Virus record (IMG/VR): IMGVR_UViG_3300028833_000087
Span: 32,001 to 96,000 of that record
Source of the DNA: a virus
Taxonomy: Duplodnaviria; Caudoviricetes
Length of the DNA stretch: 64,000 nucleotides
Reading direction: 5' to 3' (one strand)
Part shown: in pieces, positions 1-64,000 of the stretch
Layout of the letters: each line of letters begins with the position of its first letter
How positions within the stretch are numbered: position 1 is the stretch's first letter
Notes under the pieces: generated by a model
Databases searched by the model: none
Seen by the model: the letters and a program-made list of their open reading frames with translations, nothing else
Told to the model about the DNA's origin: nothing
Translations under genes and position numbers: made by a program

Positions 1-13
1 AAGGAGTATTATC

Positions 14-622
14 ATGCAGATCCAAGAAAATGGCTCAATTAATAAATTATGGATGAAGTATGCTAAGGGGATTTTGAAATCTAATGAAATCCCCAATGCA
101 TATTTTATTGTAAATGATAATATACTGTTAATAGTATTACATTCAACGATATTATATTCTGTTACATTACCAGAACACACAGGAATTTATAAATCATTTA
201 CAGCTTTTATAGATGATAATAAAGAAATGATTCCTGTAGAATTAAATGAGAATTATAATATAAATATAAACAAAACAAGAGAATATTATTATAATTTATA
301 TTATAATTTTAATCAGTATCAAATAATGTATTCTGATTTTAATGTAACAGAAAATCCTAATTATAAAGAATTAATGGATCTTAAAGCTGCAGACGGTATG
401 AGATTATATAAAATACATGCAATAATAGCTTTAGGTATGGTTCATGTATGGTATGTACCTGTATTTTCAGGATTTCCGTCATTAAATAAATCTGATACAG
501 CAGATATTCATATTAGAAAGTCTAATATGAAAGATAAATATTATATAGTAAATTATAAGATTCATAAAGCAAAAATAAAAACAGATGTAGATATGTGGTT
601 TACAGCTGTAGAATTGGGGTGA
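14..622 (+). CDS. hypothetical phage protein
   Basis: 202-aa ORF with AAGGAG RBS; no motif recognised. Confidence 0.7.
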   Translation: MQIQENGSINKLWMKYAKGILKSNEIPNAYFIVNDNILLIVLHSTILYSVTLPEHTGIYKSFTAFIDDNKEMIPVELNENYNININKTREYYYNLYYNFNQYQIMYSDFNVTENPNYKELMDLKAADGMRLYKIHAIIALGMVHVWYVPVFSGFPSLNKSDTADIHIRKSNMKDKYYIVNYKIHKAKIKTDVDMWFTAVELG

Positions 623-626
623 TCAT

Positions 627-923
627 ATGAGAAATCCTGTTATTGTAGATCCTATAAGTTTTATTCAGAAATTTCTTGATAAACAAGAAAAAACCAGAAT
701 ATATATTTATAAAGAATTACAAATACTACACGATATAGACATAGATAATAGCTACAAAGAACAATATCTGAATACTATGTTTACAGAATTATATTTTAAA
801 TGCGCTAATAATACTGTAAGAACTAAATGTCTTAAATGCAAATATTCAGAAGAATGTGATAAATATAGGTCTGAAGCATTACGCACTTTAGAAATTCCGC
901 AATTTAATCCATATGAAATGTAG
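627..923 (+). CDS. small Cys-motif protein (paralog of 932-1300)
   Basis: ELYFKC...C..CKY.EEC.KYR pattern shared with the next ORF. Confidence 0.6.
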   Translation: MRNPVIVDPISFIQKFLDKQEKTRIYIYKELQILHDIDIDNSYKEQYLNTMFTELYFKCANNTVRTKCLKCKYSEECDKYRSEALRTLEIPQFNPYEM

Positions 924-931
924 GAGGAAAT

Positions 932-1300
932 ATGCTTCTTTACCAACGAATGTTAATAAAAGATATACAAATACATGGAATAAAAGAATCTAAAATAGAT
1001 GAATCTTTAAAAGAAAAAGTTCTTTTGGATATGTATTATAAATGCTCATTAGAAACTACTGAACAAGAATGCAATGAAACTTGTTGTAGATATAAAAATG
1101 AATGCTATAAAATGAGAAAAGCAGATATGGAAGAATATATGAAGGTTGTTAATGAGAATGGAAATATTGCTGATCAAGAAGGTAAATGTGATATTTTAAC
1201 AGGTGAAGCGCCAGAAGCATCAAGATATAATATTACTTGTTGTAAAAATTGTTATAGATTTCATATTTGTTTAAGAGCAGCAAATAAGGAGAAAGAATAA
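932..1300 (+). CDS. small Cys-rich protein, possible zinc binder
   Basis: AGGAGG RBS; DMYYKC...C...CCRYKNECYKMR and C-terminal CCKNC...C. Confidence 0.65.
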   Translation: MLLYQRMLIKDIQIHGIKESKIDESLKEKVLLDMYYKCSLETTEQECNETCCRYKNECYKMRKADMEEYMKVVNENGNIADQEGKCDILTGEAPEASRYNITCCKNCYRFHICLRAANKEKE

Positions 1301-1957
1301 TGGGATACTATTTTAATCTTATAAATGATTGGTTTGGTAAAAATAAATTTAAAATTTCGTTTTATAAAAGAACTTCTGTTATGATTAAACCAGGACTTAC
1401 AGTCCTGGTTGGATGTAATGGTATTGGCAAGACAACTTTTCTTCAACAATTAGAATGTGATCTTAAAGAAAAGAAAGAGAAATATATATTTTATAATAAT
1501 CTTTTAGATGGTGGAAACAATGCAAGACAAGCTGCATTAAATAGAGATGATATAGAATTTGTTATGACTTCAGCTGTATCTAGTGAAGGAGAAAATATAC
1601 AGCTTAATATTGGTAGGCTTGCTGGAAGAATTGGATATCTAATACATAATAAATTGGAGCAAAAAGATAAAAAAAATATTTATATTGCTCGATGCAGTTG
1701 ATTCTGGATTAAGTATAGATTATATAGATGAATTAAAAGAAAAACTGTTTCAATTTATAATAGATGATTGTAAGAAAAAAGGTATAGATATATATTTTGT
1801 AGTATCTGCTAATTCATATGAGATGGCTAGAGAATCAGATTGTTTTGATGTATATGAAGGCAAGTATAAAAAGTTTAAAGATTATGAAGAATATAGAGAG
1901 TTTATCTTAGAAAGAAGAAAAATAAAAGAAATGAGGTATGGTGATGAAATTGATTAG
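1300..1957 (+). pseudogene. ABC-type P-loop ATPase split by a frameshift in an A8 run (1669-1676)
   Basis: Walker A GCNGIGKT and signature-like SSEGE lie in 1300-1701; Walker B/D-loop LDAVDSGLS lies in 1685-1957; removing one A gives contiguous DKKIFILLDAVDSGLS. Confidence 0.75.
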
Positions 1958-2873
1958 TTACGAATCTTCGTTAGAAAGATCAGATCACATGTTTAAGAAT
2001 ACATTAATAAAAATTTTACTTAATGGATCAAAGGATATTAATCCTAGACCTAAATATGCAGATGGCACACCTGCTCATACAATAAGCATTAATGGTGTTG
2101 TAATGAAGTATGATTTATCTAAGGGAGAATTTCCTTTAATTTCATTAAGACCTATAGCATATAAGTCTGCTATTAAAGAGATTTTATGGATTTATCAAGA
2201 CCAGACATCTGATCTTAATATATTAAGAGATAAGTATGGAGTTACTTGGTGGGATGAATGGGCAGTTCCCGATCCTGTATCTCCTAATGGATTGATGAAA
2301 ACTAGTTCTTCTATAGGATCCTGTTATGGTCATACCGTTAAGAGATATGATATGATGAATAAAATTCTTGATGGATTGAAGAATGATCCTGATTCAAGAA
2401 GACATATTATAAATCTTTGGCAGGAAGAAGAATTTAAAGAACCTCATGGATTAAAACCTTGTGCTTTATATACTCAGTATATTGTAAGACATAATAAGAA
2501 TGAAGAGACAGGAGAGAATACAGATTATCTTGATGCTATTCTTATGCTTAGATCTTCAGATTTTATTATGGCAGGTACAATTAATGCAGTTCAGTATGCT
2601 GTATTATTATGCTTAGTTGCTAGGCATTGTGGTTATGAACCTGGTGAGTTAACTGTAATGTATAATAACTGCCAGATTTATGACAGGCATATAGAAGCTG
2701 CTAAAGAAATGGTTAATAATAGAAAAACTGTACATGGTAATCCCAAAGTGGTATTAAATCCTGATAAGACAAATTTCTATGATTTTACAATAGATGATAT
2801 TACTATTGAAGGATATCCTATTAAAACTATAAAAGATCAGAATCCTCAGTTTAATTTAGATATTGGTATTTAA
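1938..2873 (+). CDS. thyA: thymidylate synthase
   Basis: EILWI, WDEWA, YG, PDSRRHII, catalytic PC, RSSD...N (dUMP-specifying Asn), QIYDRH. Confidence 0.92.
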   Translation: MVMKLISYESSLERSDHMFKNTLIKILLNGSKDINPRPKYADGTPAHTISINGVVMKYDLSKGEFPLISLRPIAYKSAIKEILWIYQDQTSDLNILRDKYGVTWWDEWAVPDPVSPNGLMKTSSSIGSCYGHTVKRYDMMNKILDGLKNDPDSRRHIINLWQEEEFKEPHGLKPCALYTQYIVRHNKNEETGENTDYLDAILMLRSSDFIMAGTINAVQYAVLLCLVARHCGYEPGELTVMYNNCQIYDRHIEAAKEMVNNRKTVHGNPKVVLNPDKTNFYDFTIDDITIEGYPIKTIKDQNPQFNLDIGI

Positions 2874-2926
2874 ATAAAGGGAGCTACGGCTCCCTTTATT
2901 TTTATTATCATTTAAACACGAGTATA

Positions 2927-3682
2927 ATGATAATAAGGAGGTACCATAAAATGGATTTAAAAGCTAGATACCTACATTTAGAAACTAAACAAACTCCTAT
3001 GGAAATTCCATACGATCACAATAGAGCTGTATATCAAGATTCATATCCTGAACAAAATCAAGAATTTTTAAATAAAAGATTTAATCTTACATTTAGAGAT
3101 CTTAGACAACCTGATACAATTCTAGAGGAATTTGAAGAAAAAGAAGTAAGACAAAGAATATTTAAATGTATAAGATGGGATGTTTCTGAACCTAAAAGAT
3201 GTGTATTTGTTTCTGAAGATTTTGAGTATATTGTACAATTTACTGTAGAAAATGTCCATCCGTTTTCTGTAGATGTATATAACGATACAGAAGGATATTT
3301 ATATACTGTAAGAATTATTAATTCAGTATATGAGCAAGTTGCAGCATATCCTGAGCAAGAAATAAATGTAATAGGATTGGCAGGCACAATTCAATATGGA
3401 TGGATATTTAATGATAGAATGCTTAAAGAGGATACTAATCCTCAAAAAGCTATCGTATTAATGTCTACTTTATCTGAACCTCTTAGTGATATATTTATCA
3501 CTATTAATGATGAAGATAATACTTTTAAGGTATATGATGGCTCTGAAGTATGGTTTAAAATTGATGAGGATTTTGTTCCTCCACAAGAGTTACAGAATTT
3601 GCCAAGTACTCAAAAAATCGTAAAATATAGAGAGTATTATTTTAGAGGGAGAGTACCTTATGGAATACATGAAGATAGCTGA
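2927..3682 (+). CDS. hypothetical protein
   Basis: 251-aa ORF; true start may be ATG 2951 after AAGGAGG. Confidence 0.7.
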   Translation: MIIRRYHKMDLKARYLHLETKQTPMEIPYDHNRAVYQDSYPEQNQEFLNKRFNLTFRDLRQPDTILEEFEEKEVRQRIFKCIRWDVSEPKRCVFVSEDFEYIVQFTVENVHPFSVDVYNDTEGYLYTVRIINSVYEQVAAYPEQEINVIGLAGTIQYGWIFNDRMLKEDTNPQKAIVLMSTLSEPLSDIFITINDEDNTFKVYDGSEVWFKIDEDFVPPQELQNLPSTQKIVKYREYYFRGRVPYGIHEDS

Positions 3683-4565
3683 TTTTAAAGAAAATAAAAT
3701 TATAATAAAGAAATCTGATAAATTTGTAATAAATAATCTTATGCCTGTAGGATTTAGAGAACAGGAAAAGAATAATTTTATTTTTCTTTTTTTAGCTAAT
3801 CAAGATTTTGATGATACCAATATATATTTACAGTTGTTCTTTTCTGCTTCAAATCAGTTTGAATATGATTCTATAAAAAGGCATCCTAATTATATAAAGA
3901 ATTATAAAAATAATCCGGATTCTCTTGATATGTATAAAAAGATGATATCTAATATAAATAAAGATAATTTATATATTACAGATTTTTATATGACAAGAAA
4001 TCCGGATTTCCCGTTATATTATAATTCTTATGCTTATAAAGTCATAAATGATACTGATATTGAGAAGATGAATATATTTATTCCAAGGAATACTTTTGTA
4101 AAATTGAAGTGTTTATTGGGAAATTATAATATATTATCACCATTGCTTCCTACATCTTTAATGTATAAATTAAATATACAGAATATAAAATTTTCTCTTG
4201 TTAGCAGAATAAAGAATATTGGATCTACAATGGTTAGGCACAATGAAATTGATTATATAGATACTCATTATGTAATAAGAGCCGATAATAAAATCTACGC
4301 TATAAATTATAGATCCAAACCAAAACCTCATTTTCTTCCAATGAATATAATGGGACAAGATGATTTTTCTAAATATAAAAATGATTATTATTTAGAATAT
4401 ATATTTACATTTGAAGATAAAGTATATATTATATATCCTGAAGAAAATGATAATAAAGTGATTCTTATAATTGACAAGGATCAAATAAATAATACAAATT
4501 TTATAAATCCATATAATACGATTTACAAGGAGGAAAAGAGAAATGAGAGCACTGAAAATCAATGA
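3660..4565 (+). CDS. hypothetical protein
   Basis: 301-aa ORF overlapping its neighbours in an operon. Confidence 0.7.
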   Translation: MEYMKIADFKENKIIIKKSDKFVINNLMPVGFREQEKNNFIFLFLANQDFDDTNIYLQLFFSASNQFEYDSIKRHPNYIKNYKNNPDSLDMYKKMISNINKDNLYITDFYMTRNPDFPLYYNSYAYKVINDTDIEKMNIFIPRNTFVKLKCLLGNYNILSPLLPTSLMYKLNIQNIKFSLVSRIKNIGSTMVRHNEIDYIDTHYVIRADNKIYAINYRSKPKPHFLPMNIMGQDDFSKYKNDYYLEYIFTFEDKVYIIYPEENDNKVILIIDKDQINNTNFINPYNTIYKEEKRNESTENQ

Positions 4566-5550
4566 CATGTTAAAGCATGATAGTACGATGCTTTATAATC
4601 AGAATTATTATGATAATAAGGAAAAATCTTCTGATACTGAAGAGAAACAGATTGCTGGATTAAATATACCTTCTGATCTTGATGTAAATAAATTTATTAA
4701 ATCTGATGATGATAAAATTATTAAAAGTATTACACCTTTGACTTTATATAATTATAAAGTATCATATCATGATTATGTGCAATTATCTTATTTAGTAAAA
4801 AATGCTACCGGAAAAATATTTATTATTTCTACAATATATGATGCTGTATATGAAGGGGATGATAAAATTTTAGATTTTATTAAAAATCATGTATCATTTT
4901 ATGATGATAAACAATATATAGATAATAAATCCAGGGAGCTTGTTAATAAAACATTAATAAATACATTACCTAATTTTTATTTTGATGGAAATATTGATTT
5001 TGTTGGCGAAAATACATTTTCTATAAATGCAGTTGTAGGTGACGGTATCTATGAGAATGAGGTACAATTTACATTCGATATTGCTATTGCAAATACTATT
5101 AAATTTACTCAGGTTTATATTAGTGAATGTACTTTAAATAATCATGATATTGTATTATGTAATATTCATGGCTCTAATGATACTGAAATGAATTTGTTTA
5201 TAGTGGATAAGGTATTAGATATTATTAATATTGCCACTGTGAATGAACAAAAGACTGCTATATCTATAATGCTTAAAGTTGCTGATAAAGAAGGCAATGA
5301 ATCATTTGTATTATTCTTATGCAATTATGTAAATAATAAAATTCTTAGCAAAGTTAATAGTACACTTGATGATATTTCTAATATGTATAATAATAACGAG
5401 GATTATTGGTTAGCTGAATTCTTCTATAGTACAAAAATAGGAGATGATGGTTGTGTAATTTATTCTACTAAGAATAACAAGTGCAAATATACAACCTTTA
5501 TATTCAATAAAGAATCTGTAGATCAAATTGAAGTATTATTAAATAAATAA
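4543..5550 (+). CDS. hypothetical protein
   Basis: 335-aa ORF with AAGGAGG RBS. Confidence 0.72.
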   Translation: MRALKINDMLKHDSTMLYNQNYYDNKEKSSDTEEKQIAGLNIPSDLDVNKFIKSDDDKIIKSITPLTLYNYKVSYHDYVQLSYLVKNATGKIFIISTIYDAVYEGDDKILDFIKNHVSFYDDKQYIDNKSRELVNKTLINTLPNFYFDGNIDFVGENTFSINAVVGDGIYENEVQFTFDIAIANTIKFTQVYISECTLNNHDIVLCNIHGSNDTEMNLFIVDKVLDIINIATVNEQKTAISIMLKVADKEGNESFVLFLCNYVNNKILSKVNSTLDDISNMYNNNEDYWLAEFFYSTKIGDDGCVIYSTKNNKCKYTTFIFNKESVDQIEVLLNK

Positions 5551-5551
5551 A

Positions 5552-5596
5552 AAAGAGTTTGGTCCTAGGGGATATGCCCCTAGGACCAAACTCTTT
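5552..5596. terminator. 20-bp hairpin, likely bidirectional intrinsic terminator
   Basis: aaagagtttggtcctagggg / cccctaggaccaaactcttt perfect inverted repeat, 5-nt loop. Confidence 0.8.
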
Positions 5597-5738
5597 ATGG
5601 TAAACACTAAATTTATTGCACTTTAGAAAGGTAGGTATTTCTGAATAAAATTTGCTCTAGGAGGTAACAAACTTTACAAGTGCAATTTATAATATAGTTA
5701 AACTTATAAATAAACTATTTATAAGGAGAGCTAAAATC

Positions 5739-6218
5739 ATGATTTATCCAGCTAAAATAAGCTCTTTTCTGAATAAACACCCATTATATGTTCCATATAA
5801 AATATGTAAACCAAATGAACGATTAAAATATTATAGAAGATATTGGTTTGAAGATAGACAGGAAATTATAAAGGTTTTAGAAATATATGAAATAGATGAC
5901 ATTGAATATTATTTTATAAAAATAGGGACAAGTTTATATGGATCAATACCTTATCCAGTAAAAGAAGCTACATATGAATTGGTGCCAGATACAAAAGATT
6001 TATTTTCAAGAGATAATATTATAGGAGATAATAATTATTATACAGGAGCAGAAATAAAATTTTGGTTCTTTTTACATAAAGAGATTTTAAGAAAATATAG
6101 TAAAGATATAGTATCTTTTATAGATCCAGATAGTAAAAATGTATTAAATGATAATATATATTATAAACTAGAATACTATAAAGAATCAATAAAAATAAAT
6201 AAAAAGAATATCCCCTGA
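5739..6218 (+). CDS. hypothetical protein
   Basis: 159-aa ORF with AAGGAG RBS. Confidence 0.7.
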   Translation: MIYPAKISSFLNKHPLYVPYKICKPNERLKYYRRYWFEDRQEIIKVLEIYEIDDIEYYFIKIGTSLYGSIPYPVKEATYELVPDTKDLFSRDNIIGDNNYYTGAEIKFWFFLHKEILRKYSKDIVSFIDPDSKNVLNDNIYYKLEYYKESIKINKKNIP

Positions 6219-6243
6219 GGCATAAACCTCAGGGGATATTCTT
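6204..6243. terminator. bidirectional terminator between convergent genes
   Basis: aagaatatcccctgagg / cctcaggggatattctt inverted repeat. Confidence 0.8.
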
Positions 6244-6279
6244 CAATTAGGAGAAAATATATAAACAATGAAAACAACC

Positions 6280-6894
6280 TTAGCTCATATCGTCCGGATT
6301 GTATTTGTATCTCTCACTAGCAATAACAATCTTGTTAGCACGACATACAATACTATAGGACAGCTTCGGATATTTACCAGGTTCATCCTTTGCATAAGAA
6401 ACAGTAGTTGCAAAATAGCAAGGATAGTATGCAACTAATTCTGCAAGTAATTTAATTTCATCTGTATTCAGATCTTCATCCTGTCTATCTTCATCGTTAA
6501 GAATATGAAGAATCTCAAGCAGTCTATCAGCCTGCTCTTTAGGAAGATCTATATCTGATCTTACAAAAATATACGTTGTATATTCCTTGTCTTCATTAAA
6601 CCAAGCCAAACGACTCTTGGTAAAATATTCAGAAAGCAACGGAATAGATGTTAATGATACAGGTCTAGAATCCAGACATTTTCTTACCACAGTAATATTT
6701 TGATTATTCAGTAATGAATCAAGACGATCTGGATCTACAGTAAAAGCTAAGTCTCTAGATGCTTTGTCATTTCTCTTAGCAGATTTTTCAATTGCAAGCT
6801 TGATATCATTGTAGTCAATAGTATACGGACGTACATTACCATGCTTGTCATTACGCGGTGTGGACTGCTGCCCATCAGTGTTAGGATTAGCCAT
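6280..6894 (-). CDS. hypothetical protein
   Basis: 204-aa ORF with AAGGAG RBS and a late-promoter-like motif upstream. Confidence 0.75.
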   Translation of the reverse strand: MANPNTDGQQSTPRNDKHGNVRPYTIDYNDIKLAIEKSAKRNDKASRDLAFTVDPDRLDSLLNNQNITVVRKCLDSRPVSLTSIPLLSEYFTKSRLAWFNEDKEYTTYIFVRSDIDLPKEQADRLLEILHILNDEDRQDEDLNTDEIKLLAELVAYYPCYFATTVSYAKDEPGKYPKLSYSIVCRANKIVIASERYKYNPDDMS

Positions 6895-7036
6895 CTTTTC
6901 AGTCTCCTTTTCTTTTTATTAGATTTGATAAATAAATTAGCTCTCATCAAATGATGATTAATGTAATGTATAGAAAATCATTAAAAATAACAAGCATATT
7001 TAACTCTCATATAATCATATTATAGGAGGTTATACA

Positions 7037-7765
7037 ATGGAAACTGTTATAGATGAATATGGTATTAAACTTATAAAGAAAATTGAAAAGTGTCATTTAA
7101 CTGCAGTAAAATCTCCTTTTGGAAATATTATAGGATATGGACATAAATATTCAGATAAAGAGAAAATAACTCAAGAAGAAGCAGAAGAATTATTAAAATT
7201 AGATTGGATAATTTGTGCAGATTTTGTTTATAATAAAGAATATGTACCATTTATAGATTTATTAAATAAAAATCAAATAAATGCTTTAATATCATTTACT
7301 ATGGATTGTGGTGTTGTAAGTTTAAAGAAATTATGTGTAAGACCTTTATCTAAAATTCCAAATGCTATGCTTGGTTTTATTTCTGTTGAAGGAATTCCAA
7401 ATGAAGAAAAAGCTAAAAGAAGATTTATAGAACGTGCTATATTTTTATCTACAGAAGATAATAAAAATATAGAGAATATAAAAGAAATAGATCAAGCAAT
7501 GCTTAATAGACTATTTGATAAAAAATATGTAAATAAATTTCCGGTTCCTGATAAAGAATTTTCAAGAAATAAATGTAATCTTGATCAAACAAAATGGTTA
7601 CAGACAGCATTAAAATATGTAGGCTATTATAATGGAAATATTGATGGTGTATTTGGTTCAGATACATATAATGCTGTAAAGTTGTTCCAAAAGGAATATA
7701 CTTTTAAAAAGCCAGATGGTATTATGGATTTAGAATCTATAAATATATTACAAAAATTAGTATAA
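7037..7765 (+). CDS. GH24 lysozyme-like domain plus C-terminal peptidoglycan-binding domain
   Basis: GIKLIKKIE...IGYGH, ITQEEAEELL, LNKNQINALISF, RR..E..IF; C-terminal WLQTALKYVGY...IDGVFG..T..AVK.FQ. Confidence 0.85.
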   Translation: METVIDEYGIKLIKKIEKCHLTAVKSPFGNIIGYGHKYSDKEKITQEEAEELLKLDWIICADFVYNKEYVPFIDLLNKNQINALISFTMDCGVVSLKKLCVRPLSKIPNAMLGFISVEGIPNEEKAKRRFIERAIFLSTEDNKNIENIKEIDQAMLNRLFDKKYVNKFPVPDKEFSRNKCNLDQTKWLQTALKYVGYYNGNIDGVFGSDTYNAVKLFQKEYTFKKPDGIMDLESINILQKLV

Positions 7766-7866
7766 ATATATCCTCCAGGAAAAATTCCTGGAGGATTAAT
7801 TTTCTTTATAATTGTATATTATAATTATGGTAAATACATTAAATTTATACCGAAAGGAGAAACAAA

Positions 7867-8091
7867 ATGAAAAGTATTTTAAAGAAAGTTGCAACAGATG
7901 ATGAATTTAACGAAAGGAATGATATTGACCAGAACGGTGAATATATAATAGCCGAAGGTGATATCAAAGATCTTATTATTAAAGCAAAATCTATTTCTGA
8001 TGCTTGTAATGGTGAAGAAGTAGAAATGCGAATTGTAGATAAAGATGGTACAACAAGACATACATTTGATGAAAATGGAATGGTAAACTAA
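7867..8091 (+). CDS. hypothetical protein
   Basis: RBS, downstream of a TATATTATA promoter motif. Confidence 0.6.
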   Translation: MKSILKKVATDDEFNERNDIDQNGEYIIAEGDIKDLIIKAKSISDACNGEEVEMRIVDKDGTTRHTFDENGMVN

Positions 8092-8105
8092 GAAAGGAAA
8101 TAAAA

Positions 8106-8363
8106 ATGATTATACATGGTACAGTATCAAGAAGACCAAATGAAAGTGATAAAAATCAATATCTTGTTAACAAAGTAGTAGGTATATCTACAGATCATAC
8201 TCCGATTGAACGGCCTTTCCAAATCTTTAATAGTAAAGAAATACTTGAATTATGGTGGGAAGGACTTGAAGAAGATCGTAAGAAAGATATGATTATTTAT
8301 CGTTTTTGTGACGGTAAAAATCCTAAAATGTATACTATTAAAACAAATAAAAAAGGAGAATAA
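8106..8363 (+). CDS. hypothetical protein
   Basis: 85-aa ORF with RBS. Confidence 0.6.
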   Translation: MIIHGTVSRRPNESDKNQYLVNKVVGISTDHTPIERPFQIFNSKEILELWWEGLEEDRKKDMIIYRFCDGKNPKMYTIKTNKKGE

Positions 8364-8365
8364 AA

Positions 8366-9580
8366 ATGGGTAAAAAGAACGATGTAATGAAGAAGTACAA
8401 TGCAATTTCTATGTATGGTGGGAGAATTCTGTCTTCTAGATATGTAGAAAATATCAAGAATGACCTGGTTGATCTGGTTAAAAACAAGGTCAAAGATCAT
8501 TTTGGTAAGGAATTTTATATTACAGATTCTCTTACCAATAGTCCGAATAATAAGTATTTATTCGACTGGCTGAAGAAGTATGACAAAGATTTTGAAGTGC
8601 ATTATTCTAAGCATTCTGAAACTATTACAGATTTTATCAAACTGATTCCGGTAACAAAAGATACATTTATCTATATTGCAACCGGTAACAAGATCGATAG
8701 ATATAATATCTACAATCTGATCAATACGAAAGAGAATCGTAAAGATTATGATATGTATGTATATATTGGCGGTAAGAAAGCCAGAAAGTATATCAGAGAA
8801 TTTGAAAAGATGATGGAACTTCGCAATACAATGAACCGTTCCAATAAGATCTATATTGTAAACGAGGTATCAAATTCTGGATATTCTAATATCAATGTTA
8901 TCGATCTTAAGAAGCGCGAAACAGATACATTGTATTTCTCTAATGGGGAAATGGATCGTATCATTAAGCATATCGATCATTTCGAAACAACCAAGTCAAT
9001 GTATACTGATAAGCAGCTTCTGTACAAGACAGGTATTCTTCTTTATGGAGAGCCCGGTACAGGTAAGTCTTCTCTTGCCAATGCGATAGCTACAAAATAC
9101 AAAAGATCTATTATCACTATCAGTATGAATAAGGTATCTGAGATTGATTTTGGTCAGTTAACTCTTTTGATCAATAATGATGATCTTGATACTTATATAA
9201 TTCTGATGGAAGATATCGATACTCTGTTCTTGAATCGTGAAGATGAGAAAGCAACTGATAAGAATTATAATGATATCATCAATCAGCTGCTTCAGTTCCT
9301 TGATTCAAATACATCTCCGAATAATGTAATCTTCGTAGCTACTACAAACCATGTAGATAAGCTCGATGCTGCATTGCTTCGTGAGGGTCGCTTTGATCTT
9401 AAGATTGAAGTAAAAGGATTAAATAATGATTCGGATATTAACAGAATGATAAAATCGTTTGGTATATCTGAAGATAAAATTCCTTCGATCCTTAAAGATT
9501 ACAAGAACTCTGTGGATAATTTTGACGGAGTATATAATCAATCAAAATTACAGAGTATCATTATTAAGTATATTGAATAA
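8366..9580 (+). CDS. AAA+ ATPase (BCS1-like)
   Basis: GILLYGEPGTGKS, Walker B IILMEDID, TTNH..KLD.ALLREGRFD. Confidence 0.9.
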   Translation: MGKKNDVMKKYNAISMYGGRILSSRYVENIKNDLVDLVKNKVKDHFGKEFYITDSLTNSPNNKYLFDWLKKYDKDFEVHYSKHSETITDFIKLIPVTKDTFIYIATGNKIDRYNIYNLINTKENRKDYDMYVYIGGKKARKYIREFEKMMELRNTMNRSNKIYIVNEVSNSGYSNINVIDLKKRETDTLYFSNGEMDRIIKHIDHFETTKSMYTDKQLLYKTGILLYGEPGTGKSSLANAIATKYKRSIITISMNKVSEIDFGQLTLLINNDDLDTYIILMEDIDTLFLNREDEKATDKNYNDIINQLLQFLDSNTSPNNVIFVATTNHVDKLDAALLREGRFDLKIEVKGLNNDSDINRMIKSFGISEDKIPSILKDYKNSVDNFDGVYNQSKLQSIIIKYIE

Positions 9581-9680
9581 GACTAATTCTCTTTATTCGT
9601 ACCTTTCTTTCCTTAGGGGATAGGCATAATAGCCTATCCCCTTTGGTATGTTAATTTATTTTTTAATTATATAATATAAG

Positions 9681-9812
9681 TATGATAATGAGTGTTTCAT
9701 CATTTTCACTCGTTATTAATCAATCATCTTATCCATTTTAGGGGAGATCGGTAGCCTCCCTAATAAAGGCCGAAATAAAGCAGAGTTCTCAAGCCCCTCT
9801 GCTTTATTTTTT
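9681..9812 (+). ncRNA. putative small RNA: hairpin, H-type pseudoknot and terminator
   Basis: Promoter motif 9670-9678; hairpin 9684-9717; pseudoknot 9738-9773; terminator aaataaagcagag/ctctgctttattt followed by T run; no ORF. Confidence 0.5.
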
Positions 9813-9840
9813 CTTCAGACCCACATTTTATTAATCGGAG

Positions 9841-11034
9841 GTGATTATAATGGCTAATTATTCTCATAAAGTTGGTAATGTTTTATGTATTAATTTATAT
9901 AAAAAAGTATCTGAATCATTAGATAAAAATACAAATAATTTTATTGGTAATATATCTAAATTTATGAATAAAAATCATGAAAAAATTCATGATATAGCAC
10001 CATATGATAATATCTATTTTACTAAATATGATATAGATGATATGTTTAATTCTTTAAATTTATCTCAACAAGAAGTAGATACTATTATGAAAGATTGTTA
10101 TTTTTATAATGTACCTATTAATCCTGAATGTGTAAAAGAACCGTATGTAGAAGTATTAATTCAAGCTATAAGATATTTTGTAAAAACAAATCAATCTAAG
10201 AGAGCCGAATTGACAGCTATTTATTTAACATTTTCAGGTAAGTTTTATGCTTCTATATTCCAAAGTGCATTTCCTTCAGCTCCTCCTTCTAAATATAGAG
10301 CTATAATGGATTATGTAGTAAATAATATGCTTACAGATAAATTTGATCTTAAAAAAGAAGGAACTGTATTCGGTGCTATAAAATCTATGTGTGTTACTTG
10401 GCTTAATACTTATAATAAGTATTTTACAAGCAATACTTCAACTGATGAAGATATGAAAATGATTATTCAGCAGCTTAGAGATAGATTAAAATCATTTATT
10501 CATAATATAATGGAGCTTTATTATGAAGCATATAATAATAAAGCATATATGAATTATGAGACAGATTCTGTAGATCCAGATGATTTTCACTTAGCAGATA
10601 ATGATGCTGCAAAAGCTGCTAGATTAACAGAAAATGTAATGAATTATATGACTTCAAATAAAGTATCTTTGCAAATTTGCAATAAATGTAAAGATCAATA
10701 TGTAAAATCTACTGAAATTTGTGCTATAATGGAAGCTATACTAGGGGATAATAATAATCTTCCTAATGTAAGAAGAGCTGTTAATATTATTATCTGTGAT
10801 TATTTAAGAAAATATCCCGGAGGCTCTATTAAATCAGTAGACTTCGTATCTTATACAATTAAGGCAAAACCTAATAGTAAAGATGAATATCATATAGAAT
10901 TAAAGAAAATATTAAGTGATTTCTTAGATGCAAATTCAGTAGCATATAGGCGCAAATCTGAAGCAAGGAAAGCATCGTATTATAGATCAATACTTATGTA
11001 TTTTGCATTTGTAATTAATAAAGTTGCTAATTAA
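9841..11034 (+). CDS. hypothetical jumbo-phage protein
   Basis: 397-aa ORF; GGAGGTG RBS favours ATG 9850. Confidence 0.75.
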   Translation: MIIMANYSHKVGNVLCINLYKKVSESLDKNTNNFIGNISKFMNKNHEKIHDIAPYDNIYFTKYDIDDMFNSLNLSQQEVDTIMKDCYFYNVPINPECVKEPYVEVLIQAIRYFVKTNQSKRAELTAIYLTFSGKFYASIFQSAFPSAPPSKYRAIMDYVVNNMLTDKFDLKKEGTVFGAIKSMCVTWLNTYNKYFTSNTSTDEDMKMIIQQLRDRLKSFIHNIMELYYEAYNNKAYMNYETDSVDPDDFHLADNDAAKAARLTENVMNYMTSNKVSLQICNKCKDQYVKSTEICAIMEAILGDNNNLPNVRRAVNIIICDYLRKYPGGSIKSVDFVSYTIKAKPNSKDEYHIELKKILSDFLDANSVAYRRKSEARKASYYRSILMYFAFVINKVAN

Positions 11035-11054
11035 AAATAAAAGATCCCTGAGGT

Positions 11055-11912
11055 TTACACCTCAGGGATTAATAATTCTCTTGTATAGATATAATTATCT
11101 GATGTTATTATAAGTTTTTCTTTTACAATAGCTTTATCTATTAATTCGTTACGTGATATATCAAATTTATCTAAGAATAAGAAATATGTAGATTCTATAG
11201 ATACATCACCAATATAATTTGTTTCAGCTTTATACAATGCTCTATTTTCAGTATCATTATCCTTATATATTTCTTTTACAAGTCCATACTCATCATAATT
11301 AATAGTAAGCGTATATAATAATTTTTCTTTTTCATAAGCTTCAACAATTTTAGGCTGCTCTTTAAGGAAAATTATATCATCGCCACCATCTCTAAGATCA
11401 TGAAAATCATAATGTTTATTTTTTACAGTAAGAAACATTTTCTTTTCTAGAAAATAATCTGTACTAAATAAAATATTATTTTTTATTTTATGAATCTCTC
11501 TTATAGAATTATAATTAGTAACTCTATTAGGACCAGTAACATTATACACTGTAGCTATAAATTCTGAAGGATATCTTCGTTTATTTACAGTAAATTTATC
11601 TGTAAGTCTTATTTTATATTTTCCTTCAGATATACAATCAATAGTAGATATATCAGGAGTTCTAGCACTATCATAATTAGCAAGCCAGTCTATATCTTTA
11701 TTAAGATATTCTCTTCCTTTTGTTATTTTCCTAATCTGAGGACAAGTACCTCCTTTGATTTCTAATTCCCAGAAGTTAAATCCAGGTACATTATTATCAC
11801 ATTCTTTACCATCTGCTATCAATTCAAAAGCTTGATCTTTATATACAATTTCATCAGTATCCAGTTTTTTGTTTTTAATATAATTATACCTGTAAATAGT
11901 ATTTGTATTCAT
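11055..11912 (-). CDS. hypothetical protein
   Basis: 285-aa ORF with AGGAGG RBS and AACA-N6-TA motif upstream. Confidence 0.72.
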   Translation of the reverse strand: MNTNTIYRYNYIKNKKLDTDEIVYKDQAFELIADGKECDNNVPGFNFWELEIKGGTCPQIRKITKGREYLNKDIDWLANYDSARTPDISTIDCISEGKYKIRLTDKFTVNKRRYPSEFIATVYNVTGPNRVTNYNSIREIHKIKNNILFSTDYFLEKKMFLTVKNKHYDFHDLRDGGDDIIFLKEQPKIVEAYEKEKLLYTLTINYDEYGLVKEIYKDNDTENRALYKAETNYIGDVSIESTYFLFLDKFDISRNELIDKAIVKEKLIITSDNYIYTRELLIPEV

Positions 11913-11980
11913 ACTTTATCCTCCTTTAAATTAAAAATGTGTTAAAATACTGGTAGGAGTTAATCCTACCAGTATATAAA

Positions 11981-13408
11981 TTATAAATTATTCATTGACT
12001 TTCTATATTCAGTTGCAGCATTTGCAAATTTAGTAGCACCTGTTTTATCACCATTACGTCTTTTATTTTCCATATCATAAGTCATCTTTCCATAGCTTAC
12101 ACTAAGTTCATGATAAACTTTTTGCTCATCTTTCTTAGTAAGATGCTTAGATATAAGTGAACAGAAATCAGGAAGCGTTCCTTTTTGATAAAAGCTCTTC
12201 TTACTATTAATAGATTTCTTATACATTTTAGAAACTCCGATAGCATGCTTTGCTAATTCTTTCGAAAGCTTGTCTGTTTCTTTTATAGATGTATAATGCT
12301 CAATAAGTTTCTTTGCTCTATTAATTAAAGAAGCTTTAGATTCATAATCTACAGGTTTGATTTTAGCATCTTCAGGAACAGAAGCTTTCTTTAATAGAGT
12401 TTCTTTAATAATCTGAGCTTCCTTACTAGTCCAATTATCAAAAGATTCTCTATATTTATCTACAATGAAATCAGAACCAAGATTAATAATCTCTGTAGAG
12501 AATTTAATCATAGAATTACCACAAATCTTTTCAATCTGCTTTTGATTTACAAGATAAGCACCAACATATGTAGCAACCAATACACTTGCAAAACTGGTAA
12601 ATAATTCACTTGCATACATTGCAGAAGGAGTAAAAGCATAAGCCCACTTTGATACAAATACTTCTGTAGTTAATCCTTTGAGCTTAAAGTTTTCAGCAAT
12701 AGCAGTTACAAAATTATCTATATCATTAAAGTTTTCTTCTTTATAATACAGATCATATGCATTGATATTACCAACAGGAACTCCTGCAATTTTAGCTGCT
12801 ACATTCTTACTATATTGATCAAGCTCTTTACCCATGATATTTTTCATATAGTATAATACTGATAAATATGCAATCTTAGTTTTGTTCTGTTCATAGCCAA
12901 CAATGCGCATATAATCAATAATATAACTAAACATTGCTGAAAAACATTCTGCACCACTAATGGTAATATTAGAATTATTAAGCAATCTTGTAGTATCAAA
13001 TTCGTATAAATAATAACAAAGAGCCTGGAATAAATAAGTAATTAAATATTGAGGGTTTTTACATACATAAAATCCGTCTTTAAGATTTAATATTCCAGTA
13101 AGGTCAATAAATACTTTACGTCTAGCATTTTGACCTTCTCTTAAATCTTTAGCCATAAATACTTTAAATGCTCTAGGCATTTCTTTATTATTAACGCATA
13201 ATACTACATCATCTTTCATCATGAGAGAATATAATACATTAGATCTCTGTAATCTTTTAATTTCTTCTGCAACTCCATTAAATTCAGAAGATCTTTTATC
13301 TTCAATACGATCTGCTTGAATAATAAACTGAGATAATAATTGATTGTGTTTCTTTTGTTCAAGATTATATAAATAACTATCATTATATGATTTTTTAGCG
13401 ATTTGCAT
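11981..13408 (-). CDS. hypothetical protein, possibly virion-associated
   Basis: 475-aa ORF with AAGGAGG RBS and AACA-N6-TA late-type motif. Confidence 0.72.
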   Translation of the reverse strand: MQIAKKSYNDSYLYNLEQKKHNQLLSQFIIQADRIEDKRSSEFNGVAEEIKRLQRSNVLYSLMMKDDVVLCVNNKEMPRAFKVFMAKDLREGQNARRKVFIDLTGILNLKDGFYVCKNPQYLITYLFQALCYYLYEFDTTRLLNNSNITISGAECFSAMFSYIIDYMRIVGYEQNKTKIAYLSVLYYMKNIMGKELDQYSKNVAAKIAGVPVGNINAYDLYYKEENFNDIDNFVTAIAENFKLKGLTTEVFVSKWAYAFTPSAMYASELFTSFASVLVATYVGAYLVNQKQIEKICGNSMIKFSTEIINLGSDFIVDKYRESFDNWTSKEAQIIKETLLKKASVPEDAKIKPVDYESKASLINRAKKLIEHYTSIKETDKLSKELAKHAIGVSKMYKKSINSKKSFYQKGTLPDFCSLISKHLTKKDEQKVYHELSVSYGKMTYDMENKRRNGDKTGATKFANAATEYRKSMNNL

Positions 13409-13515
13409 GACAGGAACCTCCTTATACAGTCAATATTAATACGATGTTCCGCTGTGCACAATTACTATATATAATTATATTTGACATCATTATAATCTAT
13501 AAAGGAGGTTATAAT

Positions 13516-14283
13516 ATGACTGATTTGGAATTAACAAAAATAAAATTCTTTATATTAGGTTATACACAAAATGTAATTAAGAATTTCTTTCCTGATATTA
13601 TTGATTGTGAGGAAATTGATAAGCATCATTTGCCAAAGAAAGATCCATATTTTAGATTACAATGGTGGTTTTATGAAGAATACAATAAAATTTATATTCA
13701 TTTCGAAGTAATGAATAAAGGTAATATTGGACCTGATTGGGACCCTGATCCGGAACATGATTATATAGGTTTATATCAAGAAATAAATAGAATAATACTT
13801 AGAGATTTTTATAATGATTTAAAAATATGGCCAGAAATTATAGGTCCTTCTATAAATCATTATTTGTATACTACAGAAGGGGATGCTCCGTTTGTAGATG
13901 AGTCTATGAGAATAACAGCTAATACATTTACTTGGTGGCCTATTTTTGATGATGAATCATTTTATTTTATAAATGATCAGCAAGTAAATATTCATGCATT
14001 TGCACCTTTTGTTACTGGAGCTGAAATAGATAATGCTTTTGGCAGAAGACGAGTTGAAGAATTATTAGAACTGTCTAATAGATATTATGATATTTGGAAA
14101 ACTGATCCTGAAGAATATATTAGAGTTTTTCCTGATTATTTTGAAGAATATCGCACTATGTATAATAATGATTTTCATTGCACTTTATTTAATATGGATG
14201 AATATGAAAGTAATCATGAAAATTCCGGTATTCATTATGAGTATCTCAGTATGGAATTTCCAAAACCTCCTCCTAAACCATAA
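13516..14283 (+). CDS. hypothetical protein
   Basis: Start moved from 13444 to ATG 13516, which follows AAAGGAGG. Confidence 0.7.
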   Translation: MTDLELTKIKFFILGYTQNVIKNFFPDIIDCEEIDKHHLPKKDPYFRLQWWFYEEYNKIYIHFEVMNKGNIGPDWDPDPEHDYIGLYQEINRIILRDFYNDLKIWPEIIGPSINHYLYTTEGDAPFVDESMRITANTFTWWPIFDDESFYFINDQQVNIHAFAPFVTGAEIDNAFGRRRVEELLELSNRYYDIWKTDPEEYIRVFPDYFEEYRTMYNNDFHCTLFNMDEYESNHENSGIHYEYLSMEFPKPPPKP

Positions 14284-14403
14284 TATTTTTATTGATTATA
14301 CGAACAAGGTCTGCTAGGAAACTAGCAGACCTATTATATATTAATTTACAACAATATAAACTTTTTAATAACTAGTGAAATTAAATAAATTGAGGAGGTA
14401 ACA

Positions 14404-15285
14404 ATGAATCATAAAGCGATTATAGAGAAAGATAATACTATTATCAATTTATCTAATACAGATAATTTTCCTTGTATAAAAAGTACAGCTTTGGAAGATT
14501 GCTATACTCTTAAAAATATATCAGAAAATCAAAGAGATAAAAGATTTAGTTATTATGATTTTTATGGTGTACCTGTTCCAAGAGTATCAGAAATATTAGA
14601 ATATTGTTCTGATCAATCTAGTATTATTAAATGGGCGGCAAACTGTGGATATAAATATAATAAAATAAAAGATGATGCATTAAATATTGGTACTATGGTT
14701 CACGAAGCTATAGAAAAATATTTAAACAGAGAATTAGATATCGGAGAATTAGATACAGAATTTGGAAATAATAAATTATCACAGCAAGCAAAAACAGCAT
14801 TTAAAAATTTTATATCTTGGCAAAGATCTTTGGAATTTGCTGGATTTTATTTTGAGCATATATATGCTATAGAAGAAGTAATGTCTTGTCCTTATTTTGG
14901 TGGAACATGTGATGCTATTGTAAGAATTAATGGAGCTGATTATGTAATAGATTTTAAAACTTCTAAGCAAATTAATACAAATTATCTTGTTCAATTATCT
15001 GCATATTATTGGTTAATAAATAATGGATATTGCAAAGTTATTAATCATGTAGATGGTGTAGGTGTTATTAGAGTAGATAAAAACTCCAATAATACATATG
15101 AAGATTTCTTTTTAAATGCTCATATTCCTTGGCAAAATGAATCATTAAATGTGTATATAGAAACATTTGGAGCATTCTGTAATGCTTACTACCATGGTAT
15201 AAATTCTATGGTAGAATATAATAGCACCAAACGATCTGTAGCTAAAACTGTCTATAATACTTTAAGAGGTGAGGACGTATGGTAA
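14404..15285 (+). CDS. PD-(D/E)XK exonuclease (lambda-exo/Cas4-like superfamily)
   Basis: PRVSEIL, GTMVHEAIE, GGTCDAI, VIDFKTS, QLSAY. Confidence 0.88.
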   Translation: MNHKAIIEKDNTIINLSNTDNFPCIKSTALEDCYTLKNISENQRDKRFSYYDFYGVPVPRVSEILEYCSDQSSIIKWAANCGYKYNKIKDDALNIGTMVHEAIEKYLNRELDIGELDTEFGNNKLSQQAKTAFKNFISWQRSLEFAGFYFEHIYAIEEVMSCPYFGGTCDAIVRINGADYVIDFKTSKQINTNYLVQLSAYYWLINNGYCKVINHVDGVGVIRVDKNSNNTYEDFFLNAHIPWQNESLNVYIETFGAFCNAYYHGINSMVEYNSTKRSVAKTVYNTLRGEDVW

Positions 15286-15839
15286 TGATAGATTTGGACA
15301 AGAATAGAATTATAGGTGACTTTTTAGAAATAAATGCTGAAATATCATATAATGAATCTACAGCTAAAGGATTCTTTAAAAAGTTATTTATAAAAAGAAA
15401 GAGTAAGAAATATAGAAAAAGATTGATAGAGTTATTGCAAGATTTTGTTAATTCTGATTATATTCTTACTAGAGATAATTTATATGAGGCTTTTGTATAT
15501 TTTTATGATAGTAAAGATATTTATACTCCTAAATATCTTAAAGTATATAAGCCTGATAATAAAGATGATGATATGTCGTCACGTATAGAAGGATTAATAA
15601 ATTATAAACATACATTATGTCTTATTCATTTAGATTCGGACAGAAACGATTTTGATTTAAATGTAAAATACAATGATCCTATTGGAGAAATGTCTAAAAT
15701 TGCTGTTACGAGATCTGAATTGAAGAATGATTTTATTCTTAGCATGGAAGTAGCAGCTATAAATAAATATCTTAAAGCGGAAATAGCAGATTTCATAATG
15801 TCTCAAATGGAACCATTCATGAAGGGAGAAACAAAATGA
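15279..15839 (+). CDS. hypothetical protein
   Basis: 186-aa ORF in replication operon. Confidence 0.68.
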   Translation: MVMIDLDKNRIIGDFLEINAEISYNESTAKGFFKKLFIKRKSKKYRKRLIELLQDFVNSDYILTRDNLYEAFVYFYDSKDIYTPKYLKVYKPDNKDDDMSSRIEGLINYKHTLCLIHLDSDRNDFDLNVKYNDPIGEMSKIAVTRSELKNDFILSMEVAAINKYLKAEIADFIMSQMEPFMKGETK

Positions 15840-16657
15840 ATGATAAAAAATTCTATTTACCGATGCTAGATGATGACTATGTAAATTATAAACCTAGTGC
15901 TAAATTGATTAATGCCTATATTAATACAATTGAATTGTCTGAATATATTAAAAGAAAGCAAAAAACTGATATTATATCTTTTGAAGATGGAGAAGATTAT
16001 GTTATTGATGAATTCTTCTCTAATAAGCTTTCTAAAGTATTAGAAGTATATGATCAATATCAGAATTTGTTTAGTAATCCGGAATTTGATTCTCAAAATA
16101 TAAATGATTATTTTGGAAATTATTTTACTGCGATAGAAAAATTTATAGATCTTGTGATATTTATAAATGATACAACTTATCATGATAGTAAAATGGAATT
16201 TGTAAGGTATAATGAATCTAAGAAAGCTTTATTATTTGATCATTATGTAATAGAATTTGAATCTACAGCTATAAATTTAGATTATGATTCTCTTTTAGAT
16301 GCATTGGACAATAAGCCGAATTTAAAGTTAGTAAAAATCAGGAATAAAACCACAGAGCTATTTAACTTCATACAGGGATATGAACCTGAATTTAATGATA
16401 TGGAATCTGTGATTTTATTTAAAAATATTATGAGAGCTACTTGTATTGAAATTGCATGCAAGCTTGAAGAGATTTTTATGTCAGCTTTAGATTTTGCCAT
16501 TATTGGTTTAGATATTGATGAAATATTTAAAACTTTATTCATAAATAAAGGAGAATTATATATCTATGATGAAGAATCAGCAATGCAAAGACAGAATAAT
16601 ATCAATACACCTGTCAGACGTCCATTTTGGCGCTTTCGATCCAAAAATTCAGTATAA
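15836..16657 (+). CDS. hypothetical protein
   Basis: 273-aa ORF in replication operon. Confidence 0.68.
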   Translation: MNDKKFYLPMLDDDYVNYKPSAKLINAYINTIELSEYIKRKQKTDIISFEDGEDYVIDEFFSNKLSKVLEVYDQYQNLFSNPEFDSQNINDYFGNYFTAIEKFIDLVIFINDTTYHDSKMEFVRYNESKKALLFDHYVIEFESTAINLDYDSLLDALDNKPNLKLVKIRNKTTELFNFIQGYEPEFNDMESVILFKNIMRATCIEIACKLEEIFMSALDFAIIGLDIDEIFKTLFINKGELYIYDEESAMQRQNNINTPVRRPFWRFRSKNSV

Positions 16658-17681
16658 TATATTATCAGAACAATTTATAACAAAATTATATTGTCTTCCG
16701 TCTATAGATATTGTCTCTATAGACGGAGATTTATTTGATAAAAAATATATGGGTAATTCTGAACCAGTATTATATGCAAATAAGTTTATAGACGATATAG
16801 TTCAGATAGCCAGAATAAAAGGATTCTCTATAATATGTCTTAAAGGAACTCCAAGTCATGACGATAATATGCTTCAATTATATTATCATTATATGGAAGA
16901 TCCGTCTATAGATTTTAGAGTTGTAGAATCTATTCAATTTATAGAAGTAAAAGGAATAAGAATATTATGCATTCCGGAATTACATTCTTTAGATGAAGAG
17001 ATCTACAAACAAGTATTCTTTAATTCTGGTTGGTATGATGAAGCATATATTCATGGTACATTTAAAGGAGCTTCTATTGCTAGACCTACAGAAAGAGTAT
17101 TAGAACCGAAAGATTTTATGTATCTTACAGGTCCAGCTATAGCAGGTCATGTACATAATGGTGGATGCTTTAATGGTTTCTTTTATTATAATGGATGCCC
17201 ATATAGATGGAAATTCGGTGAAGAAGAAGACAAAGGTTTTCTTATAGTAACTCACGATATAAATTCAGGCTTATATTGGACTCAATTTGAAAAGATTGAA
17301 TCTTTTAGATATATTACTATATATCTTGATGAATTAGTAAGTACTGATCCTAAAATTATTATTGAGAATATTAATAGAATAAAAGAAGAGCAAGCTATTG
17401 ATTTTATCAAGATAAGATTTAGGTGTAAGGTGGATGGTGGAAATAAAACTATATTAAATAATTATTATAGAAATAATCCTACCACTAAAATAGAGTATTT
17501 AGACGTAGAAGAAGCTGAAGAACAGAGAAAAGCAGAATTACAAGAAAAGGAAGAGCAATATTCTTATCTTACAGATAACTCGATTTCTGATCTTGAGAAA
17601 CTTGTACGATATATCAATACTTCAGAAGGATCTGAATTTATAACAGTACAAAAAATAACAGAATTACTAAATGAGTTGTAG
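16566..17681 (+). CDS. SbcD/Mre11-like metallophosphoesterase nuclease
   Basis: SDVHFG, DGDLFD, KGTPSHD, HGT, GHVH, YNG motifs. Confidence 0.9.
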   Translation: MMKNQQCKDRIISIHLSDVHFGAFDPKIQYNILSEQFITKLYCLPSIDIVSIDGDLFDKKYMGNSEPVLYANKFIDDIVQIARIKGFSIICLKGTPSHDDNMLQLYYHYMEDPSIDFRVVESIQFIEVKGIRILCIPELHSLDEEIYKQVFFNSGWYDEAYIHGTFKGASIARPTERVLEPKDFMYLTGPAIAGHVHNGGCFNGFFYYNGCPYRWKFGEEEDKGFLIVTHDINSGLYWTQFEKIESFRYITIYLDELVSTDPKIIIENINRIKEEQAIDFIKIRFRCKVDGGNKTILNNYYRNNPTTKIEYLDVEEAEEQRKAELQEKEEQYSYLTDNSISDLEKLVRYINTSEGSEFITVQKITELLNEL

Positions 17682-17732
17682 GTTATAAATGGTTCAAAAA
17701 CTTTAATTTAATCTCAAATTAAAGGAGAAAAA

Positions 17733-19526
17733 TTGATGGTTATTCAGAGGAAACAATCTAAATCTATAAATCCTAAGAAGAAACCTATATCTTTAAATTT
17801 AGATCTTTCAACTCTTGACATTCTTTGCAGATATATTTTACAATCTCATGTATTTGTAAAAGTGGAGCATCTGGTTAATCTTAGAAATTTATTAATCAGT
17901 ATAGATCCGAAAACTTATGAGAATGAGCAAGAGAAATTTAAAAGATTTAATTTTCTTTTTAAGGGTTTAGAAGCTAGAATAGAAGAGAAACTGGAAGATA
18001 GAGATATAGTATTAAACTATATCAATGGTGGATTAACATATAAACTTGATTTTATCGATTATAATAGATTAACTTTATCTCAGCAAGAAATATTTCATAT
18101 ACATAAATTGGTTGCTGATATATTAAAATTCAAGTTTATGTATATTGATGCAGATGAATATCTTGATATATTAACAAGATTTAAAACTTGTGATTTTGAG
18201 AATAGAGGAAATATAATTAATGAGTTTGAAAATCTTATTGATAGAACCAAGAATAATTTCAGAAATGCCAGAATAGAAGATAATGCAATAAATATGACAT
18301 TTAGTTTAAGAGATGGAATATTTGAAAATTGTATTACAAATGCTTATAATATCCTTACAGATTCTAACAGAAGACTTATAACAGGTATGCAAGGATTTAA
18401 TGAGATAGTTGGTGGTGGATTAGAAGATGAGCGAGTATATATGTTATCCGGTACAGCTGGAACAGGTAAATCATTTGCTCTACTCAATATAATATATCAA
18501 ATAAAGAAATATAATCCATATTACAAAACCAAAGATCCAACGAAAAAACCTTGTATTACATTATTGACTATGGAGAATACAGTTGTAGAAACAATTGCTC
18601 GACTGTTTGCTATTATAAATGATCATGGCGGTGGTAAAATGGCTAACTATTCGTTAGAGGATGTATTAAGAATCATGAGAGAAGAGGGCCAATTATATCT
18701 CAACGATAGTTCTCCAATTGATATAGTCATAAAATATAAACCAAATAAGTCTGTAGATACAAGTTATTTATATACTTTATATGATGATTTATCAGATGAA
18801 GGATATGAAATGATATTGTTAGCTCAAGATCATATTAAGAGAATCAGATCTATTTATAATGGAAATGAACTTAGAATTGAGCTTGGTGATATCATGAATG
18901 AATTTAAAACCTTTGCTATAGATAAGTCTATACCTGTTATGACAGTAACTCATCTTAACAGAGAGGCGACTAGAGTTCTTGAAGAAGCTGCTAAGAAGGG
19001 AAATCAGGATACAGGTAGATTGGTTGGAGGATATAATATCGGTGAATCTATGCTTTTGATCGATAATGTTGATTGTAATATAAATATTACTAAAGACCAT
19101 GATACAGATGGTAATATGTATATGTGTTTCAATTCAACGAAGATGAGAGATGATAGCATGAAGAGTTATATTTGTCAACCATTTGCCGTTGGTTCTAAGA
19201 TAAGATTACTTGAAGATATTGGTGGACCTCCACAGTATAAAGAATCTATACATATTGCTCCTGAAATGAAGAGACATCCTGGAATAGTAAATTCACCTGG
19301 AATGTCAATGTTTGAGTTCAATAATGTATTGGATTCTTCTGATAAAAAAGAGGATAATCCATTCGACAAGGATTCTTACGCATTGAATTCAAGCTCAGAA
19401 ATACAAGATAATTTAGATGATATCAGAAATGTTCTAGGATTAGAAAATTCCAATGATGATATTATCTGTCCTGTAAGATTTATAGATGAATCTATAGAAA
19501 GCTTTAAATTACCCTCTAGGCAGTAA
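17733..19526 (+). CDS. DnaB-like replicative helicase
   Basis: TGMQGFNEIVGGG, Walker A GTAGTGKS, TMEN, QDHI, THLNR. Confidence 0.88.
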   Translation: MMVIQRKQSKSINPKKKPISLNLDLSTLDILCRYILQSHVFVKVEHLVNLRNLLISIDPKTYENEQEKFKRFNFLFKGLEARIEEKLEDRDIVLNYINGGLTYKLDFIDYNRLTLSQQEIFHIHKLVADILKFKFMYIDADEYLDILTRFKTCDFENRGNIINEFENLIDRTKNNFRNARIEDNAINMTFSLRDGIFENCITNAYNILTDSNRRLITGMQGFNEIVGGGLEDERVYMLSGTAGTGKSFALLNIIYQIKKYNPYYKTKDPTKKPCITLLTMENTVVETIARLFAIINDHGGGKMANYSLEDVLRIMREEGQLYLNDSSPIDIVIKYKPNKSVDTSYLYTLYDDLSDEGYEMILLAQDHIKRIRSIYNGNELRIELGDIMNEFKTFAIDKSIPVMTVTHLNREATRVLEEAAKKGNQDTGRLVGGYNIGESMLLIDNVDCNINITKDHDTDGNMYMCFNSTKMRDDSMKSYICQPFAVGSKIRLLEDIGGPPQYKESIHIAPEMKRHPGIVNSPGMSMFEFNNVLDSSDKKEDNPFDKDSYALNSSSEIQDNLDDIRNVLGLENSNDDIICPVRFIDESIESFKLPSRQ

Positions 19527-19544
19527 TGCCTAGAGGGATTTTTC

Positions 19545-20438
19545 TTAATAATAAATTCTGTAAATAAATCTTAAGCCAGAAGTTAAGCTTTGAAGCAATC
19601 TGTAGCTAAAGTTAAGTTTAGTATAAGGGGTAATATTAAAGTACCACTTATAACCTGTAACTTCGTCAGTTCTACTATAAGCATGAACCAAACTAATACT
19701 ACTTACTCTAGCTTTAGGCCATGTAAGAATTTGCTCAAAATAGTCTTTAAAATCATCTTTATTAATTACTAACTGAGTTTCAATATAAACTTCACAAGCT
19801 TGCGTTGTAGCCACTCTATAAATATTTTCACCTACAACCTGGGTTCCATCTGCATATTGTACATGTAACTGAGGCTGAGTAGAAAATTTCTTAAAGTAAT
19901 AAGCTACTTTATTCTTATAAGCATCAGGAACTCCTGTATCAGGATACTGCTTTCTACCAAAATAATACTGTCTTAAATCTGGAGAAATATCATGAGTTGC
20001 ATCTACAAATTTAAACGGGAAAATCTTATCTGATGCTATATTTTCAAGATCAGCATCTGTAGAAGGTTTAATCCTGTCAATAAAATTAGCTACATAAATA
20101 TCGTCCGGATCATTACCACAACCAGAATCATCGCAACAAAACAGACATACAATATCATCTATCTTTTCTCCCGGAGTAGGACCAACACCAATATCAAGAT
20201 CCATTTCTTCATTATATGTAGGAGTATGAATAGGAGAATCAACACCAAAAAGCTTTAATGCATTATGCATTGCTCCTGTAACTACTACACGATTAGAAAC
20301 TGTTTCTTTTAAAACATCATCTTCGTAGATATCGATTTCTGTCCTTGTAGGACCTCCTTTGAGTCTTTCTAACAAAGGTACCTCTTTAAGGTATTCTTTA
20401 ATCTCAGATCCATCTGATAATACTATACCATCTAACAT
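19545..20438 (-). CDS. probable virion structural protein
   Basis: 297 aa, co-oriented with and directly behind the 1180-aa acidic gene; function inferred from context only. Confidence 0.55.
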   Translation of the reverse strand: MLDGIVLSDGSEIKEYLKEVPLLERLKGGPTRTEIDIYEDDVLKETVSNRVVVTGAMHNALKLFGVDSPIHTPTYNEEMDLDIGVGPTPGEKIDDIVCLFCCDDSGCGNDPDDIYVANFIDRIKPSTDADLENIASDKIFPFKFVDATHDISPDLRQYYFGRKQYPDTGVPDAYKNKVAYYFKKFSTQPQLHVQYADGTQVVGENIYRVATTQACEVYIETQLVINKDDFKDYFEQILTWPKARVSSISLVHAYSRTDEVTGYKWYFNITPYTKLNFSYRLLQSLTSGLRFIYRIYY

Positions 20439-20452
20439 TTTATTTTCCTCCT

Positions 20453-23400
20453 TTAAATATCATCAACTATCCAAACAATTATTGGATTTGGATCAGGTGC
20501 TACCCAAGTAGTTATAGGATGAGTTATTTCATAATCATGATTTGCTATCTTATATTCGTGTACCTGTTTAAATAATTTATCTCTATAATAATCATGATCA
20601 TTATAATGATAAATCTTATAATCAGGTTCATCTGCAGCTTGATCACAATATTCAACCCATCTTCTATATAGATTATCATCATCTAATAATTCTATATTCT
20701 TAGTTATCATTACGCAGTACCAGTCTATAAATACTTTGTAATCTCTAAGATCCTCAGGTGTCATATGTTCCCAATCATTTTCCCAATCCAACCAAATATT
20801 ATTCATGCTATAACCGCTATCTTCAGTATCAGGAACCATATTGACATACATAAATTGAGACATTCTTTCTGATCCGCCTTTACGCTGTCTATCTATCATT
20901 CGTGTAATACCTGTTACAGCTCTAAATAATCTGGTTGTAGGATAACCTGCATTCTTATCTGATATAAAATGGCTAATGAAATAATCTTTGCGAATATAAT
21001 CACTAGGATGGAAAGGATATCCGCCGTTGATATCAAATATATCTGCATTAGGATTTAATTCAGCACTACCGCCATTAAGATCCCATAAATCTAATCTACC
21101 GGAAGCACTAGAATCACCGCCATCTACCATTTTCCAAGGTATACATTTGTTAGGATCAGCTAAACCACCATCTACCATCTTATAATTTCTTTTATCAGAA
21201 GCGTCTCCTCCATTGTAATCATGATTATCATCTAAATCAGGTTCATATACTTCAAACATATCAATTACCTCTTTAAATGACTCAGAATAATTATAGTGGA
21301 AAGAATATTCTAACATTTCTACGTAAGCTGTATCAGTAGTTTTTTCTTTATCCCATCTTCCGTATACAGATTCTAATGTATGATACTGATCCCTAGCATA
21401 ATCACCATTATTTAAAGGATCTCTGTTATTTACTATAACATTAGGCATAGGATCAAGAAAACTTACTTTATATGATTTAAAGAAATTAATCATTAAAGTA
21501 ATATAATTTATAACATCTTGTACACCATTGGTTGCTGTAAAGGAAAATATATAATCTAATCCATCAGCAGATAAATAATACTCTAAAGTAGTAACAATAT
21601 CAGATATTACATTTCTAATATTATCACGTCTAGTTTCAATATTAGGTTCAGTATTAATTCTATTGAAGAAAGTATATAATACATAATCTCTATGTAATAA
21701 TATTTCTTCATATTTATTCATTTTGTGACCATTATAAGTGAATCTTTCATAATCAAAAGTCTTAGTAAATAAATAGCTAAATACAAATTTTACAACTTCA
21801 TATTCATAATAATCTTTATCAAATGCAGTATTAGGATCATCAGGAGATACTTTATTATATCCATAAGACATAAGATCTCTTAAATGATCATATATAGCTT
21901 TATTGTTGTTATATATTTCATTTAATTCATCTATAGAAGTTATAGTTACCGGAGGTATAAAATTTTCAACTCCTAATTCTTCAAGTGTATATCCTCGTTT
22001 AAAATTAAATTCACTATGTCTTTCATAGCCAATGACATCTTGTAGCCATTCAAGATCAGCTTCCATATTAAATCCAAATACTCTATGATGCTCACTTTCA
22101 TTATTAAACATAGTAAACATCTTTTCATTAATCCAAGTTAAATATTGACTTTGATCAATTATACCATAAACTTCCCAGAACATATAATTTTTATCTATAC
22201 CAATATCAAATAATTGATTTTCGGTAATAGATCCTTCAACTGGTTCATCATAGTATATATCTGGACCATAGTAATCTATATTTTCATCAAAGTATTCTAG
22301 TAATTCGCCTTGAGTATAGTATTCTACAAATTCATGATCAGGAGCTTCTATAAATTCTCCATTTAATATTAATAGAGGTTCATAATCCGGAAATGGCTCG
22401 GTTTTTTCTTCCTCTATATCATTAGGAACTTTTATAGTTGTATCCAAATCATCATAACTATAACTAAGCGCTACCAATAAAGTAAATAAATCAGACAGAT
22501 TAAATATTTTTTCAGGATCAATACTGGGAACCATTATCTGTTGCTCAGCACTCTGGAACTCTATATTTGTTCTAGAATCTGTAATCATGCCAACAAAATA
22601 TGACATCTGAAATGCATATTCACTTAAAGAAATATCAGATTCAAGAGTCATTAATTTTGTAGGTTCAATAATGAAATCTCGTATAAGATGCTCTTTATAT
22701 ACAGCTTGATGCTGATTATATTGATCATCAAAATCAAAGAATTCTCCGTCCCAATATTTATCAGCATATGTCATTTCATCATAGCTGTATCTATAAGCTG
22801 GATCTTTAATATGATCATCATATGTACCATCTATTTCTGTCTTGATAAATTCAAGATCAAAAGCATTCAACTGACTATCAGGATCATCAGGATTAAATTC
22901 AACATATCCTCCCAATCCATCTGGACGCTGCTTTTTAAATAAATAATATTTATAGATTTTGGTATCTTTCATACCAAATATATCTATAATATCAAAATTA
23001 TTTTTATTAGAAGATTTATATTTAATAAGTTTATTTAAAGATTTTACAATTCTTACTTGATATCTTAAAGGTATATTTTTATAATAGTCTACACCGTAAG
23101 ATTCCAAGAAATATTGAACAGATCTCATATCAAATATATCTCTTCTAATGTACCATTCAGGTACATCAACAATCATATCAGCAAAAGTTTGAGCTATAAG
23201 ATTTATAATCATGATAGCACTATAATATTCATTATTGAATTCATATGCTTCTTGATCATATCTATCGATATAAATCTTTCTATTATATCCATATAATTCG
23301 CTATATCTATCTTTTACCAATTGATCTACAGACGGCATATATAATATTTCCCATTTAAAAGCTCGTCTTATAGCAACATCATCAAGACTTTTATCTCCTA

Positions 23401-23995
23401 AATGTCTCAGATATTTATAACTAAATTGATACTTATATTTTTCAATAAGTTTATCAATAACACCAAATGTAGATAATACAGATATAACTTCAACAGATTG
23501 CTCATGTAATGGCTTAGAAAAATCTATATCTGATGTATCATAATCATCAGGAAAATCATTTTTGGTAATATAAATATTATATTCAGTAGTACCATATGGA
23601 GGTAAACCTATTAAAGATCTATAATAATTATTCTTTTCCTCATAATTATCTTCAATATATTGACAAGCATAATCTAATAATGGTTGTCTTTCTTCTACAG
23701 GTATCTTGCTTCTATCATACAGATACTGATATATTTCATCATAAGAAAAATGACCATAAGTTTCCAGCATCTTATAGGTAAAAGGGCATAACTCAAATGT
23801 CATTCTGCCATCAAGAACCATCATATAGTATGTAGCATCATTTAATGATTCTTCTGTTTCATAGTAATTGGCCAAAGTATCATTTTTAATAACTATATTG
23901 GCTAAAATAATTTTACAGTTATAGACAATTTCGTCCATAAGAGCATGCTCAGTATATACTTTGCCGTTTACAGAATAGCTCATGCCTATTTTCAC
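20453..23995 (-). CDS. large acidic protein, probable virion (baseplate/tail) component
   Basis: 1180 aa; C-terminal (D/N)GG repeats (YNGGD, VDGGL, VDGGD, LNGGS, INGGY); late-type promoter motif upstream. Confidence 0.6.
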   Translation of the reverse strand: MKIGMSYSVNGKVYTEHALMDEIVYNCKIILANIVIKNDTLANYYETEESLNDATYYMMVLDGRMTFELCPFTYKMLETYGHFSYDEIYQYLYDRSKIPVEERQPLLDYACQYIEDNYEEKNNYYRSLIGLPPYGTTEYNIYITKNDFPDDYDTSDIDFSKPLHEQSVEVISVLSTFGVIDKLIEKYKYQFSYKYLRHLGDKSLDDVAIRRAFKWEILYMPSVDQLVKDRYSELYGYNRKIYIDRYDQEAYEFNNEYYSAIMIINLIAQTFADMIVDVPEWYIRRDIFDMRSVQYFLESYGVDYYKNIPLRYQVRIVKSLNKLIKYKSSNKNNFDIIDIFGMKDTKIYKYYLFKKQRPDGLGGYVEFNPDDPDSQLNAFDLEFIKTEIDGTYDDHIKDPAYRYSYDEMTYADKYWDGEFFDFDDQYNQHQAVYKEHLIRDFIIEPTKLMTLESDISLSEYAFQMSYFVGMITDSRTNIEFQSAEQQIMVPSIDPEKIFNLSDLFTLLVALSYSYDDLDTTIKVPNDIEEEKTEPFPDYEPLLILNGEFIEAPDHEFVEYYTQGELLEYFDENIDYYGPDIYYDEPVEGSITENQLFDIGIDKNYMFWEVYGIIDQSQYLTWINEKMFTMFNNESEHHRVFGFNMEADLEWLQDVIGYERHSEFNFKRGYTLEELGVENFIPPVTITSIDELNEIYNNNKAIYDHLRDLMSYGYNKVSPDDPNTAFDKDYYEYEVVKFVFSYLFTKTFDYERFTYNGHKMNKYEEILLHRDYVLYTFFNRINTEPNIETRRDNIRNVISDIVTTLEYYLSADGLDYIFSFTATNGVQDVINYITLMINFFKSYKVSFLDPMPNVIVNNRDPLNNGDYARDQYHTLESVYGRWDKEKTTDTAYVEMLEYSFHYNYSESFKEVIDMFEVYEPDLDDNHDYNGGDASDKRNYKMVDGGLADPNKCIPWKMVDGGDSSASGRLDLWDLNGGSAELNPNADIFDINGGYPFHPSDYIRKDYFISHFISDKNAGYPTTRLFRAVTGITRMIDRQRKGGSERMSQFMYVNMVPDTEDSGYSMNNIWLDWENDWEHMTPEDLRDYKVFIDWYCVMITKNIELLDDDNLYRRWVEYCDQAADEPDYKIYHYNDHDYYRDKLFKQVHEYKIANHDYEITHPITTWVAPDPNPIIVWIVDDI

Positions 23996-24072
23996 CTCCC
24001 TTAAGTATTAAGTTTATATAGATGTGAAAGTATATAGGGAATAACTTAAAAGTAATTTGGGAGGTATATTCA

Positions 24073-24807
24073 ATGGAATCAATAGTATTAAGAAATGAAT
24101 TTAACCAATATCCTGATATTATTAGTTATGACGAAAAGAATCCGACATTAACTTCTCCGTATTCAGATACAGATTGTCCTTTCTATATGACAAAAGATAT
24201 GCTTATAGATGTAGATTTATTTAGAAGCTTTGTAAAGAATGCCGAAGCTAGTTTTAGAGCTTCTCATGAATATAAACTTTATAAATCTTATCTTATAGAA
24301 TATTTAGGAATGAATAGATGCCAAATATTTGGTAATATAACTAATGAAGATGCTAAAATAGAATTACATCATAATGTAATTGGACTATTAGATATGTGTA
24401 TTCTTATAACTTCTCATGTAGTAAATACTGTAGGATATATAACTACATTTGATCTAGTTACAATGCTTATTCAAGAACACTATGCAAATAATGTAGGTGT
24501 AGTATTTTTATCTACCACAGCTCACCAATTATATCATCATGATGATGAAGGATATTTACCACCAGAAATGACATTTGGTAAATGGTGGAATTTATTATCT
24601 AAATATAAATATGGTATTACTTTTGACTTAGCAAACAAGATAGTAAATTATTTAACTAATTATTCTAATAATAAGGTAATAACAGTACATCCTAGACTTA
24701 ACGATGTAATATATAGCTATGCTAATTTTAATGAATATTGCAATGTAAGTCCTCAGGAAGCTGGATATTTACCTGATATGAGCGAATTTATGGAGGAAAT
24801 ACAATGA
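24073..24807 (+). CDS. HNH-like fold protein (paralog of 26124-26915)
   Basis: FR.S.EY..Y...GMN.C...IELHH...L..T.HQLYH pattern. Confidence 0.6.
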   Translation: MESIVLRNEFNQYPDIISYDEKNPTLTSPYSDTDCPFYMTKDMLIDVDLFRSFVKNAEASFRASHEYKLYKSYLIEYLGMNRCQIFGNITNEDAKIELHHNVIGLLDMCILITSHVVNTVGYITTFDLVTMLIQEHYANNVGVVFLSTTAHQLYHHDDEGYLPPEMTFGKWWNLLSKYKYGITFDLANKIVNYLTNYSNNKVITVHPRLNDVIYSYANFNEYCNVSPQEAGYLPDMSEFMEEIQ

Positions 24808-25250
24808 TTAGAGATATTATGAATATTTGGATTGGTCTTATAATGACTTCAGTTGTAGTACTATTATATTATAATACTATAATAAATGAGAAAAAGAAGA
24901 ATCTTCTAAAAGAAAAAGAATTAGAAAATCAAAAAATGGAATTAATGATGAAGATTGATACTAAAGCTGCAAGAGCTGAAATAGATTCTTTAATTGAAAG
25001 ATACTTTGGAGAATATACACTATATAATTTTGTAGCTCAAAAAGTAGTATATATTAAGAAAGAAGACGCCGAATTAGCTGTAAAGGAAATTACTAAAAGA
25101 ATTATAATGAATATGTCTGAAACTTATATATTCTATATGAAGATACTATATTTTATTGATGATGAAGACGGACTTTTGGAAAAAATTACTGATATGGTAT
25201 CTGAGCAGATGATTTCTTATATGGTAGAATATAACAGACCAAAGGAGTAG
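24804..25250 (+). CDS. membrane-anchored hypothetical protein
   Basis: N-terminal hydrophobic helix followed by a charged coiled region. Confidence 0.65.
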   Translation: MIRDIMNIWIGLIMTSVVVLLYYNTIINEKKKNLLKEKELENQKMELMMKIDTKAARAEIDSLIERYFGEYTLYNFVAQKVVYIKKEDAELAVKEITKRIIMNMSETYIFYMKILYFIDDEDGLLEKITDMVSEQMISYMVEYNRPKE

Positions 25251-25259
25251 GGCTAAGCC

Positions 25260-25925
25260 CTACTCCTCTTTATCGTTAAATAATTCTAACAAATGTCTTA
25301 CAATAGTATCTTTACCAGAAGCTGTTCTACCGACAATACATATGATAGCTTTAGGATCATAATCTTCAACTATTTTACAGAAAATATTAGATACTGTACC
25401 ATTAAGATAAGGATTATCATTAATAAAAGATGTATAAGGAATAGAAGCAGCTTCAAAATCGGTAAATTGTTTATCTTCTGATGAGTCTCTATCCTTAAAT
25501 TTCCACATATCTTTAGCTGTACATTCTAACCCTAATCTTTGCATATATCTTCTATATCTATTATTGAAAGAACAAGTAATGTGATAAATATTAAGTTTAA
25601 CTTCAGGGTGTCTTTCTTGAATATCTTTAATACCATTAGGATCGATAATATAAACATTATGATCTTTCATTTGATCGGTTAAAGTAAAATATCTACGATT
25701 ATTGATCTCAGTATATGCAAGAATTTTATCTTTATCTTTTAAAATTTCATCAGCTTTTTCTTCAGAAATAAATAAATGTTCCACTCCATCTGTTTCGCCT
25801 AATCTTTGAAGCCTTGTTGTATAAGATATAAAAGGAATAAATTTCTTATCTGATATTAACTCTTTTACTGATTTACCGGTTTGCTCTTTTATTAAAAGTT
25901 TTACTGTTTCTTTATCGTATATCAT
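25260..25925 (-). CDS. guanylate kinase-like protein, circularly permuted (P-loop at C terminus)
   Basis: ISYTTR.QR.GE.DGVEH.FIS, LAYT, IIDPNG, plus C-terminal IICIVGRTASGKDT; start ATG 25925 after AAGGAGG. Confidence 0.85.
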   Translation of the reverse strand: MIYDKETVKLLIKEQTGKSVKELISDKKFIPFISYTTRLQRLGETDGVEHLFISEEKADEILKDKDKILAYTEINNRRYFTLTDQMKDHNVYIIDPNGIKDIQERHPEVKLNIYHITCSFNNRYRRYMQRLGLECTAKDMWKFKDRDSSEDKQFTDFEAASIPYTSFINDNPYLNGTVSNIFCKIVEDYDPKAIICIVGRTASGKDTIVRHLLELFNDKEE

Positions 25926-26123
25926 AGTTTTATCCTCCTTTATAAAAAATAAAAAGTCCCGGGAATTATTCATTCCCGGGGGCAACAAAATGAGTGTAAA
26001 GTATATAGAATTCGTGATGGTTTGTGTGCTATCTGGGGGATAAGCGTTGTATGTATAGTTTAATATTTTCAGGGGTGGGTTATTAAACTATTTTGTAACG
26101 AATCTATATACTTTACACATATG

Positions 26124-26915
26124 TTATTCATTACTGTAAAATATTATTGGTATCTCTAGTTCTTCTTTTTTATTATCTTCTATCATTGGAAGCATATAAT
26201 TATTACTCTTTAATACATCTATTCTATTATGCATATCTTGGTTAATATTAGTTATTTCCGGCAATCTATAGTTTTCATTTTTAATATCCACATTGACTTT
26301 ATTATAATTCAAAATATCATTATTTAATAACTCATTAGATTGTTTTGCTGTATAATTTTCTATTCTCTCTAAAACATCTATCTGTTCATCTGTAATAAAT
26401 GGACGATAGTATGTAACGAATAGGTCATATCTTCCTAAAACTGTATTTATAGGAATAAACAATCTATGAGCATGTACCAATTCATGAACTGTCTTAGATA
26501 AAGGAATAAGTCCTATCATATTTTTATAATGCAAAGACATTATTTCTTTAGCAACCATCCATACAGATACATTTTCATTATAATAACAGCGTTTCTTATA
26601 AACTATATTTGCTATATCATCTAATGAAAATGGATAATGATGTATCTCTATGCGGATATCAAATCCTTCAGAATTACTTACTCCTTCTATGAAACTATCT
26701 TTATTCATTCCATATTTATCTCTGATAAAGTTTATATATCTTCTATATTCAAAAGACTTTCTTACAACTTGTTTTATAGTAAGTATATATTTATTAAATT
26801 CTTTATCATCATCAAGATTAAATGGATTTACATTTTCTATTTCAGGTACATCTTCTAAAGCTATATAATTTTGTAAATTATGATGCTGAGCTTGTATAGC
26901 ATCAGGATCTATCAT
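26124..26915 (-). CDS. HNH-like fold protein (paralog of 24073-24807)
   Basis: VRKSFEY..Y...GMN...IEIHH...LIPLSKTVHELVH. Confidence 0.6.
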   Translation of the reverse strand: MIDPDAIQAQHHNLQNYIALEDVPEIENVNPFNLDDDKEFNKYILTIKQVVRKSFEYRRYINFIRDKYGMNKDSFIEGVSNSEGFDIRIEIHHYPFSLDDIANIVYKKRCYYNENVSVWMVAKEIMSLHYKNMIGLIPLSKTVHELVHAHRLFIPINTVLGRYDLFVTYYRPFITDEQIDVLERIENYTAKQSNELLNNDILNYNKVNVDIKNENYRLPEITNINQDMHNRIDVLKSNNYMLPMIEDNKKEELEIPIIFYSNE

Positions 26916-26975
26916 AGTACCACCTCCAAAAATACAATATAATTATATATTATAAATCTGTAAAGGAGATCAATT

Positions 26976-27527
26976 ATGACTTTAAAATTTACAATAACAG
27001 TATTTGGAATATCTTTATTTTTAGGAATTGTTATATATTCTATAAGAGTATTACTAAATGTATATAAAGTGTACTCTAAACCAAAATATGAATCTTCTAA
27101 AAAATATTTTAGGGAATTATTATTACTTTTGCAAGATGAAGCTTTAAAATTAAGAGATAATACTGATCAAAATACATTACTTATAGAATTTGATGGTACT
27201 AAAGATATTATATTTTATTTATATAATAAAAGACCTAAAATAGATATAGATGGCGAAATATTCGTTTATATAGGCATAATGCCTTTTGGTAGAGTAATAA
27301 GCTATAGAGATTTAGATCCTATTTATATATTTGATACAGCAACTGGTAAAGAATATTGCAAATATAATAGATCTGTTTATAAAAGAATAGATAAAATGCG
27401 CAAAGTATTATCATCAGATGATCCAAATGTAAATGTGAATGTAACTTGGACAACAGAAGATAAAAAAGTTCAAGATATAAAAAGAGATTTTGTATTGGAT
27501 AATTTAGAAAGGGGAAGATTACCATGA
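26976..27527 (+). CDS. membrane-anchored hypothetical protein
   Basis: N-terminal TM helix; TATATTATA motif upstream. Confidence 0.65.
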   Translation: MTLKFTITVFGISLFLGIVIYSIRVLLNVYKVYSKPKYESSKKYFRELLLLLQDEALKLRDNTDQNTLLIEFDGTKDIIFYLYNKRPKIDIDGEIFVYIGIMPFGRVISYRDLDPIYIFDTATGKEYCKYNRSVYKRIDKMRKVLSSDDPNVNVNVTWTTEDKKVQDIKRDFVLDNLERGRLP

Positions 27528-28063
27528 ATGGTATTGATAAAAGCGTTTTATCTGTATTGATAAATATGAAATCTATAGGTATAGTCTATGATGAAAAGAA
27601 GGTGGAACCTATGGTTATTAAACCCATGGAAAATTATTTAGAGATTACTTTAGATAGAAGAGAAAGAAAACTGTTTAGTTCAGATTGTATGAGTAGTTAT
27701 ATATGTGATATAGCTATAAAGAATACTATATGTAATCAGGAAATCCATATGAAAACTGATGAGATTATGATGTCTGTATTTATAGATACAATGTATTATG
27801 CAGAGAATAATCCATCTACAGGTTTATGTTTTAACGATATGAATATAGCAATAACTAACGATGGTAAAATAGTAACCATGAATATTCATACTTTATTTAA
27901 TAATAATCCTTTACAGCAGACAGTTACATTTACTACAGATTCATTTGAATATTTTATAGATTGTTGTTACTTTATGTTTCTTATAGATATAGATGATGGA
28001 GATATGACAAAATATTATAATCATTATTACCAAGAGATGATTGAATGTAATGGAGGATTATAA
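27524..28063 (+). CDS. hypothetical protein
   Basis: 179-aa ORF in operon. Confidence 0.65.
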   Translation: MNGIDKSVLSVLINMKSIGIVYDEKKVEPMVIKPMENYLEITLDRRERKLFSSDCMSSYICDIAIKNTICNQEIHMKTDEIMMSVFIDTMYYAENNPSTGLCFNDMNIAITNDGKIVTMNIHTLFNNNPLQQTVTFTTDSFEYFIDCCYFMFLIDIDDGDMTKYYNHYYQEMIECNGGL

Positions 28064-28482
28064 TGATAATAGGAGAATATAAAACAAAAGAAAATTATAC
28101 AGTATTAATATCTGCTGGATCATTATATCCTTTAATAAATATAAATATATTAGATTGCCTTGGACTTACTGTAACTTCTTTTATGATGTCTCAAGATATG
28201 ATAAAAGAATTTTTTAACGATGTAGATCATTGTATCAGCGAAGCAGACTCATTTATATTTAAAATACCATATAATGGTATAAGAGATATGATGATTAATC
28301 TTGTATATAATGATGAGGATAAAATTGTAATACGATTAGCTGATACAGATGGAATTTGTATAAATCCTATAATAATGATGAATACAGATACTGAGCATTT
28401 AAAATTATTCTCTGCTCAAATTGAAAACGATATACATGATAAATATAATTTTTATAATGATTATATACAATATATATGGTAA
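28063..28482 (+). CDS. hypothetical protein
   Basis: 139-aa ORF with GGAGG RBS. Confidence 0.65.
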   Translation: MIIGEYKTKENYTVLISAGSLYPLININILDCLGLTVTSFMMSQDMIKEFFNDVDHCISEADSFIFKIPYNGIRDMMINLVYNDEDKIVIRLADTDGICINPIIMMNTDTEHLKLFSAQIENDIHDKYNFYNDYIQYIW

Positions 28483-28520
28483 TATAAAACTATTCAATTT
28501 ATTATAGGAGGTAATTTTAA

Positions 28521-28862
28521 ATGCATGACGGACTTTTAACAAAAGTACAAGAAGAAGGCGATCCGAATTTCGATCCGAGAATGCCGTATGTTAAGAAAGA
28601 TACTGTACAGCAGATGCAGAATCTTGCACAGCAATTTAAGTATTCATCATGTGATGAGATGTTTGGTATTTTGGATGTTTTAGAAGAAAATATTCAAGAT
28701 ATTAAAAAATACATGGAAGAATATCAGATCGCTGATGCCAATTTTGCTAATGGATCTATCGACAAAAAAGATTTATCTAAATCGAAAGAAAATGTCTTGG
28801 CAAATATTAGCAAAATGCAATATCTTGCACAGAAGCTTACAGGAATGAGCGCGTATCTGTAA
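28521..28862 (+). CDS. hypothetical protein
   Basis: 113-aa ORF with AGGAGG RBS, followed by a hairpin. Confidence 0.65.
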   Translation: MHDGLLTKVQEEGDPNFDPRMPYVKKDTVQQMQNLAQQFKYSSCDEMFGILDVLEENIQDIKKYMEEYQIADANFANGSIDKKDLSKSKENVLANISKMQYLAQKLTGMSAYL

Positions 28863-28903
28863 ACAATAACCCCTGGTTCATATGAACCAGGGGAATTTTA
28901 TTT

Positions 28904-31900
28904 TTAAACTTTTGAATCATCATAAGGTATTCCCATAATATCTTTTACAGATCTATCAAGTTCAATCATAAGCTTATTAATAGATCCAATCAAAGGAATA
29001 CTGGTAACAATACGCTTATCAATACTGGTATTACCTACGAATGCAGATACATGCTCATTAGGTCTGAAAGCAGTATAAGGTTCTTTACCCAAAGGAATCA
29101 AGTTTTTCTCAACACCTTTATTTGCAGCAAAATATACAATCTTATCACCGATACCTAATGTATCATAGTATTCTACATAATACTCTACAAGTATAGCATC
29201 TTGTGCTCGTTTCATTTTACCTGTAGGAGGTAACTTATAATGAGCAGGAAGCTCATTAGCATTAATACCATTATCTTTGTAGATTTTAGCTCTAGCCTTA
29301 ATAGGCTTCTCATACTCATTAACCATTTTAGCCATAGAAGGAGTCATCTCGTCTATGTCAATAGTTCTGAATATCTTAATGGCAGTAATAGTACCTGTTA
29401 CTTCAGATATAAGTTTCTTTTTACCTAACTCAGATACTTCATCTTTAGAAAGAGTTCTCATAAGAGAGTCAGCATCTTCATCTTTAAAAGGAACTTGCCA
29501 AGACATAAGAACATCGCCACATTCTACATGATTCCCTACTTTCAAATAGTTTACGATATTAACTTCTTTATCTAATACTGCTTTATATTGTAAGTCAATT
29601 CTTGTAGCCAAAGCCTTTGCCATTTCTTCTGTAATAACACCAGAGTCTTCAAAGTTCTCATCAGAGTTAATAATAGCTACTTTAGCTAATTTACCTACAT
29701 TGAAAGCAAGATTATCAGATTCACCCAAGCTATTAGAGAAACTAAGTTTATCATATGCTAATACTTGATTAGCTTTAAACTTCATTCCTACTTTTATTTT
29801 TTCATCAGCATCAAGTTTAAGAGGCACAAAATAACCACCATCAGAGTTATGCTGAATATTTTCTTGCAAATCAATATAATCTTTGGTACCATCTTTATAT
29901 TGTACAAGAATATACTTATTTTCAACATACTCTACAACTTCTCCATCTTGTTTAGACTTATAAGCAAATCTATTAGATGTCATATAAGGCATAGCTTCAT
30001 CTGTACCATTAGTAACCAATAAAGGATCTGATTCTTCCGTACGAACCTGATGTTTACATGTTTGAATGAATGTCATACCAACACGCATTGGCGAATCATG
30101 TGTAGATACAAAAGGAGTAATACCCTCAGTTACAGTAAGAGAATTAGTTGTATTCATCTTATCTGTAGAACCATCCGATGCTTTTACAAATCCTCTTTCA
30201 GGATCTACATTAGCATTCATAGTAAGCTGTCTAGTTACACCAGCATTACCAGCGAAACCTGTAGACATACCTAATACATTAAGCATAGTTTCATCATATC
30301 CACGCTTATCAAGTGAATAAGCTCTATCAGAATTCATACCGGAAGGCCCTTTAAAGGTAACTGCATTAGTAGCATCAATTTCATTTAAAGCATTAATACA
30401 AGAATCGGTAGCAGATACAGAATCAGTTAAGAATTTATCAATAACTGCAGTCTGCTTTATCGTAATACCAGGAGCATTTCTCTGATGTCTTATAGCATTA
30501 GCATAAGCTGCATAAGCATCAGCCATTACTTTATAGGTATAAGCAGCTACTAATTCATATCTTCTAAGTCTTCTAGAAGATGTATCTGTATGCTTGATAA
30601 ATTTATTATCACAAAGCAAACTATTAGCATATAACAATACAGAAACATAGTCTGTAGGCATCTTATACTTCTGAAGAATCTCTTCAGTAATAGGATCAAT
30701 AAGAAGATCTTTGAAGTTATCAAGACCATCAGCTTTCATTCTAGAAGCAAATTGATCCAAGAATTCCAAATATAAGTTTCTGGAATCTACTTCAGTAATA
30801 GAATGCGATTCTGTATCACATGCTTTAAGTCCATTAAGTAACAAACTAGCATCATAATCATTAGCATTGAATACTACAAATCCATCTTTAAATTTGATCC
30901 AATCGTAATTTAAATTAGCTCTATCTGCAGATGTTATTTTGTCTACTATCTGATATTCAATCTTACCTTTTTCAAGTGTACTTCTTAATCCTTCATGTAA
31001 TCCACAGATTACTATAGTAGGAATAAGACTACTCATTATAGAGCATCTAGAATAAGTACAAGACTTACTTGCTGATTGAGATCTTAATAAATCTAAGAAA
31101 TCTTTCCAATCATGCTTTTCTTCTAAGAGTACCAGTAAATAATGAATGAATGATTCTCTAGCATCATTAGCCATATAAATAATTCTATCTTCTTCTTTAT
31201 CATGAGCAAAAGGAATACCTTTAGTATCATCAATCTTATATTTAGCTCTAATATCATCTTGATTAAAATATAAAGTTAATGATTTGGATTCAATTCTATC
31301 ATAGACAGAACCAATATCAATATAATCTATAGGAAGATTATATTTATTAGATACTTTAATAGTATTACCAACCATAAACTTAATATTTCTACCCTGATAT
31401 TTATCAGCAGCTTTTAAGAATCTAGATACATTAGCCATAGATCTACCAGTCTGAATCTTATTAGCACCACGAGGTCTATTATAAACAAAGATTTTATTAT
31501 AATTAGATATAATCTGCGCAGCATTTACTTCAGTTTTCAATATAGGCATATTAAAGAACTGATTCTGTAAGCTATAATAGTTGCCTCTAAGAAGGAATCT
31601 ATTATCTACCATAATAGGAATATCTAATTTAATAGTAAATCTTTTACCTCTAAAGTCTTCCATTTCTACAGTATAAGTTTCAATTCTATCTTCAGAATTA
31701 GTAGCATCTTCTACAGAAATATTTCTAATACCAATAGGAATTGATGTCTTAGTAAAATGCTTAAAAATATTAATAATATCTTTATCAATATTATAATGCT
31801 TATCAAATTCAGGATATTTCATATCTTTCCAAAGATCAGCATTAGGACCACTTACAGGAATATCAATAGTAGTAGCCTTTGTATCTACAGTTTCCTGCTT

Positions 31901-33718
31901 TAATATCTCATCTATAGTTTTACCTTTAATAGTTTTATTATTTAATTCTTCATCAAGTTTATTTAATCTTGTTGATCTACCAGCAGTCAAATCGATATTA
32001 CTATCATCATTATTTTCAGCATCAAGATCCATAAGCATCTGCTTTAATTCTTCATCATTTTCCATATCATCCATTGCTTGATCTTCGGATGATACATCAT
32101 CTTGATATACTGCAGTAGCTATTTTATCTGCTATATGCTGTTTAGTAACATCGTTTTGCTTTATTTTACTGAATTTAGGATTCTGAGTAAGAGCAGTTTT
32201 AGAATAATTCTTCTTTTCTGCATTTTCCTCTTTCTCTATATTTTCAACTTTCTTATTAGTATTTTTATTATCTGCTTTATAATATTTCTTAGCAGTTTGA
32301 ATATTTTTATTAATTAACGCTTTATTAGCTATAACAGCTTTTGTAGCAATATTAAGTTCAGGAGTAATATCTACACCTTTAGCAAGTTCAATTTTATCTA
32401 CAATATTGGCTTTAATTGCCTCTTTAGAATCAATATTTTCAGCGCTTGTATCAATATCTTCTTCGTCAAAAGGCTCATTTTTGATCATCTTAGTAATAAA
32501 TGTTTTATATTTAATACATAATCTTTTAAGAGGAATTCCTTCTGATTTAATATCTTTGAAATTCATCTTAAAATAATTACTATCAGATACAAATACAATA
32601 TCTGTATCACCAAAAGTAGAATATAATGTATTGTCTTCTCCATTAAACATTAACCAATAGATTAATGATATTGGATTTACATCTTTCTTATAATTCCAGA
32701 AATCTGCAATATGCTTCTTATTCCAATCTAATACTGGAATAAAAATAGTTTTCTTCTTGTAACCAGCAGCTTTCACATTAGGATTATTAATTAATCTATT
32801 CATAAATGATAAGAATAAATTTAATCCTTTATATAAACTCCAGTTATTATTCTGGCAGAATATATTAATATAATAAGAAAGATCTACAAACAGATTTCTA
32901 TTAGCATATCTTTTAATTTCAGGGAAAGTATATTTAATCCAAGGATTATCTTTCTTAGCCTGATCATATAAAAGAATAACTTCTTTACGCTTTTTCATTC
33001 TATTAGCATAAAGAATTTGTTTTAATTTTGTATCTTCTTTCTTACCTTCTAATATAGTATCTACATCTTCTCCAATAAACATCATTTTATCGCAAAGATT
33101 GATACCACCTATATATCTACCATTTGAATCAAAGTATTCTTGAATTTCTTTTACTGAAATTATACTTTCATCATTAAGACTTTCATTCACAGGATGATAA
33201 TAATTACTAAATCTATTATTCTTTCCTACAGTAGGATGCATATTAAATTTCTTTATAGCTTTAATAATATTTTTTGCTAATTCTTCTTCATGCTCTTTAT
33301 CTACATAATTAAAAAACTTAATAGCAGATTTTACATGAGCTTCTGTATCAAGAGGATATTTCCTTTGAGAAGGAATACCAAAAGCAGAATCAGGCAATTT
33401 ATTTCTTTCAGCTGCAGACATCTCTGTTATAGACTGATAAGATTCAAATTCAGCAGATTCTTTTATATTTTCATCTTCTTCCTCTACCTCTTCTCCAACT
33501 TTACCGGAAATTAAGAATGTAACTCCTTTATCAATATAATATGATTCGTATCTTAATTTATTGATAAAAAGTTTATGATTCATTAATCTATTAGAAGAAC
33601 TATAATTTGGAGTAAGAAGATACAAAGCAGAGTATTTCTTTTTACTATCTTCTATAGTAGGCAAAAAAGTTTTTGTCCTATAGATTTTTAAATTTTTCAT
33701 ATTATCTATGAGAATCAT
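28904..33718 (-). CDS. phage multisubunit RNA polymerase beta subunit, N-terminal part (likely virion RNAP)
   Basis: Beta-like motifs TPF..HDSPMRVGM..Q..H (cf. DDANRALMG.NMQRQ), NFEDSGVI, GDK.....NKGV; the protein stops before the C-terminal GQRFGEME region, as in split phiKZ-type beta. Confidence 0.88.
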   Translation of the reverse strand: MILIDNMKNLKIYRTKTFLPTIEDSKKKYSALYLLTPNYSSSNRLMNHKLFINKLRYESYYIDKGVTFLISGKVGEEVEEEDENIKESAEFESYQSITEMSAAERNKLPDSAFGIPSQRKYPLDTEAHVKSAIKFFNYVDKEHEEELAKNIIKAIKKFNMHPTVGKNNRFSNYYHPVNESLNDESIISVKEIQEYFDSNGRYIGGINLCDKMMFIGEDVDTILEGKKEDTKLKQILYANRMKKRKEVILLYDQAKKDNPWIKYTFPEIKRYANRNLFVDLSYYINIFCQNNNWSLYKGLNLFLSFMNRLINNPNVKAAGYKKKTIFIPVLDWNKKHIADFWNYKKDVNPISLIYWLMFNGEDNTLYSTFGDTDIVFVSDSNYFKMNFKDIKSEGIPLKRLCIKYKTFITKMIKNEPFDEEDIDTSAENIDSKEAIKANIVDKIELAKGVDITPELNIATKAVIANKALINKNIQTAKKYYKADNKNTNKKVENIEKEENAEKKNYSKTALTQNPKFSKIKQNDVTKQHIADKIATAVYQDDVSSEDQAMDDMENDEELKQMLMDLDAENNDDSNIDLTAGRSTRLNKLDEELNNKTIKGKTIDEILKQETVDTKATTIDIPVSGPNADLWKDMKYPEFDKHYNIDKDIINIFKHFTKTSIPIGIRNISVEDATNSEDRIETYTVEMEDFRGKRFTIKLDIPIMVDNRFLLRGNYYSLQNQFFNMPILKTEVNAAQIISNYNKIFVYNRPRGANKIQTGRSMANVSRFLKAADKYQGRNIKFMVGNTIKVSNKYNLPIDYIDIGSVYDRIESKSLTLYFNQDDIRAKYKIDDTKGIPFAHDKEEDRIIYMANDARESFIHYLLVLLEEKHDWKDFLDLLRSQSASKSCTYSRCSIMSSLIPTIVICGLHEGLRSTLEKGKIEYQIVDKITSADRANLNYDWIKFKDGFVVFNANDYDASLLLNGLKACDTESHSITEVDSRNLYLEFLDQFASRMKADGLDNFKDLLIDPITEEILQKYKMPTDYVSVLLYANSLLCDNKFIKHTDTSSRRLRRYELVAAYTYKVMADAYAAYANAIRHQRNAPGITIKQTAVIDKFLTDSVSATDSCINALNEIDATNAVTFKGPSGMNSDRAYSLDKRGYDETMLNVLGMSTGFAGNAGVTRQLTMNANVDPERGFVKASDGSTDKMNTTNSLTVTEGITPFVSTHDSPMRVGMTFIQTCKHQVRTEESDPLLVTNGTDEAMPYMTSNRFAYKSKQDGEVVEYVENKYILVQYKDGTKDYIDLQENIQHNSDGGYFVPLKLDADEKIKVGMKFKANQVLAYDKLSFSNSLGESDNLAFNVGKLAKVAIINSDENFEDSGVITEEMAKALATRIDLQYKAVLDKEVNIVNYLKVGNHVECGDVLMSWQVPFKDEDADSLMRTLSKDEVSELGKKKLISEVTGTITAIKIFRTIDIDEMTPSMAKMVNEYEKPIKARAKIYKDNGINANELPAHYKLPPTGKMKRAQDAILVEYYVEYYDTLGIGDKIVYFAANKGVEKNLIPLGKEPYTAFRPNEHVSAFVGNTSIDKRIVTSIPLIGSINKLMIELDRSVKDIMGIPYDDSKV

Positions 33719-33965
33719 ATTTAAATCCTCCTTATATCAAATTATAGTGATGTGAAAGCGCAGTAAATATTATAAAAGAAAAAAGTTCCCGGAGACTTTC
33801 GTCTCCGGGAATGGCATACGTAATGAATCTGTGGACCTATCATTTAATAGGTTTACTTTATAGTTACTAATTTTATAAATAATTATATAATATAATATTG
33901 AAAGGAGGTTAAATCATTTAAAAGTCACATAAACAAAAATAAAATAAAAAAGAGAGGAAACCAAA

Positions 33966-34823
33966 ATGGAAAATCAAGTCGTAAATTTAACAATGGACGG
34001 AAAAACAATAGGAATAGGTATATATTCCTTGGTTGAAGACAAACAACTCACAAACAAACAGGGAGATATTCTTATTTTTAGAAATATTTCCCAGGCAAAA
34101 ATGTATGTTGAAAATGCAAAAGGATATACAAATCATTTTGATTATGACTTTAATATTATCATTAATGATAGTATTATAGATTATTCAGACTTTGATTTTG
34201 TAAATGGCGCATATCAATTATACGGTAAAGATGAAAATACCAATGGTAATTTCATCTACAATGTATATCCTGTGGAAAAATTTGCTGTTACCAGGCTTGG
34301 ATATATTGTGTTTAATGACAATGCCAGAATTATTGGTGATAATGAAGCCGGCAAAAAGATCTGCAAACAGAATTTTGATGATCTTAAAGAAGCAGTAAAT
34401 AAGGTAGTGAAATATCCGAATAAGAAAAACGCGCTTCAGAGTGTCAAAAGAACTTATGATACTCTGAATATTAAAGTTAAAAGAACTTCCGGGTCTATCA
34501 ATGTATTATATAATTCTCAGATTATGAATATTAATCAGAATCGAAAGAATTTACAGCTTAGATCTTTCCAGTTCAACAAGGAAATGGATAAGTATAATAC
34601 ATTGTATTTCTTCATTCAGAAGGAATTTTATGAACCGGACTTCTTCGGCACAACGCAGACATGTGTAGAAGCATTTGATGATATTATCAAAGAGCTTCAA
34701 AAGAAAAGACCAGATGTCAGATTGGAATATCTTGATATAAGAGTTCCGATCGAAATCGGTAATGATCTGGTTGAAAAATATAGTAGAAGGGAGAAGAAAT
34801 ATGATCAGAGTAATAAATCTTGA
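33966..34823 (+). CDS. hypothetical protein
   Basis: 285-aa ORF downstream of early-type promoter motif. Confidence 0.7.
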   Translation: MENQVVNLTMDGKTIGIGIYSLVEDKQLTNKQGDILIFRNISQAKMYVENAKGYTNHFDYDFNIIINDSIIDYSDFDFVNGAYQLYGKDENTNGNFIYNVYPVEKFAVTRLGYIVFNDNARIIGDNEAGKKICKQNFDDLKEAVNKVVKYPNKKNALQSVKRTYDTLNIKVKRTSGSINVLYNSQIMNINQNRKNLQLRSFQFNKEMDKYNTLYFFIQKEFYEPDFFGTTQTCVEAFDDIIKELQKKRPDVRLEYLDIRVPIEIGNDLVEKYSRREKKYDQSNKS

Positions 34824-35565
34824 TCCCAACAGTGATAATTATATTATGAACGAAGAGGGAGAAAGAATTCGCCATCTCGATGATACTACGCTCTCCCGGA
34901 TAGTTTATATCAATGGTCATGGATCATCTGAGATTACATGGCAGTCTGAATTAAAGAAGCAATTCTGTGGTATGTATTATACAGAAAAGCTTTATGACGA
35001 TGATAACGCTGTGTACTATTTCGATGATGGTTATTACAACAAGATGTACAATTCCGGATATATCGTGTTGAATAACTATGACGGTATGAAGGCATCGAAG
35101 GAACTCGGAGAAAGTATTTCCAAAAAACTCTTTTTCAAGATTCATGAAACTTTCGAAATGCTTCAACATGAAAGTATCGAAAGAATCGATGAGAAAGAAA
35201 AAGATCCTGTGCTCATTGTGAAGATCAATAGTTTTCCGTATGAGTATACAATCAGATGTCGTAGTACAACTTCTTTGTCTGAAGCAAATCAGATGAGAAA
35301 GATCAATAATCTTCCATTTTATCCGTTTGATGTAAGAATGGATAAATATGGTACATATTACATTGCATGCTATGCTAAGCTGCAGAACGATGTGATTCTT
35401 GATGATCTGGATAGAGAAAGTATAACTCCTCCTGATAAATACATCATGAATCTACTTATGAATTTCACACAAAAGATAAATAACGAGAGTAAGAGTGATA
35501 TCTATCATTATGAACCGGTAAAGGCAAAGAAGCCGGTGATCTATTCCGAGAGGAATGACATTTAA
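34801..35565 (+). CDS. hypothetical protein
   Basis: Start moved to ATG 34801; shares an MDKY.T.Y motif with the previous ORF. Confidence 0.65.
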   Translation: MIRVINLDPNSDNYIMNEEGERIRHLDDTTLSRIVYINGHGSSEITWQSELKKQFCGMYYTEKLYDDDNAVYYFDDGYYNKMYNSGYIVLNNYDGMKASKELGESISKKLFFKIHETFEMLQHESIERIDEKEKDPVLIVKINSFPYEYTIRCRSTTSLSEANQMRKINNLPFYPFDVRMDKYGTYYIACYAKLQNDVILDDLDRESITPPDKYIMNLLMNFTQKINNESKSDIYHYEPVKAKKPVIYSERNDI

Positions 35566-35630
35566 TGTTAACCCGCTGTGAAAAACAGCGGGTTTTCTTT
35601 TTTGACATATACGTAAAGGAGGTGATGCCA

Positions 35631-36089
35631 ATGGAACTTAAAGACTATGGAGAATCCAGTAAGTTCTACAAGGATGAGTATAAAGAATATAAGAAAGAAC
35701 TTGAAAAAGTTGAAAAGAACAAAACTGCATTCATGTGGATCACTGAATTTTCGAAAAAAGTAGTCGTGGTAATTTTTGTAGCATATATACTTATGGCTAT
35801 TTTCTCTTGTGTTATGGTATTTCTGTCAATGCGAATTACAGGTATGGTATCAGGATTAGAAACCTTGATTACTGAAATGAATACTACATTTAGAGATATC
35901 GTTGGTGGATATCTTGTAAAAGCAGGTGTAGAGAATGCTGTAAAGATCGGTGGAAATTACTATGTAGGTGTAGCAGATGCTAGACTTCGAGAACTCAGAG
36001 AAAGATTAAATCTTAAAGGAAAAGACACATTTGAAACAGATGACTGTTCTGATGGAGCTTCCTTTGAGAACTTTGATGAAGAATCATAA
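35631..36089 (+). CDS. membrane protein
   Basis: Hydrophobic segment VVVVIFVAYILMAIFSCVMVFL; AAGGAGGTG RBS. Confidence 0.7.
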   Translation: MELKDYGESSKFYKDEYKEYKKELEKVEKNKTAFMWITEFSKKVVVVIFVAYILMAIFSCVMVFLSMRITGMVSGLETLITEMNTTFRDIVGGYLVKAGVENAVKIGGNYYVGVADARLRELRERLNLKGKDTFETDDCSDGASFENFDEES

Positions 36090-36167
36090 AATAAGTCCCT
36101 AGGGAGAAAATCCCTAGGGATATTTATTTCTGTCAGCATTAAAAAATTCGATTATATATTATAATTG

Positions 36168-36668
36168 TGATAGGTGGATAGTCATACGGATCCACATTAA
36201 CTATCCATGCAGCCGAAGCAACAAGTTTCGGAACACAGTCGTATCTGGCTACGCAAGCGACGATAAATAAATCAAGTGTAGAAGATGACTCGTCGAACCA
36301 TATCGCGAGTATAAAAATACATGGTTAAGAATGGCTTCTAACTTGTAAAAGAAGAATGCAATTTATATTGCATGACTTAGAGCCCGAGCAAAGCTCGTTA
36401 AACAATACTCGTAACAGGGTCCTGAATGCGAGTATAAATAATATTTGGGTTGTAGCAAGGCTTGAGCTAGCGTAAAAACCAGAGAGCTACACGCTGCTGT
36501 AGTAGACCATCGCGTGTATAAATAAATAGAGTGGTCGAAGCCTTTGATTCCGCATGGAGCCCTGGGTCAAAGGAAAGCCAAGGAGAAAAAAGGGCTCCGT
36601 TTTAACAACAGGGCAAAAGAACAACGGGCTAGTGTAATACTAGCCCGCCCGTAATGGGTTTTATTTTT
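36168..36668 (+). ncRNA. large structured ncRNA composed of tandem H-type pseudoknots
   Basis: ORF-free, GC-elevated; TATATTATA at 36155-36163; at least 5 pseudoknots with A-rich linkers; hairpins and T run at 36625-36668. Confidence 0.7.
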
Positions 36669-37111
36669 TATAAGTATTTATAAGGTTCTTCACTTCTACC
36701 ATCTTTAGTTTCTACAACGATTATACTTCCATCAAAAAAGCTATAAATCTTAGGATCTAATAAACTGAATCTTGATACATATTTTCTTTTTTCATAATTA
36801 TCCTGAGGGAATCTTAACACCTCAGCATAATTATCACACAGTATAACTTGATGCATATTCTCATAATCTATATCTTGAGATTTTAATTTAAATATATCAT
36901 AGTATTTATTATTATAAGAATAATGAGTATCAATATATGCTTTAGTAGTTATAGGTAATAATTTATAAGTACCATTAAAATTATTAACTGAATTAATTTC
37001 ATTTGCAATTATAAGCATTTTCTCATCTAAAGTTCTATATTTATAAAAATTATCCCAATCATTTATAATTTTTATAAGTTCTATTTCAGTATCATTATTT
37101 ATACAAATCAT
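36668..37111 (-). CDS. hypothetical protein
   Basis: 147-aa ORF with GAGGAGG RBS. Confidence 0.65.
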   Translation of the reverse strand: MICINNDTEIELIKIINDWDNFYKYRTLDEKMLIIANEINSVNNFNGTYKLLPITTKAYIDTHYSYNNKYYDIFKLKSQDIDYENMHQVILCDNYAEVLRFPQDNYEKRKYVSRFSLLDPKIYSFFDGSIIVVETKDGRSEEPYKYL

Positions 37112-37378
37112 CTAAGATACCTCCTCTTTTTATTAAGAATGTAAAGCTGTATATTTATAGTTATATATTATAAATATGGAACATATAGTGATTCACCAAA
37201 ATACTACGCTTACCTCGTAGTCATAACGGGTACGATGCACCCGAAGCATCCCCACAGCAAACCTAAGCTAATGGTAAAAATTCTGGCACAGGTATTGGAT
37301 TCGGCCTGGTTAAATAATAGAATTGTAGGGATAGGTAAGATCCCACTTCCTAATTATATTAGGAGAAAGGAGGTCGTT

Positions 37379-38398
37379 ATGATAACCTCTACAAATTTTG
37401 GTACCGAAAACTTTGCAAAGTCCGCATCAGAAGTATTGCGGAGCGCTAAATCTGTTGTGTTGTATGTCCACGACGGATTGTTTCATGCTGATGATGTACT
37501 GTGTGCTGTTCTGTTCGAGGCACATTATAAAAATATCGACAGAAAGGTTATTCGCCGTCGAATGACAATTGATGATATCGAGGAGTTAAAATCACTCGAC
37601 GATGGCATCACCCGTATTGTCTGTGATACAGGGTGTCAGGATTTAGTCACAGACAACTTGTTAGTGCTTGATCATCATTCGGATAACAAGTTAACTTACA
37701 TGAATGGTGTACAGTATGCAGCTGTAGGAAAGTTTGCTAGCTGCTTACGCTGGGCATTTCCTGATTCCAAGATTGCATCATCAGGCCTGTATAATTTTCA
37801 GAAGACAGTGCTCTGGCCAGTTGAAGTTCAGGACAATGGTCAGAAAGCTGAGGATCTGAACATCCAACTGTATCCTAATTTATTTAGCTGGATTAGTGTT
37901 TTCAACTGCTCATGGAATGAAGATTGGACCGAGTCTAGTGACAGATTCTTTGAAGCAGTTGAGCTGGCGACTAAAATCCTTGATCGCCAGTTTACAAGAT
38001 TGGAAGGTCTGGTCGAAGCTTGGGAAATAGTAGAGAATGAAATTGAATCTCTGAATCCTTCCGAGATACTTGTTCTTGGCAAGTATGTTCCTTGGCAGGA
38101 GCCGGTAATTGGATATAATCAGCTACATTGTAACCAGATTAAGCTGATTATATTTAAGTCCACCGGAGATCAGTGGAACTGCCAGTGCGTCCCTGTAGCA
38201 CTTGGTAGTTTTGATACGATAATTAAAGCACCGGAAGAATGGGGAGGTAAGACAGGAGTTGAGCTTGAAGTCCTGTCTGGTATAGAAGGAGCAGTATTCT
38301 GTCACCGTGGACTTTGGCTCACTGTATGGAAAACAAAAGACGCTGCTCTTAAAGCTGCAGAATTAATTCTGGATAAAAATTCTACAGAAAGCGAATGA
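37379..38398 (+). CDS. MYG1/UPF0160-family DHH exonuclease
   Basis: HDGLFHADD, LDHH, APEEWGG..G.EL...SGI.GA.FCH; start after AAAGGAGG. Confidence 0.88.
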   Translation: MITSTNFGTENFAKSASEVLRSAKSVVLYVHDGLFHADDVLCAVLFEAHYKNIDRKVIRRRMTIDDIEELKSLDDGITRIVCDTGCQDLVTDNLLVLDHHSDNKLTYMNGVQYAAVGKFASCLRWAFPDSKIASSGLYNFQKTVLWPVEVQDNGQKAEDLNIQLYPNLFSWISVFNCSWNEDWTESSDRFFEAVELATKILDRQFTRLEGLVEAWEIVENEIESLNPSEILVLGKYVPWQEPVIGYNQLHCNQIKLIIFKSTGDQWNCQCVPVALGSFDTIIKAPEEWGGKTGVELEVLSGIEGAVFCHRGLWLTVWKTKDAALKAAELILDKNSTESE

Positions 38399-38530
38399 AA
38401 GCCGCAGTGAAAGGTTAAAATCTGTTATATTAAATAAACATCTAGGCTCATTTGCCTGGGTGTTTATTTTTAAGCAAAATCACACATATATAATCTATTA
38501 ACTTTATTTTTTATTGTAAAGGAGGCTATA

Positions 38531-39241
38531 ATGATAACAGTAGGTAGATTTATTATATTAAGTGCAATAGTATTTTCTTTATTATGTCTTGTTATTCTGT
38601 ATTTTATTTATAAATCAGAATCACCAACACAAAAAGAACATTCTAAAGCAAAAGAATTTTTATCTAAATTTAATGATATTATATATCAAAAATTAGTAGA
38701 AGCTGCAAAGAAATATAATATAGATGAAAAATTTGATGATTATTTTGCTTTTGAAGATTCAATATTAGAATCTGGATTTATTTTATCTTGGAACTATATA
38801 AAGGATAAAGTAAATGAAGATACAGAATTAACTAAAAAGATTAAATATAAATTATTTAGCACAAGTGATTTTACAATAGACTATATAAGATCAAATATAG
38901 TAGTTAAATCTGATATAAGAAAAATAATTAATAATATTTGGCTTGAGAAGTTTGAAAGGCGTATCGAGGAATTAGAAGAGGAAGAAGATATTTCTTATGG
39001 TATAGATGAAGAAGGAAACAAAGTACCATTAGTTGGAGATGATTATATCGAAGATGTAGATATGGAAGATATAGAAATAGAATCATCTGAAGACTTTGAT
39101 TCTGGTATAGAACCTATGCTTCAACAAAAGATTATTCCTCCTTCTGAAGCTGAATATGTTACAGAAGTAGATGAAAATGATGAGATTATAATTGATAATA
39201 ATGGTAGAAAACGTAATAAGAAAAATGGTAGATTTGTATAA
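38531..39241 (+). CDS. membrane-anchored protein with acidic C terminus
   Basis: N-terminal TM helix; D/E-rich tail. Confidence 0.7.
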   Translation: MITVGRFIILSAIVFSLLCLVILYFIYKSESPTQKEHSKAKEFLSKFNDIIYQKLVEAAKKYNIDEKFDDYFAFEDSILESGFILSWNYIKDKVNEDTELTKKIKYKLFSTSDFTIDYIRSNIVVKSDIRKIINNIWLEKFERRIEELEEEEDISYGIDEEGNKVPLVGDDYIEDVDMEDIEIESSEDFDSGIEPMLQQKIIPPSEAEYVTEVDENDEIIIDNNGRKRNKKNGRFV

Positions 39242-39255
39242 GGAGGATAAATAAT

Positions 39256-39441
39256 ATGGAATTAAGAATAAATGGTAAAATAGTTAGTGATAATAATTCT
39301 TTATTACTTACACAATACAAATCAACTGAACCTTTTATAGCTCAGTCTGATGCTATATATAGAAAGAATCAGGAAGAATATAGAAAGAAGTTAATAGAAG
39401 AAATAAATAGAAGAAGTGCTGAAGGAAGTTATGATGTTTAA
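39256..39441 (+). CDS. hypothetical protein
   Basis: 61 aa with AGGAGG RBS. Confidence 0.55.
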   Translation: MELRINGKIVSDNNSLLLTQYKSTEPFIAQSDAIYRKNQEEYRKKLIEEINRRSAEGSYDV

Positions 39442-39488
39442 AAATAAAATACTCCTAGGCTATATAGCCTAGGAGTAAATTTTTCTTT

Positions 39489-39791
39489 TTACTTCAGAGA
39501 CTCTTTGAAAGCCTTAGCCGGCTTAAACTTAGCAACCTTCTTAGCAGCGATCTTAATGGTCTCACCAGTGATCGGATTTCGCCCTTCACGAGCAGAACGC
39601 TTTACAGCTTCGAAAGAACCAAATCCAGCAATCTGAATCTTATCACCCTTAGCTACAGTCTTTTTGATTACATCAGCTGTAGTGGTGATTACATCAGATA
39701 CAGTTGCCTCTGTAAGAGTGTTCTTTCCTGCTTTCTTGTACTCGGTGTTAACCTTTGCCTGTACTGTCTTTGTGAGTTCTTTTTGAGTCAT
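39489..39791 (-). CDS. hup: HU-family DNA-binding protein
   Basis: GDKIQIAGFGSFE...R.AREGRNP.TGE.I.I.A.K..KFKPAK. Confidence 0.93.
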   Translation of the reverse strand: MTQKELTKTVQAKVNTEYKKAGKNTLTEATVSDVITTTADVIKKTVAKGDKIQIAGFGSFEAVKRSAREGRNPITGETIKIAAKKVAKFKPAKAFKESLK

Positions 39792-39933
39792 CTCTCGTTC
39801 CTCCTTGTGTTTTAAAATGTTTATTGGTTAATATTAGCATCATTGCTATATATTAATATGTAGTTATATTGTTAGAATTTAATAAAATATATTTTCATTA
39901 TATATTATAGATATGACACAATAGTAAATTTAT

Positions 39934-40257
39934 TTGGAGGATTATATAATGGACAAAATGAGTGATTATGGCGCAACTTATTATCGAAAGAAAATTTCAG
40001 ATAAAATTGATTGTAAATTGCTTACAATACCAGAAACATATTGTTTTGACAAATTTGGTCAATATGGACAAGAATCAAATGAATTTTATAAATATACGAA
40101 CAGAAATGAGATAGATGAAGAAAATGAAGAATTTGAAAAATATTCAAAGATAAGAAATTATGTAATGTGCGATAGTGTATCAGAATTTTCAGAAGTTAAT
40201 TATAGAAATATATCTTCTGATCATAATTGGTGTGGACAATTATCAGATTATAAATAA
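39934..40257 (+). CDS. small KISD-motif protein
   Basis: KMSDY, KKISD, QLSDY; likely start ATG 39949. Confidence 0.6.
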   Translation: MEDYIMDKMSDYGATYYRKKISDKIDCKLLTIPETYCFDKFGQYGQESNEFYKYTNRNEIDEENEEFEKYSKIRNYVMCDSVSEFSEVNYRNISSDHNWCGQLSDYK

Positions 40258-40567
40258 AGGAGGTTAAGTTTATGGTTATCGAAGATCCTGAAATTATGAA
40301 CTACATTGAGCATGTAGAACAAATTTATTTTATCACTGGAATGTTTTGTGGTATAACAGTAGCAGCTTTAATAATTTTTACAATAATAACTGTATACATT
40401 ACAAAAAAGATGGACGTTAAGGAGGATAAATAATATGGAAAAATCTATTGAAGAATCAAATAAATTATTAAGAATTATTATAATTCTTGAAATTGGCGGT
40501 TTAATTATAAACGCAATATCTACAACAGCTTTAATGATTTTAATTGGAGAATAAGGAGGATTTATTT

Positions 40568-41041
40568 ATGAAAGAAATCAATATTACAGTATATGAAACT
40601 GAAGATGGTAAGAGATTTTATGATAAAGAAAAAGCTGAAGAATACGAGAAAAAATTTAATGAATCTACTGCTTTGTCTGAAGCTTTAAATAAATTTCGTA
40701 TAAAAGAAAAAGGACCTCAATATCTTCCTAATGATACACCTTCGTTGATGCCAAAAGATTATGATTGGTTTTATGTAGAAAGTGAAGAAGAATATGATGA
40801 ATTGAATAAATTATTATATAAGATGTATAATGGAAGATTTCATCAGCAGTTCAGTAGTAGTAAACGAGATATGTTAAAATTTCCGACTTATATTTATTTG
40901 TCTCATACTTTTAATAATTTCGGTGCTTTAAGTATATTAGAAGAAGAGCATAATAGATATGAAAATAACTGGAAATATTTTTTTAGTTTCTTTAACAATT
41001 TAGATGAAAAAAGAGATCACGGTGTATTGGAGGAAGAATAA
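40568..41041 (+). CDS. hypothetical protein (paralog of 41714-42202)
   Basis: Y.T.DGK.F....AEE and WFYV.SEEE motifs shared. Confidence 0.7.
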   Translation: MKEINITVYETEDGKRFYDKEKAEEYEKKFNESTALSEALNKFRIKEKGPQYLPNDTPSLMPKDYDWFYVESEEEYDELNKLLYKMYNGRFHQQFSSSKRDMLKFPTYIYLSHTFNNFGALSILEEEHNRYENNWKYFFSFFNNLDEKRDHGVLEEE

Positions 41042-41247
41042 TGATTCATGAAACGATAGGAGATAGATTAAAATATCAATTAAAATTACGCAAAATGTCT
41101 CAAAGAGAATTTGCAAATAAAATAGGAATTAATGAAGTTACGTTGGGAAGATATATAAATGATAAAAGAATTCCGAATGCTGATGTAATTATATCAATAT
41201 GTAGAACTTTATGTATATCGAGCGATTGGCTTTTAGGATTAATGTAA
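41041..41247 (+). CDS. XRE-family helix-turn-helix regulator
   Basis: IGDRLK...MSQREFA.KIGI....L..Y....R.P...I..IC..L.IS.DWLLG. Confidence 0.9.
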   Translation: MIHETIGDRLKYQLKLRKMSQREFANKIGINEVTLGRYINDKRIPNADVIISICRTLCISSDWLLGLM

Positions 41248-41260
41248 AGGAGATAGAATA

Positions 41261-41518
41261 ATGTCAGATGGTGATTTTATTGGTATATGTATCGGAATGG
41301 TAATATTGGGAATGATAATAGCAGATTTAATACGAGTAATAAGAGATTGGAATAATGATAATTCGGAATGGATAATACTTCCTGACGAAAATAATGATGA
41401 TATTATAAAATCATATACATATATTTGCAGTAAATGTCATATGGTAATTAAAGATAAAAATTATAAGCATTGCCCAGGATGCGGACGATTTATGACTAAT
41501 TATAAGGAGGAAAAATAA
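41261..41518 (+). CDS. TM helix plus zinc-ribbon protein
   Basis: N-terminal hydrophobic helix; CSKC...CPGCG. Confidence 0.65.
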   Translation: MSDGDFIGICIGMVILGMIIADLIRVIRDWNNDNSEWIILPDENNDDIIKSYTYICSKCHMVIKDKNYKHCPGCGRFMTNYKEEK

Positions 41519-41713
41519 TGTTAGCCGATTTGCGATATCCAAATATAGGTTTTGTGGATTTTTCTAAATCTGATAATACTGAAAGTTGTACATGTAGTAA
41601 TTGTAGAGCAGAATATTTTTCAAAAGAATTTATAGAAGAGACTTACGGATTTACAGTAGATGAAAGAAAATATCATGAAAAATTTGAAGCTAAGTTAAAG
41701 AAAGGAGTATAAT

Positions 41714-42202
41714 ATGAATTCTGATGATATTGAAGAGATAATTAAAAATGAAACTTATTATAAAACTTCAGATGGAAAAGAATTTTTAAGAAAATATGAT
41801 GCTGAAGAACACTCTAAAAAATTAAAAGCAAAACAAGAATTAGAAAAATATAAAACATTTTTTCTTATCATGGGTTCTGATATTCCTGAAATCTATAGTT
41901 TTCTTAATACTTCTTTTACTGAATGGTTTTATGTAAAATCAGAAGAAGAATTTGAAAAATTATTACAGTTATTAAATATTAGAGATGAAAGATACTATAA
42001 TGATAAGGTATTACTGAGGGTTCAAATGCAATTTCCTGATTTTATATATAAAACTCTTTCAAGAGAAAATATGCCCAGTAATAATATTCATAATATCGGT
42101 AGTTTATATTGTTTAGAATATCTATTTAATATTTATAACAATTCTGCTACAAGATTTTTTAATAAAGTTAATAATCTAAAAAAAGCTAAGGAGAAACAAT
42201 AA
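41714..42202 (+). CDS. hypothetical protein (paralog of 40568-41041)
   Basis: YKTSDGKEF, WFYVKSEEEF. Confidence 0.7.
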   Translation: MNSDDIEEIIKNETYYKTSDGKEFLRKYDAEEHSKKLKAKQELEKYKTFFLIMGSDIPEIYSFLNTSFTEWFYVKSEEEFEKLLQLLNIRDERYYNDKVLLRVQMQFPDFIYKTLSRENMPSNNIHNIGSLYCLEYLFNIYNNSATRFFNKVNNLKKAKEKQ

Positions 42203-42585
42203 TGAAAGTATTTATATCACAGCCTATGAGCAGTAGAACAGATGAAGAAGTTTTTGAAATGAGAAGAAGATTAAAGCATCATATGATATTACATTGTCTG
42301 AATAAATATAAACCTGACGAGATAGAATTTTTATCTACATATGATGATCAATATAATCTTAATCTTACCAAAGAAGATTTAGAAGGTAAGAAAGAAAATA
42401 TATTCAGATTGGGACATGCTATTCAGTTATTAGCTGAAGCCGATTTTGTAATATTTGCTCCTGACTTTTATACATCAAGAGGCTGTAAAACTGAATATAA
42501 AATCTGCAGTTTATATAATATTCCTTTTTATGTAGCGTCAAATTTAAATGGAGAAAATAATGAGTCTCAAATCAACAAAAATTAA
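42202..42585 (+). CDS. DUF4406-like / nucleoside deoxyribosyltransferase-fold protein
   Basis: KVFISQPM...L..AD...F......SRGC..E. Confidence 0.7.
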   Translation: MKVFISQPMSSRTDEEVFEMRRRLKHHMILHCLNKYKPDEIEFLSTYDDQYNLNLTKEDLEGKKENIFRLGHAIQLLAEADFVIFAPDFYTSRGCKTEYKICSLYNIPFYVASNLNGENNESQINKN

Positions 42586-44846
42586 TATAAATACATTAGC
42601 GTATAGAAATAAAGTCTTTCTATACGCTAATTTATTAAGTTTTCGTAGTATTTATAAAAGGAATAGGGAAGTTACTACTATAAAAACAGATAACAATAGA
42701 GAATATGTAATTTATAGAATGTCAGGCGTATATAAAGCTACTATTTATCCAAAAATCTCATCTTATATAGGTTCAATAAACAAATTATCAGATAAAAATG
42801 GTGGTTAATAAATGGAAATAAAATTTAGTTTGCAAGATCATATGAAGTATTTATGCGATTTAAAGATGTCTATGTATAATAAGTTTAGACTTGGGAGAAG
42901 ATATAAAATATCTAATTGTAAATATAAAGCAAACGGTGTATATGAATATGCAAATACAAAACCTGCAATTAAAACAGATAGTAGTACAAAATATGTATTA
43001 TTTAATAATTCTAAAATAAGTAGTACTTATCAGAAAAAATATAAACGAATAAGTGGTTTTAATGATAAACTTGAATCTTTTACTGATGTAGCTTATAGAC
43101 CTTATTTTTATGCAGAAGAAGATGAAGAATGGAATGATAAATAACTTGTAATCAGAAAGGCATAGATATGAATAATCGAAAAATAAGTGATCATAATAAA
43201 ATATATAAACATAAATTATCTAATATTCCACCAAATTATAATTCTATAACTCTTGAATGGGATGATGAATTCGATGGTCAGGTATATAGATGGAGTGGTC
43301 CAAATGCTAGGGCTTTCTGTTATTTTGCTGTAGAAAAATATAATAGAAAAGGTTATTCGTATAACTATGCAACAAAAAGAAAATCATATGCTTATAGAAC
43401 TATGAGTGAATGGATAAATGATAAAAATATTTTTAGCAAAATATCAGATTATATATTAAACTGGGCTAAACGATTTAGCGTTGAAGGTGTATATTCATCA
43501 AATGATGAATATGAAGAAGATGAGGATTGGGAGTGGGATGATGAGTGATTTTGATAAAATTAGCGATTTCTTCGGAGATCATAGACCAAAATTATTTTAT
43601 CATAATTATAGAAAAAAATCTATATCTATGGTGTATAATACTGGAGGAGGATTTAGAGAACCTAGAGAAAATATAATGCCTAATAAATATTTTACAGAGG
43701 TTGCAAATGAAAAATATAATGAATGTATGACTGGTGGATGTCATTATAATGAAATAACTAAAAAAGTTTCTTATGCATATAGACGAATAAGCGAATTTAT
43801 ATTAGTTTGTGGTCATGTGAGAACTGGTAAAAATAAAATAAGTTCATTTATCAATAAAAATAATAAATTTTGTAAATCAAGTCCGAGGGTTGAAAATGGA
43901 TAATAAAGAACCAACTACATCTGATCTTCTTAAGAATTTTAATAGCTATAAATTTTCAAAAATTACATACTATCAGGTTCAATCTCATAAAAAGTTATCT
44001 GATAAAATACGTAGAGGAAAATGTGAATGTATTAGAGATGTATCTCTTGCATCTAAAAAGTCTTTAATATTATATAAAATAAAAAGTGCTATAGAAAATG
44101 CTTCTGATAATATTTTCTTTGATAAAAAAGAAATTAAATTATTATATAGAAAAATATCTAGTGTTAAAAGCAATAATCTAAAAATATCTACTGAAGCTGT
44201 ATGGAAATCTAGACGTATTATTTCTGATTATAATTTATGCAGCGAGGAATACTATTATGAAGAAGATTAGCGATTATAATACTGGATATTGTAAATGTCT
44301 TAAAAATTTTTATTCTTTTAATAAAAATCATAGGTTTGCATTAGCTAGATCTGATAAAAATAGTTATGTTAAGAGTTTACGAGATATAATAAGTCCATTA
44401 ATATTATATAAATTTCGTGAAAAGCTTATTGATAAATGCTGCAAAAGATATAAAATGTATTTGGAAAGCATTATATCTCGTAAATGTTTTTCTGTAGAAG
44501 CTAAATATAAAGATGATTTAGAAGAAGAGGTATGGGATGATGAAGAAGATTAGTGATTGGAACTGTCCCTGGCATAAACAAATTCTACTAAAAACTTCTG
44601 TCTTAGTAAAAACTTATAGAATATTTTCCAAGAAAAGTCATCTTAGTAGAAAAAATACATTAAGGAAAATTATAAATGATAATTTTATTGCATATAAATA
44701 TAATAATATATCGAATATCAGTAAAATATCAGACTGTTCAAATCAATATAATAGACATAAAAGAATAACTTCTGAAGCTGTTATAACTCGTAAATGTATT
44801 TCTCTAAAAGTTTATTATAAGGGCGATTTATTAGAGGAGAATTAGA

Positions 44847-45158
44847 ATGATGAGAAATAAATATTTTTATTAAAAAATAACTAAATATTCTAATTATCGT
44901 GATAATAAATCTATCAATCAGGTAGTTTATTTTGGTCATGGTGGTGCTGGTAAATTAAGTGATTTTAAATTATTTAAAAAATTTAAAAATTATGCCGATA
45001 ATTGTAATCGTACATTTGAAGTTTTTTATAATATTAATGGAAAAGACTATCATAAAGCTATGAGTGGATATGTTAATAAATTATATACAATATCAGAACA
45101 GCAATTTTTAATAAAGAATAAGAAAATTAAATTTTCAGAATTTTATGAGGAAAATTGA
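44847..45158 (+). pseudogene. KISD-family gene with premature TAA
   Basis: GAGGAG RBS, ATG 44847, in-frame TAA at 44871-44873; the frame stays open (KLSDF, TISE) to TGA 45158. Confidence 0.6.
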
Positions 45159-45160
45159 GC

Positions 45161-45461
45161 ATGGTAATAGGAAGACCAAAAAAAGATTAGCCAATTTATA
45201 AAATCAAGCACGATTTGTTTTTCAAAATACAGAAATAGAAAATATAATATTAGGCATCGGAAATTAAAAGAGCATCCAGGGTTTGATGATCAAATAGATT
45301 TTCCTCCTACATATAAACGAATATCAGAAGCTAAACTTGATAATGTTATATTTTCTATTGAAGCATATATTGAAAAATCTTCGTTGTCTAGATATAGATA
45401 CGAAAGATATCATGGTAATAAATTTTCTAGTATGGTAAATTGTACTATAGGAGTTAAATAA
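45161..45461 (+). pseudogene. KISD-family gene frameshifted in an A7 run
   Basis: Removing one A at 45178-45184 gives MVIGRPKKISQ...KRISE... ending at the TAA that overlaps ATG 45461. Confidence 0.6.
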
Positions 45462-46607
45462 TGCAAAAACTAAACAATATAAGTAGTGCTATTTTTAATA
45501 ATTCTTATTATCATAACAAATTGTCTTTACATAGTTTATCTAATAAATTTGGTGTAAATGCAAAGTATGGTGGTAATTATGATAATTATCGTACAATGAT
45601 GAAAGCTAAATTCGCTGAAGAAGAATATGAAGCTATATATCATGATAGACATAAGTATGATAGATTAAAAGATTATAAGAATCTTCTCTATTGTATTAGT
45701 GATTATGGAGAACGATTTTATAAAATCGAGAAAATGACATATTATACCAAATCTATTGTATATTGTGAAATATTAAAGTTATCATATTATGCTGCAAGAG
45801 CTAAAAGAAAAGCTAGGAGAGAATAATATGAAAGTCAGTGATTATCAAAGATATGCTAGAAATAAAAAGAAAATAACTATTGAAGCTAAATCATCTAAAT
45901 GCATATTTAATGATATCTCTAATAAATATATTTGTATATCTGATCATATTAATAATCCTATAAATAGAGACATCAATAAAGCTATAGAAAATATGAAAAA
46001 ATCTATTATAAATTCATATTTTGGGATTGATGCAATTCCTCAAAAAATTATGATTCCTTTGTATAAAATTAATTCTAAAAATATAAAGCGAATATCAGAA
46101 TCTAAAGGTGATAAACTATTTAAAATATCTAATACATATTGTAAACAGTTTAAACTTAGTAGAATAGGGAGATCATATGAAAATAAGTAATTTTTTAAAT
46201 TGGGATGATTCTTCAAAAAAGAAAATATCTTTGATAGCTTTGAAACCAAAATGTTCCTGCGGGTTAAGTAAATATAAAAAAATAGATGATATGCTTTTAT
46301 TGAATGAAAAAAGATATATTAGCTATAGACGAAAAACTGATAAAATAATTAATAATTCAGCTTTCGGAATTGCATTAAATATAGATTTTGGGTCTTTATA
46401 TCCATCTGCTACAGGAAGTCATATATTTAATAAAATAAAGAAAATATCAGAATCAATTTCGCGAATCAATAAATTCTCAAAACGAGATATAATAGAACAG
46501 AAAAAGATGAGCAAAATAAGTGATACAATACCATTATATTGTTATACTAAGTAAAAAATTCACATTAGATCTACTAATATATAATATTAGAAAGGTGGTG
46601 ATTATAT

Positions 46608-49521
46608 TTGATTTGGGACAATTCTCCTACTTTAACTAAGTATAAAGATACTATGGAGAGATGTATAAATTTATATTATAAAGATCCTCCTCCTAAATCA
46701 GAATTAGATAAGATATTAGATTATAGTATTCGAAAGCGTTATAAGAAATCTAAAATAGAAGTAAATAACAGTTATAAGAAAACTGTTAGTAATTCTACAT
46801 TATTATCCATAGCAGATTATATCGAATCAAGAAAGCCTATAGTAACAGCATATGGTACAATGTTTGAAAAGCATTGTAACTCATCTAATCTAATGGCTGA
46901 AACTGTACAATCATTTCTTGATCTTAGATCTGAGCATAAGAAAACTATGTTTAAGTTTCCTAAGGGATCTGAAGATTTTGAAAAGTATAATCTGCTTCAG
47001 CAACTTGATAAGATCGACGCCAACGGTATTGGGTCCAAGAATTATATATGCCGCCCGGGTTCGAAAGGATCAGGTGAATAAATGCACGAAATTGCTGGGA
47101 AGTGATAATGCTCTTTAGCCTATATGGTGGGGAAACTCAGAAACAAGTAAAGAGATGGTATATGGTGATAGTAAGCCTAAGTACTTTATAATTCACAATC
47201 AGCCTCCATTATTATGGATCATCGACTATCGAAAGCTAACCAAAATAAGGTATAGAAATATACACGAAGTGAGTAGAGTAGGGAAATTCCCGAATAGTGC
47301 AGTACCTAAGTCTCTATGAGATATGGTAAAGATATAGTCAGCGTCGAACGATATATGGAATTCTTGGTTTATACACATCCTTGCTGTATAATGTAAACGT
47401 AGCAACTACAATTACATCTCAAGGTAGATCTTTAGTATCTTCTATGTGTATGCAGTTTGAGATGTTTTTGAATGATAATGTACAATTCGGATCTATCAAT
47501 GAGGTATTACAGTTTATAGATAATATTAAATCAGAAGCTCATACTCGTAGATATAATGATATGGTAGAACTTGATGATTATTTTGCAGTAAAACCTCAGG
47601 ATGTATTCTATAAATTGGTAAAGAATTGTACTTGGAGATGGGTAATCAATGAAGAGGAAATGGATATACTTTGGAAAGTAATAAATAATCTCAATCAAGA
47701 AGATTTGAATAGAGTATGGTATAAGAATAATCTATTTGAATTTTGTGAGAATTCCAAAGTATTTAATAGAGTAAGAAATATACTGAAGAAATTAAACCGT
47801 CCGTTGTTTAATTCACTTGAGATTCCTGAAGAGATTGCTGATGATATAAAAGAATTCGGTGATTTACTGATGGAGTATGTCTATTATAAATATATGATAA
47901 TAGATAGAGTGGATAAATGTGATAATATGATTAAGTCTGTTGTTATGGTACTAGATACAGACTCTAATATAGTATCACTTGATGGATGGTATAGATATGT
48001 ATCTGAAAAGATATCTGGTGAGGAATTTAATATTACCAATTATGATATTCCAATGACAATATTTGATGTCATAGAAGGCGATACTTTTAATTTTGATAAG
48101 TTCCCTGCTAGATATAAAAATACAGATGCAAAGAATAATTGGATGCAATGTATGACAGAAGCAAATGGGTCTAAATATGATTATGATTTTGATACAGATG
48201 AGATTGTAGAAATGGATCATTTCAATCATCCAGAAGTAATAACCTGTAATGATAATATGAGATATTCTATAATGAATATTCTTGCATATGTATTAGACAG
48301 AGTTGTTAATGATTATATGAATCAGTACTGTATTAATAATAATTCTGTTTATAAAGACCCCAATGATAAGTCGAAGTACTATCGTAAGTGTAGAATTATA
48401 GCAAAGAATGAGTTCAGGTCAAACATTTAATTAGTAGTATTGATTAAATGCTTAAAAATCGTAGATGTGAACTTGTATGAGGATGGAAAACTCATACTGG
48501 CAACCTCCTTAACTGCTGGGGTGATTTAATCATATATGCTACAACATAATCCGAAAGGATAAGTGTGAATGCTTGAAAAATATATGACATACTTCGGTCA
48601 GCAGCGAAGCCTACATTGAAATTTGTGGGAATGCTCATCGACTATCGAAAGCTATATATCTATATAGAAATATATAGATTGAAAATAAGGTATCCATTAG
48701 TAAGAAGATACACGAAGCAAGTAGAGTACACTATTTATAGTGGAAAGAGGAGGACCCTCCATAGAACTTGGTAATAGAGTTCAAGGGATATAATATAGTC
48801 AGACGTAAATTACGTTGCATTTACCAGATTAATGATGACTGTTACTAAAAAGAACTATGCTTCTCTTCAAGCAGTACAAGAAGGTAATATGGTTCCTGAG
48901 GATAAACAGTTAGATGTAAAAGGAATAGAATGTCTTACCAAATCATCTAAATCTGAGTATACTAGGGATGCTTTGAAGAAGATATTATTGGAAGATATTA
49001 TGAAAGTTCCTGCTATAGACCAGTTGAAGTTTATTAAGGATATAGCTATATTCCAGAAGAGAATTATTAATTCTGTAGAATCTGGTTCTAAGGAATATTT
49101 TAAGCCAGCTACAGTAAAGGCAGTAAATACGTATGATAATCCGATGAGTCAGCAAGGTGTAAAAGCATCTGTAGTTTGGAATGGAATCAAATCTGCAGAT
49201 TATCCTGCACTGAACTTAGAGGAAAGAAATGCTATTGATATTGCCAAAGTCAAAATCAATAAAGCAAATGTATGTAAGATTCAAGAATCATTTCCAGAAG
49301 TTTACGAAAACTGTTTAACCCTATTAGAAGATTCCAATTTTAAAGATGGAATTGATTGCATAGGAATTCCGCTTGATACTCCAACTCCTGAATGGGTGAT
49401 GGAATTTGTAGATTATCAAGAAATTGTTGATAATAATATTGGTGGCTTCCCATATGAATCTATAGGAATTAAACAGATAAATAAAAATAACGTAAACTGG
49501 ACTAATATTGTAGAACTGTAA
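46608..49521 (+). CDS. divergent family-B DNA polymerase, three exons (46608-47027, 47351-48413, 48815-49521)
   Basis: Splicing restores motif B (KIDANG|IYG) and KNEF|AFTRL...KKNY; motif C LDTDS is in exon 2; DVKG in exon 3. Confidence 0.85.
47028..47350 (+). mobile_element. group I intron without homing endonuclease
   Basis: 5' exon ends in U, intron ends in G; IGS tatatatgccg pairs both exons; P7 gacta/tagtc with the conserved aagatatagtc element. Confidence 0.85.
48414..48814 (+). mobile_element. group I intron without homing endonuclease
   Basis: Core catcgactatcgaaagct...atatagtcag shared with intron 1; U|...G boundaries restore the frame; exact junction is inferred. Confidence 0.8.
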
Positions 49522-49549
49522 ATGCAGTAACAGTTATATATTATAATTA

Positions 49550-49657
49550 CGAGTGATGGCGGAATAGGTAGACGCTAATAGAGGTCGGTTAGATATCGAA
49601 TGAATAGGCTAGGCCAGAGGTCGGTATTATGTAAGGTGCAAATCCTTACTCACTCTA
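49550..49657 (+). tRNA. atypical tRNA-like RNA with expanded anticodon/variable region; identity unassignable
   Basis: Acceptor gagtga/tcactc; Leu-type D arm tggcggaataggtagacgc; T arm gtaagg-tgcaaat-ccttac; ~55 nt between D and T arms; promoter motif at 49537-49545. Confidence 0.65.
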
Positions 49658-49788
49658 ATTATAAACAGGGCTGGGTCGTACGGCAGCACGCTTACTAGAT
49701 AAGCACTGATCCGAGAGTTGCTGGGGCGGTCTGACTTGGTTAATATAGTGGTGGGGCGTATCGACCTATTTTTAAGAAAGGAGATACT

Positions 49789-50025
49789 ATGATAGTTACA
49801 AATCAAGACACGGAACTTGAGTTGAAAACTATTTTAGGAAAAATAAGTTCTGCTAGAAATAAAGAATTTTCTGGTACGAATAGAATGGGCTGTTCTGAGA
49901 ATTGGCATGATATATACTATGCAATTGCTCAAGTATTTACAGATAATGAATTAGCCAGTATGTCAAAAAGAGAAATAGATAATTTAATAAAATTAGCAGA
50001 AGCGATCCAGGAGGCATTATATTGA
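49789..50025 (+). CDS. hypothetical protein
   Basis: 78 aa with AAGGAG RBS. Confidence 0.62.
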   Translation: MIVTNQDTELELKTILGKISSARNKEFSGTNRMGCSENWHDIYYAIAQVFTDNELASMSKREIDNLIKLAEAIQEALY

Positions 50026-50187
50026 GAAAATATAAGTGGTTAATTGATGGTATAAAAATATCAAAAAAATAAGAAAATGTGGAATAGAAAAGTCAGACGA
50101 GCAAAAAACTTATCTAATCATTGTTTTTACAAGAAGCTTGCTGGTGAATCAATGTGGGATATGATACCTTAGAAGGGAGGTGATATA

Positions 50188-50328
50188 ATGGGACAGCAAA
50201 TCGGAGTTATTACTGAAATTGGTGATATGGGTCTTGGATTCGAACCTCTTAATGAGACAGATCAGATGAAATATGATAAGTCTCAAAAAGAGAAAGACGA
50301 AGACAAGAAAGATGAAGAAAAGAAGTAA
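50188..50328 (+). CDS. small charged protein (46 aa, below the ORF-track cut-off)
   Basis: GGGAGGTG RBS; MGQQIGVITEIGDMGLGFEPL... Confidence 0.55.
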   Translation: MGQQIGVITEIGDMGLGFEPLNETDQMKYDKSQKEKDEDKKDEEKK

Positions 50329-50371
50329 ATAAGAAATCTCGTACAGCTCTCCAACTGAAAAGGAGGATTGT

Positions 50372-51184
50372 ATGAATAATAATCAAGTTAAAGCTGGTAT
50401 TTTAGATTTTTTAGTAAAAATACTGGCTATATGTTGTGTATTTATGGGATTAGCAATAATATCCTTAAAAGCACAATATAAAAAGGCAACAGAAGCAGCC
50501 GAAAGTGAAAAGGCTAATTACGAAGCAAAAATCTTTAATCTGTCATTTTCTAATACAGTAGCAAAGAATCAGATGGAGAACCAGATAAAAGATTATGAAG
50601 CGACAATAAATGATTTATATGATGCTTGTGAAGTATTAGATAATCAAAATAAGTCGCTGGTTGCGAGTAATGAAGAATATTACTCAAAGCTAGAAGAAGT
50701 TACTGATAAACTTGAGTTGTACGAGAAATATGATTATGCATTATTCTTTGGAGGTAAACGAAATGATATTACTTACGATCAATTAGTTACTCTAGAGGAT
50801 TGCATAGATGAATCCAGTATACCTGATCCAGATTTAATTCTAGCATGGGTTATGGTAGAATCACACGGTTTTACTGGAGCCAACAATCCTAATTCTTCAG
50901 CTAAAGGATATGGGCAATTTCTAGATGGTACTAGTAAATTTGTTTATACAAAATTGCTTGGAGAGAAAGGATGGACACCTTCTGTAGCATATGATGGTGA
51001 AACCAATATTCGTATGATGGTTGCGTATACTGACTATTTATATGATTATTATGGTGGACCTTATGGTATGCTCAAAGGATATACAGGATCTTCAAATCCT
51101 GAGTTTCTCAACAGTTATACAAGTAAGCTTAATACTTACTTAAGACATGCTGGGAAAAGTTTTAACGATATGTATCAATATTAA
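50372..51184 (+). CDS. membrane-anchored coiled-coil protein with lytic transglycosylase (SLT-like) domain
   Basis: TM helix, coiled coil, LILAWVMVES...SSAKGYGQF. Confidence 0.82.
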   Translation: MNNNQVKAGILDFLVKILAICCVFMGLAIISLKAQYKKATEAAESEKANYEAKIFNLSFSNTVAKNQMENQIKDYEATINDLYDACEVLDNQNKSLVASNEEYYSKLEEVTDKLELYEKYDYALFFGGKRNDITYDQLVTLEDCIDESSIPDPDLILAWVMVESHGFTGANNPNSSAKGYGQFLDGTSKFVYTKLLGEKGWTPSVAYDGETNIRMMVAYTDYLYDYYGGPYGMLKGYTGSSNPEFLNSYTSKLNTYLRHAGKSFNDMYQY

Positions 51185-51248
51185 CTAAGTTCCTTGAGGT
51201 GGAAGCCTCAAGGAATTATTTTTCTCAATGACAAAGGAGGACACCTAA

Positions 51249-54200
51249 ATGGCATATGCAATTCAAAGACAGAATTTAATATCGGAAGTAAAAGCTTATC
51301 TAGTAAATACAGTATCATGTAAAGATACAGATGAGTCTTTTTCGACAATGCATACTTATTCAGATGAAGTGAATGATGCAATAAAATTTAATGAACTTGA
51401 AGATGTAGTGAAGTATATAAAACGATTAATAAATTCTGATGCTAAATTGAGGGATGGTCTGGTTGAAAAATATCTTAGCAAAGATAAAAGTTGTATTATG
51501 ATGAACAGATTTGATATAGACAAACTAGAAAAGAGTTTTGATGATTTGTTTTTGGCATTTTTTATTGAGAATATTTCCACCTGTAATAGATATATTGTTT
51601 ATGACTATGATAAAAATGAAGAGATATTGATACTGGACGATATCGGAAAACGAGGAGAAGGTAGCCATATAATAATTACTATACCACATAATTCGAGTAT
51701 ACCAAAAGAATTGATATTGTTGACTCAAATTAGATTAAACGAGGAGGATAATTAAATGGATAAATTAGAGAAAGTAAACTAAAACATTAAAGAACTGATC
51801 GATATGATAATATTTTATTAGCAATTTGTTGGTCCAATGGCTAATGGTAATTGTGAGCATTTTGATTATTCCGGTCGAGATTGTGATAATTGTGATAAAT
51901 GTAAAGAAATGTATTTTGAAAAACGTAAACAGAATTATTTAGAAAGATTTATTGTAAAATAAAGGAGGAAAATAATATGTCAATGCCAATCAAAAAGATA
52001 ATCGATCTCAATACGATGAATAAAGCGGACTACTTTAAAAAATATTATGTAATAACAAGAATGAGCAAAGATAAAAACGAATCAGAAAGAGTGCGTCTTT
52101 ATCTTACATTTAGTGGTGATTTTAATCACTTAGATGCAGATTGGGAACCTGATCCTGATAAAGCAGCAAGATTTATATCACCTGAATTTGCTGTTGAATG
52201 CTTTAAAAACTATGTATCTAAAATAGATATGCTTCTTGAAGATGGAACTAAAGAAAATAAAGAGATAATAACAATTCGTGAATTTTGCGAATATATAAAA
52301 TATGATAAAGATTTAGAAATGGATTTTCATATATATTTAGATGGAAATGTAAGCTATTTATATGAAAAAATGTAAAAGGAAGGAAATTAAATGAAAGATG
52401 AAAAACAAAAAGTATTAATATTAGATCAATATATGGATAGTGATATAAGTGTATACTATTTTATTATCGAGATATATCATTTTGAAGAAAAATTCTCATC
52501 ATATTTTATTTTAAAAGAGAATAGTACTGATTGTTGGACTAATGATATAACAGAGGCTACTAAATTCATATCTAAGGATGAAGCTGAAAGAGAATTTTTT
52601 AAATACTATCGAGAATTAAAGATAAAAGAAGAGAGTTGTACACTTGTAGATTTTGCAGAAGTAACAGATATGGATAAGATAGAAAAGGGTAATTTTGACT
52701 TTGTTATAAGAAGTGTACTAGAAGTATTTTTAGAGAAAGAAAATACAATAGTTTATATCAAAAATTGTACAAAAAAGACAGCAGGTTTTTATAATATTAT
52801 ATATAAGAAAGGAGAATAAAAATATGTCGAGTGGAGTAGAAAAGGTAATTAATTTATCAGAATTTAAAAAGAAAAATGGTTATAAATTTTTCTATATAAT
52901 AAGCAGAGAGCGTGAAGGAGTTTCCGGTGAAACTGGAGAATCGATTGAAGATGCGAAATATACAGAATATCTTCAATTTGAAGGCGAATTTAATGAATTA
53001 AAATATGACTGGACCGATGATATATCCAAAGCTGCTAAATTTAAAGCAGCTGAGCTTGCAAAAACAATGTATGAATATTATGTGGATGATATAAATATTA
53101 TAGACGATGGAGGAAAAGGTACCATGTCTATATGCAATTGTTATATGTATACTGAATATGATACAGATCTTGATATAAAATTTTGCATATATCAGTTAGG
53201 AAATGTGGAAACATATTTTGAAAATGTCTAAATAAAAATAATATAATTAGGAGGAAATCAATGGTTAATAGAGATGTAATAAAATGTATACAGATAATGC
53301 TTAATGATGATGCAGAAAAAGTACAACCTATGGCTAATGGTTTCGGCGAAGGATGTTCTTATTATCAAGGATATATAGCACATTGTAGAGATTTTTCTGC
53401 AAAGCTGGAAAAATTTGCAGAAACTTTTCCGCCTAATGAAATTAATATTGTTCCTGAGATTGCACTTTTAACAATTGAAACCTTATCGAAAGCATTAGAA
53501 GCGAGGGATAATGATAATGAAGAAATTTAAATTTGTACTTGAAGCTGAAATTAAGGAAGAATTTGATGAAGATGTGAAAAATATTATAGCAGATGCTATA
53601 GAAAAATTGGTTCCTTATGCAGAAAATGGAGTAAAATCGAAATATGTTTCCAAAAATAAAATCTCCAAAAATATTACTAACAAGTCTATTTGTGATTTAA
53701 TTAGAATACAAATTGAAAATAGGAAGAATGAAATTCTGGATAATGGTTTTGGATGGATAATAGCTATTCAAAAGACTTCAGATAAAAAGATATACTTCGG
53801 AGAACCTGTTAGATCGAAGCCGACTTATGTTGATGATTTTAAGAAAGCTGTTATCTTTTGGAGTAAAGAAGAAGCTATGCTAGCGTTCGAAAGTTCAACA
53901 GGGTTTAATTTAAAAAAGATAATTTATTCACAAGCATATCCTTTAGTACAGCTGTGTACTGTACCTGTAACAAAATCGGAAGAAAAATCTAGAGATGATT
54001 TTATTGTTCTTGTACCGATCGAGGGAGAAGTTGTTGTGAGTGAATATATTATACTAAATTACAATGGAGAGGAGTTTGAATAATATGGACAAGATTTTTA
54101 AAGAGATGAGTTTATGTAACAAGTACTATGATGGTGATTTTTATACAATTGCCATTAATAAGTACAATAAGAAGAATGAAAGGCGTGTAGAGTTTTATAA

Positions 54201-57200
54201 GAAAGCAAAGTCTGAGAAGTCCAAGATATGGGTAAAGGATGTATTAGATAGCACAAGATTCAAGGATTATGCTTCTGCTATAACTCATCTTGAGAAGACT
54301 TATGACTGTGAAATCGAGTATATATCTAGTGATAGAGGTGATTGTGATTATATGATCTGTCATGTGGTACTCGAAAAGGGATTGCCAGTAGGATTTTCTT
54401 ATCTCAACTTCAAAGCTAAAAGTTCAGAAAAATATAAGAATTATCCTCAGTATATTCATGATTCTAATGATGATAATGCTAACATTCATGTTCCGTTAGG
54501 ACCTGCTTTACAACTTCATATACCTGAAGATGAGATAAACGATTTAAAAACCCTTATCAATGAATGCTATAAAGAAAAAGCCAAAGGTGGAAAACCTCCT
54601 GTGGTAGTTGATAGTATTCCTATGCCTGATTTGGTAAAAGATAATTCTTCAAATAACAAAGAAATACCTCATAAGTATTATGTAGAGTATTATGTATTAG
54701 TATTTCATAATGATGAAGGTAAAGATTGTTATTTTCAGGGGTTTAATGAATATGGTTGTGAGTCATACGATTCTTTTAAATATGCAAAGAAATTTAATGA
54801 TTTCGACTCAGCATTATCAATGACGATAGCTTTAGAAGATCCTGTTCCTATTGAATCCTGTGAAAACAATGATCCATGTAAGTTATTCTCTATAACTAAA
54901 ATAAGAGAATACAGTAATGGTAATTGGTTTGTAATTGACAGTAAATCTTATAAAGATTTAGATGAAGAAGATGCAGATGAGGAGTGATAATATGGCAGAT
55001 ATTAAGATCAATATTACTGGTATTTCAGCTGAGGACATTAAGTCCTTGGCTGATAAAATCAGCATTGAAACAGATAAAAAAGAAGAAATGTATTATGTAT
55101 GTAATGATAGAGAAAAAGGTCCATTCAAGGACTATGATAATAAATATGAGGCTATTGTAAAATACGAAGAAGAACATAATGTATTGCTCAGAGAAGTACC
55201 AAGAGAGATGCCCGAAGAAAAATATTCTTATTCGTCAAATATTGCTTATCTCTATACTTCAAATAGTAGAATGCTTGCAAGATTTGTTGAGATTCCTAAC
55301 GATACATACTATGAAATAGATGAAGGAAATATAACGGATGATGATTATCCTGATCTGTTCTTAGTTAGAACAAGCACTCTTGAGTCTTGCATAGATAAAA
55401 TTATGACTTATACAGGTGCTGAATATATAATAGAAGTTAAGAGAGAAGAAGATAAAGAATTTTCTTATGATCTTATGGTAGATTATTGTGTTGGAGATGA
55501 TCTTATCGATAGAAAATATTATAATCTTGCAGAAAGGCCAAGATATAAATATTATTTCAACACATTTCATGATTCTAACAAAAATCCTATATACTTCGAT
55601 TCTGAAAAAGAAGCAATACAATATGTAGAAAGAAATTTCAAAGTAAAATTAGTTGAACCTAATGAAATGTTACAAATGTCAAATGATTCTTTAATAGAAC
55701 TTATATGTTGTACACAAATAGGTCCGGAAGAAAAGATAATAGATTCAAAGATGTTTTATAGGATTAATATTGATGCACAGTATAAGAAAATTTTTGATCT
55801 AGGAATCTCAATTGAAGACAAGTTAAAAAATTTGCTTAAAAATCAGGAAAATAAAGATGCAAATAAAGAATATTATTGCTGGAACGATAATGAACTTCAT
55901 GGATTTCCTAATATAAGATGTACACAAACACCAGACGGATTTGAATACATATATCCTCAAGAATTCAAATCTTGTAAAGAAGCTATTACATGGTATGAAA
56001 ACAATAATCAAGTGCATCTTGAAAAGACAACCATAACAAAAGTTCTAGCTTTAGAAGATCCGGACAAATTTACTATTTTAGAGCATCATTATCCTATCAA
56101 AGTAACCGATAATGATAAGAAAAGTACCAAGATAGTAAATAAAGTATATTACGAAAAGATTTAACTATAAAGATCCCATTGTTATTAGCAATGGGATCTT
56201 TATTTAAAAGAAAGGAGTGTAATAATGGAAATTAATTTTAATTTTAATGTATCTTGCGATAAAGAGCATTTAAAGAAACTTCAGCATTTATTAATTGATG
56301 AAGAATATGATGAAATATTGGATATACTTGCATCCGAAAAAGAATATGAAATTAAAGATTTTAAAGGAGAAGTAGTTGATAATAATAAAAATAATGTGTT
56401 GACTATTCCTTATAAACAGGATGATTATACAATTACAATACCTAAAACAATACCGTGTGACGGATCTGCACCTTTAAATGGAATTGATCATCTTTATAGA
56501 CCTGATCAGGTAGTATATGAAACATGTAATGAACCTGCAGAAAATGTATTAAAATTATATACTGAATCAAATATTTATTCAGCTGAAGGTAGTTCAGATC
56601 TACCGGATGATGTGAATATAAATAGTACTCCTGATGATTTTCATTATTCAATGCCGATAACTACTGAAGAATTAGAAAAGGTTAAAGATATAACAGAGAA
56701 GACAGCTGAAACTTTTAATAATATAATGAAAATGGTCGAGTTTACTGATGAGAAGAATCATATATTTGAATTTGCGGAATCAGCTAAAAATGGTTCTATA
56801 CAATGTAGTACAATTGAAGCAGTAAATTTGGCTGAAGCTATAAGATGGTATGAATCTACAAATAATGTTGAGCTTGTATATTGTGATATCATAGATGAAT
56901 ATCATGCTGAATCTATAAAATTATTGGATGATGTTGTTCGTATTGTTATAGAAGGAACGTGTTATTTCTTTCGCAAAAGAAGCCCTCAATTTTATTATGT
57001 AATTAAGAATGATCATAATCTTTTCTATACTACAATTAAATCTGATTTAACAGGAAAAGATATTATAACATTTATCGATTCTATAGAAAAAGCAGATCAT
57101 TTTGAATTTATTCAAAGTGCAAAAAATGTTATTGATCATAATAAAGATTGTCAAGATAAAGATTTTACAATTATAAAATGTGCTAAGAGAATAGCTGAAA

Positions 57201-57797
57201 TATATTGTGGTGAAGGTAGAATCATTAAATTTAATGAATGGCATTACAAATGTGAGGGAAATAAAGATGACAGAAGTAGAAATAACAATGAAGATGAAGG
57301 TTGATGAAGATTTTATAAATGAATTAAAATATATAATCGATCATCATATTGAACAATTAGTAGACTATGATAACTATCCTGAAATAAAGACTATCTATGA
57401 TTGTAAGCTAAAAACACCTAATCAAGATGAAGATCATTATGATAGATATATTGCAGGATTTGTTGATCCGATCAATTTTAATGTTCATTATATGAGTTAT
57501 TTTGCCGCTTTTGATCCTAAATCCAAAACTCCTAATGGGTTTATGGTTAATAGTCCTAGACAAGCTTCAAGATATATTTCTATTGAAGATTTTGAAAAAG
57601 ATTATGGATCAAAAATAAAAAATAAATTAACGGAAAAAAGATTATTATATACACCTGCAATAAATAGTAGAGAAAAAGAGATAAAATTTAAAAATATTGT
57701 AGAGATGATGAATAACGAACCGTATAATTTATTTATATTAAAAGTAGATCCTGGCTTTAATATAAAAGAAATGTATGTATTGAAGGAGGAAAGATAA
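51249..57797 (+). other. tandem cluster of acidic ORFs sharing a (W/Y/F)x(D/N)xxxAxxF-type domain
   Basis: ORFs at 51249, 51977, 52391, 52824, 53261, 53511, 54064, 54962, 56225 and 57207, each with an RBS; the motif is present in most. Confidence 0.7.
51756..51962 (+). pseudogene. small gene with two in-frame stops
   Basis: GAGGAGG RBS; TAA and TAG in frame; later PMANG (shared with ORF 53261) and CDNCDKC. Confidence 0.5.
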
Positions 57798-57982
57798 TGA
57801 ATGAAAAATTTTATTTTGACACAGATGTGATGAGTGAAGATGAAATACTAAAGGTATACATTCCTGATAAATCATTGGGAGAAAATGTTGGTCGTGTACT
57901 ACCTATCATAACGAAATCTATATTTATTGAATGCTATAATAGGTGGATTAAAGAATCTGAAAAAGAAAAGGAGGAATAATAA

Positions 57983-58525
57983 ATGAGAGTTATTACAGCA
58001 GTAGAACAGTATATTCCTAAGGAAGGTGATATTACAGTATTTCTTGCAGGTGGTATCACTAATTGCTGGGAATGGCAGGATAAGATAATTGAATTATTGA
58101 TGGAAAAAGGAGATGCTAAGCAATCAAATGAATTAGTTATCTTTAATCCTCGCAGAAAGAATTTTCCTATTGATGATCCGAATGCTTCTTATGATCAGAT
58201 TTGCTGGGAATTTAAAATGCTTGAGAAAGCAGATATCTTTTCTATGTATTTCTGCGGCGATACTCCTTCAGACCAGCCTATCTGCATGTATGAATTAGGT
58301 AGAAATATCGTTCGTATGCAGATGAAGTATCCTGCAGAGTGGCAGAAAAGAATCATTGTCAGCTTAGAAAGTAAATACAAGAGAAAAAATGATGTAATTA
58401 TTCAGACTGAGTTAGCGACAAACGATAAGATTAATGTAAGACGCTCCGATGATCCTCTTAATGTAATAGACATGCATGTAGCTGATATCTATACTAAATA
58501 TATTAATTTAATAACTAAATTTTAA
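57983..58525 (+). CDS. nucleoside 2-deoxyribosyltransferase-like protein
   Basis: VFLAGGIT...WQ, IFNPRR, QI.WE...LE.AD, PIC.YELG. Confidence 0.82.
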   Translation: MRVITAVEQYIPKEGDITVFLAGGITNCWEWQDKIIELLMEKGDAKQSNELVIFNPRRKNFPIDDPNASYDQICWEFKMLEKADIFSMYFCGDTPSDQPICMYELGRNIVRMQMKYPAEWQKRIIVSLESKYKRKNDVIIQTELATNDKINVRRSDDPLNVIDMHVADIYTKYINLITKF

Positions 58526-58832
58526 GAAGGAGTAAAAATGAAAGTACCAGATGTAAAAGTTAGAGAGACAGTTGAGGTAAATCTTAAACTTGCTAGAACA
58601 GCATATATGGGTACATATGAAAATATAGATTTTTTATCAAAATTATACACTACTATCAATGAATTTTGCGAAAGATATGATGTTTATGCAGAAGATATCA
58701 AAGTAAATGCTAGTATATCTAATATAGATTAATGTTAAACCCTGAGGATTTCCTCAGGGTTTATTTTTTAATAATTAGCAATACTCTTAACTTGCTTATA
58801 ATTAGTAATATTCTAAAAGGAGGAATATATTT

Positions 58833-59930
58833 ATGAAAGTTCTGCTTATAGGTATTGGTGCTGCTGGTAATAAAGCTGTAGTTCAAGCTGTAGAAGATAA
58901 GGTTATTGCTGAAGAAGATTCTATTATTATTAATTCTACTGATAAAGATTTCCCAAAAGAATTTAATGGAAAGAAAATGATTTTATCTCCTAATAATCAG
59001 GGATGTGGTAAAGAAAGAGCAACTGCCTATGCTTTTACTAAAGCTCTAATTGAAAATGATACTCTTAATATTGATTGTTCTAAATATAATACAGTAATTG
59101 TTTGTGCATCTGTTGAAGGTGGTACAGGATCTGGTTCAGCTCCTTTGATTGCTAAATACTTTAAGCATGTCCATAATAGAAATGTACATGTGATTGCTTT
59201 TATTGGATTTGAAGATGATCCTAGAGGATTATCAAATACTGTAGAATTCTTTAAAGAATTAGAATCTGATCTTATTGTACAGACTATTAGAAATTCTTCT
59301 TTTATGAAACAAGCTGGTGGTAATAAGTTTAAAGCTGAAGAATTAGCTAATAAAGAAATGAGCAAGAGAATTAAGATTATTACTGGTCAGCAGTTTCTAA
59401 ATTCTGAACAGAATATTGATGATACTGATATTCTTAAAGTATCAAATACTGCAGGATATATGACTGTAGAAGAAAAGTATTTAGATAAGAATTTAGAAAC
59501 TGTAGAAGATTTTAATAAAGTGGTTAAGAATATGATTTATAATTCTCACTCTATTAAATCTAATTCTCCTAAGGCTATTCGTATTGGTGTTATTCTTAAT
59601 ATTGAACCTGGTTCAGAAGATGCTATTGATTATACATTTACTGATATCACTGAAGCATATGGTAATCCTTATGAAAAATATCTTCAGAAACAATGGGATG
59701 GTAATAAAGAATATATTCAGTGGATTGTATCTGGTATGCAGATGCCGTTAGATGAGATTAAAGAGATTTATGATAGATATCTTGCTGAATCTGATAAGGT
59801 ACAGAAAGACGCTGATACTTTCTTTAAAACAATGGAAACAATGCAGATGGATAGTAGTAATTCTAGATTCGATATGATTAAACCTGAAGAAAAGAAAATG
59901 AGCAAAGATGCATTTTTAAAGAATCTATAA
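58833..59930 (+). CDS. tubulin/FtsZ-family GTPase (PhuZ/TubZ-like)
   Basis: IGIGAAGNK, GCGK, tubulin signature GGTGSG, T7-like NIDDTD. Confidence 0.9.
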   Translation: MKVLLIGIGAAGNKAVVQAVEDKVIAEEDSIIINSTDKDFPKEFNGKKMILSPNNQGCGKERATAYAFTKALIENDTLNIDCSKYNTVIVCASVEGGTGSGSAPLIAKYFKHVHNRNVHVIAFIGFEDDPRGLSNTVEFFKELESDLIVQTIRNSSFMKQAGGNKFKAEELANKEMSKRIKIITGQQFLNSEQNIDDTDILKVSNTAGYMTVEEKYLDKNLETVEDFNKVVKNMIYNSHSIKSNSPKAIRIGVILNIEPGSEDAIDYTFTDITEAYGNPYEKYLQKQWDGNKEYIQWIVSGMQMPLDEIKEIYDRYLAESDKVQKDADTFFKTMETMQMDSSNSRFDMIKPEEKKMSKDAFLKNL

Positions 59931-59935
59931 TTAAA

Positions 59936-59961
59936 ACCCTGGACGAATATTCGTCCAGGGT
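59936..59961 (+). terminator. hairpin ending the tubulin gene
   Basis: accctggacgaa/ttcgtccagggt. Confidence 0.75.
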
Positions 59962-59978
59962 AATATATTAAATAATAA

Positions 59979-59987
59979 TATATTATA
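59979..59987 (+). promoter_or_regulatory. phage early-type promoter motif TATATTATA upstream of the pentamer array
   Basis: Same motif at 7815, 26946, 36155, 37164, 39901 and 49537; variants at 9670, 33886 and ~63175. Confidence 0.65.
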
Positions 59988-60010
59988 AATATGAAAGGAG
60001 GTTAATAATT

Positions 60011-60526
60011 TTAGTAATTGTGTAGTTGCGTACTACGATGTGCGGTTAGGCTAAGTATATGCTTTGTATTGTGCGGTAGAGCGATGTGGTGTATATGTAT
60101 AGTAGTGTATTATTTTAGTTCAGTAGAGTAAAGTAAATGTGAAGTGAAGTGCTGAAACTTGTAGTGTGGCATATGTAAGGTTTGACAATGTATTGTCGAG
60201 TAAATGTATAGTGAAGTATGGTAACGCCTAGTCAAGTACAGTAGTGTAAATGCATAGTCGAGTCCTGTGTCGTAAATGTATTGCCAGGTAGTATGGTGTA
60301 CTAGTATAGTCACTTACTGCTCAGTATAGTCAAGTAAATGTATTGTGACGTAGCATAACGTTATGTTCAGCGGTGTAAATGTATAGCGACGTAAAGTTTA
60401 GTTCTGTAAATGTATGGTAATACACATTGTGCCAATACGTGGTAATGTATTTGTAAAGTAAGGTATATTTAAATTACGTGAAGTAAATGTAAAGTAAGGT
60501 TGGGTAAAGTATTATTAAGTAAATAT
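60011..60526 (+). repeat. pentamer-periodic array, left arm: (NNNGY)4-8 blocks separated by AAATGT-like hexamers
   Basis: Example: aaatgt-atagt-gaagt-atggt-aacgc-ctagt-caagt-acagt-agtgt-aaatgc; about 14 blocks by manual parse. Confidence 0.9.
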
Positions 60527-60539
60527 TTAAAGAAAGGAG

Positions 60540-60845
60540 ATGGTGTTTATGCATGATATGAGAAGAAAGAAAGATCGAATTTGGCGTGAAGCCAAAGGAA
60601 TCTGCTCTCATTGTGGTCATAAGATCTATAGTATGAGAAATAAAACTTTAGATCATTTTATTCCAAAATCATGCTTCGGATCTTATGATGAGAGAAATTT
60701 ATTTGCGCTATGTAAAAGATGTAATGAAGAAAGGGGGAATGCTCTTGTAGGACTTGATTACTATGTATATGCGTCTGAAAACAAAAAGATGCAAGCATAT
60801 CAATACGGACTTGAATACAATACCAGAACATCTTCTATGCAGTAA
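60540..60845 (+). CDS. HNH endonuclease (McrA-like, two CxxC pairs) embedded in the array
   Basis: CSHCG...TLDHFIPKS..GS....NL..LCKRCN..RG; AAAGGAG RBS (start could be ATG 60549). Confidence 0.88.
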   Translation: MVFMHDMRRKKDRIWREAKGICSHCGHKIYSMRNKTLDHFIPKSCFGSYDERNLFALCKRCNEERGNALVGLDYYVYASENKKMQAYQYGLEYNTRTSSMQ

Positions 60846-61178
60846 ATGTATAGTGTAGTGAAGTGGAGCCCAGTAAATGCAAGTTAAAGTCTAGTATCAT
60901 ATGGTATAGTACAGTAAAGTATATGTAAAGTACGGTGTAGTAAAATACAGTAAATGTTTTGTAGGGTATTGTGCCATTTTGTGAAGTGATTGTATGGTGA
61001 AGTAGAGTACAGTAAATGTAAGGTGTAATGGAGTATGGTCTGGTAAAGTAGATGTGAGGTAACGCACAGTTTTGTGCTGTTGGATGATGTATATGTAAGG
61101 TGAGGCGTAGCAGTGCTGAGTCGTGTGGTGTAATGGCGAAGTGGTGCAGAGTCATGCTTTGTGATGTAAAGTAATTGT
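60839..61178 (+). repeat. pentamer-periodic array, right arm
   Basis: Example: atatgt-aaggt-gaggc-gtagc-agtgc-tgagt-cgtgt-ggtgt-aatggc; 9 blocks by manual parse. Confidence 0.9.
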
Positions 61179-61183
61179 TCGAT

Positions 61184-61223
61184 TATACAAGCATACTTAC
61201 AATTTAGTAAGTATGCTTGTATA
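61184..61223. terminator. 17-bp perfect hairpin closing the array
   Basis: tatacaagcatacttac / gtaagtatgcttgtata; there is no clear U tract, so it may be a processing or stability stem. Confidence 0.6.
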
Positions 61224-61244
61224 TATCCGAAAGGAGAATATTTA

Positions 61245-62138
61245 ATGAGTTTATTTGATAATTTTTTAAATCAAATAAAAGAAAGTCCTAAATCTGAAAA
61301 AGTTCATATTCCTCTATATAATACTATAGAGTATAAAATATCTACTTTAGTAGATATGATAAATAATGTAGATTCTATATCTGATGAAGAATTAAAGAAT
61401 GTAATCATAAGACAGCATAAAATGATATTAAATTATGATCCATTCTTATCTAATCAAGATACTAGAAGATCTGCATTAAAGTTATTTACAAATAAAAGGT
61501 TCCTTAATTTATTTCTTGAAGTTATTGGATTCTTGGATTTATCAAGAGAACAAGTTATTTGTATAAATAAACTTGCTTATGATTATTATGTATCTAATAA
61601 TAAAGAAAAAGAAATATCAGAACTATTATTATCTATTTGCTATCTTATCAATAATCAATTGATTATTCGACTTTCTGCAAAGATGGATATTACAAATGCG
61701 AGAGTTTTATCAATGATAGCTAACTCTACATTTAAAATAGAAAAGAAAGTTCATAGAGTAAATGTATTCTTTTTAAAGAAAGATACAAATAAAGAATTTA
61801 CTGTACAAGATTATATAGATATTTATATAATACTATTTGATCATTTTAGAGAATTATTTACATATTCAATGTTTGAAGCTTGGACAACTCCTATCACAGA
61901 TGAGTGTGCTCAATTACAATATGATAGATTCTTAAGAATGTCAGCAGCTTTAATAATTATGCTTGATAGTTTAACAAGTAAAGATATAGCGACAGTATTA
62001 AGAGAATATGGCTACACTTTGTCTATGATACCGAATAGTCCTATTAGATTTTCTATAAAGAATATGAAAAAGTATGATAGAATCAAAGATATAGCACATA
62101 GTCTTGAAGTAAATGAAAATGATATTTTAATTCCCTAA
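61245..62138 (+). CDS. hypothetical protein
   Basis: 297 aa with AAGGAG RBS; helical character. Confidence 0.72.
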   Translation: MSLFDNFLNQIKESPKSEKVHIPLYNTIEYKISTLVDMINNVDSISDEELKNVIIRQHKMILNYDPFLSNQDTRRSALKLFTNKRFLNLFLEVIGFLDLSREQVICINKLAYDYYVSNNKEKEISELLLSICYLINNQLIIRLSAKMDITNARVLSMIANSTFKIEKKVHRVNVFFLKKDTNKEFTVQDYIDIYIILFDHFRELFTYSMFEAWTTPITDECAQLQYDRFLRMSAALIIMLDSLTSKDIATVLREYGYTLSMIPNSPIRFSIKNMKKYDRIKDIAHSLEVNENDILIP

Positions 62139-62236
62139 GGAGAAATCCTTAGGGATGTTTTTATTTTTTCACAATCATATAATGATATATCTAATATCAC
62201 TTAACTAAATATAATTTAAGATTGGAGGATAGATAA

Positions 62237-63127
62237 ATGAAAATTAAAGCTTTTAAAGGATTTAATCCTGATATGACTTGTAAAAAGTTTAAATTTGTTC
62301 CTGGCGTGGAATATAGTATGGATGAAGATAAAATTAATTTGTGTACAAGAGGATTTCATTCTTGTATTATTCCTCTGCAATGTTTCAGCTATTACAAACC
62401 ATTAGCAGGTGTATTTCATGAAGTAGAAATAGATGGTGCTATGGAAATAGCAAAAGCTAATTCCAAGATAGTATCATCTAAAATTACTGTAGAAGAACAT
62501 GAATTAGATTCTAAAGAAATAGTTAATGAAACTTATGATTGTATTGAGATGCTTACAGGTGATACAGATTATCACGATACAATATTAGAAGATCTTTCAG
62601 AAAAATTAAAAAATTCTAAAATTAAAGGATCTATTAATGTTTCTAATGCTTATCGTTCTATAGCAGCATCTAATATAGATGATGATTTAGGAAATGGTTC
62701 TGTTATTAATACTGGCGGTAAATCTATTGCAGCATCTGTTGGTAATGATAAATGCGTTGCTACATCTGATACTAATTCTATAGCTGCATCTGTTGGTAAA
62801 ACAAATAATGTGATATCTGCTGGATCTAAATCTATCGCTGCATCTATAGGAGATTATAATTTGGTAACTGCAGGTAATCAGGGTGTAATTGCAGTATCTG
62901 TTGGTGAGCAATGTAAAGTTATAGCTGAAAAAGCAGGTTCTATGGCTATTATTACTACAGATTCTATTGGAAAAGGAGCTTTAAATTCTTATCTTGTATT
63001 TGTAAATACAGTTAAGAATGCTGATGAAACTACTATAGATAAAGTTATTACTATATTTATTGATGGTTCAAAATATCGTCCAAATACTTGGTATAAATTA
63101 GATAATGGTGTTGTAAAAGAAGCATAA
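62237..63127 (+). CDS. phage protein with KAFKGF/GFHSC N-terminal domain and ~11-aa SIAAS repeats (probable beta-solenoid)
   Basis: KAFKGF..DMTC, LC.RGFHSC..PL.CF.YY; repeated SIAAS(V/I)G; YRPNTWYKL. Confidence 0.72.
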   Translation: MKIKAFKGFNPDMTCKKFKFVPGVEYSMDEDKINLCTRGFHSCIIPLQCFSYYKPLAGVFHEVEIDGAMEIAKANSKIVSSKITVEEHELDSKEIVNETYDCIEMLTGDTDYHDTILEDLSEKLKNSKIKGSINVSNAYRSIAASNIDDDLGNGSVINTGGKSIAASVGNDKCVATSDTNSIAASVGKTNNVISAGSKSIAASIGDYNLVTAGNQGVIAVSVGEQCKVIAEKAGSMAIITTDSIGKGALNSYLVFVNTVKNADETTIDKVITIFIDGSKYRPNTWYKLDNGVVKEA

Positions 63128-63254
63128 TATATAAGCCCTAGAGGAGAAATCCTCTAGGGTAAATTTTTTCATAATTATATATAATATATGTGTAAAATAG
63201 TTTTGATTGTATCCCTTATACAATCATTAAAAATCATTTAAGGAGGAAACAAAA

Positions 63255-64000
63255 ATGGTTGAAGAACAGGTAATGAAGGTGCGTTTAACGTTCCTGCAGG
63301 ATGTGCTGGGAACACAGCCCACAGACTCAAAGATCTATGAGTCCTTTCTGGCTACCAAGATGAGAAAAGAAATGGAGAAATCTGGGTACAAGGAAGAGAA
63401 GATCGATGAGAAGATCAATAAGGGTATGGAAGCACTTCCGAACAACGAAGATGGGGAATTCTATCGTGATGGCGTTACGGTATTTCCTCGTCTGAAGATC
63501 AAGGAAACCGGAGAAGAGATCCCGGCTATTGAAGGATACTTACTCAAAGGATTCTTCAAGAATGCATGCTGGGCATGTGCAAAAGCAGATGGATTGTCCG
63601 CAGAACTGTCAGCTTACAAAAAGTACATTGACAATATGACTGATGTAAATGAGATCAGTCCTATCATTGTCAACGACGATGTAAAGAAATACATGGAGGA
63701 GCATAAAGGAACTCTTCCTTTATTTCAGCGTCCGATCAGAATTTCCGACAGAAATGGTGAGCGTGTAGCGCTTGCTTGCTCAGAGTATGTACCGGCTGGT
63801 AGCTATATCGATTTTGAAATCACAGCTATGTCTGAAGAGGCATTGAATTTCGTTATCGAATGGCTCAACTACGGCAAGCATAATGGACTTTGCTGCTGGA
63901 GAAATTCTGGTAAAGGAAAGTTTGACTGGATCGATCTTGATCTTGGTGCTAAGAGGGAGATTAATCCCAAAGCAATCAAGAAAAAAGGTAAGAAAAAGAA
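63255..64000 (+). CDS. Cas7/Csm3-like RAMP-fold protein (runs off the window end; absent from the ORF track)
   Basis: AGGAGG RBS, at least 248 open codons; KVRLTFLQDVLG, PAIEGYLLKGFFKNA, SEYVPAGSYIDFEI, glycine-rich loop GLCCWRNSGKGKF. Confidence 0.8.
   Translation, partial: MVEEQVMKVRLTFLQDVLGTQPTDSKIYESFLATKMRKEMEKSGYKEEKIDEKINKGMEALPNNEDGEFYRDGVTVFPRLKIKETGEEIPAIEGYLLKGFFKNACWACAKADGLSAELSAYKKYIDNMTDVNEISPIIVNDDVKKYMEEHKGTLPLFQRPIRISDRNGERVALACSEYVPAGSYIDFEITAMSEEALNFVIEWLNYGKHNGLCCWRNSGKGKFDWIDLDLGAKREINPKAIKKKGKKK

What the first reader, a model, noticed from the sequence alone, without database searches (positions are those of the whole stretch)
36168..36668. ~490-nt ncRNA of tandem H-type pseudoknots: candidate polyvalent type III antitoxin mimic
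Seen (S1; S2): gtcgt/gcgac with ctacgc/gtgtag (36238-36281); actcg/cgagt with aaccat/atggtt (36288-36326); atactcgta/tgcgagtat with cctgaa/tttggg (36405-36449); tacacgc/gcgtgta with gaccat/gtggtc (36488-36536); cctttgattc/gggtcaaagg with atggagccct/agggctccgt (36541-36600). The first four share an ATAAA(T/A)A linker after S1, and the stems differ in sequence but keep pairing. The unit has its own promoter and terminator and no toxin ORF. Established: ToxI/CptI/TenpI antitoxins are tandem pseudoknots with A-rich loops, and phage phiTE uses pseudo-ToxI RNA to escape ToxIN. Inference: an early anti-defence RNA neutralising several ToxN/CptN-type toxins.
Basis: partly seen in the sequence, partly recalled or inferred. 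Interest (0 to 1): 0.78.

Follow-up and report, generated by a model that had tools for sequence, protein, structure and literature searches.

The report
Early jumbo-phage RNA of pseudoknot modules
An uncultured giant phage of gut or rumen bacteria carries a separately transcribed, protein-free RNA of about 500 bases, built from four copies of a small knot-like fold plus one larger knot; the fold recurs in other giant phages and resembles the non-catalytic half of the pistol ribozyme, nothing ties it to toxin-antitoxin RNAs, and its job is unknown.

Summary
All five stem pairs are at the stated coordinates. Four units share a 14-nt motif, GCG(A/U)(G/C)(U/G)AUAAA(U/A)A(A/U). The stretch is richer in G+C than its flanks and folds far better than shuffles (z -5.1). 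A strong terminator separates it from the upstream gene. It starts at a TATATTAT-(6N)-G element, the published early promoter type of AR9-like jumbo phages, and ends at its own terminator.

The antitoxin-mimic reading is not supported:
- The units are not tandem repeats; spacing is 48, 123 and 84 nt.
- The 121-kb contig holds no ToxN-family gene.
- No similar motif arrays were found in 401 Lachnospiraceae genomes.

The unit signature, ACUCGU-loop-GCGAGUAUAAA with a pseudoknot behind the A-rich linker, matches the P1 and linker consensus of the pistol ribozyme. The catalytic core is missing and scores stay below threshold. The same signature occurs in at least 80 viral contigs against 9 for a non-pairing control, mostly jumbo phages. 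There it sits after stop codons or just ahead of tRNA genes, and in one subfamily the pseudoknot covaries.

No homologue of the whole RNA could be fetched, and no expression data were available. Function is inferred: most likely a stable RNA that presents several copies of the module.

This scan has noted pseudoknot-array RNAs in other phages before; none is alike in sequence.

The parts
36095..36121 (+). Intrinsic terminator of the upstream gene; it separates that gene's transcript from the RNA
   Evidence: 11-bp stem, 6 G-C pairs, followed by a U-rich tail
36152..36169 (+). Early promoter of the type read by the virion RNA polymerase, TTATATATTAT-(6N)-G; predicted start at G36169
   Evidence: The same element stands before genes, a tRNA-like RNA and a guide-RNA array at 7815, 26946, 37164, 39901, 49537 and 59979, each with G after 6 nt. 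AR9 early consensus is AAATATATATTAT-(6N)-G+1 (PMC5312081)
36174..36231 (+). 5' domain: hairpins 36174-36195 (GUGGAU/AUCCAC) and 36213-36231 (CCGAAGC/GUUUCGG)
   Evidence: Present in the MFE structure
36238..36281 (+). Module 1 (divergent): S1 GUCGU/GCGAC, S2 CUACGC/GUGUAG, linker GAUAAAUAAAUCAA
   Evidence: (S2 p about 0.006 by energy). Module model scores 12.5 bits, E 2.2
36288..36347 (+). Module 2: P1 ACUCGU/GCGAGU, pseudoknot AACCAU/AUGGUU, linker AUAAAAAUAC. It is followed by pistol-like P2 (36318-21/36344-47) and P3 (36328-31/36336-39) but has no catalytic nucleotides
   Evidence: (Pistol 15.5 bits, gathering 34.5)
36356..36396 (+). Central hairpins AUGCAAU/AUUGCAU (36356-36373) and GAGC/GCUC (36386-36396)
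   Evidence: MFE structure
36405..36449 (+). Module 3: P1 AUACUCGUA/UGCGAGUAU; proposed S2 CCUGAA/UUUGGG is weak
   Evidence: S2 not significant; Pistol 11 bits
36488..36536 (+). Module 4: P1 UACACGC/GCGUGUA, with a compensatory U-A to A-U change relative to modules 2 and 3; S2 GACCAU/GUGGUC
   Evidence: Module model scores 20.0 bits, E 0.085, third best in the window
36541..36600 (+). Large pseudoknot 5: S1 CCUUUGAUUC/GGGUCAAAGG, S2 AUGGAGCCCU/AGGGCUCCGU, 17-nt purine-rich loop
   Evidence: Rival long-range helices
36625..36669 (+). 3' hairpin (36625-36647, also the terminator of the convergent minus-strand gene) and the RNA's own terminator GCCCGUAAUGGGU plus a U run

Best explanation
This is a separate, non-coding, early transcription unit of an AR9/phiKZ-type jumbo phage. 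Transcription is predicted to start at G36169, 6 nt behind a TATATTAT element read by the virion RNA polymerase, and to stop at the terminator near 36660-36669, giving an RNA of about 500 nt.

The RNA is a string of compact folds. Four are paralogous H-type pseudoknot modules: a conserved hairpin ACNCGY/GCGNGU, then a linker AUAAAUAAA that would lie in the hairpin's minor groove, then a strand that pairs with the hairpin loop. There is also one large 10+10-bp pseudoknot and several hairpins.

The module belongs to a class that other large phages use singly, after stop codons and ahead of tRNA genes. It equals the P1 / pseudoknot / A-rich-linker half of the pistol ribozyme without the cleaving half.

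Shown: the anatomy, the promoter type, the wider module class, and covariation of the pseudoknot in one subfamily elsewhere.

Inferred: the RNA works as a stable display of several copies of this module. As such it would bind and titrate whatever factor recognises the module, either a host or phage RNA-binding protein or an RNase, early in infection. It would not work as an antitoxin copy or as a ribozyme.
For: - Separate unit: terminator of the upstream gene, then promoter, then its own terminator.
- Promoter equals the AR9 early consensus, and the RNA polymerase beta subunit is closest to the AR9, PBS1 and Staphylococcus jumbo phages.
- Structure: z = -5.07 and raised G+C. All stems verified. 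S2 present in all four units under one geometry against 8% of controls.
- Paralogy: a 14-nt motif four times, with compensatory changes in S1 between units, read directly from the sequence.
- No Rfam family at gathering score, and no tRNA or tmRNA.
- Module class: the signature is in at least 80 viral contigs against 9 for a composition-matched control that cannot pair.
- Covariation elsewhere: in one subfamily 3 of 7 pseudoknot pairs change on both sides and 96.9% of cells pair, against 20-45% when the partner columns are slid.
- The two best Pistol-model hits in the 121-kb contig are modules 2 and 3.
- Context elsewhere: modules sit after stop codons and 43-50 nt ahead of tRNAs.
Against: - No homologue of the whole RNA was found, so its own structure has no covariation support.
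- There are no expression data.
- The S2 of module 3 is no better than chance.
- The global MFE uses different long-range helices in the 3' part.
- Module 1 is not recognised by the module model (12.5 bits).
- The signature search is heterogeneous; some hits look like promoters or coding sequence.
- The sponge or display function is pure inference. No binding partner is known and the neighbouring genes give no hint.
Confidence: 0.4

Rival explanations
1. Processed precursor. The modules are cis-acting punctuation or stability elements, either recognition sites for an endonuclease or blocks to exonucleases. The 500-nt transcript would be cut into several small stable RNAs, as in phage tRNA operons.
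For: In other phages the same module stands at transcript boundaries: 7-12 nt after stop codons, before terminators, and 43-50 nt ahead of tRNA genes in 26 of 112 cases (27 within 100 nt). A MYG1-family exonuclease gene with its own early promoter lies next door.
Against: No cleavage sites or RNA ends could be observed. The tRNA link comes from two near-identical subfamilies. There is no tRNA in or beside this RNA.
Confidence: 0.22
2. Type III antitoxin mimic. Each pseudoknot binds and blocks a ToxN-, CptN- or AbiF-type endoribonuclease of the host.
For: The fold class matches: an H-type pseudoknot with an A-rich minor-groove loop, as in CptI of a Lachnospiraceae bacterium. The linkers contain AAAU. 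Expression is predicted to be early. Non-identical repeats exist in tenpI. The probable hosts are Lachnospiraceae.
Against: There are no tandem repeats. The contig has no ToxN-family gene. No similar arrays were found in 401 Lachnospiraceae genomes. Rfam gives no ToxI hit even at E up to 10. The same conserved module occurs singly in unrelated contexts in many phages.
Confidence: 0.06
3. Variant self-cleaving ribozymes. One or more modules, above all module 2 with its P2 and P3, are divergent pistol ribozymes that cut the transcript.
For: P1 and the linker match the Pistol consensus, and module 2 has pistol topology. It is the best Pistol hit in the contig. Pistols are common in Firmicutes phages (PMC4604425).
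Against: Scores of 15.5 and 11 bits fall short of the 34.5 gathering score. The conserved nucleotides before and after the 3' pseudoknot strand are absent. The P3-P2 junction is 4 nt, or CU, instead of the strictly 2-nt GU junction. Modules 1, 3 and 4 have no P2.
Confidence: 0.06
4. Not a functional RNA gene. It is a small-protein gene (39-aa ORF, 36356-36475) or a DNA-level element, and the predicted structure is incidental.
For: One ATG ORF of 39 aa lies inside the region. The minus strand also folds well, z = -4.46.
Against: The ORF's start codon lies inside a 7-bp hairpin and has no clear ribosome-binding site. The G-U pairs make the structure strand-specific. The module class covaries as RNA elsewhere. 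The promoter and terminator bracket the whole region.
Confidence: 0.05

Closest known systems
Pistol self-cleaving ribozyme (Rfam RF02679; Harris 2015, PMC4604425)
   Same: The hairpin P1 has nearly the consensus sequence (acUCGUC..GAgu). It is followed by the AUAAAuA linker and by a pseudoknot between the P1 loop and downstream nucleotides. Pistols, like this RNA, are found in Firmicutes phages. Module 2 even has P2 and P3 in pistol order.
   Different: Scores are 15.5 and 11 bits against a gathering score of 34.5. The conserved core nucleotides and the 2-nt GU cleavage junction are missing, and three of the four modules have no P2 or P3. This is the handle without the blade.
Type III antitoxin RNAs ToxI, CptI and TenpI, and pseudo-ToxI of phage PhiTE (PMC4627078, PMC12283969, PMC3475682)
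   Same: Small H-type pseudoknots with an A-rich loop in the minor groove of stem 1, several per transcript, ending at a terminator. The phage-borne, toxin-less precedent is pseudo-ToxI.
   Different: Those are contiguous tandem repeats of 34-45 nt, cut by the toxin at each repeat boundary and lying next to a toxin gene or closely matching a host antitoxin. Here spacing is irregular, other domains lie between the units, and no related host array was found.
Large structured phage RNAs of unknown function (GOLLD RF02032, ROOL RF03087)
   Same: Stand-alone phage non-coding RNAs of several hundred nt, rich in pseudoknots, often near tRNA genes. ROOL lies about 230 nt downstream of this module in L201 and L204.
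   Different: No sequence or covariance-model similarity. This RNA is modular rather than one large fold.
tmRNA
   Same: A chain of pseudoknots in an RNA of 350-500 nt.
   Different: There is no tRNA-like domain and no tag reading frame. ARAGORN and Rfam find nothing.
preQ1-I riboswitch aptamer
   Same: Short stem, then an AUAAAAAA-type tail, then a pseudoknot with the loop.
   Different: No Rfam hit at E up to 10. The loop nucleotides that would bind the ligand are not conserved among the units. No gene lies downstream.

Membership tests
Type III antitoxin RNA / pseudo-ToxI-type mimic | Contiguous tandem direct repeats of about 34-45 nt (near-identical; up to 35% divergent in tenpI) | tested here: not met
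   TRF finds no array. Only a 14-nt motif is shared, with spacing 48, 123 and 84 nt.
Type III antitoxin RNA / pseudo-ToxI-type mimic | Adjacent toxin gene or, for a mimic, clear sequence likeness to a host antitoxin | tested here: not met
   No PF13958 match in the 121-kb contig, which is 49% complete. The tandem motif pattern in 401 Lachnospiraceae genomes is at control level. The host is not known for certain, and CptN and TenpN families were not searched.
Type III antitoxin RNA / pseudo-ToxI-type mimic | Each unit folds as an H-type pseudoknot with an A-rich loop | tested here: met
   Predicted only. The S2 of unit 3 is weak.
Type III antitoxin RNA / pseudo-ToxI-type mimic | Binds, is processed by, and neutralises a ToxN-type endoribonuclease | not testable with these tools
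   Needs co-expression and cleavage assays.
Pistol ribozyme (RF02679) | Covariance-model score at or above the gathering score of 34.5 bits | tested here: not met
   15.5 bits (module 2) and 11 bits (module 3).
Pistol ribozyme (RF02679) | P1 hairpin, A-rich linker, and a pseudoknot between the P1 loop and downstream nucleotides | tested here: met
   Alignment to the consensus; stems.
Pistol ribozyme (RF02679) | P2 and P3 with a strictly 2-nt (GU) junction at the cleavage site, plus the highly conserved core nucleotides | tested here: not met
   Module 2 has P2 and P3 but a 4-nt AACU junction and none of the nucleotides flanking the 3' pseudoknot strand. Modules 1, 3 and 4 have no P2. Read directly from the sequence; definition from PMC4604425.
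AR9-type early transcription unit (virion RNA polymerase) | Promoter AAATATATATTAT-(6N)-G+1 | tested here: met
   GATTATATATTAT-AATTGT-G at 36150-36169; 11 of 13 positions match, with the same spacing and G start. The element is repeated before other genes. Actual initiation was not measured.
ACUCGU / CGAGUAUAAA pseudoknot module (class defined here) | Hairpin (A)CUCGU..CGAGU, linker AUAAAYAA, 3' strand pairing with the 3' part of the loop | tested here: met
   Modules 2 and 3 carry the signature. They were in the model's training set and score 31 bits. Module 4 is independent: 20.0 bits, E 0.085. Module 1 is inconclusive at 12.5 bits. All four fit the geometry.
tmRNA, GOLLD, ROOL, OLE, preQ1-I and other Rfam families | Match to the family model | tested here: not met
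   No hit at gathering score in the whole window. Nothing relevant at E up to 10. ARAGORN finds nothing.

The most novel reading that the evidence does not exclude
The ACUCGU-loop-CGAGUAUAAA pseudoknot is an undescribed, widespread stand-alone RNA module of large phages: the non-catalytic handle of the pistol ribozyme used on its own. A conserved factor of the tRNA-processing or RNA-decay machinery, or of a defence system, recognises it. This 500-nt early RNA is a four-fold sponge or decoy for that factor and so part of host take-over or counter-defence.
Probability: 0.2. Interest if true: 0.75.

Novelty: new variant of a known kind. Interest (0 to 1): 0.5.

Why it matters
Very few functions are known for phage-encoded structured RNAs. 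Here a giant phage devotes an early promoter, of the type read by the polymerase it injects, to an RNA that carries four copies of one compact fold. The same fold turns up singly in scores of other giant-phage contigs, at gene ends and in front of tRNA genes.

If one factor reads this fold, the RNA would be a natural multivalent decoy. The module would also be a new handle on RNA processing or defence evasion in phages that are hard to culture. The link to the pistol ribozyme bears on how that ribozyme was assembled: a pre-existing pseudoknot scaffold plus a catalytic add-on, or the reverse.

Tried and rejected
Homologue hunts that found nothing:
- blastn of the RNA against GenBank phages.
- Neighbouring proteins against IMG/VR: single proteins, and an alignment that gave 23 distant loci with no RNA or gap in the same place.
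- JGI metagenomes, by protein and by a two-unit DNA pattern; all 103 pattern hits were chance.
- GTDB genomes.
- A two-unit pattern in IMG/VR.
- The 14-nt motif in five related jumbo records.
- nhmmer of the RNA against all 111 module-bearing loci.
- This scan's own index of look-alike stretches.

Tools unavailable:
The close relatives whose neighbouring protein is 59-87% identical (P0002-P0009, ENA and Logan only) therefore could not be fetched.

Ideas rejected:
- tmRNA, tRNA-like ends, riboswitch aptamers and known large RNAs.
- Nesting of neighbouring modules into complete pistols, checked by hand.
- A sigma-70 promoter reading of the TATAAA boxes; this RNA has no -35 element.

Other attempts:
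- A two-layer fold meant to recover pseudoknots automatically gave nothing useful.
- MAFFT could not place all four units in register.
- A literature search for the motif string found nothing relevant.

Full report
CONTEXT. The window is part of a 121-kb IMG/VR virus contig, estimated 49% complete. It encodes a 1604-aa multisubunit RNA polymerase beta subunit. The nearest GenBank relatives of that subunit, at about 30% identity, are the Staphylococcus and Bacillus AR9/PBS1-type jumbo phages. The small membrane protein just upstream of the finding has relatives in Butyrivibrio phages and in Lachnospiraceae prophages. A rumen or gut Lachnospiraceae host is therefore plausible but not shown.

THE OBSERVATION. 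The shared ATAAA(T/A)A is part of a longer 14-nt motif, GCG(A/T)(G/C)(T/G)ATAAA(T/A)A(A/T). It occurs four times, at 36257, 36305, 36428 and 36512.

The region has no ORF longer than 45 aa. Its G+C is 0.39-0.455 against roughly 0.18-0.37 in the adjoining genes. It folds at -149 kcal/mol against -119.9 +/- 5.8 for dinucleotide shuffles, z = -5.07. The minus strand also folds well (z = -4.46). However, about ten G-U pairs in the proposed stems would be C-A mismatches on that strand, so the RNA is read from the + strand.

ARE THE PSEUDOKNOTS MORE THAN CHANCE?
- With the loop and tail shuffled, the S2 helix has p about 0.006 (unit 1), 0.06 (unit 2), 0.37 (unit 3) and 0.04 (unit 4) by duplex energy.
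- Under one fixed geometry all four units have at least 6 bp. The geometry requires the 5' strand to end 0-3 nt before the 3' strand of S1, and the 3' strand to start 7-14 nt after it. Only 8% of shuffled controls reach 6 bp. I chose these limits after seeing the data.
- Unit 3's S2 is energetically negligible (-1.0 kcal/mol). Its loop can instead extend the hairpin.
- Pseudoknot 5 has two 10-bp stems of -10.4 and -16.8 kcal/mol. The global MFE replaces parts of it with long-range helices: 36204-10/36552-58, 36333-38/36537-42 and 36559-64/36609-14. Without relatives I cannot decide between these folds.
- Between the four units, S1 changes in a compensatory way. Position 3 is U-A in units 1-3 and A-U in unit 4; position 2 is C-G in units 2-4 and G-C in unit 1. 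All four S2 helices differ in sequence.

TRANSCRIPTION UNIT. The upstream gene ends at 36089 and is followed by a strong terminator at 36095-36121. At 36152-36164 lies TTATATATTATAA. The core TATATTATA recurs in intergenic positions on the + strand at 7815, 26946, 37164, 39901, 49537 and 59979, each followed 6 nt after TATATTAT by a G.

This is the experimentally defined early promoter of phage AR9, AAATATATATTAT-(6N)-G+1, used by the injected virion RNA polymerase (PMC5312081). The same motif was found bioinformatically in Staphylococcus jumbo phages. The predicted start is G36169.

The RNA ends at GCCCGUAAUGGGU plus a U run (36647-36669). That terminator abuts the stop codon of a convergent gene, which has its own terminator hairpin at 36623-36649 on the other strand. 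Initiation itself was not observed.

KNOWN FAMILIES. Rfam 15 gives no hit at gathering score anywhere in the window. ARAGORN finds no tRNA or tmRNA. At E up to 10, the only hit inside the RNA is Pistol (RF02679), 15.5 bits at 36288-36347, which is module 2.

Over the whole 121-kb contig, the two best Pistol hits are modules 2 and 3, at 15.5 and 11 bits. The alignment shows why. The Pistol consensus for P1 and the linker reads acUCGUCug..GAguAUAAAuA. Modules 2 and 3 read ACUCGU..GCGAGUAUAAA(A/U)A.

Module 2 also has helices in pistol order: P2 UACA/UGUA and P3 AGAA/UUCU. However, it lacks the conserved nucleotides on either side of the 3' pseudoknot strand. It also lacks the strictly 2-nt GU junction that defines the cleavage site (PMC4604425). 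The other modules have no P2 at all. The modules therefore correspond to the non-catalytic P1 / pseudoknot / linker half of a pistol and are not pistol ribozymes.

A WIDER MODULE CLASS. No homologue of the whole RNA was found (see Tried and rejected). The module signature, however, is common.
- ACTCGT-N(8-20)-GCGAGTATAAA gave 51 viral loci.
- CTCGT-N(8-22)-CGAGTATAAAYAAW gave 80 loci, which is the listing cap.
- A control pattern of the same composition, whose second arm cannot pair, gave 9.
- Many hits lie on contigs of 100-250 kb, and a large share come from one sample series.
- None of the 40 loci scanned with Rfam (of 111) has a Pistol match at gathering score; weak Pistol matches of about 11 bits fall on the modules of the two records checked.

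The set is heterogeneous. One group (L209, L218 and others) may be a promoter, TTGAT-17-TATAAA, with an inverted repeat. A second group has exactly the geometry of the present units: L211, L217, two copies in L245, L273 and L260. These begin 7-12 nt after a stop codon. In five distinct sequences of that group, 96.9% of cells pair and 3 of 7 pseudoknot pairs change on both sides. Sliding the partner columns gives 20-45% pairing. The sample is small, but it supports the pseudoknot for this module type.

A third, nearly invariant group has the hairpin and linker 43 nt upstream of a tRNA gene; it comprises 22 loci (L251 type). Four more loci (L201 type) lie 50 nt upstream of a tRNA, with a ROOL RNA following in the two loci scanned with Rfam (L201, L204). 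In all, 27 of 112 modules have a tRNA within 100 nt downstream.

A covariance model built from 13 foreign modules plus units 2 and 3 scores unit 4 at 20.0 bits. That is E 0.085 and the third best hit in the window. Unit 1 scores only 12.5 bits.

THE ANTITOXIN-MIMIC IDEA. The fold class does resemble CptI, an H-type pseudoknot whose long A-rich loop lies in the minor groove of stem 1 (PMC4627078). Non-identical repeats are also known in tenpI (PMC12283969).

The defining arrangement is absent, however.
- No tandem repeat is detected and the spacing is irregular.
- Other structured domains separate the units.
- The contig has no ToxN-family gene.
- A search of 401 Lachnospiraceae genomes for two motif copies at antitoxin-like spacing gave counts equal to the reversed-pattern control.
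- Pseudo-ToxI, the only precedent, is a contiguous repeat that matches its host's ToxI at most positions (PMC3475682).
- The same conserved hairpin and linker occur singly in many phages, at gene ends and before tRNAs. That is hard to reconcile with mimicry of fast-evolving, toxin-specific antitoxins.

I give this reading about 6%.

WHAT IT MOST LIKELY IS. It is a real, separately transcribed early non-coding RNA whose repeated element belongs to an undescribed phage pseudoknot module related to the pistol P1 domain.

Within the module, the hairpin sequence and linker are conserved, while the pseudoknot strands vary and covary. That pattern points to a fixed triple-helical scaffold that a factor may read, rather than to a ligand pocket.

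Four copies on one stable early transcript suggest a display or sponge for that factor (about 40% for the full statement). Alternatively, the modules may mark processing or protection sites that yield several small RNAs (about 22%). Both are inferences; no binding partner, RNA ends or abundance could be examined.

EARLIER NOTES OF THIS SCAN. The same stretch was flagged in an overlapping window. Pseudoknot-array RNAs were also reported in several other phages, some next to tRNA-like genes. Variant pistols between phage genes were reported too, and that prompted the pistol tests here. None of those findings shares sequence with this RNA according to the look-ups.

Noticed in passing
window 7815, 26946, 36155, 37164, 39901, 49537, 59979 (+ strand); contig positions outside the window at -20504 and -18506: TATATTAT-(6N)-G elements with extended ATTA upstream, matching the AR9 early promoter. 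They precede protein genes, a tRNA-like RNA and a guide-RNA array, which suggests an early programme rich in non-coding RNAs.
   Followed up: partly
window 36356-36475 (+): A 39-aa ATG ORF inside the RNA. Its start codon lies in a 7-bp hairpin and there is no clear ribosome-binding site, so it is probably not a gene.
   Followed up: no
window 35565-36089 (+): Aligned relatives start at MPMELKDY, so the true start is probably 35652 (145 aa). The protein is a conserved small membrane protein also found in Butyrivibrio phages and Lachnospiraceae prophages.
   Followed up: partly
window 36668-37111 (-) and 37235-38398 (+): The convergent 147-aa gene is extremely A+T-rich (G+C about 0.2) and has no family match. 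The next gene is a MYG1-family (UPF0160) putative exonuclease behind its own early promoter.
   Followed up: no
L251:8697-8830 and 21 further loci (e.g. L254, L255, L262, L266, L283, L300): A nearly invariant ACUCGU..ACGAGUAUAAAUAAA hairpin, followed by a second hairpin, lies 43 nt upstream of an 80-nt tRNA gene. This heads tRNA arrays in jumbo-phage contigs.
   Followed up: partly
L211:1348-1394, L245:251-297 and 580-626, L260:721-769 (-), L273:8479-8525 (-): In the stop-codon-linked subfamily the pseudoknot is followed 3-6 nt later by CCA (AUCCA, AUUCCA, UCUCCA). This recalls pseudoknotted tRNA-like acceptor ends. Not tested.
   Followed up: no
L209:9117-9180, L218, L220, L221, L226, L243 (oriented as): A conserved element after a gene's stop codon reads like a promoter (TTGAT-17-TATAAA) but also has a covarying inverted repeat. 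In L220 and L221 it is followed by a tRNA-like T arm (GGUUCGAUUCC) that ARAGORN does not call.
   Followed up: partly
L201:270-864, L204:3461-4059 (-), L252:10783-10864: ROOL RNAs lie directly behind a module and a tRNA in two jumbo contigs. A RAGATH-12 RNA lies near another module.
   Followed up: no
L079, L081, L089, L097, L142 and others (Ga0056115 / Ga0056116 contigs): An unrelated repeated element of about 180 nt, present on many short contigs of one metagenome, also contains two GUAUAAAAAU boxes 81 nt apart. It was picked up only by the pattern.
   Followed up: no

What the first reader, a model, noticed from the sequence alone, without database searches (positions are those of the whole stretch)
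59979..64000. Candidate non-CRISPR RNA-guided system: pentamer-coded array, embedded HNH nuclease and solo Cas7-like RAMP
Seen: a transcription unit (TATATTATA motif 59979, closing hairpin 61184) containing ~23 blocks of NNNGY pentamers, an HNH gene inside it, and ~2 kb downstream a RAMP-motif gene with a similar promoter. No cas1/2/3/5/6/10 gene or CRISPR repeat-spacer array is present in the window. Established: Cas7 RAMPs polymerise on RNA with a fixed per-subunit footprint and flip out periodic bases. Inference: each pentamer binds one RAMP subunit, the invariant GY is the protein handle, and the variable NN(N) bases spell a gapped target code. The hexamers would delimit individual guides and the HNH could be the effector. 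I recall, but cannot verify here, recent reports of viral RAMPs paired with alternating GGY/NN repeat RNAs (VIPR-type). This locus would differ in its variable third base, hexamer punctuation and embedded nuclease.
Basis: partly seen in the sequence, partly recalled or inferred. Interest (0 to 1): 0.96.

Follow-up and report, generated by a model that had tools for sequence, protein, structure and literature searches.

The report
Phage VIPR guide arrays plus RAMP
This large gut or rumen phage carries a VIPR system, a CRISPR-related RNA-guided DNA silencer first described in 2026 preprints, so it is a well-supported new example of a known kind and not a new kind of system.

Summary
Two arrays of GY-NNN pentamers (window 60020-60525 and 60846-61175) flank a 101-aa HNH gene. 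A third array lies just past the window end. Hexamers (mostly GTAAAT or GTATAT) cut the arrays into about 35 blocks of 4-8 pentamers (z = 26-40 against shuffles).

The gene at 63255 encodes a 254-aa protein. It has a confident Cas7/Csm3-like RAMP fold and a C-terminal G-loop.

155 of 160 homologous loci in viral and bacterial genomes carry a period-5 array beside the gene. The background rate is 1 such segment in 0.9 Mb. The 121-kb record holds no cas1 and no CRISPR array.

This matches the published VIPR systems (bioRxiv 10.64898/2026.04.26.720920).

Syntenic relatives have one uninterrupted array and no HNH. The HNH gene is therefore most likely an insertion at a block boundary, not a core effector.

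No natural target was found, and the reading rule (two or three bases per pentamer) stays open. Sequence similarity to the type II SUSP1 Vipr is only marginal.

This scan has already found and followed up such loci in more than 90 other genomes. Verdict: new member of a known kind.

The parts
59936..59961 (+). GC-rich hairpin closing the upstream tubulin/PhuZ-like gene. It is the left boundary of the locus.
   Evidence: Read directly. The terminator scan lists it on the minus strand, 11 pairs.
59979..59987 (+). It is present, but its function is not shown.
   Evidence: Sequence. A sigma-70 type consensus scan of the region shows no enrichment, 20 sites against 23.9 expected.
60020..60525 (+). 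vrRNA array 1: 15 blocks, about 97 GY-NNN units, hexamer-punctuated (GTAAAT or GTATAT). It is C-poor and unstructured.
   Evidence: z 40.5. Fold z 0.07 for 60200-60333.
60540..60845 (+). 101-aa minimal HNH nuclease gene with its own RBS. It sits between two GTAAAT delimiters, and its stop codon TAA is part of the next delimiter. It is probably an inserted cassette.
   Evidence: Pfam HNH E 3e-8. PHROG HNH families. Absent from the syntenic loci L092 and L094. Single copy in the genome.
60846..61175 (+). vrRNA array 2: 9 blocks, about 64 units. It continues array 1 in the same strand and grammar.
   Evidence: z 26.3.
61178..61227 (+). Stem-loop of about 23 base pairs that closes arrays 1 and 2. 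It has no T-run after it.
   Evidence: -26.5 kcal/mol, z -7.0.
61245..62138 (+). ORF297, an all-alpha helical-repeat protein of unknown function. It is conserved between array and vipr in the closest relatives, but it is also found on more than 200 large phage contigs. It is probably a phage backbone gene, and only possibly an accessory.
62237..63127 (+). DUF7666 / phrog_4433 protein. It is a variable neighbour, absent from the closest relatives, but seen near vipr in 13 other loci.
63255..64000 (+). vipr-like RAMP gene (254 aa; the stop is at window-extended 64019). Its order of parts is beta1, alpha-bundle, RRM helix, thumb hairpin (residues 156-179), G-loop (GLCCWRNSGKGKF), Lys-rich tail. 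Past the window end it is followed by a terminator hairpin and array 3 (L001:2349-2718, 11 blocks), which is closed by a 17-bp terminator.

Best explanation
The locus is a VIPR (Viral Interference Programmable Repeat) system of a large tubulin-encoding phage.

**Inferred mechanism, from the published SUSP1 and P. fulva work.** The + strand arrays are transcribed into C-poor, unstructured RNA. One copy of the 254-aa Vipr RAMP protein binds each pentamer. Its thumb and G-loop hold the G-Y dinucleotide and present the variable bases for gapped pairing with double-stranded DNA of a rival element or of the host. Binding blocks transcription.

**Array grammar.** The extra base at each hexamer shifts the register by one. 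It marks the border between successive short guides of 4-8 pentamers, which is the 'staggered array' form.

**The HNH gene.** It sits in a guide slot between two delimiters. It is most likely a later insertion that rides on the array's transcription. It may or may not add DNA cutting to the system.

**Shown here:** the arrays and their grammar, the RAMP fold, the protein-array linkage in relatives, and the absence of cas genes and CRISPR arrays.

**Inferred only:** transcription, processing, protein binding, the pairing rule, and silencing.
For: - **Arrays:**
- **G-loop:** GxGQWRNSGKGRF is nearly invariant in the family. It aligns with GxGDWRPRFGRF of SUSP1 Vipr, whose W178 and R179 hold G2 and Y3. 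The residues that read G1 in SUSP1 (H17, D177) correspond here to an invariant Gly and to Gln or Cys, which fits the loss of the first G of GGY.
- **Linkage:** 77 of 80 IMG/VR loci, 78 of 80 bacterial-genome loci and 3 of 3 metagenome loci have a period-5 array beside the gene. The background is 1 segment in 0.9 Mb.
- **Same grammar in relatives:** the hexamer-punctuated GY-NNN grammar recurs in L002, L076 and L092-L094. One relative (L025) carries classic GGY-NN repeats.
- **Published description:** YNNNG repeats, staggered arrays and HNH accessory proteins are all reported.
- **No CRISPR context:** no cas1, no Pfam RAMP, no CRISPR array.
Against: - Sequence similarity to the experimentally studied type II Vipr is marginal. 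Profile-profile E is 1e-3 and probability 22%. The family profile does not find PDB 36pp at E<=10, while it does find the type VII Cas7 G-loop at E 2e-4. Placement inside the published Vipr clade is therefore not shown.
- No conserved structured 3' tail follows each guide.
- The guides are much shorter than the 9-16 repeats of SUSP1.
- No natural target was found under any rule.
- There are no expression data.
Confidence: 0.88

Rival explanations
1. The locus is a distinct RNA-guided nuclease system. The embedded HNH is the dedicated effector, recruited by the RAMP filament to cut the target.
For: - The HNH catalytic motifs are intact (read directly in the translation; Pfam match).
- It lies in the array's orientation and exactly between two delimiters.
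- The VIPR paper reports HNH-domain accessory proteins and nuclease-bearing types III-V.
- HNH fused to Cascade exists in CRISPR (8yb6, listed).
Against: - HNH is absent from the closest syntenic relatives, which have one uninterrupted array.
- Only 1 weak HNH-like hit turned up in the 163 other loci.
- The 101-aa protein has no extra domain that could dock on a filament.
Confidence: 0.1
2. The system is VIPR-like but uses a different code. All three variable bases of each pentamer pair with the target, which would be contiguous triplets or 3 bases plus 1 skipped. The published rule is 2 bases plus 1 skipped.
For: - All three N positions are about equally variable.
- The guides have only 4-8 units. 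Two-base reading would then give only 8-16 specified bases.
- The residues that read G1 in SUSP1 are replaced.
Against: - No exact IMG/VR match for 3+1 reading of two guides.
- Among NNx hits the third base agrees only at chance level, so there is no contiguous-triplet match for four guides.
- The stop-triplet depletion test was not significant, p = 0.13.
- All of these tests had low power.
Confidence: 0.2
3. The periodic DNA is not a guide array. It would be a structural or regulatory repeat, for example protein-binding sites on DNA or a decayed coding repeat, that merely lies near a RAMP-like gene.
For: No transcription data exist, and no targets were found.
Against: - The arrays are strand-specific and C-poor, with a fixed G-Y handle.
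- 158 of 163 independent loci keep an array beside the gene while its N bases differ.
- The published biochemistry was done on related arrays.
Confidence: 0.02

Closest known systems
VIPR systems with alternative YNNNG repeats and 'staggered' vrRNA arrays (bioRxiv 10.64898/2026.04.26.720920, Methods 'VIPR type classification' and fig. S18 legend)
   Same: Both have a lone RAMP gene in a phage, with no cas genes. Both have 5-nt tandem repeats with a conserved G-Y and variable bases. In both, successive guides are offset by one base. Arrays lie on both sides of the gene.
   Different: Which of the seven published types this family belongs to could not be checked, because the figures and data tables are not held. 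This locus has three arrays with about 35 short guides, an HNH gene inside the array, and a GT handle where its gut-prophage relatives have GC.
Type II VIPR of Escherichia phage SUSP1 (Vipr YP_009199429, PDB 36pp; vrRNAs of 9-16 YNNGG repeats plus a pseudoknot tail)
   Same: Same order of domains: beta1, alpha-bundle, RRM, thumb, G-loop. The W-R pair in the G-loop is shared. Both have period-5 arrays flanking the gene on its own strand.
   Different: About 15-19% identity, with profile-profile E of only 1e-3. The handle is GY where SUSP1 has GGY. There is no 3' tail per guide and the guides are shorter. There is no vap1 homolog. This protein has a Lys-rich C-terminal tail.
Csm3/Cas7 backbone subunits of type III (and type VII) CRISPR effector complexes
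   Different: There is no CRISPR repeat-spacer array, no Cas10, Cas5, Cas6 or Cas1, a 5-nt footprint where these have 6 nt, and a viral genome.
Free-standing phage HNH endonucleases (homing-type or accessory)
   Same: Minimal HNH with two CxxC pairs. It is present in one phage and absent at the same site in relatives.
   Different: It is a single copy in the record and has no DNA-binding domain. It is inserted precisely between two array delimiters and so is probably expressed from the array transcript.

Membership tests
VIPR system | Vipr protein: a RAMP fold with a single RRM core, glycine-rich loop, thumb and alpha-helical bundle | tested here: met
   AF2 model pLDDT 89.6. Foldseek and VIA-align top hits are Csm3/Cas7. 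G-loop motif. Helices 25-59 follow beta1, and the hairpin at 156-179 is the thumb.
VIPR system | Tandem pentanucleotide repeats with a conserved G/Y handle and hypervariable bases, beside the gene | tested here: met
   Three arrays, 199 pentamers, z 26-40. YNNNG is listed as a published variant.
VIPR system | Protein-array linkage conserved across homologs | tested here: met
   77/80, 78/80 and 3/3 loci, against 1 segment in 0.9 Mb of background.
VIPR system | Non-CRISPR context (no CRISPR array, no other cas genes), mostly viral or proviral | tested here: met
   IMG/VR virus record. No Cas1, no Pfam RAMP, no CRISPR-like repeats in 121 kb. The record is only about 49% complete.
VIPR system | Placement in the published Vipr clade, that is, sequence homology to characterised Vipr | tested here: inconclusive
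   hhalign against the SUSP1 family gives E 1e-3 and probability 22% over the full length. hmmsearch cross-hits are at E about 1e-3. The profile misses PDB 36pp but hits type VII Cas7. The paper's data tables are not held.
VIPR system | vrRNAs expressed, processed and bound by Vipr | not testable with these tools
   No RNA data. Only flanking hairpins and lack of internal structure were seen.
VIPR system | Gapped target recognition (1-nt skip rule) with natural targets in rival elements | tested here: inconclusive
   Local 1-Mb searches show no excess over shuffles. Eight IMG/VR scans gave only chance-like hits.
VIPR system | Accessory vap gene | tested here: inconclusive
   HNH is not conserved. 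ORF297 is conserved in the clade but is widespread in large phages, and its fold is uninformative.
Type II VIPR (SUSP1-like) | GGY/NN repeats, 9-16 per vrRNA, each followed by a conserved structured 3' tail | tested here: not met
   The handle is GY only. Blocks have 4-8 units, separated by one extra base. No tails and no Rfam match.
CRISPR-Cas class 1 (type III-like) | Repeat-spacer array plus Cas10/Cas5/Cas6 and adaptation genes | tested here: not met
   PADLOC and NCBIfam find nothing for the RAMP.

The most novel reading that the evidence does not exclude
In this clade each Vipr protomer may read three bases per pentamer. That would be a gapped code different from the published two-plus-one rule. 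The HNH cassette occupies a guide slot, so the same processing that releases the guides may release a nuclease mRNA. A silencing system would then become a cutting one.
Probability: 0.15. Interest if true: 0.65.

Novelty: new member of a known kind. Interest (0 to 1): 0.3.

Why it matters
This locus adds a well-measured natural example of VIPR, with about 35 guides, in a large tubulin-encoding phage of an anaerobic gut or rumen community.

The GY-NNN, hexamer-staggered grammar is the common form across hundreds of gut prophages. The pairing rule for this form, two or three bases read per protomer, is not stated in the text of the three preprints that I could read.

An HNH gene sitting in a guide slot is a natural experiment on how accessory nucleases join such systems.

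None of this changes the basic picture already published.

Tried and rejected
**Target search**
- All guides of 6 or more units were searched against the own genome plus 83 related loci (1 Mb, arrays masked) under six rules: NNx, xNN, NNN with 0 or 1 skip, NN0 and NNxx. None gave an excess over unit-shuffled guides.
- 388 unique guides from all loci were searched against 1.8 Mb (both strands counted). There was no excess for any rule, including the 65 guides of 9 or more units.
- Four guides were scanned for exact matches in IMG/VR under NNx. They gave 6, 23, 21 and 59 hits, as expected by chance. Third-base agreement was at chance level.
- One cluster stood out. Guide 64324, read antisense, spells FIREIYPF next to the Exo II motif of a T7-like DNA polymerase on 11 contigs, with the skipped base at the wobble position. 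I rejected it as a target for three reasons: the contigs are far more GC-rich than this 29% GC phage, none of the other 26 guides tested converges on them, and the flanking units do not extend the match.
- The 3+1 rule for two guides, and a 9-unit guide of L076, gave 0 hits.
- A test for stop-triplet depletion in NNN was not significant, p = 0.13.

**Other dead ends**
- Rfam shows no ribozyme or known RNA in the locus.
- The sigma-70 type promoter scan was not enriched.
- The first metagenome scan found nothing.
Full report
**1. What is in the sequence**

The window is bases 32001-96000 of a 121-kb IMG/VR virus record, estimated at about 49% complete.

Between the terminator hairpin of a tubulin/PhuZ-like gene (58833-59930; Pfam Tubulin) and a strong hairpin at 61178-61227 lies non-coding DNA with a pronounced 5-nt period. 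The lag-5 identity is 0.41-0.48, against about 0.25 at other lags.

A parse that follows the G-[T/C] dinucleotide gives these figures:
- Array 1 (60020-60525) has 97 units and array 2 (60846-61175) has 64 units.
- 85-90% of the units are GYNNN.
- The arrays are interrupted every 4-8 units by a single 6-nt unit. It is GTAAAT 11 times, GTATAT 10 times, and a variant otherwise.
- The first pentamer after a hexamer is biased towards GTATA, GTAAG or GTAAA.

The parse scores lie 26-40 sd above dinucleotide shuffles. The arrays are C-poor, with 3-10% C at each phase. They have no significant secondary structure, z = 0.07.

A genome-wide scan finds a third array of the same grammar. It has 11 blocks and lies directly after the RAMP gene's terminator, just past the window end (L001:2349-2718). 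A 17-bp terminator closes it.

In total there are about 35 blocks and 199 pentamers.

**2. The protein**

The ORF at 63255 runs 19 nt past the window and encodes 254 aa (P0001).

- Sequence searches name nothing. Pfam, PHROGs, NCBIfam, PADLOC and a PDB sequence search all come up empty.
- The family is large. There are 111 clusters at 90% identity in one search, and 1131 representatives at E<=1e-3 in the exhaustive search. Most members are about 200 aa.
- The alignment shows a nearly invariant C-terminal GxGQWRNSGKGRF.
- The AF2 model is confident, pLDDT 89.6 and pTM 0.84.
- The Foldseek PDB rows listed are all Csm3-type chains of type III complexes, apart from one type VII complex (best E 1e-7, probability 1.0).
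- In BFVD the best match is a 39%-identical phage protein that UniProt already names 'RAMP superfamily protein'.
- The order of elements is beta1, helical bundle (25-59), RRM helix, long hairpin (156-179), helix, G-loop, last strand. This is the order described for Vipr.

**3. Linkage**

| Collection | Loci with a period-5 array beside the gene |
|---|---|
| IMG/VR (80 best of 570 confirmed stretches) | 77 of 80 |
| Bacterial species genomes (80 best of 161 confirmed stretches) | 78 of 80 |
| Metagenome loci closest to this one | 3 of 3 |
| Background: unrelated DNA | 1 segment in 0.9 Mb |

The bacterial hosts are mostly gut Clostridia and Coriobacteriia.

The grammar is shared across the family: G-Y handle, three variable bases, hexamer or 11-mer punctuation. 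Large phages (L002, L076, L092-L094) use GT. Gut prophages use GC. One locus (L025) also has classic GGYNN tracts.

**4. What is known**

Three 2026 preprints describe VIPR.

- A Vipr RAMP polymerises one protomer per pentamer on vrRNAs of alternating GGY/NN.
- The thumb and G-loop sequester GGY. The NN pairs with dsDNA while every third target base is skipped. The result is transcriptional silencing of rival elements.
- The first paper lists alternative NNNGG, YNNNG and NNNNG repeats. It also lists 'staggered arrays' whose vrRNAs are offset by 1 nt, hammerhead-interspersed arrays, seven types, and accessory proteins that include HNH domains.

GY/NNN is YNNNG read in another register, and the hexamer is a +1 stagger.

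**5. Relation to the studied type II system**

I located the SUSP1 locus in NC_028808 by its GGYNN tracts. I then compared families.

- The profile-profile alignment is end to end but weak, E 1e-3 and probability 22%.
- The G-loops align. W and R are kept; in SUSP1, W178 and R179 hold G2 and Y3.
- The residues that read G1 in SUSP1 (H17, D177) align with an invariant Gly and with Gln or Cys. This fits a handle that has lost its first G (inference).
- The family profile does not retrieve the SUSP1 Vipr chain 36pp from the PDB sequences, but it does retrieve the G-loop of type VII Cas7.

Membership by architecture is therefore met. Membership by phylogeny is not shown.

**6. The HNH and the other genes**

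The HNH (101 aa) has an intact D-H...N...N motif and two CxxC pairs, read directly in the translation; Pfam HNH matches at E 3e-8. It has its own RBS. It lies between two GTAAAT delimiters, and its stop codon is part of the right-hand one.

The related large-phage fragments L092 and L094 have Vipr at 42-45% identity, tubulin at 61-65% and ORF297 at 48-50%. Their gene order is tubulin, one uninterrupted array, ORF297, vipr. They have no HNH and no DUF7666.

Among the 163 other loci, only one has a weak HNH-like hit. The HNH is single-copy in the record. I read it as an insertion into the array, with a small chance that it is an optional accessory nuclease.

ORF297 is an all-alpha repeat protein with no informative fold match. 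It occurs on more than 200 large phage contigs, so it is probably a backbone gene.

The vipr gene and array 3 are GC-rich for this genome, 42% against 29%, which puts vipr in the top 1.4% of windows. This hints at horizontal acquisition.

**7. Targets and the code**

Nothing convincing was found; details are under Tried and rejected. Whether two or three bases per pentamer are read remains open.

**8. Verdict**

- The core interpretation is supported.
- The novelty claim and the HNH-effector idea are not supported.
- This is a new member of a known, very recently described kind.
- This scan has already followed up similar loci in many other genomes.

Noticed in passing
window 58833-59930: A tubulin/PhuZ-like gene lies directly upstream of the arrays. 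The same order (tubulin, array, ORF297, vipr) is kept in the metagenome loci L092 and L094, so the VIPR locus sits at a fixed place in a group of large phages.
   Followed up: partly
window 61245-62138: ORF297 is an all-alpha helical-repeat protein with no family name. It has more than 200 homologs, on phage contigs of up to 273 kb. On one contig its homolog is 89% identical while the neighbouring Vipr is only 60% identical, so Vipr evolves much faster than this neighbour.
   Followed up: partly
window 62237-63127: A DUF7666 / phrog_4433 protein also lies within a few kb of vipr in 13 other loci (L004, L018, L025, L029, L042, L044, L047, L051, L060, L067, L072, L077, L281). It is absent from the closest relatives. 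I could not tell a possible loose association from chance.
   Followed up: partly
window 63255-64000 and L001:2349-2718: The vipr gene (42.5% GC) and array 3 (41.8% GC) stand out from the 29.3% GC genome, which suggests recent horizontal acquisition. The Lys-rich C-terminal tail (KKKGKKKKADDEE) is seen in the large-phage subclade. The family's median tail is 10 residues, though 32 of 191 members have tails of 30 aa or more that I did not examine.
   Followed up: partly
L002:7076-11351 (IMGVR_UViG_3300035520_000350, 243 kb): A 4.2-kb GT-handle array with the same hexamer grammar, which would hold roughly 800 pentamers by its length. It is by far the largest array seen among the relatives.
   Followed up: no
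L025:2180-3190: One relative carries classic GGYNN tracts without hexamers next to hexamer-punctuated GYNNN blocks in the same locus. This links the two array styles to one protein family.
   Followed up: partly
L104:6353-8119 and 10 similar IMG/VR contigs: Guide 64324, decoded two bases in three, exactly matches (antisense) the conserved FIREIYPF stretch after the Exo II motif of a T7-like DNA polymerase, with the skipped base at the wobble position. I judged it a chance match.
   Followed up: yes
G000:C1:106150-106620 (outside the window): Six tandem 78-nt repeats encode a 26-aa repeat (KFTAEQMREIREGLEEGLNVSIY...). This is a coding repeat, not a CRISPR array.
   Followed up: partly
L001:2910-3548, minus strand: The protein has a CxxxCxxC motif (GCPHHCKGCHNP) that I recognise as typical of anaerobic ribonucleotide reductase activase (NrdG). 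No family search was run on it. If right, it fits a strictly anaerobic host.
   Followed up: no

What the first reader, a model, noticed from the sequence alone, without database searches (positions are those of the whole stretch)
60011..61178. Two-level periodic array: 5-nt NNNG(T/C) register punctuated by 6-nt A(A/T)ATG(T/C) delimiters
Seen: GT/GC recurs every 5 nt for ~850 non-coding nt while the first three positions vary freely. Every 4-8 pentamers a hexamer (aaatgt, atatgt, aaatgc, aattgt, agatgt, gattgt, actagt, atttgt, aatggc) shifts the register by one, giving 26-46 nt units. The array opens and closes with aattgt. The first pentamer after a delimiter is biased (atagt, attgt, aaggt, aaagt). 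Blocks are non-identical, so this is not a slippage microsatellite. The + strand is G/T-rich and C-poor, so an RNA copy would be largely unstructured. Inference: constant scaffold positions plus variable information positions, processed into short RNAs.
Basis: seen in the sequence. Interest (0 to 1): 0.9.

Follow-up and report, generated by a model that had tools for sequence, protein, structure and literature searches.

The report
Phage VIPR guide-RNA arrays (GY/NNN type)
The odd five-base periodic DNA is real. It is almost certainly the guide-RNA array of a phage VIPR system, a CRISPR-related RNA-guided DNA silencer first described in 2026, here in a variant with a two-base constant motif and very short guides.

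Summary
Window 60011-61178 holds two blocks of NNNG(T/C) pentamers. An A(A/T)ATG(T/C) hexamer comes every 4-8 pentamers, so units are 5n+1 nt long. A 101-aa HNH gene splits the two blocks. A third block lies just past the window end.

The arrays belong to a module with the 254-aa gene at 63255-64019. That protein folds as a Cas7/Csm3-like RAMP (Z 12.7). In 79 of 80 viral loci and 70 of 77 metagenome loci, its homologues sit next to a same-strand period-5 array.

This matches the VIPR systems of three 2026 preprints: a Vipr RAMP plus pentamer-repeat vrRNAs. Those papers already list YNNNG repeats, staggered arrays and WGT/NN motifs.

A related strain keeps every listed G and changes the next base only between T and C. 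It also loses or swaps whole units. Sheep-gut metatranscriptome contigs match vipr and array pieces exactly, which is weak evidence of transcription.

The upstream tubulin gene is a neighbour only. No natural target was found and the reading rule was not settled.

Verdict: a new member of a known, very recent kind. The scan has met VIPR-like systems on other DNA before.

The parts
60011..60531 (+). vrRNA-like array block 1a. It has 16 units, each made of 3-8 NNNG(T/C) pentamers plus a hexamer A(A/T)ATG(T/C). It starts about 50 nt after the tubulin gene's terminator hairpin (59936-59961).
   Evidence: An RNA-library contig matches 60219-60369 exactly. A related strain replaces 60341-60451 with one grammar-conforming 5-pentamer unit.
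60540..60845 (+). 101-aa HNH endonuclease gene lying between the two array blocks. Its stop codon overlaps a delimiter (cagTAAatgt). It is either a lineage-specific insertion (a homing-type gene) or a lineage-specific accessory nuclease.
   Evidence: Pfam HNH 3.3e-8, PHROG HNH families. It is absent from the syntenic relatives L143 and L164 and from all other vipr loci. It is present in strain X3.
60846..61178 (+). vrRNA-like array block 1b, 9 units, ending with AATTGT.
   Evidence: An RNA-library contig matches 60780-60936 exactly. Strain X3 lacks 60991-61093, which is exactly units 17-19 (26+36+41 = 103 nt).
61181..61225 (+). Strong hairpin directly after block 1b, without a clear U-run. It may end the array transcript.
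   Evidence: Sequence read (tatacaagcatactta...taagtatgcttgtata). The terminator scan did not call it. Its role is inferred only.
63255..64000 (+). vipr-like gene, 254 aa; the ORF runs on to 64019, just past the window end. It encodes a single-RRM Cas7/Csm3-like RAMP with the G-loop GLCCWRNSGKGKF. After a terminator it is followed by array block 2 at window-equivalent 64085-64480 (11 units, delimiter ATATGT).
   Evidence: AF2 pLDDT 90. Foldseek E 6e-8 to Csm3. VIA-align Z 12.7 over residues 1-236. 111 unnamed homologue clusters. Array adjacency in 79/80 and 70/77 loci. RNA-library contigs cover 63215-64000 in two runs. Block 2.

Best explanation
The interval holds two of three guide-RNA arrays of a phage VIPR (Viral Interference Programmable Repeat) system. 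Its protein is the 254-aa Cas7-like RAMP gene at 63255-64019.

Proposed mechanism, by analogy with the characterised type II system. The + strand is transcribed. One Vipr protomer binds each pentamer. The G-loop Trp-Arg pair holds the constant G and pyrimidine. The variable bases are presented for non-contiguous pairing with double-stranded DNA of a competing mobile element, which silences it.

Each 26-46-nt unit, bounded by the A(A/T)ATG(T/C) hexamer that shifts the register by one, is one short guide. There are about 36 guides in the genome.

Shown here: the grammar, the RAMP fold, the gene-array linkage across phages, selection on G/Y, and turnover of whole units between strains.

Inferred: transcription (weak hint only), cutting at the hexamers, filament formation, DNA targeting, and which bases are read. 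Most likely the two bases after the pyrimidine are read with one target base skipped. The base before G would take the place of the first G of the canonical GGY.
For: (1) Grammar and statistics.

(2) Against two distant array-bearing viral contigs (L028, L039) the only shared protein is the 254-aa ORF, and in each it lies next to an array.

(3) Of 80 IMG/VR loci encoding a homologue, 79 have a same-strand period-5 G array close to the gene. Of 77 testable metagenome loci, 70 do.

(4) Fold: all 50 listed VIA-align rows look like Cas7-family RAMPs by their entry titles (Csm3, Cmr4, type VII Cas7, Csf2, Cas7-11-like), Z 10.9-12.7. The Atlas structural neighbour is Csm3.

(5) Published VIPR definition: a minimal locus of a RAMP plus pentamer-repeat vrRNAs, mostly viral, with seven types. 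It includes alternative NNNGG, YNNNG and NNNNG repeats, staggered arrays offset by 1 nt, and HNH accessory genes. Non-canonical WGT/NN and TGH/NN motifs are also reported.

(6) The SUSP1 Vipr family aligns colinearly with this family and shares the G-loop G.G.WR...GRF. In the cryo-EM work W178 and R179 hold G2 and Y3, while D177 and H17 read G1. Here W-R is kept and D177 is Q/C, which fits a motif that has lost the first G. This residue mapping rests on a weak alignment.

(7) Selection: variable columns among near-identical guide variants are 7.4/8.6/10.1% at N1-N3, 2.9% at G and 6.5% at position 5. Among diverged pairs the figures are 30-34% at N, 4.4% at G and 22% at position 5. In strain X3, 16 listed array substitutions include none at G and six at position 5, all T<->C.

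(8) Whole-unit deletion and unit replacement between strains.

(9) Exact RNA-library contigs on vipr and on two array pieces; apart from short mismatched pieces of unrelated contigs, none on the tubulin, 297-aa or DUF7666 genes of the same stretch.

(10) N1N2 dinucleotides fit sense codon positions 1-2 better than any other phase or the pooled model, in this phage and in relatives. NNN does not fit in-frame codons.
Against: Sequence similarity to a published Vipr is weak (hhalign probability 18.7%, E 1.3e-3), so homology rests on fold, G-loop motif and context.

The canonical GGY is not present; only G-Y is constrained.

There is no conserved 3' tail or pseudoknot, and the RNA folds no better than shuffles.

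No conserved accessory (vap) gene was found in this clade.

No natural target was found under any rule.

Guides of 4-8 repeats would read only 8-16 bases under the published two-base rule, which seems short.

N3 evolves like N1 and N2 rather than faster, so a three-base reading is not excluded.

RNA evidence comes from assembled contigs of metatranscriptome libraries, which can carry DNA.

The VIPR literature is still at preprint stage.
Confidence: 0.85

Rival explanations
1. The arrays are DNA-level protein-binding sites, for example a centromere (tubC/tubS-like iterons) for the TubZ/PhuZ-like tubulin encoded directly upstream. The hexamers would keep a 5.2-bp half-turn phase with the helix.
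For: The gene at 58833-59930 is tubulin-like (Pfam Tubulin 2.8e-10, PHROG PhuZ 1.5e-13). The mean period is 5.18-5.20 nt, half of 10.4 bp. The tubulin-array order is kept in relatives L143 and L164.
Against: Five related phage contigs keep the tubulin gene and the following 297-aa gene about 190 nt apart, with no array and no vipr. Nearly all of the roughly 150 array-bearing loci shared nothing with this genome's tubulin or 297-aa genes. All have the RAMP gene on the same strand as the G-rich strand. Constraint is on one strand's G and Y, with T<->C allowed, which fits base-specific RNA recognition rather than duplex geometry.
Confidence: 0.03
2. The arrays are transcribed and bound by the RAMP protein but are not guides. 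They would act as a sponge, decoy or scaffold, for example soaking up a rival phage's Vipr or a host RNA-binding protein, or nucleating a protective filament.
For: No target was found. Guides are very short. Published work shows satellites and phages using solo vrRNAs as decoys against rival VIPR systems.
Against: High entropy and fast turnover of N positions, plus cassette-like unit replacement between strains, are what guide repertoires show and what a sponge does not need. The phage carries its own vipr next to an array. N1N2 composition resembles codon positions 1-2.
Confidence: 0.07
3. The locus is a degenerate or orphan CRISPR-type III or TIGR-Tas-like system rather than VIPR.
For: The closest solved folds are Csm3 subunits. 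An HNH gene is present, and TasH effectors carry HNH.
Against: There are no 25-36-nt repeats, and no cas1, cas2, cas10, cas5 or cas6 hits in the ORFs scanned (PADLOC and Pfam). There is no Nop-domain protein and no alternating 8-12-nt dual repeats with 9-nt spacers, which define TIGR arrays. The period is 5 nt, not 6 or 18.
Confidence: 0.02

Closest known systems
VIPR systems with non-canonical repeats and staggered arrays (bioRxiv 10.64898/2026.04.26.720920, methods and figs S17-S18; 10.64898/2026.10.21.760802, fig S10)
   Same: A lone small RAMP gene in a phage, flanked by same-strand pentamer-repeat arrays. The constant motif is reduced or changed (YNNNG, NNNNG, WGT/NN, TGH/NN are listed). 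Guides abut with a 1-nt offset. HNH accessory genes are known in some types.
   Different: Here only G+Y are constrained, with 0.1 bit at the third position. Units are only 4-8 repeats. About 36 units sit in three blocks up to 2 kb from vipr. An HNH gene interrupts one block.
Type II VIPR of Escherichia phage SUSP1 (Vipr ALH47069.1, vap1, four ~100-nt vrRNAs)
   Same: RAMP of about 200 aa with the G-loop G.G.WR...GRF. Pentamer register on the coding strand, seen directly in SUSP1 at KT454805 27600-28000 on the minus strand. Arrays lie up- and downstream of the gene. It is phage-borne.
   Different: SUSP1 has GGY/NN with 9-16 repeats per guide, a conserved 3' pseudoknot tail and a vap1 partner. 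Here the motif is xGY/NN (or GY/NNN) with 4-8 repeats, no structured tail, a hexamer delimiter instead, and no conserved partner. The profile-profile match is only 18.7% probability.
Csm3/Cas7 backbone of type III-A CRISPR effectors
   Same: Best structural match (Z 12.7, 163-177 aligned residues, 10-13% identity). In both, a RAMP filament binds a guide RNA with a fixed nucleotide period.
   Different: The CRISPR period is 6 nt with one flipped base, and it needs Cas10, Csm2, Csm4, Csm5, Cas6 and a repeat-spacer array. None of these is present here.
TIGR-Tas (Science 2025, PMC12045711)
   Same: Phage-borne, non-CRISPR tandem guide arrays with weak repeat conservation, about 36-nt units, and optional HNH.
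   Different: Tas proteins are Nop-domain proteins. TIGR units have two alternating 8-12-nt repeats and two 9-nt spacers. There is no 5-nt register.

Membership tests
VIPR | Vipr protein: a small single-RRM RAMP with G-loop and thumb, related to Cas7 | tested here: met
   AF2 model pLDDT 90. Foldseek probability 1.0, E 6e-8, and VIA-align Z 12.7 to Csm3 over the whole length. C-terminal G-loop GhGxWRxxGxGxF.
VIPR | Sequence homology to a published Vipr (SUSP1 family, type II) | tested here: inconclusive
   hhalign of A1 against A2: probability 18.7%, E 1.3e-3, colinear over 189 columns with a shared G-loop. The discovery paper itself says RAMPs share little sequence similarity.
VIPR | Tandem pentanucleotide repeats with constant and hypervariable positions, flanking vipr on its strand | tested here: met
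   for this phage. 79/80 viral and 70/77 metagenome loci of the protein family.
VIPR | Constant motif GGY (canonical) or a related consensus | tested here: met
   Canonical GGY is not present. G 86% and Y 99% are kept, and the base before G is free. This falls in the published alternative YNNNG class and near WGT/NN.
VIPR | Conserved structured 3' tail capping each vrRNA (a type II feature) | tested here: not met
   Fold z-scores 0.00 and -0.01. No Rfam match, including no hammerhead, at E <= 0.1. Units are bounded by a hexamer instead. This is a type II trait, not required of all types.
VIPR | An accessory vap gene next to vipr | tested here: inconclusive
   No neighbour is conserved across 82 + 80 loci. 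The 297-aa gene is a tubulin-linked gene, not a vap. HNH is lineage-specific. The DUF7666 gene recurs in only 8 + 4 loci.
VIPR | vrRNAs are expressed and bound by Vipr | not testable with these tools
   Only a hint: exact-match contigs from two sheep-gut RNA libraries on vipr and array pieces.
VIPR | Targets read by the variable bases with one target base skipped per repeat | tested here: inconclusive
   No hits above decoys in about 1 Mb of local phage DNA. Three database scans gave chance-like hits. Composition of N1N2 favours codon positions 1-2.
Type III CRISPR-Cas | CRISPR repeat-spacer array plus Cas10 and other Csm/Cmr subunits | tested here: not met
   No such repeats. No Cas hits in PADLOC or Pfam for the neighbouring ORFs.
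TIGR-Tas | Nop-domain Tas protein and dual-repeat or stem-loop arrays with 9-nt spacers | tested here: not met
   The linked protein is an alpha/beta RAMP, not a Nop domain. The array period is 5 nt with no alternating repeats.
TubZRC / tubulin partition centromere | Iteron array that travels with the tubulin gene | tested here: not met
   Five tubulin-bearing relatives lack any array. Arrays travel with the RAMP gene instead.

The most novel reading that the evidence does not exclude
This Vipr clade uses a different code from the published one. With only G-Y sequestered, all three variable bases of each pentamer would pair with the target (3 read per 5 RNA bases, with 0 or 1 target base skipped). 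Guides of only 4-8 repeats would then still specify 12-24 bp. In this phage the embedded HNH nuclease might also turn silencing into cleavage.
Probability: 0.2. Interest if true: 0.75.

Novelty: new member of a known kind. Interest (0 to 1): 0.45.

Why it matters
VIPR was described only in 2026 and is proposed as the viral ancestor of the CRISPR RAMP proteins. Its diversity is barely mapped.

This example adds a large clade: more than 570 IMG/VR contigs, plus gut, rumen and environmental metagenomes. Its constant motif has shrunk to two bases, guides are very short, and they are packed head to tail with a one-base register shift.

The G-loop difference (Asp to Gln/Cys next to a conserved Trp-Arg) gives a testable structural reason for the relaxed motif.

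Comparison with a related strain shows whole guides being deleted and swapped. That is direct evidence of repertoire turnover in nature.

It also shows that a reader working from sequence alone can recover the scaffold/information logic of such arrays.

Tried and rejected
1. Tubulin centromere or helical-phase DNA element. Rejected because tubulin-bearing relatives lack arrays. The 5.2-nt mean period is treated as coincidence.

2. The 297-aa gene (61245-62138) as a VIPR accessory. Rejected: it is an all-alpha solenoid (pLDDT 91) with no significant fold match. It follows the tubulin gene in phages that have no VIPR.

3. TIGR-Tas, CRISPR, type III toxin-antitoxin repeats, TRAP-like triplet sites and primase-site arrays. 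All were considered from memory or the literature. They were dropped once the RAMP linkage was found.

4. Rfam: no family in the window at gathering scores, nor in L001 3900-12500 at E <= 0.1. No tRNA.

5. DNA similarity to 50,697 phage records: none. tblastn of the protein found only 4 unannotated human-gut phage records.

6. Target search, local. 889 guides of at least five pentamers, under 12 pairing/skip rules, were run against about 1 Mb with reversed decoys. There was no excess. The apparent excess for the period-5 rule was unmasked homologous arrays. There are no self-targets in the 121-kb genome. There are no targets in syntenic relatives.

7. Target search, IMG/VR. Three guides were scanned as N1N2-x patterns.
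- Guide at 60208: 6 hits, and the pattern-frame translations do not look like real proteins.
- Guide at window-equivalent 64332: 23 hits. Eleven lie in one ~600-aa protein family (motif FIREIYPF), antisense, with the skipped base at the wobble position. These are close relatives of one another in contigs with much higher G+C, so they count as one chance-level hit.
- Guide at 60017: 4 hits.
- N3 matched at chance level throughout.

8. Stop-codon depletion of NNN triplets: partly present in relatives, but confounded by TA/CTAG avoidance.

9. The search for related loci with the tubulin protein found nothing. With P0001 alone in metagenomes it found nothing.

11. X4 joints that skip the array have 20-25-nt sides at 88% likeness, so they were not used.

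Full report
**What is in the sequence**

Window 60011-61178 lies in an intergenic stretch after the terminator hairpin of a tubulin-like gene (58833-59930). It is made of NNNG(T/C) pentamers.

Every 4-8 pentamers a hexamer A(A/T)ATG(T/C) shifts the register by one base, giving units of 26-46 nt. A 101-aa HNH endonuclease ORF (60540-60845) splits the tract into block 1a (60011-60531, 16 units) and block 1b (60846-61178, 9 units).

- Autocorrelation peaks at 5, 10 and 15, and at 5n+1 lags.
- Period-5 power of G is 5.5 and 3.8, against a maximum of 1.5 in 500 dinucleotide shuffles.
- Position 4 is G in 86% of pentamers. Position 5 is T or C in 99%. Positions 1-3 carry 0.1-0.2 bit.
- The pentamer after each hexamer is biased (A, A/T, not C), so there is a conserved core of about 13 nt, (A/T)GT-A(A/T)ATGT-A(A/T)DGT.

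The window is part of a single 121,433-bp, 29% G+C phage contig. It encodes an RNA polymerase beta-like protein, a DnaB-like helicase and an anaerobic ribonucleotide reductase. A scan of the whole genome finds the sustained period-5 signal in only three places: the two blocks above and a third block at genome 96085-96480, just past the window end, with delimiter ATATGT.

**Following the array to a protein**

An exact-pattern scan of IMG/VR with a delimiter-centred motif found two distant viral contigs with the same grammar (L028/L055 and L039). Comparing all ORFs of those loci with this genome gave a single shared protein: the 254-aa ORF at 63255-64019. In each case it lies next to an array.

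That ORF has no Pfam, PHROG or PADLOC match. It has 111 unnamed homologue clusters.

- In IMG/VR more than 570 contigs encode a relative. Of the 80 loci fetched, 79 have a period-5 G array close to the gene on the same strand.
- In an independent set from metagenomes, 70 of 77 testable loci do.
- The relatives use the same grammar with other delimiters (AAAGGC, AATGGC, AATGGT, AATAGT) and a looser fifth position.

**What the protein is**

The AlphaFold2 model (pLDDT 90.4, pTM 0.85) matches Csm3 and other Cas7-family RAMPs. Foldseek gives E 6e-8 and probability 1.0. VIA-align gives Z 12.7 over residues 1-236. All 50 listed VIA-align rows look like Cas7-type subunits by their entry titles. The ESM Atlas gives viral uncharacterised clusters, with Csm3 as structural neighbour. 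The C-terminus carries a RAMP glycine loop, GLCCWRNSGKGKF (family consensus GIGQWRNSGKGRF).

**What is known**

A literature search and earlier notes of this scan both led to VIPR systems. A VIPR locus is a lone Vipr RAMP, usually one accessory gene (vap), and vrRNAs made of tandem pentamers in which GGY alternates with hypervariable NN. They are found mostly in phages.

- Vipr protomers polymerise on the RNA, one per repeat. They sequester GGY and present NN.
- NN pairs with DNA while every third target base is skipped.
- The result is transcriptional silencing of competing phages or satellites.
- The discovery paper lists seven types, alternative NNNGG, YNNNG and NNNNG repeats, staggered arrays offset by 1 nt, ribozyme-interspersed arrays, and HNH-containing accessory proteins.
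- A later preprint reports non-canonical WGT/NN and TGH/NN motifs next to Vipr-like folds.

The array here, read as Y-NNN-G, falls in those published alternatives. The 5n+1 unit length looks like the staggered architecture, although I could not see the figure.

**Direct comparison with the type II exemplar**

In phage SUSP1 (KT454805) the two-gene locus with flanking NNGGY tracts is plainly visible. A profile of the SUSP1 Vipr family aligns colinearly with the present family, but weakly: probability 18.7%, E 1.3e-3.

The G-loops match: GVGDWRPRFGRF against GIGQWRNSGKGRF. According to the cryo-EM paper, W178 stacks on the second G and R179 helps to hold the pyrimidine. D177 and H17 read the first G. 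In the present family Trp-Arg is kept while the Asp is Gln (Cys in this phage).

That would explain why only G-Y is constrained. It also suggests that the base before G occupies the first-G pocket without being specified. This mapping is an inference from a low-confidence alignment.

**Evidence that the grammar is functional**

- Among clusters of near-identical guide variants, variable columns are 7.4, 8.6 and 10.1% at N1-N3, 2.9% at G and 6.5% at position 5.
- Among more diverged homologous guides, mismatches are 30-34% at N1-N3, 4.4% at G and 22% at position 5.
- A bovine-gut metagenome contig (run X3) carries a strain of this phage. Over the laid stretch the contig matches at about 96% identity.
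- In that strain, 16 listed substitutions in block 1a include none at G and six at position 5 or the last hexamer base, all T<->C (registers).
- The same contig lacks 60991-61093, which is exactly three whole units. It replaces 60341-60451 (three units) with 29 nt that read as one perfect new unit: AAATGC, five pentamers, AACTGT. Guides are therefore gained, lost and swapped as cassettes.

**Transcription**

Two sheep-gut metatranscriptome runs hold exact-match contigs over vipr (63215-64000, both runs). One of them (X13) also holds exact contigs over 60219-60369 and 60780-60936.

Only short, mismatched pieces of unrelated contigs touch the tubulin, 297-aa or DUF7666 genes of the same 5.2-kb stretch. 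This uneven cover argues against plain DNA carry-over, but assembled contigs cannot show strand, ends or level. I treat it as a weak hint.

As RNA the arrays fold no better than shuffles. There is no Rfam match, including no hammerhead. This fits a protein-bound single strand without a structured tail.

**Neighbours**

- Two syntenic relatives (L143, L164; tubulin 61-65% identical) share the order tubulin, terminator, array, 297-aa gene, vipr. L164 also has a short array after vipr. Both lack the HNH gene and the DUF7666 gene.
- Five further relatives keep the tubulin gene and the 297-aa gene side by side with no array and no vipr.
- So the tubulin and the 297-aa alpha-solenoid protein are a separate conserved pair. 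The VIPR parts were inserted around them.
- The HNH gene is present in strain X3 but in no other vipr locus. Its stop codon overlaps a delimiter. I put it at about two to one an independent homing-type insertion rather than an accessory nuclease.
- No vap gene conserved across the clade was found.

**The code and the targets**

I could not settle which bases are read.

- Local searches of 889 guides of at least five pentamers under 12 rules, against about 1 Mb with reversed decoys, gave no excess. There are no self-targets.
- Three IMG/VR scans with N1N2-x patterns gave chance-like hits. Eleven hits of one guide fall in one ~600-aa protein family, antisense, with the skipped base on the wobble position. 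They are mutual relatives in contigs of much higher G+C, so they count as one chance-level hit.
- Indirectly, N1N2 dinucleotides fit sense codon positions 1-2 better than any other phase or the pooled model, both here and in relatives. NNN does not fit in-frame codons. Together with the G-loop argument this favours the published two-base, one-skip rule.
- Against that, N3 does not evolve faster than N1 and N2. Guides of 4-8 repeats would then read only 8-16 bases.

**Verdict**

The element is a VIPR guide array, so this is a new member of a kind described in 2026, not a new kind.

The run labels place the phage in sheep and cattle gut metagenomes. The best-holding runs may be the source sample, and one bovine-gut run laid here carries a related strain.

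Other windows of this scan have produced VIPR-like systems with other motifs.

Noticed in passing
window 58833-59930 and 61245-62138; loci L223-L227, L143, L164: A TubZ/PhuZ-like tubulin gene and a 297-aa all-alpha solenoid protein form a conserved gene pair in this phage lineage, about 190 nt apart where no array intervenes. The 297-aa family has 256 representatives and no significant fold match. It may be a partner of the phage tubulin.
   Followed up: partly
L001 9299-10264 and 10505-11752 (minus strand; genome 97299-99752, outside the window): The anaerobic ribonucleotide reductase NrdD is encoded as two ORFs, an N-terminal part with ATP-cone and a C-terminal part, separated by about 240 nt. 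No Rfam intron was found at E <= 0.1. It could be a split gene, an unrecognised intron or an assembly error.
   Followed up: partly
window 28904-33718 (minus strand): A 1604-aa RNA polymerase beta-like protein (PHROG 3148, E 1.7e-136) in a phage of only 121 kb that also has a PhuZ-like tubulin. Multisubunit RNA polymerase plus tubulin is otherwise a jumbo-phage trait.
   Followed up: no
window 62237-63127: A DUF7666 protein (Pfam 4.2e-24, PHROG 4433) lies directly upstream of vipr. Homologues of its N-terminal domain occur within a few kb of vipr in 8 of 82 viral loci and 4 of 80 metagenome loci. Its link to VIPR is unclear.
   Followed up: partly
window 60843-60849: The HNH ORF ends in cagTAAatgt, so its stop codon is part of an array delimiter. 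The gene sits exactly on a unit boundary, as expected if it inserted at, or recombined through, the delimiter.
   Followed up: partly
loci L230-L233, L236, L237, L239, L244-L246, L249: The N1N2-x pattern of the guide at window-equivalent 64332 matches a conserved FIREIYPF motif in a ~600-aa protein of eleven IMG/VR contigs. The match is antisense, with the skipped base on the wobble position. It was judged a single chance-level hit, because the contigs are mutual relatives with much higher G+C than this phage.
   Followed up: partly
L136 (KT454805) 27480-29520: The SUSP1 VIPR locus can be read straight from the record: two unnamed genes (146 and 195 aa) flanked by NNGGY tracts, each followed by a hairpin tail. 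All are annotated only as hypothetical.
   Followed up: yes
window 57983-58525: A nucleoside 2-deoxyribosyltransferase-like protein (Pfam 2e-14) lies two genes upstream of the tubulin gene. It could hint at DNA base modification in this phage.
   Followed up: no

What the first reader, a model, noticed from the sequence alone, without database searches (positions are those of the whole stretch)
60516..60860. HNH gene spliced into the array grammar
Seen: the left arm ends taagt-aaatat and runs straight into the RBS. The HNH stop codon TAA is itself part of the next gcagt-aaatgt delimiter, and the periodicity resumes at once. The catalytic His, both Asn and both CxxC pairs are intact, and there is no separate DNA-binding domain. 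Inference: either a co-transcribed effector nuclease occupying a block position, or a mobile HNH that inserted at a delimiter.
Basis: partly seen in the sequence, partly recalled or inferred. Interest (0 to 1): 0.72.

Follow-up and report, generated by a model that had tools for sequence, protein, structure and literature searches.

The report
HNH gene inside phage VIPR array
A small, intact HNH nuclease gene sits exactly between two guide-RNA units of a giant phage's VIPR array (a CRISPR-like system first described in 2026), but it looks like a lineage-specific passenger gene and not a built-in nuclease of that system.

Summary
A 98-aa HNH gene (60549-60845) lies between two stretches of 5-nt-periodic non-coding DNA. 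Its ribosome site directly follows a GTAAATAT delimiter, and its TAA stop lies inside the next GTAAATGT delimiter.

The "array grammar" is a VIPR system (bioRxiv 10.64898/2026.04.26.720920). The downstream 254-aa protein folds as a Cas7/Csm3-like RAMP. In 79 of 80 IMG/VR loci, its homologues sit next to a 5-nt-periodic array on the same strand. Other follow-ups in this scan had already filed such loci on other DNA as VIPR. I confirmed this by reading the preprints.

The HNH is not a conserved part of the system:
- Among 85 Vipr loci, one other has an HNH, 3.3 kb from its array.
- One relative has a 4.5-kb uninterrupted array, and others carry unrelated small genes between array blocks.
- The 71%-identical HNH homologue sits on a contig with no array and no Vipr within about 3 kb, and DNA similarity there stops at the ORF ends.

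Best reading (0.6): a free-standing HNH cassette, possibly a homing endonuclease, that landed at a guide boundary and is co-transcribed.

Rival (0.25): a recruited VIPR accessory nuclease. The preprint reports predicted nucleases only in host-encoded VIPR types.

Contigs of the closest relatives could not be fetched, so no HNH-less allele was tested.

The parts
59962..60002 (+). A/T-rich promoter-like stretch and an orphan Shine-Dalgarno-like AAAGGAGG just before array 1, after the hairpin that ends the tubulin-like gene
   Evidence: Sequence. The consensus scan lists only a weak sigma-70-like match at 59940-59969. No start codon lies at a proper distance from the AAAGGAGG. The promoter function is inferred.
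60011..60526 (+). vrRNA array 1: about 12 units, each a GTAAAT/GTATAT hexamer plus 4-9 G-Y-N-N-N pentamers. It ends in the degenerate delimiter GTAAATAT (60519-60526).
   Evidence: Phase tracking and unit parsing. C makes up only 9% of this strand.
60532..60539 (+). Ribosome-binding site GAAAGGAG of the HNH gene
   Evidence: Sequence. This is the only upstream element shared with the L104 homologue.
60549..60845 (+). HNH endonuclease gene, 98 aa. An alternative ATG at 60540 would give 101 aa. The TAA stop at 60843-60845 lies inside the next delimiter.
   Evidence: Pfam HNH and HNH_5; PHROG HNH families; invariant catalytic and zinc residues; AF2 model with pLDDT 92; HNH folds as nearest structures.
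60842..61178 (+). vrRNA array 2: about 9 units with spacings 31, 46, 31, 36, 26, 36, 41 and 82 nt
61184..61223 (+). Perfect 17-bp hairpin that closes the array1-HNH-array2 block, directly before the RBS of the next gene
   Evidence: Inverted repeat I2. No T-run follows it, so a terminator function is only inferred.
61245..62138 (+). 297-aa ORF with no recognisable family
   Evidence: No Pfam or PHROG hit; no usable ESM Atlas neighbour; no homologue in any of the other 84 Vipr loci.
62237..63127 (+). DUF7666 protein, an occasional neighbour of vipr genes
   Evidence: Pfam DUF7666 E 4e-24; phrog_4433. Homologues lie within 5 kb of vipr in 8 of 85 loci, and one lies directly after vipr in L004.
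63255..64000 (+). vipr gene (Cas7/Csm3-like RAMP, 254 aa). It runs to window position 64019, just past the window end. Array 3 follows at about 64090-64470 (L001:5090-5470).
   Evidence: AF2 model pLDDT 85; Foldseek Csm3 E 1e-7; VIA Z 12.8 with the top 27 hits all CRISPR RAMP subunits (Cas7-type, Cmr1/Cmr6). An array lies next to homologues in 79 of 80 IMG/VR loci. Array 3 was read.

Best explanation
The HNH gene is lineage-specific cargo in a VIPR guide array.

The 5-nt-periodic tracts are vrRNA arrays of a phage-borne VIPR system. The system consists of a Vipr RAMP protein plus pentamer-coded guide RNAs, here of a G-Y-N-N-N / WGT-NN type with hexamer-marked unit boundaries.

The HNH ORF, with its own RBS, is a self-contained cassette that sits exactly at a boundary between two guide units. 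It leaves both neighbouring units intact. It is probably transcribed from the array promoter as part of one array1-HNH-array2 RNA.

It most likely arrived by insertion or recombination at a delimiter. It persists either as a selfish free-standing HNH (homing-endonuclease-like) gene or as a simple passenger. It is not a defining component of the VIPR machinery.

Shown here: the anatomy, an intact HNH active site, the Vipr fold, the Vipr-array linkage, and the absence of an HNH from other Vipr loci.

Inferred: co-transcription, the insertion history, and any homing activity.
For: 1. The system is VIPR.
- The Vipr fold is shown.
- In 79 of 80 IMG/VR loci and in 3 INPHARED loci, a 5-nt-periodic array lies directly beside the homologue, on its strand.
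- The published description matches. It names alternative YNNNG repeats and staggered arrays. A later preprint reports WGT/NN variants.

2. The HNH is not conserved with Vipr.
- An HMM of the HNH family, run against all ORFs of 85 Vipr loci, finds only L063, and that gene is 3.3 kb from its array.
- The HNH is a singleton in the neighbour clustering.
- L024 has a 4.5-kb array with no + strand ORF of 50 aa or more.

3. Other arrays hold unrelated cargo at equivalent places.
- L131/L138 has the same GTAAATGT delimiter although its Vipr is only 26% identical. Five small non-HNH ORFs lie between its array blocks.
- There too, an array ends in GTAAATGT and runs into an RBS, and an ORF stop lies inside ATAAATGT.
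- L033/L034 carry a 92-aa ORF, and L094 a 123-aa phrog_7024 ORF.

4. The same cassette occurs in a different context.
- L104 carries a 71%-identical HNH flanked by a DnaA-like ATPase and a WYL/WCX regulator.
- L104 has no array and no Vipr within 2.8-3.1 kb.
- DNA similarity runs only from the RBS to the stop.
- P0003's N-terminal extension shares the L104 upstream reading, which points to a second contig of that context.

5. None of the 37 loci with more distant HNH relatives has an array or a Vipr.

6. The family is tiny. One 50%-identity cluster among 1.84 billion representatives reaches E < 1e-30.

7. HNH GC3 is 0.26, against 0.09-0.16 in the three adjacent phage genes.
Against: - The HNH is only 98 aa and has no DNA-binding domain. 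That is atypical for a site-specific homing endonuclease and fits a partner-guided nuclease better.
- The HNH seems to be retained in relatives. P0117 (82% HNH) and P0007 (60% Vipr) both come from a JGI contig of 4563 nt, so they are probably one contig. P0118's N-terminal extension reads like array DNA.
- All family members keep their catalytic residues.
- HNH-domain Vap proteins exist in some VIPR types.
- No HNH-less allele in a close relative was seen, because those contigs could not be fetched.
- L104 is only 6.2 kb long, so a VIPR further away on that element is not excluded.
Confidence: 0.6

Rival explanations
1. The HNH is a recruited VIPR accessory nuclease (Vap-like). It is co-expressed from within the guide array, and the Vipr-vrRNA filament bound to target DNA brings the domain-poor HNH to the R-loop or triplex. 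Silencing then becomes cleavage. This would parallel the predicted nuclease Vaps of host-encoded VIPR types III-V, and the HNH-Cascade variants of type I CRISPR.
For: - The preprint states that types III-V encode predicted nucleases or helicases, and it shows an HNH-domain Vap in Fig. S21.
- The HNH has no targeting domain of its own.
- Its nearest solved folds are guide-dependent or partner-dependent HNH domains, such as Cas9 HNH and Cap5.
- It sits inside the array transcription unit with no terminator-like site on either side.
- It appears to be retained, with intact catalytic residues, in relatives whose Vipr has diverged to 60%.
Against: - An HNH is absent from 83 of the 84 other Vipr loci examined, and the one exception is not in the array.
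- Equivalent array gaps in other phages hold unrelated genes.
- A 71% homologue works in a context without VIPR.
- The preprint reports predicted nucleases only in host-encoded, defence-island types, not in phage types.
- Homology to the published HNH Vap could not be tested, because no sequences were held.
Confidence: 0.25
2. The HNH is an ordinary phage housekeeping or auxiliary nuclease, for example a nicking enzyme for recombination, replication or host-DNA attack. It merely lies in a permissive, highly transcribed non-coding region, and has neither mobility nor any link to VIPR.
For: - Small stand-alone HNH genes are common in phages. Its weak homologues are annotated HNH endonucleases in cyanophages, Myxococcus phage Mx1 and others.
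- It matches 22 PHROG HNH families.
- It is the only Pfam HNH in the 121-kb record.
- The VIPR region holds other unrelated genes: the 297-aa ORF and the DUF7666 gene.
Against: - A housekeeping gene would be expected in related jumbo phages. Yet the family is a single small cluster among 1.84 billion representatives.
- The same cassette appears in an unrelated element.
- The exact fit to unit boundaries on both sides suggests insertion at, or selection around, delimiters.
Confidence: 0.12
3. The HNH is an RNA-processing enzyme that cuts the long array transcript at the hexamer delimiters to release individual vrRNAs.
For: - Its position is bounded by delimiters on both sides.
- No Cas6-like or ribozyme processing element was found in the window: no Rfam family reached its gathering score.
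Against: - Every other Vipr-array locus examined has none of these HNH genes, yet shows the same delimiter grammar.
- HNH enzymes are overwhelmingly DNases (established knowledge).
- The preprint describes staggered arrays without a dedicated nuclease.
Confidence: 0.03

Closest known systems
VIPR systems: Vipr RAMP plus vrRNA. Type II exemplars are Escherichia phage SUSP1 and a Pseudomonas fulva prophage. bioRxiv 10.64898/2026.04.26.720920 and 10.64898/2026.04.26.720927.
   Same: - A lone Cas7-like RAMP gene flanked by long non-coding arrays with 5-nt periodicity.
- Phage-encoded, with no cas1/2/3 genes and no CRISPR repeats.
- Arrays lie on the gene's strand, both upstream and downstream.
   Different: - The fixed part here is G-Y (about WGT), not GGY. 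This variant class is mentioned in the preprint's methods (YNNNG) and in 10.64898/2026.10.21.760802 (WGT/NN).
- Units are short (4-9 pentamers) and are marked by a GTAAAT/GTATAT hexamer, not by a structured 3' tail.
- There are about 30 units in three blocks.
- A protein-coding HNH gene sits between two blocks.
Nuclease-type Vap proteins of VIPR types III-V, including the HNH-domain Vap shown in Fig. S21 of 10.64898/2026.04.26.720920
   Same: An HNH-domain protein encoded within a VIPR locus.
   Different: - The preprint describes those as conserved accessory genes of host-encoded, defence-island types.
- Here the HNH is in a phage and inside the array.
- It is absent from the other members of this Vipr family that I examined.
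- Sequence relationship to the published Vap could not be tested.
Free-standing HNH homing endonuclease genes of phages, such as the T4 mob genes and I-HmuI of SPO1 (from general knowledge)
   Same: - A small HNH ORF with its own RBS, dropped between functional units and co-transcribed with its neighbours.
- Patchy distribution.
- The same cassette is found in unrelated genomic contexts.
   Different: - Known homing HNH enzymes usually carry extra DNA-binding modules and are 150-300 aa. This one is 98 aa.
- No empty-site allele or cleavage site is known for it.
Minimal stand-alone or embedded HNH domains: Gme HNH nicking endonuclease (PDB 4h9d), Cas9 HNH domains (8f43, 7mpz), EcoKMcrA (6ghc)
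   Same: The beta-beta-alpha-metal fold with two CxxC zinc ligand pairs and the D-H...N...N motif. Foldseek probability 1.00, TM 0.5-0.6.
   Different: Sequence identity is only 20-30%, and a shared fold does not show a shared function.
HNH-Cascade variants of type I CRISPR-Cas (for example PDB 8yb6, Type I-E HNH Cascade)
   Same: An HNH nuclease associated with a RAMP-filament, RNA-guided complex. This is the precedent for the rival reading.
   Different: In those systems the HNH is fused to a Cascade subunit and is conserved within the subtype. Here it is a separate gene and is not conserved.

Membership tests
HNH endonuclease superfamily (Pfam PF01844 / PF14279) | Profile match above the curated cut-off | tested here: met
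   PF01844 scores 34 bits against a cut-off of 21.4. PF14279 scores 32.7 against 27.5.
HNH endonuclease superfamily (Pfam PF01844 / PF14279) | Beta-beta-alpha-metal fold with the catalytic His, the structural and metal-binding Asn residues, and two CxxC zinc pairs | tested here: met
   C19, C22, H36, N50, C55, C58 and N59 are invariant and D35 is nearly invariant. The AF2 model has pLDDT 92. Cas9 HNH, McrA and Gme HNH are the top structural matches.
VIPR system (the locus as a whole) | A Vipr protein: a minimal RAMP with an RRM core, a G-loop and a thumb | tested here: met
   The model has pLDDT 85. Csm3 is the best match (Foldseek E 1e-7; VIA Z 12.8, rmsd 3.6, 166 aligned). The G-loop WRNSGKG is conserved. 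Direct comparison with a published Vipr structure was not possible.
VIPR system (the locus as a whole) | Tandem 5-nt repeats with a fixed trinucleotide and variable dinucleotide (GGY/NN or a related consensus) flanking vipr | tested here: met
   The logo is G 83% / Y 100% / N / N / N, with the preceding base A 44%. This matches the published related consensus (YNNNG, WGT/NN), not canonical GGY. In 79 of 80 loci with a homologue, an array lies beside the gene.
VIPR system (the locus as a whole) | vrRNAs are expressed, bound by Vipr, and direct DNA binding by the 1-nt-skip code | not testable with these tools
   No RNA-seq or biochemistry was available. My in-silico skip-rule matches on the phage's own genome and on L104 were at chance level for these short units.
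Vap (VIPR accessory protein) | Conserved synteny with vipr across a Vipr clade | tested here: not met
   The HNH-family HMM hits 1 of the 84 other Vipr loci (L063), and that gene is not adjacent to the array. The HNH is a singleton in the neighbour clustering.
Vap (VIPR accessory protein) | Homology to one of the published vap1-6 families | not testable with these tools
   The preprint's data files are not held, and its text gives no sequences.
Free-standing homing endonuclease gene | The same gene cassette occurs in otherwise unrelated genomic contexts | tested here: met
   In the window-versus-L104 DNA alignment, similarity is confined to the stretch from the RBS to the stop. The L104 context has no array and no Vipr.
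Free-standing homing endonuclease gene | Presence/absence polymorphism at the same site among close relatives | not testable with these tools
IMG/VR scans with the HNH, the tubulin-like protein and the 297-aa ORF found no close relatives.
Free-standing homing endonuclease gene | Site-specific cleavage of the HNH-less allele | not testable with these tools
   This needs purified protein and substrate.

The most novel reading that the evidence does not exclude
The HNH is a genuine VIPR-coupled nuclease carried by a phage. It is expressed from inside the guide array and recruited by the Vipr-vrRNA filament, so that this jumbo-phage VIPR cuts the DNA it recognises, not merely silences it. That would be the first nuclease-armed VIPR on the virus side. 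The preprint reports predicted nucleases only in host-encoded types.
Probability: 0.2. Interest if true: 0.7.

Novelty: new member of a known kind. Interest (0 to 1): 0.35.

Why it matters
The array and RAMP gene belong to VIPR, a class of RNA-guided DNA-silencing systems published in 2026. The "grammar" itself is therefore no longer new, although this G-Y-N-N-N, hexamer-delimited, jumbo-phage version is a divergent instance.

The HNH adds two modest points:
- vrRNA arrays tolerate protein-coding cargo at guide boundaries, in at least four phage lineages. Array callers and annotators should allow for this.
- It gives a concrete candidate to test whether a minimal HNH can be coupled to a Vipr filament. 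If the coupling were real, it would extend nuclease-armed VIPRs to phages and would interest tool developers.

On present evidence the ordinary explanation, a passenger or selfish HNH, is more likely.

Tried and rejected
- The contigs of the closest HNH relatives (P0001, P0002, P0005, P0117-P0122) and Vipr relatives (P0007-P0009) could not be read. The HNH-less allele test therefore failed for lack of data.
- **Scans that found nothing close.**
  - Single-protein IMG/VR scans with the HNH, Vipr, tubulin-like and 297-aa proteins found no close relatives.
  - blastn of the array region and of L104 against phage records found nothing.
  - The plasmid search found only a 35% HNH.
- **Rfam.** No family matched in the window or in L001 5000-10001, so no hammerhead or other known RNA lies in or near the arrays.
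- **Before I found the VIPR papers.** I considered a TubZ/PhuZ centromere, a TRAP-like 5-nt RNA site, an anti-termination or Rho-resistant RNA, and a type III anti-CRISPR decoy. I dropped all of them once the Vipr fold and the published system explained the periodicity.
- **Target prediction.** The 1-nt-skip rule (both NN choices), run on the phage's own genome and on L104, gave only chance-level matches. The units have only 4-9 pentamers.
- **A false lead.** L107 showed a periodic signal. It is a 55-nt GTAAG/GTAAA run inside an open reading frame, not an array.
- **High-GC arrays.** They contain many spurious ORFs because stop codons are rare. I did not count these as cargo.
- **The 297-aa ORF.** The ESM Atlas gave no usable neighbour.

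Full report

Yes. The window is part of a 121,433-bp IMG/VR virus record that CheckV rates as about 49% complete. The record is AT-rich (29% GC) and carries a tubulin/PhuZ-like gene at 58833-59930.

From about 60011 to 61178 the + strand is non-coding. It is C-poor (7-9% C) and has GT every 5 nt, with a +1 slip at each GTAAAT/GTATAT hexamer. Any 150-nt stretch of the tract holds up to 18 GT-GT pairs at lag 5, where most of the rest of the window holds 0-2. In the whole record the signal occurs only here and in a third block just past the window end.

The tract is interrupted by one ORF:
- The delimiter GTAAATAT is at 60519-60526, followed by GAAAGGAG at 60532-60539.
- ATG at 60549 is the likelier start. 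The ATG at 60540 touches the RBS.
- The stop TAA is at 60843-60845, inside GTAAATGT (60842-60849).
- The register then resumes.

The ORF is an intact HNH:
- It matches Pfam HNH and HNH_5.
- C19, C22, H36, N50, C55, C58 and N59 are invariant, and D35 is nearly invariant.
- The AF2 model has pLDDT 92 and a single beta-beta-alpha-metal core.
- Cas9 HNH, McrA and Gme HNH are the nearest solved folds.

**2. What is the "array grammar"?**

The 254-aa gene at 63255-64019 has no Pfam or PHROG match. It nevertheless folds confidently (pLDDT 85) as a Cas7/Csm3-type RAMP. Foldseek gives E 1e-7. VIA-align gives Z 12.8, and the top 27 hits are all CRISPR RAMP subunits (Cas7-type, Cmr1/Cmr6).

A family alignment found at least 456 relatives in IMG/VR. 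In 79 of the 80 fetched loci, and in three human-gut phage records, a 5-nt-periodic array lies directly beside the gene on its strand. It is upstream in some loci and downstream in others. Thirty-seven loci fetched through HNH relatives show none.

I at first treated this as undescribed, and my first literature searches found nothing. Notes from other follow-ups in this scan named VIPR systems, so I read the papers.

The discovery preprint (10.64898/2026.04.26.720920) describes:
- phage-encoded Vipr RAMPs;
- vrRNAs made of GGY/NN pentamers, which recognise DNA by a 1-nt-skip code and silence transcription;
- seven types, with accessory genes vap1-6;
- alternative repeats (NNNGG, YNNNG, NNNNG);

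A later preprint reports WGT/NN variants. The structural paper shows one pentamer per Vipr step.

The window's units are a hexamer plus 4-9 G-Y-N-N-N pentamers, about 30 units in three blocks. This fits a divergent VIPR array.

**3. Is the HNH part of the system?**

Distribution says no.
- An HMM of the HNH family, run against every ORF of 85 Vipr loci, hits only L063. That HNH lies 3.3 kb from its array.
- In a neighbour clustering the HNH and the 297-aa ORF are singletons. The recurrent neighbours are instead an HTH repressor (51 loci), an SSB (37), a small HTH protein (20), Rha (17) and an integrase (16). This places most modules in the early or immunity region of temperate phages of about 40 kb.
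- L024, from a 243-kb contig, has a 4.5-kb array with no + strand ORF of 50 aa or more.
- L131/L138, from a 117-kb contig, uses the same GTAAATGT delimiter although its Vipr is only 26% identical. Its array blocks are separated by five small non-HNH ORFs.
- The "welded" junctions recur there. One array ends GTAAATGTAATTTAAACC...AAGGAG and runs into a start codon. One ORF stop lies inside ATAAATGT.
- L033/L034 and L094 also carry unrelated small ORFs between array blocks.

Cargo at guide boundaries is therefore a general property of these arrays, not something special to the HNH.

**4. Where else is this HNH?**

The family is very small.
- There are five 90%-identity clusters.
- Only one 50%-identity cluster among 1.84 billion representatives reaches E < 1e-30. 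The next relative is 40% identical.
- The 71% homologue lies on L104, a 6.2-kb contig, between a DnaA-like ATPase and a WYL/WCX regulator. It has no array and no Vipr.
- DNA similarity to the window starts at the RBS and stops at the stop codon.
- P0003's N-terminal read-through matches L104's upstream sequence, which indicates a second contig of that type.
- More distant relatives (24-46%) lie in cyanophages, gut phages, cyanobacteria, Dehalococcoidia and others. None is near an array.

Within the phage lineage itself the HNH appears to be retained. P0117 (82% HNH) and P0007 (60% Vipr) both come from a JGI contig of 4563 nt. P0118's extension reads like array DNA. These last points are inferences, because the contigs could not be fetched.

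**5. Mechanism**

- **Most likely (0.6).** The HNH is a self-contained ORF-plus-RBS cassette that entered at a delimiter and left both adjacent guide units whole. It is transcribed with the array, because no terminator-like site lies between 59961 and the 61184-61223 hairpin. It persists as a selfish or passenger gene. If the contigs are what they seem, the HNH is more conserved than Vipr (82% against 60%), which would fit homing-type spread.
- **Rival (0.25).** It is a recruited accessory nuclease. It has no targeting domain, and HNH Vaps exist, although the preprint reports predicted nucleases only in host-encoded types.
- **Minor rivals.** An unrelated phage nuclease (0.12), or an RNA-processing enzyme (0.03).

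**6. Novelty**

The array and RAMP gene are already described as VIPR in 2026 preprints, and this scan has filed similar loci on other DNA. The HNH is a new member of an ordinary kind, a free-standing phage HNH, in an unusual place.

**Limits**
- No relatives' contigs could be read.
- No vap sequences were available.
- No expression data were available.
- Skip-rule target prediction was uninformative for these short units.

Noticed in passing
window 59993-60010: An orphan Shine-Dalgarno-like AAAGGAGG sits at the very start of array 1, with no start codon at a usable distance. It may be the remnant of a lost ORF or a ribosome-loading site on the array transcript.
   Followed up: no
window 63255-64000 (vipr), compared with 58833-63127: The vipr gene has GC 42.5% and GC3 0.46 in a 29% GC genome whose three adjacent genes have GC3 0.09-0.16. 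The HNH has GC3 0.26. This suggests the VIPR parts were acquired from a more GC-rich source, or are under a different codon regime.
   Followed up: partly
L131 + L138 (IMGVR_UViG_3300027896_000017, positions 3160-8350): A 117-kb phage uses the identical GTAAATGT unit delimiter, although its Vipr is only 26% identical to the window's. The delimiter core (AATG) also recurs as GGAAATG or GTAATGG in GC-rich relatives (L002-L004, L033). The boundary mark thus seems more conserved than the protein.
   Followed up: partly
L024:5738-10392 (IMGVR_UViG_3300035520_000350, 243 kb): A 4.5-kb uninterrupted pentamer array lies downstream of a Vipr homologue. It is one of the longest arrays seen here.
   Followed up: partly
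85 Vipr loci (L001-L004, L024-L103, L131): In the roughly 40-kb gut phages, the Vipr-array module usually sits right after a divergent HTH repressor and before an SSB or replication genes, often 0.5-1.5 kb from a contig end. That is the early or immunity region. A small HTH protein lies directly upstream of vipr in 16 loci and may be this clade's Vap.
   Followed up: partly
window 62237-63127; L004:6612-7025: A DUF7666 / phrog_4433 protein lies next to vipr both here and in MT835477, and within 5 kb in 8 of 85 loci. It is a possible occasional accessory gene.
   Followed up: partly
L001:6300-8753 (genome 97299-99752, beyond the window end), minus strand: Two adjacent ORFs of 415 aa and 321 aa lie about 240 nt apart, next to a 212-aa ORF. 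From the sequences alone they look like the two halves of an anaerobic ribonucleotide reductase (NrdD) and its NrdG-type activase. No family search was run on them. They could be a split gene or contain an intron. No Rfam family matched the gap.
   Followed up: partly
L107:60-115: A 55-nt GTAAG/GTAAA pentamer run lies inside an open reading frame of an unrelated metagenome contig that also carries a distant HNH. I judged it a coincidence.
   Followed up: yes
window 58833-59930: A tubulin/FtsZ-family (PhuZ/TubZ-like) gene lies immediately upstream of array 1. This is consistent with a jumbo phage. A centromere reading of the repeats was considered and dropped.
   Followed up: partly
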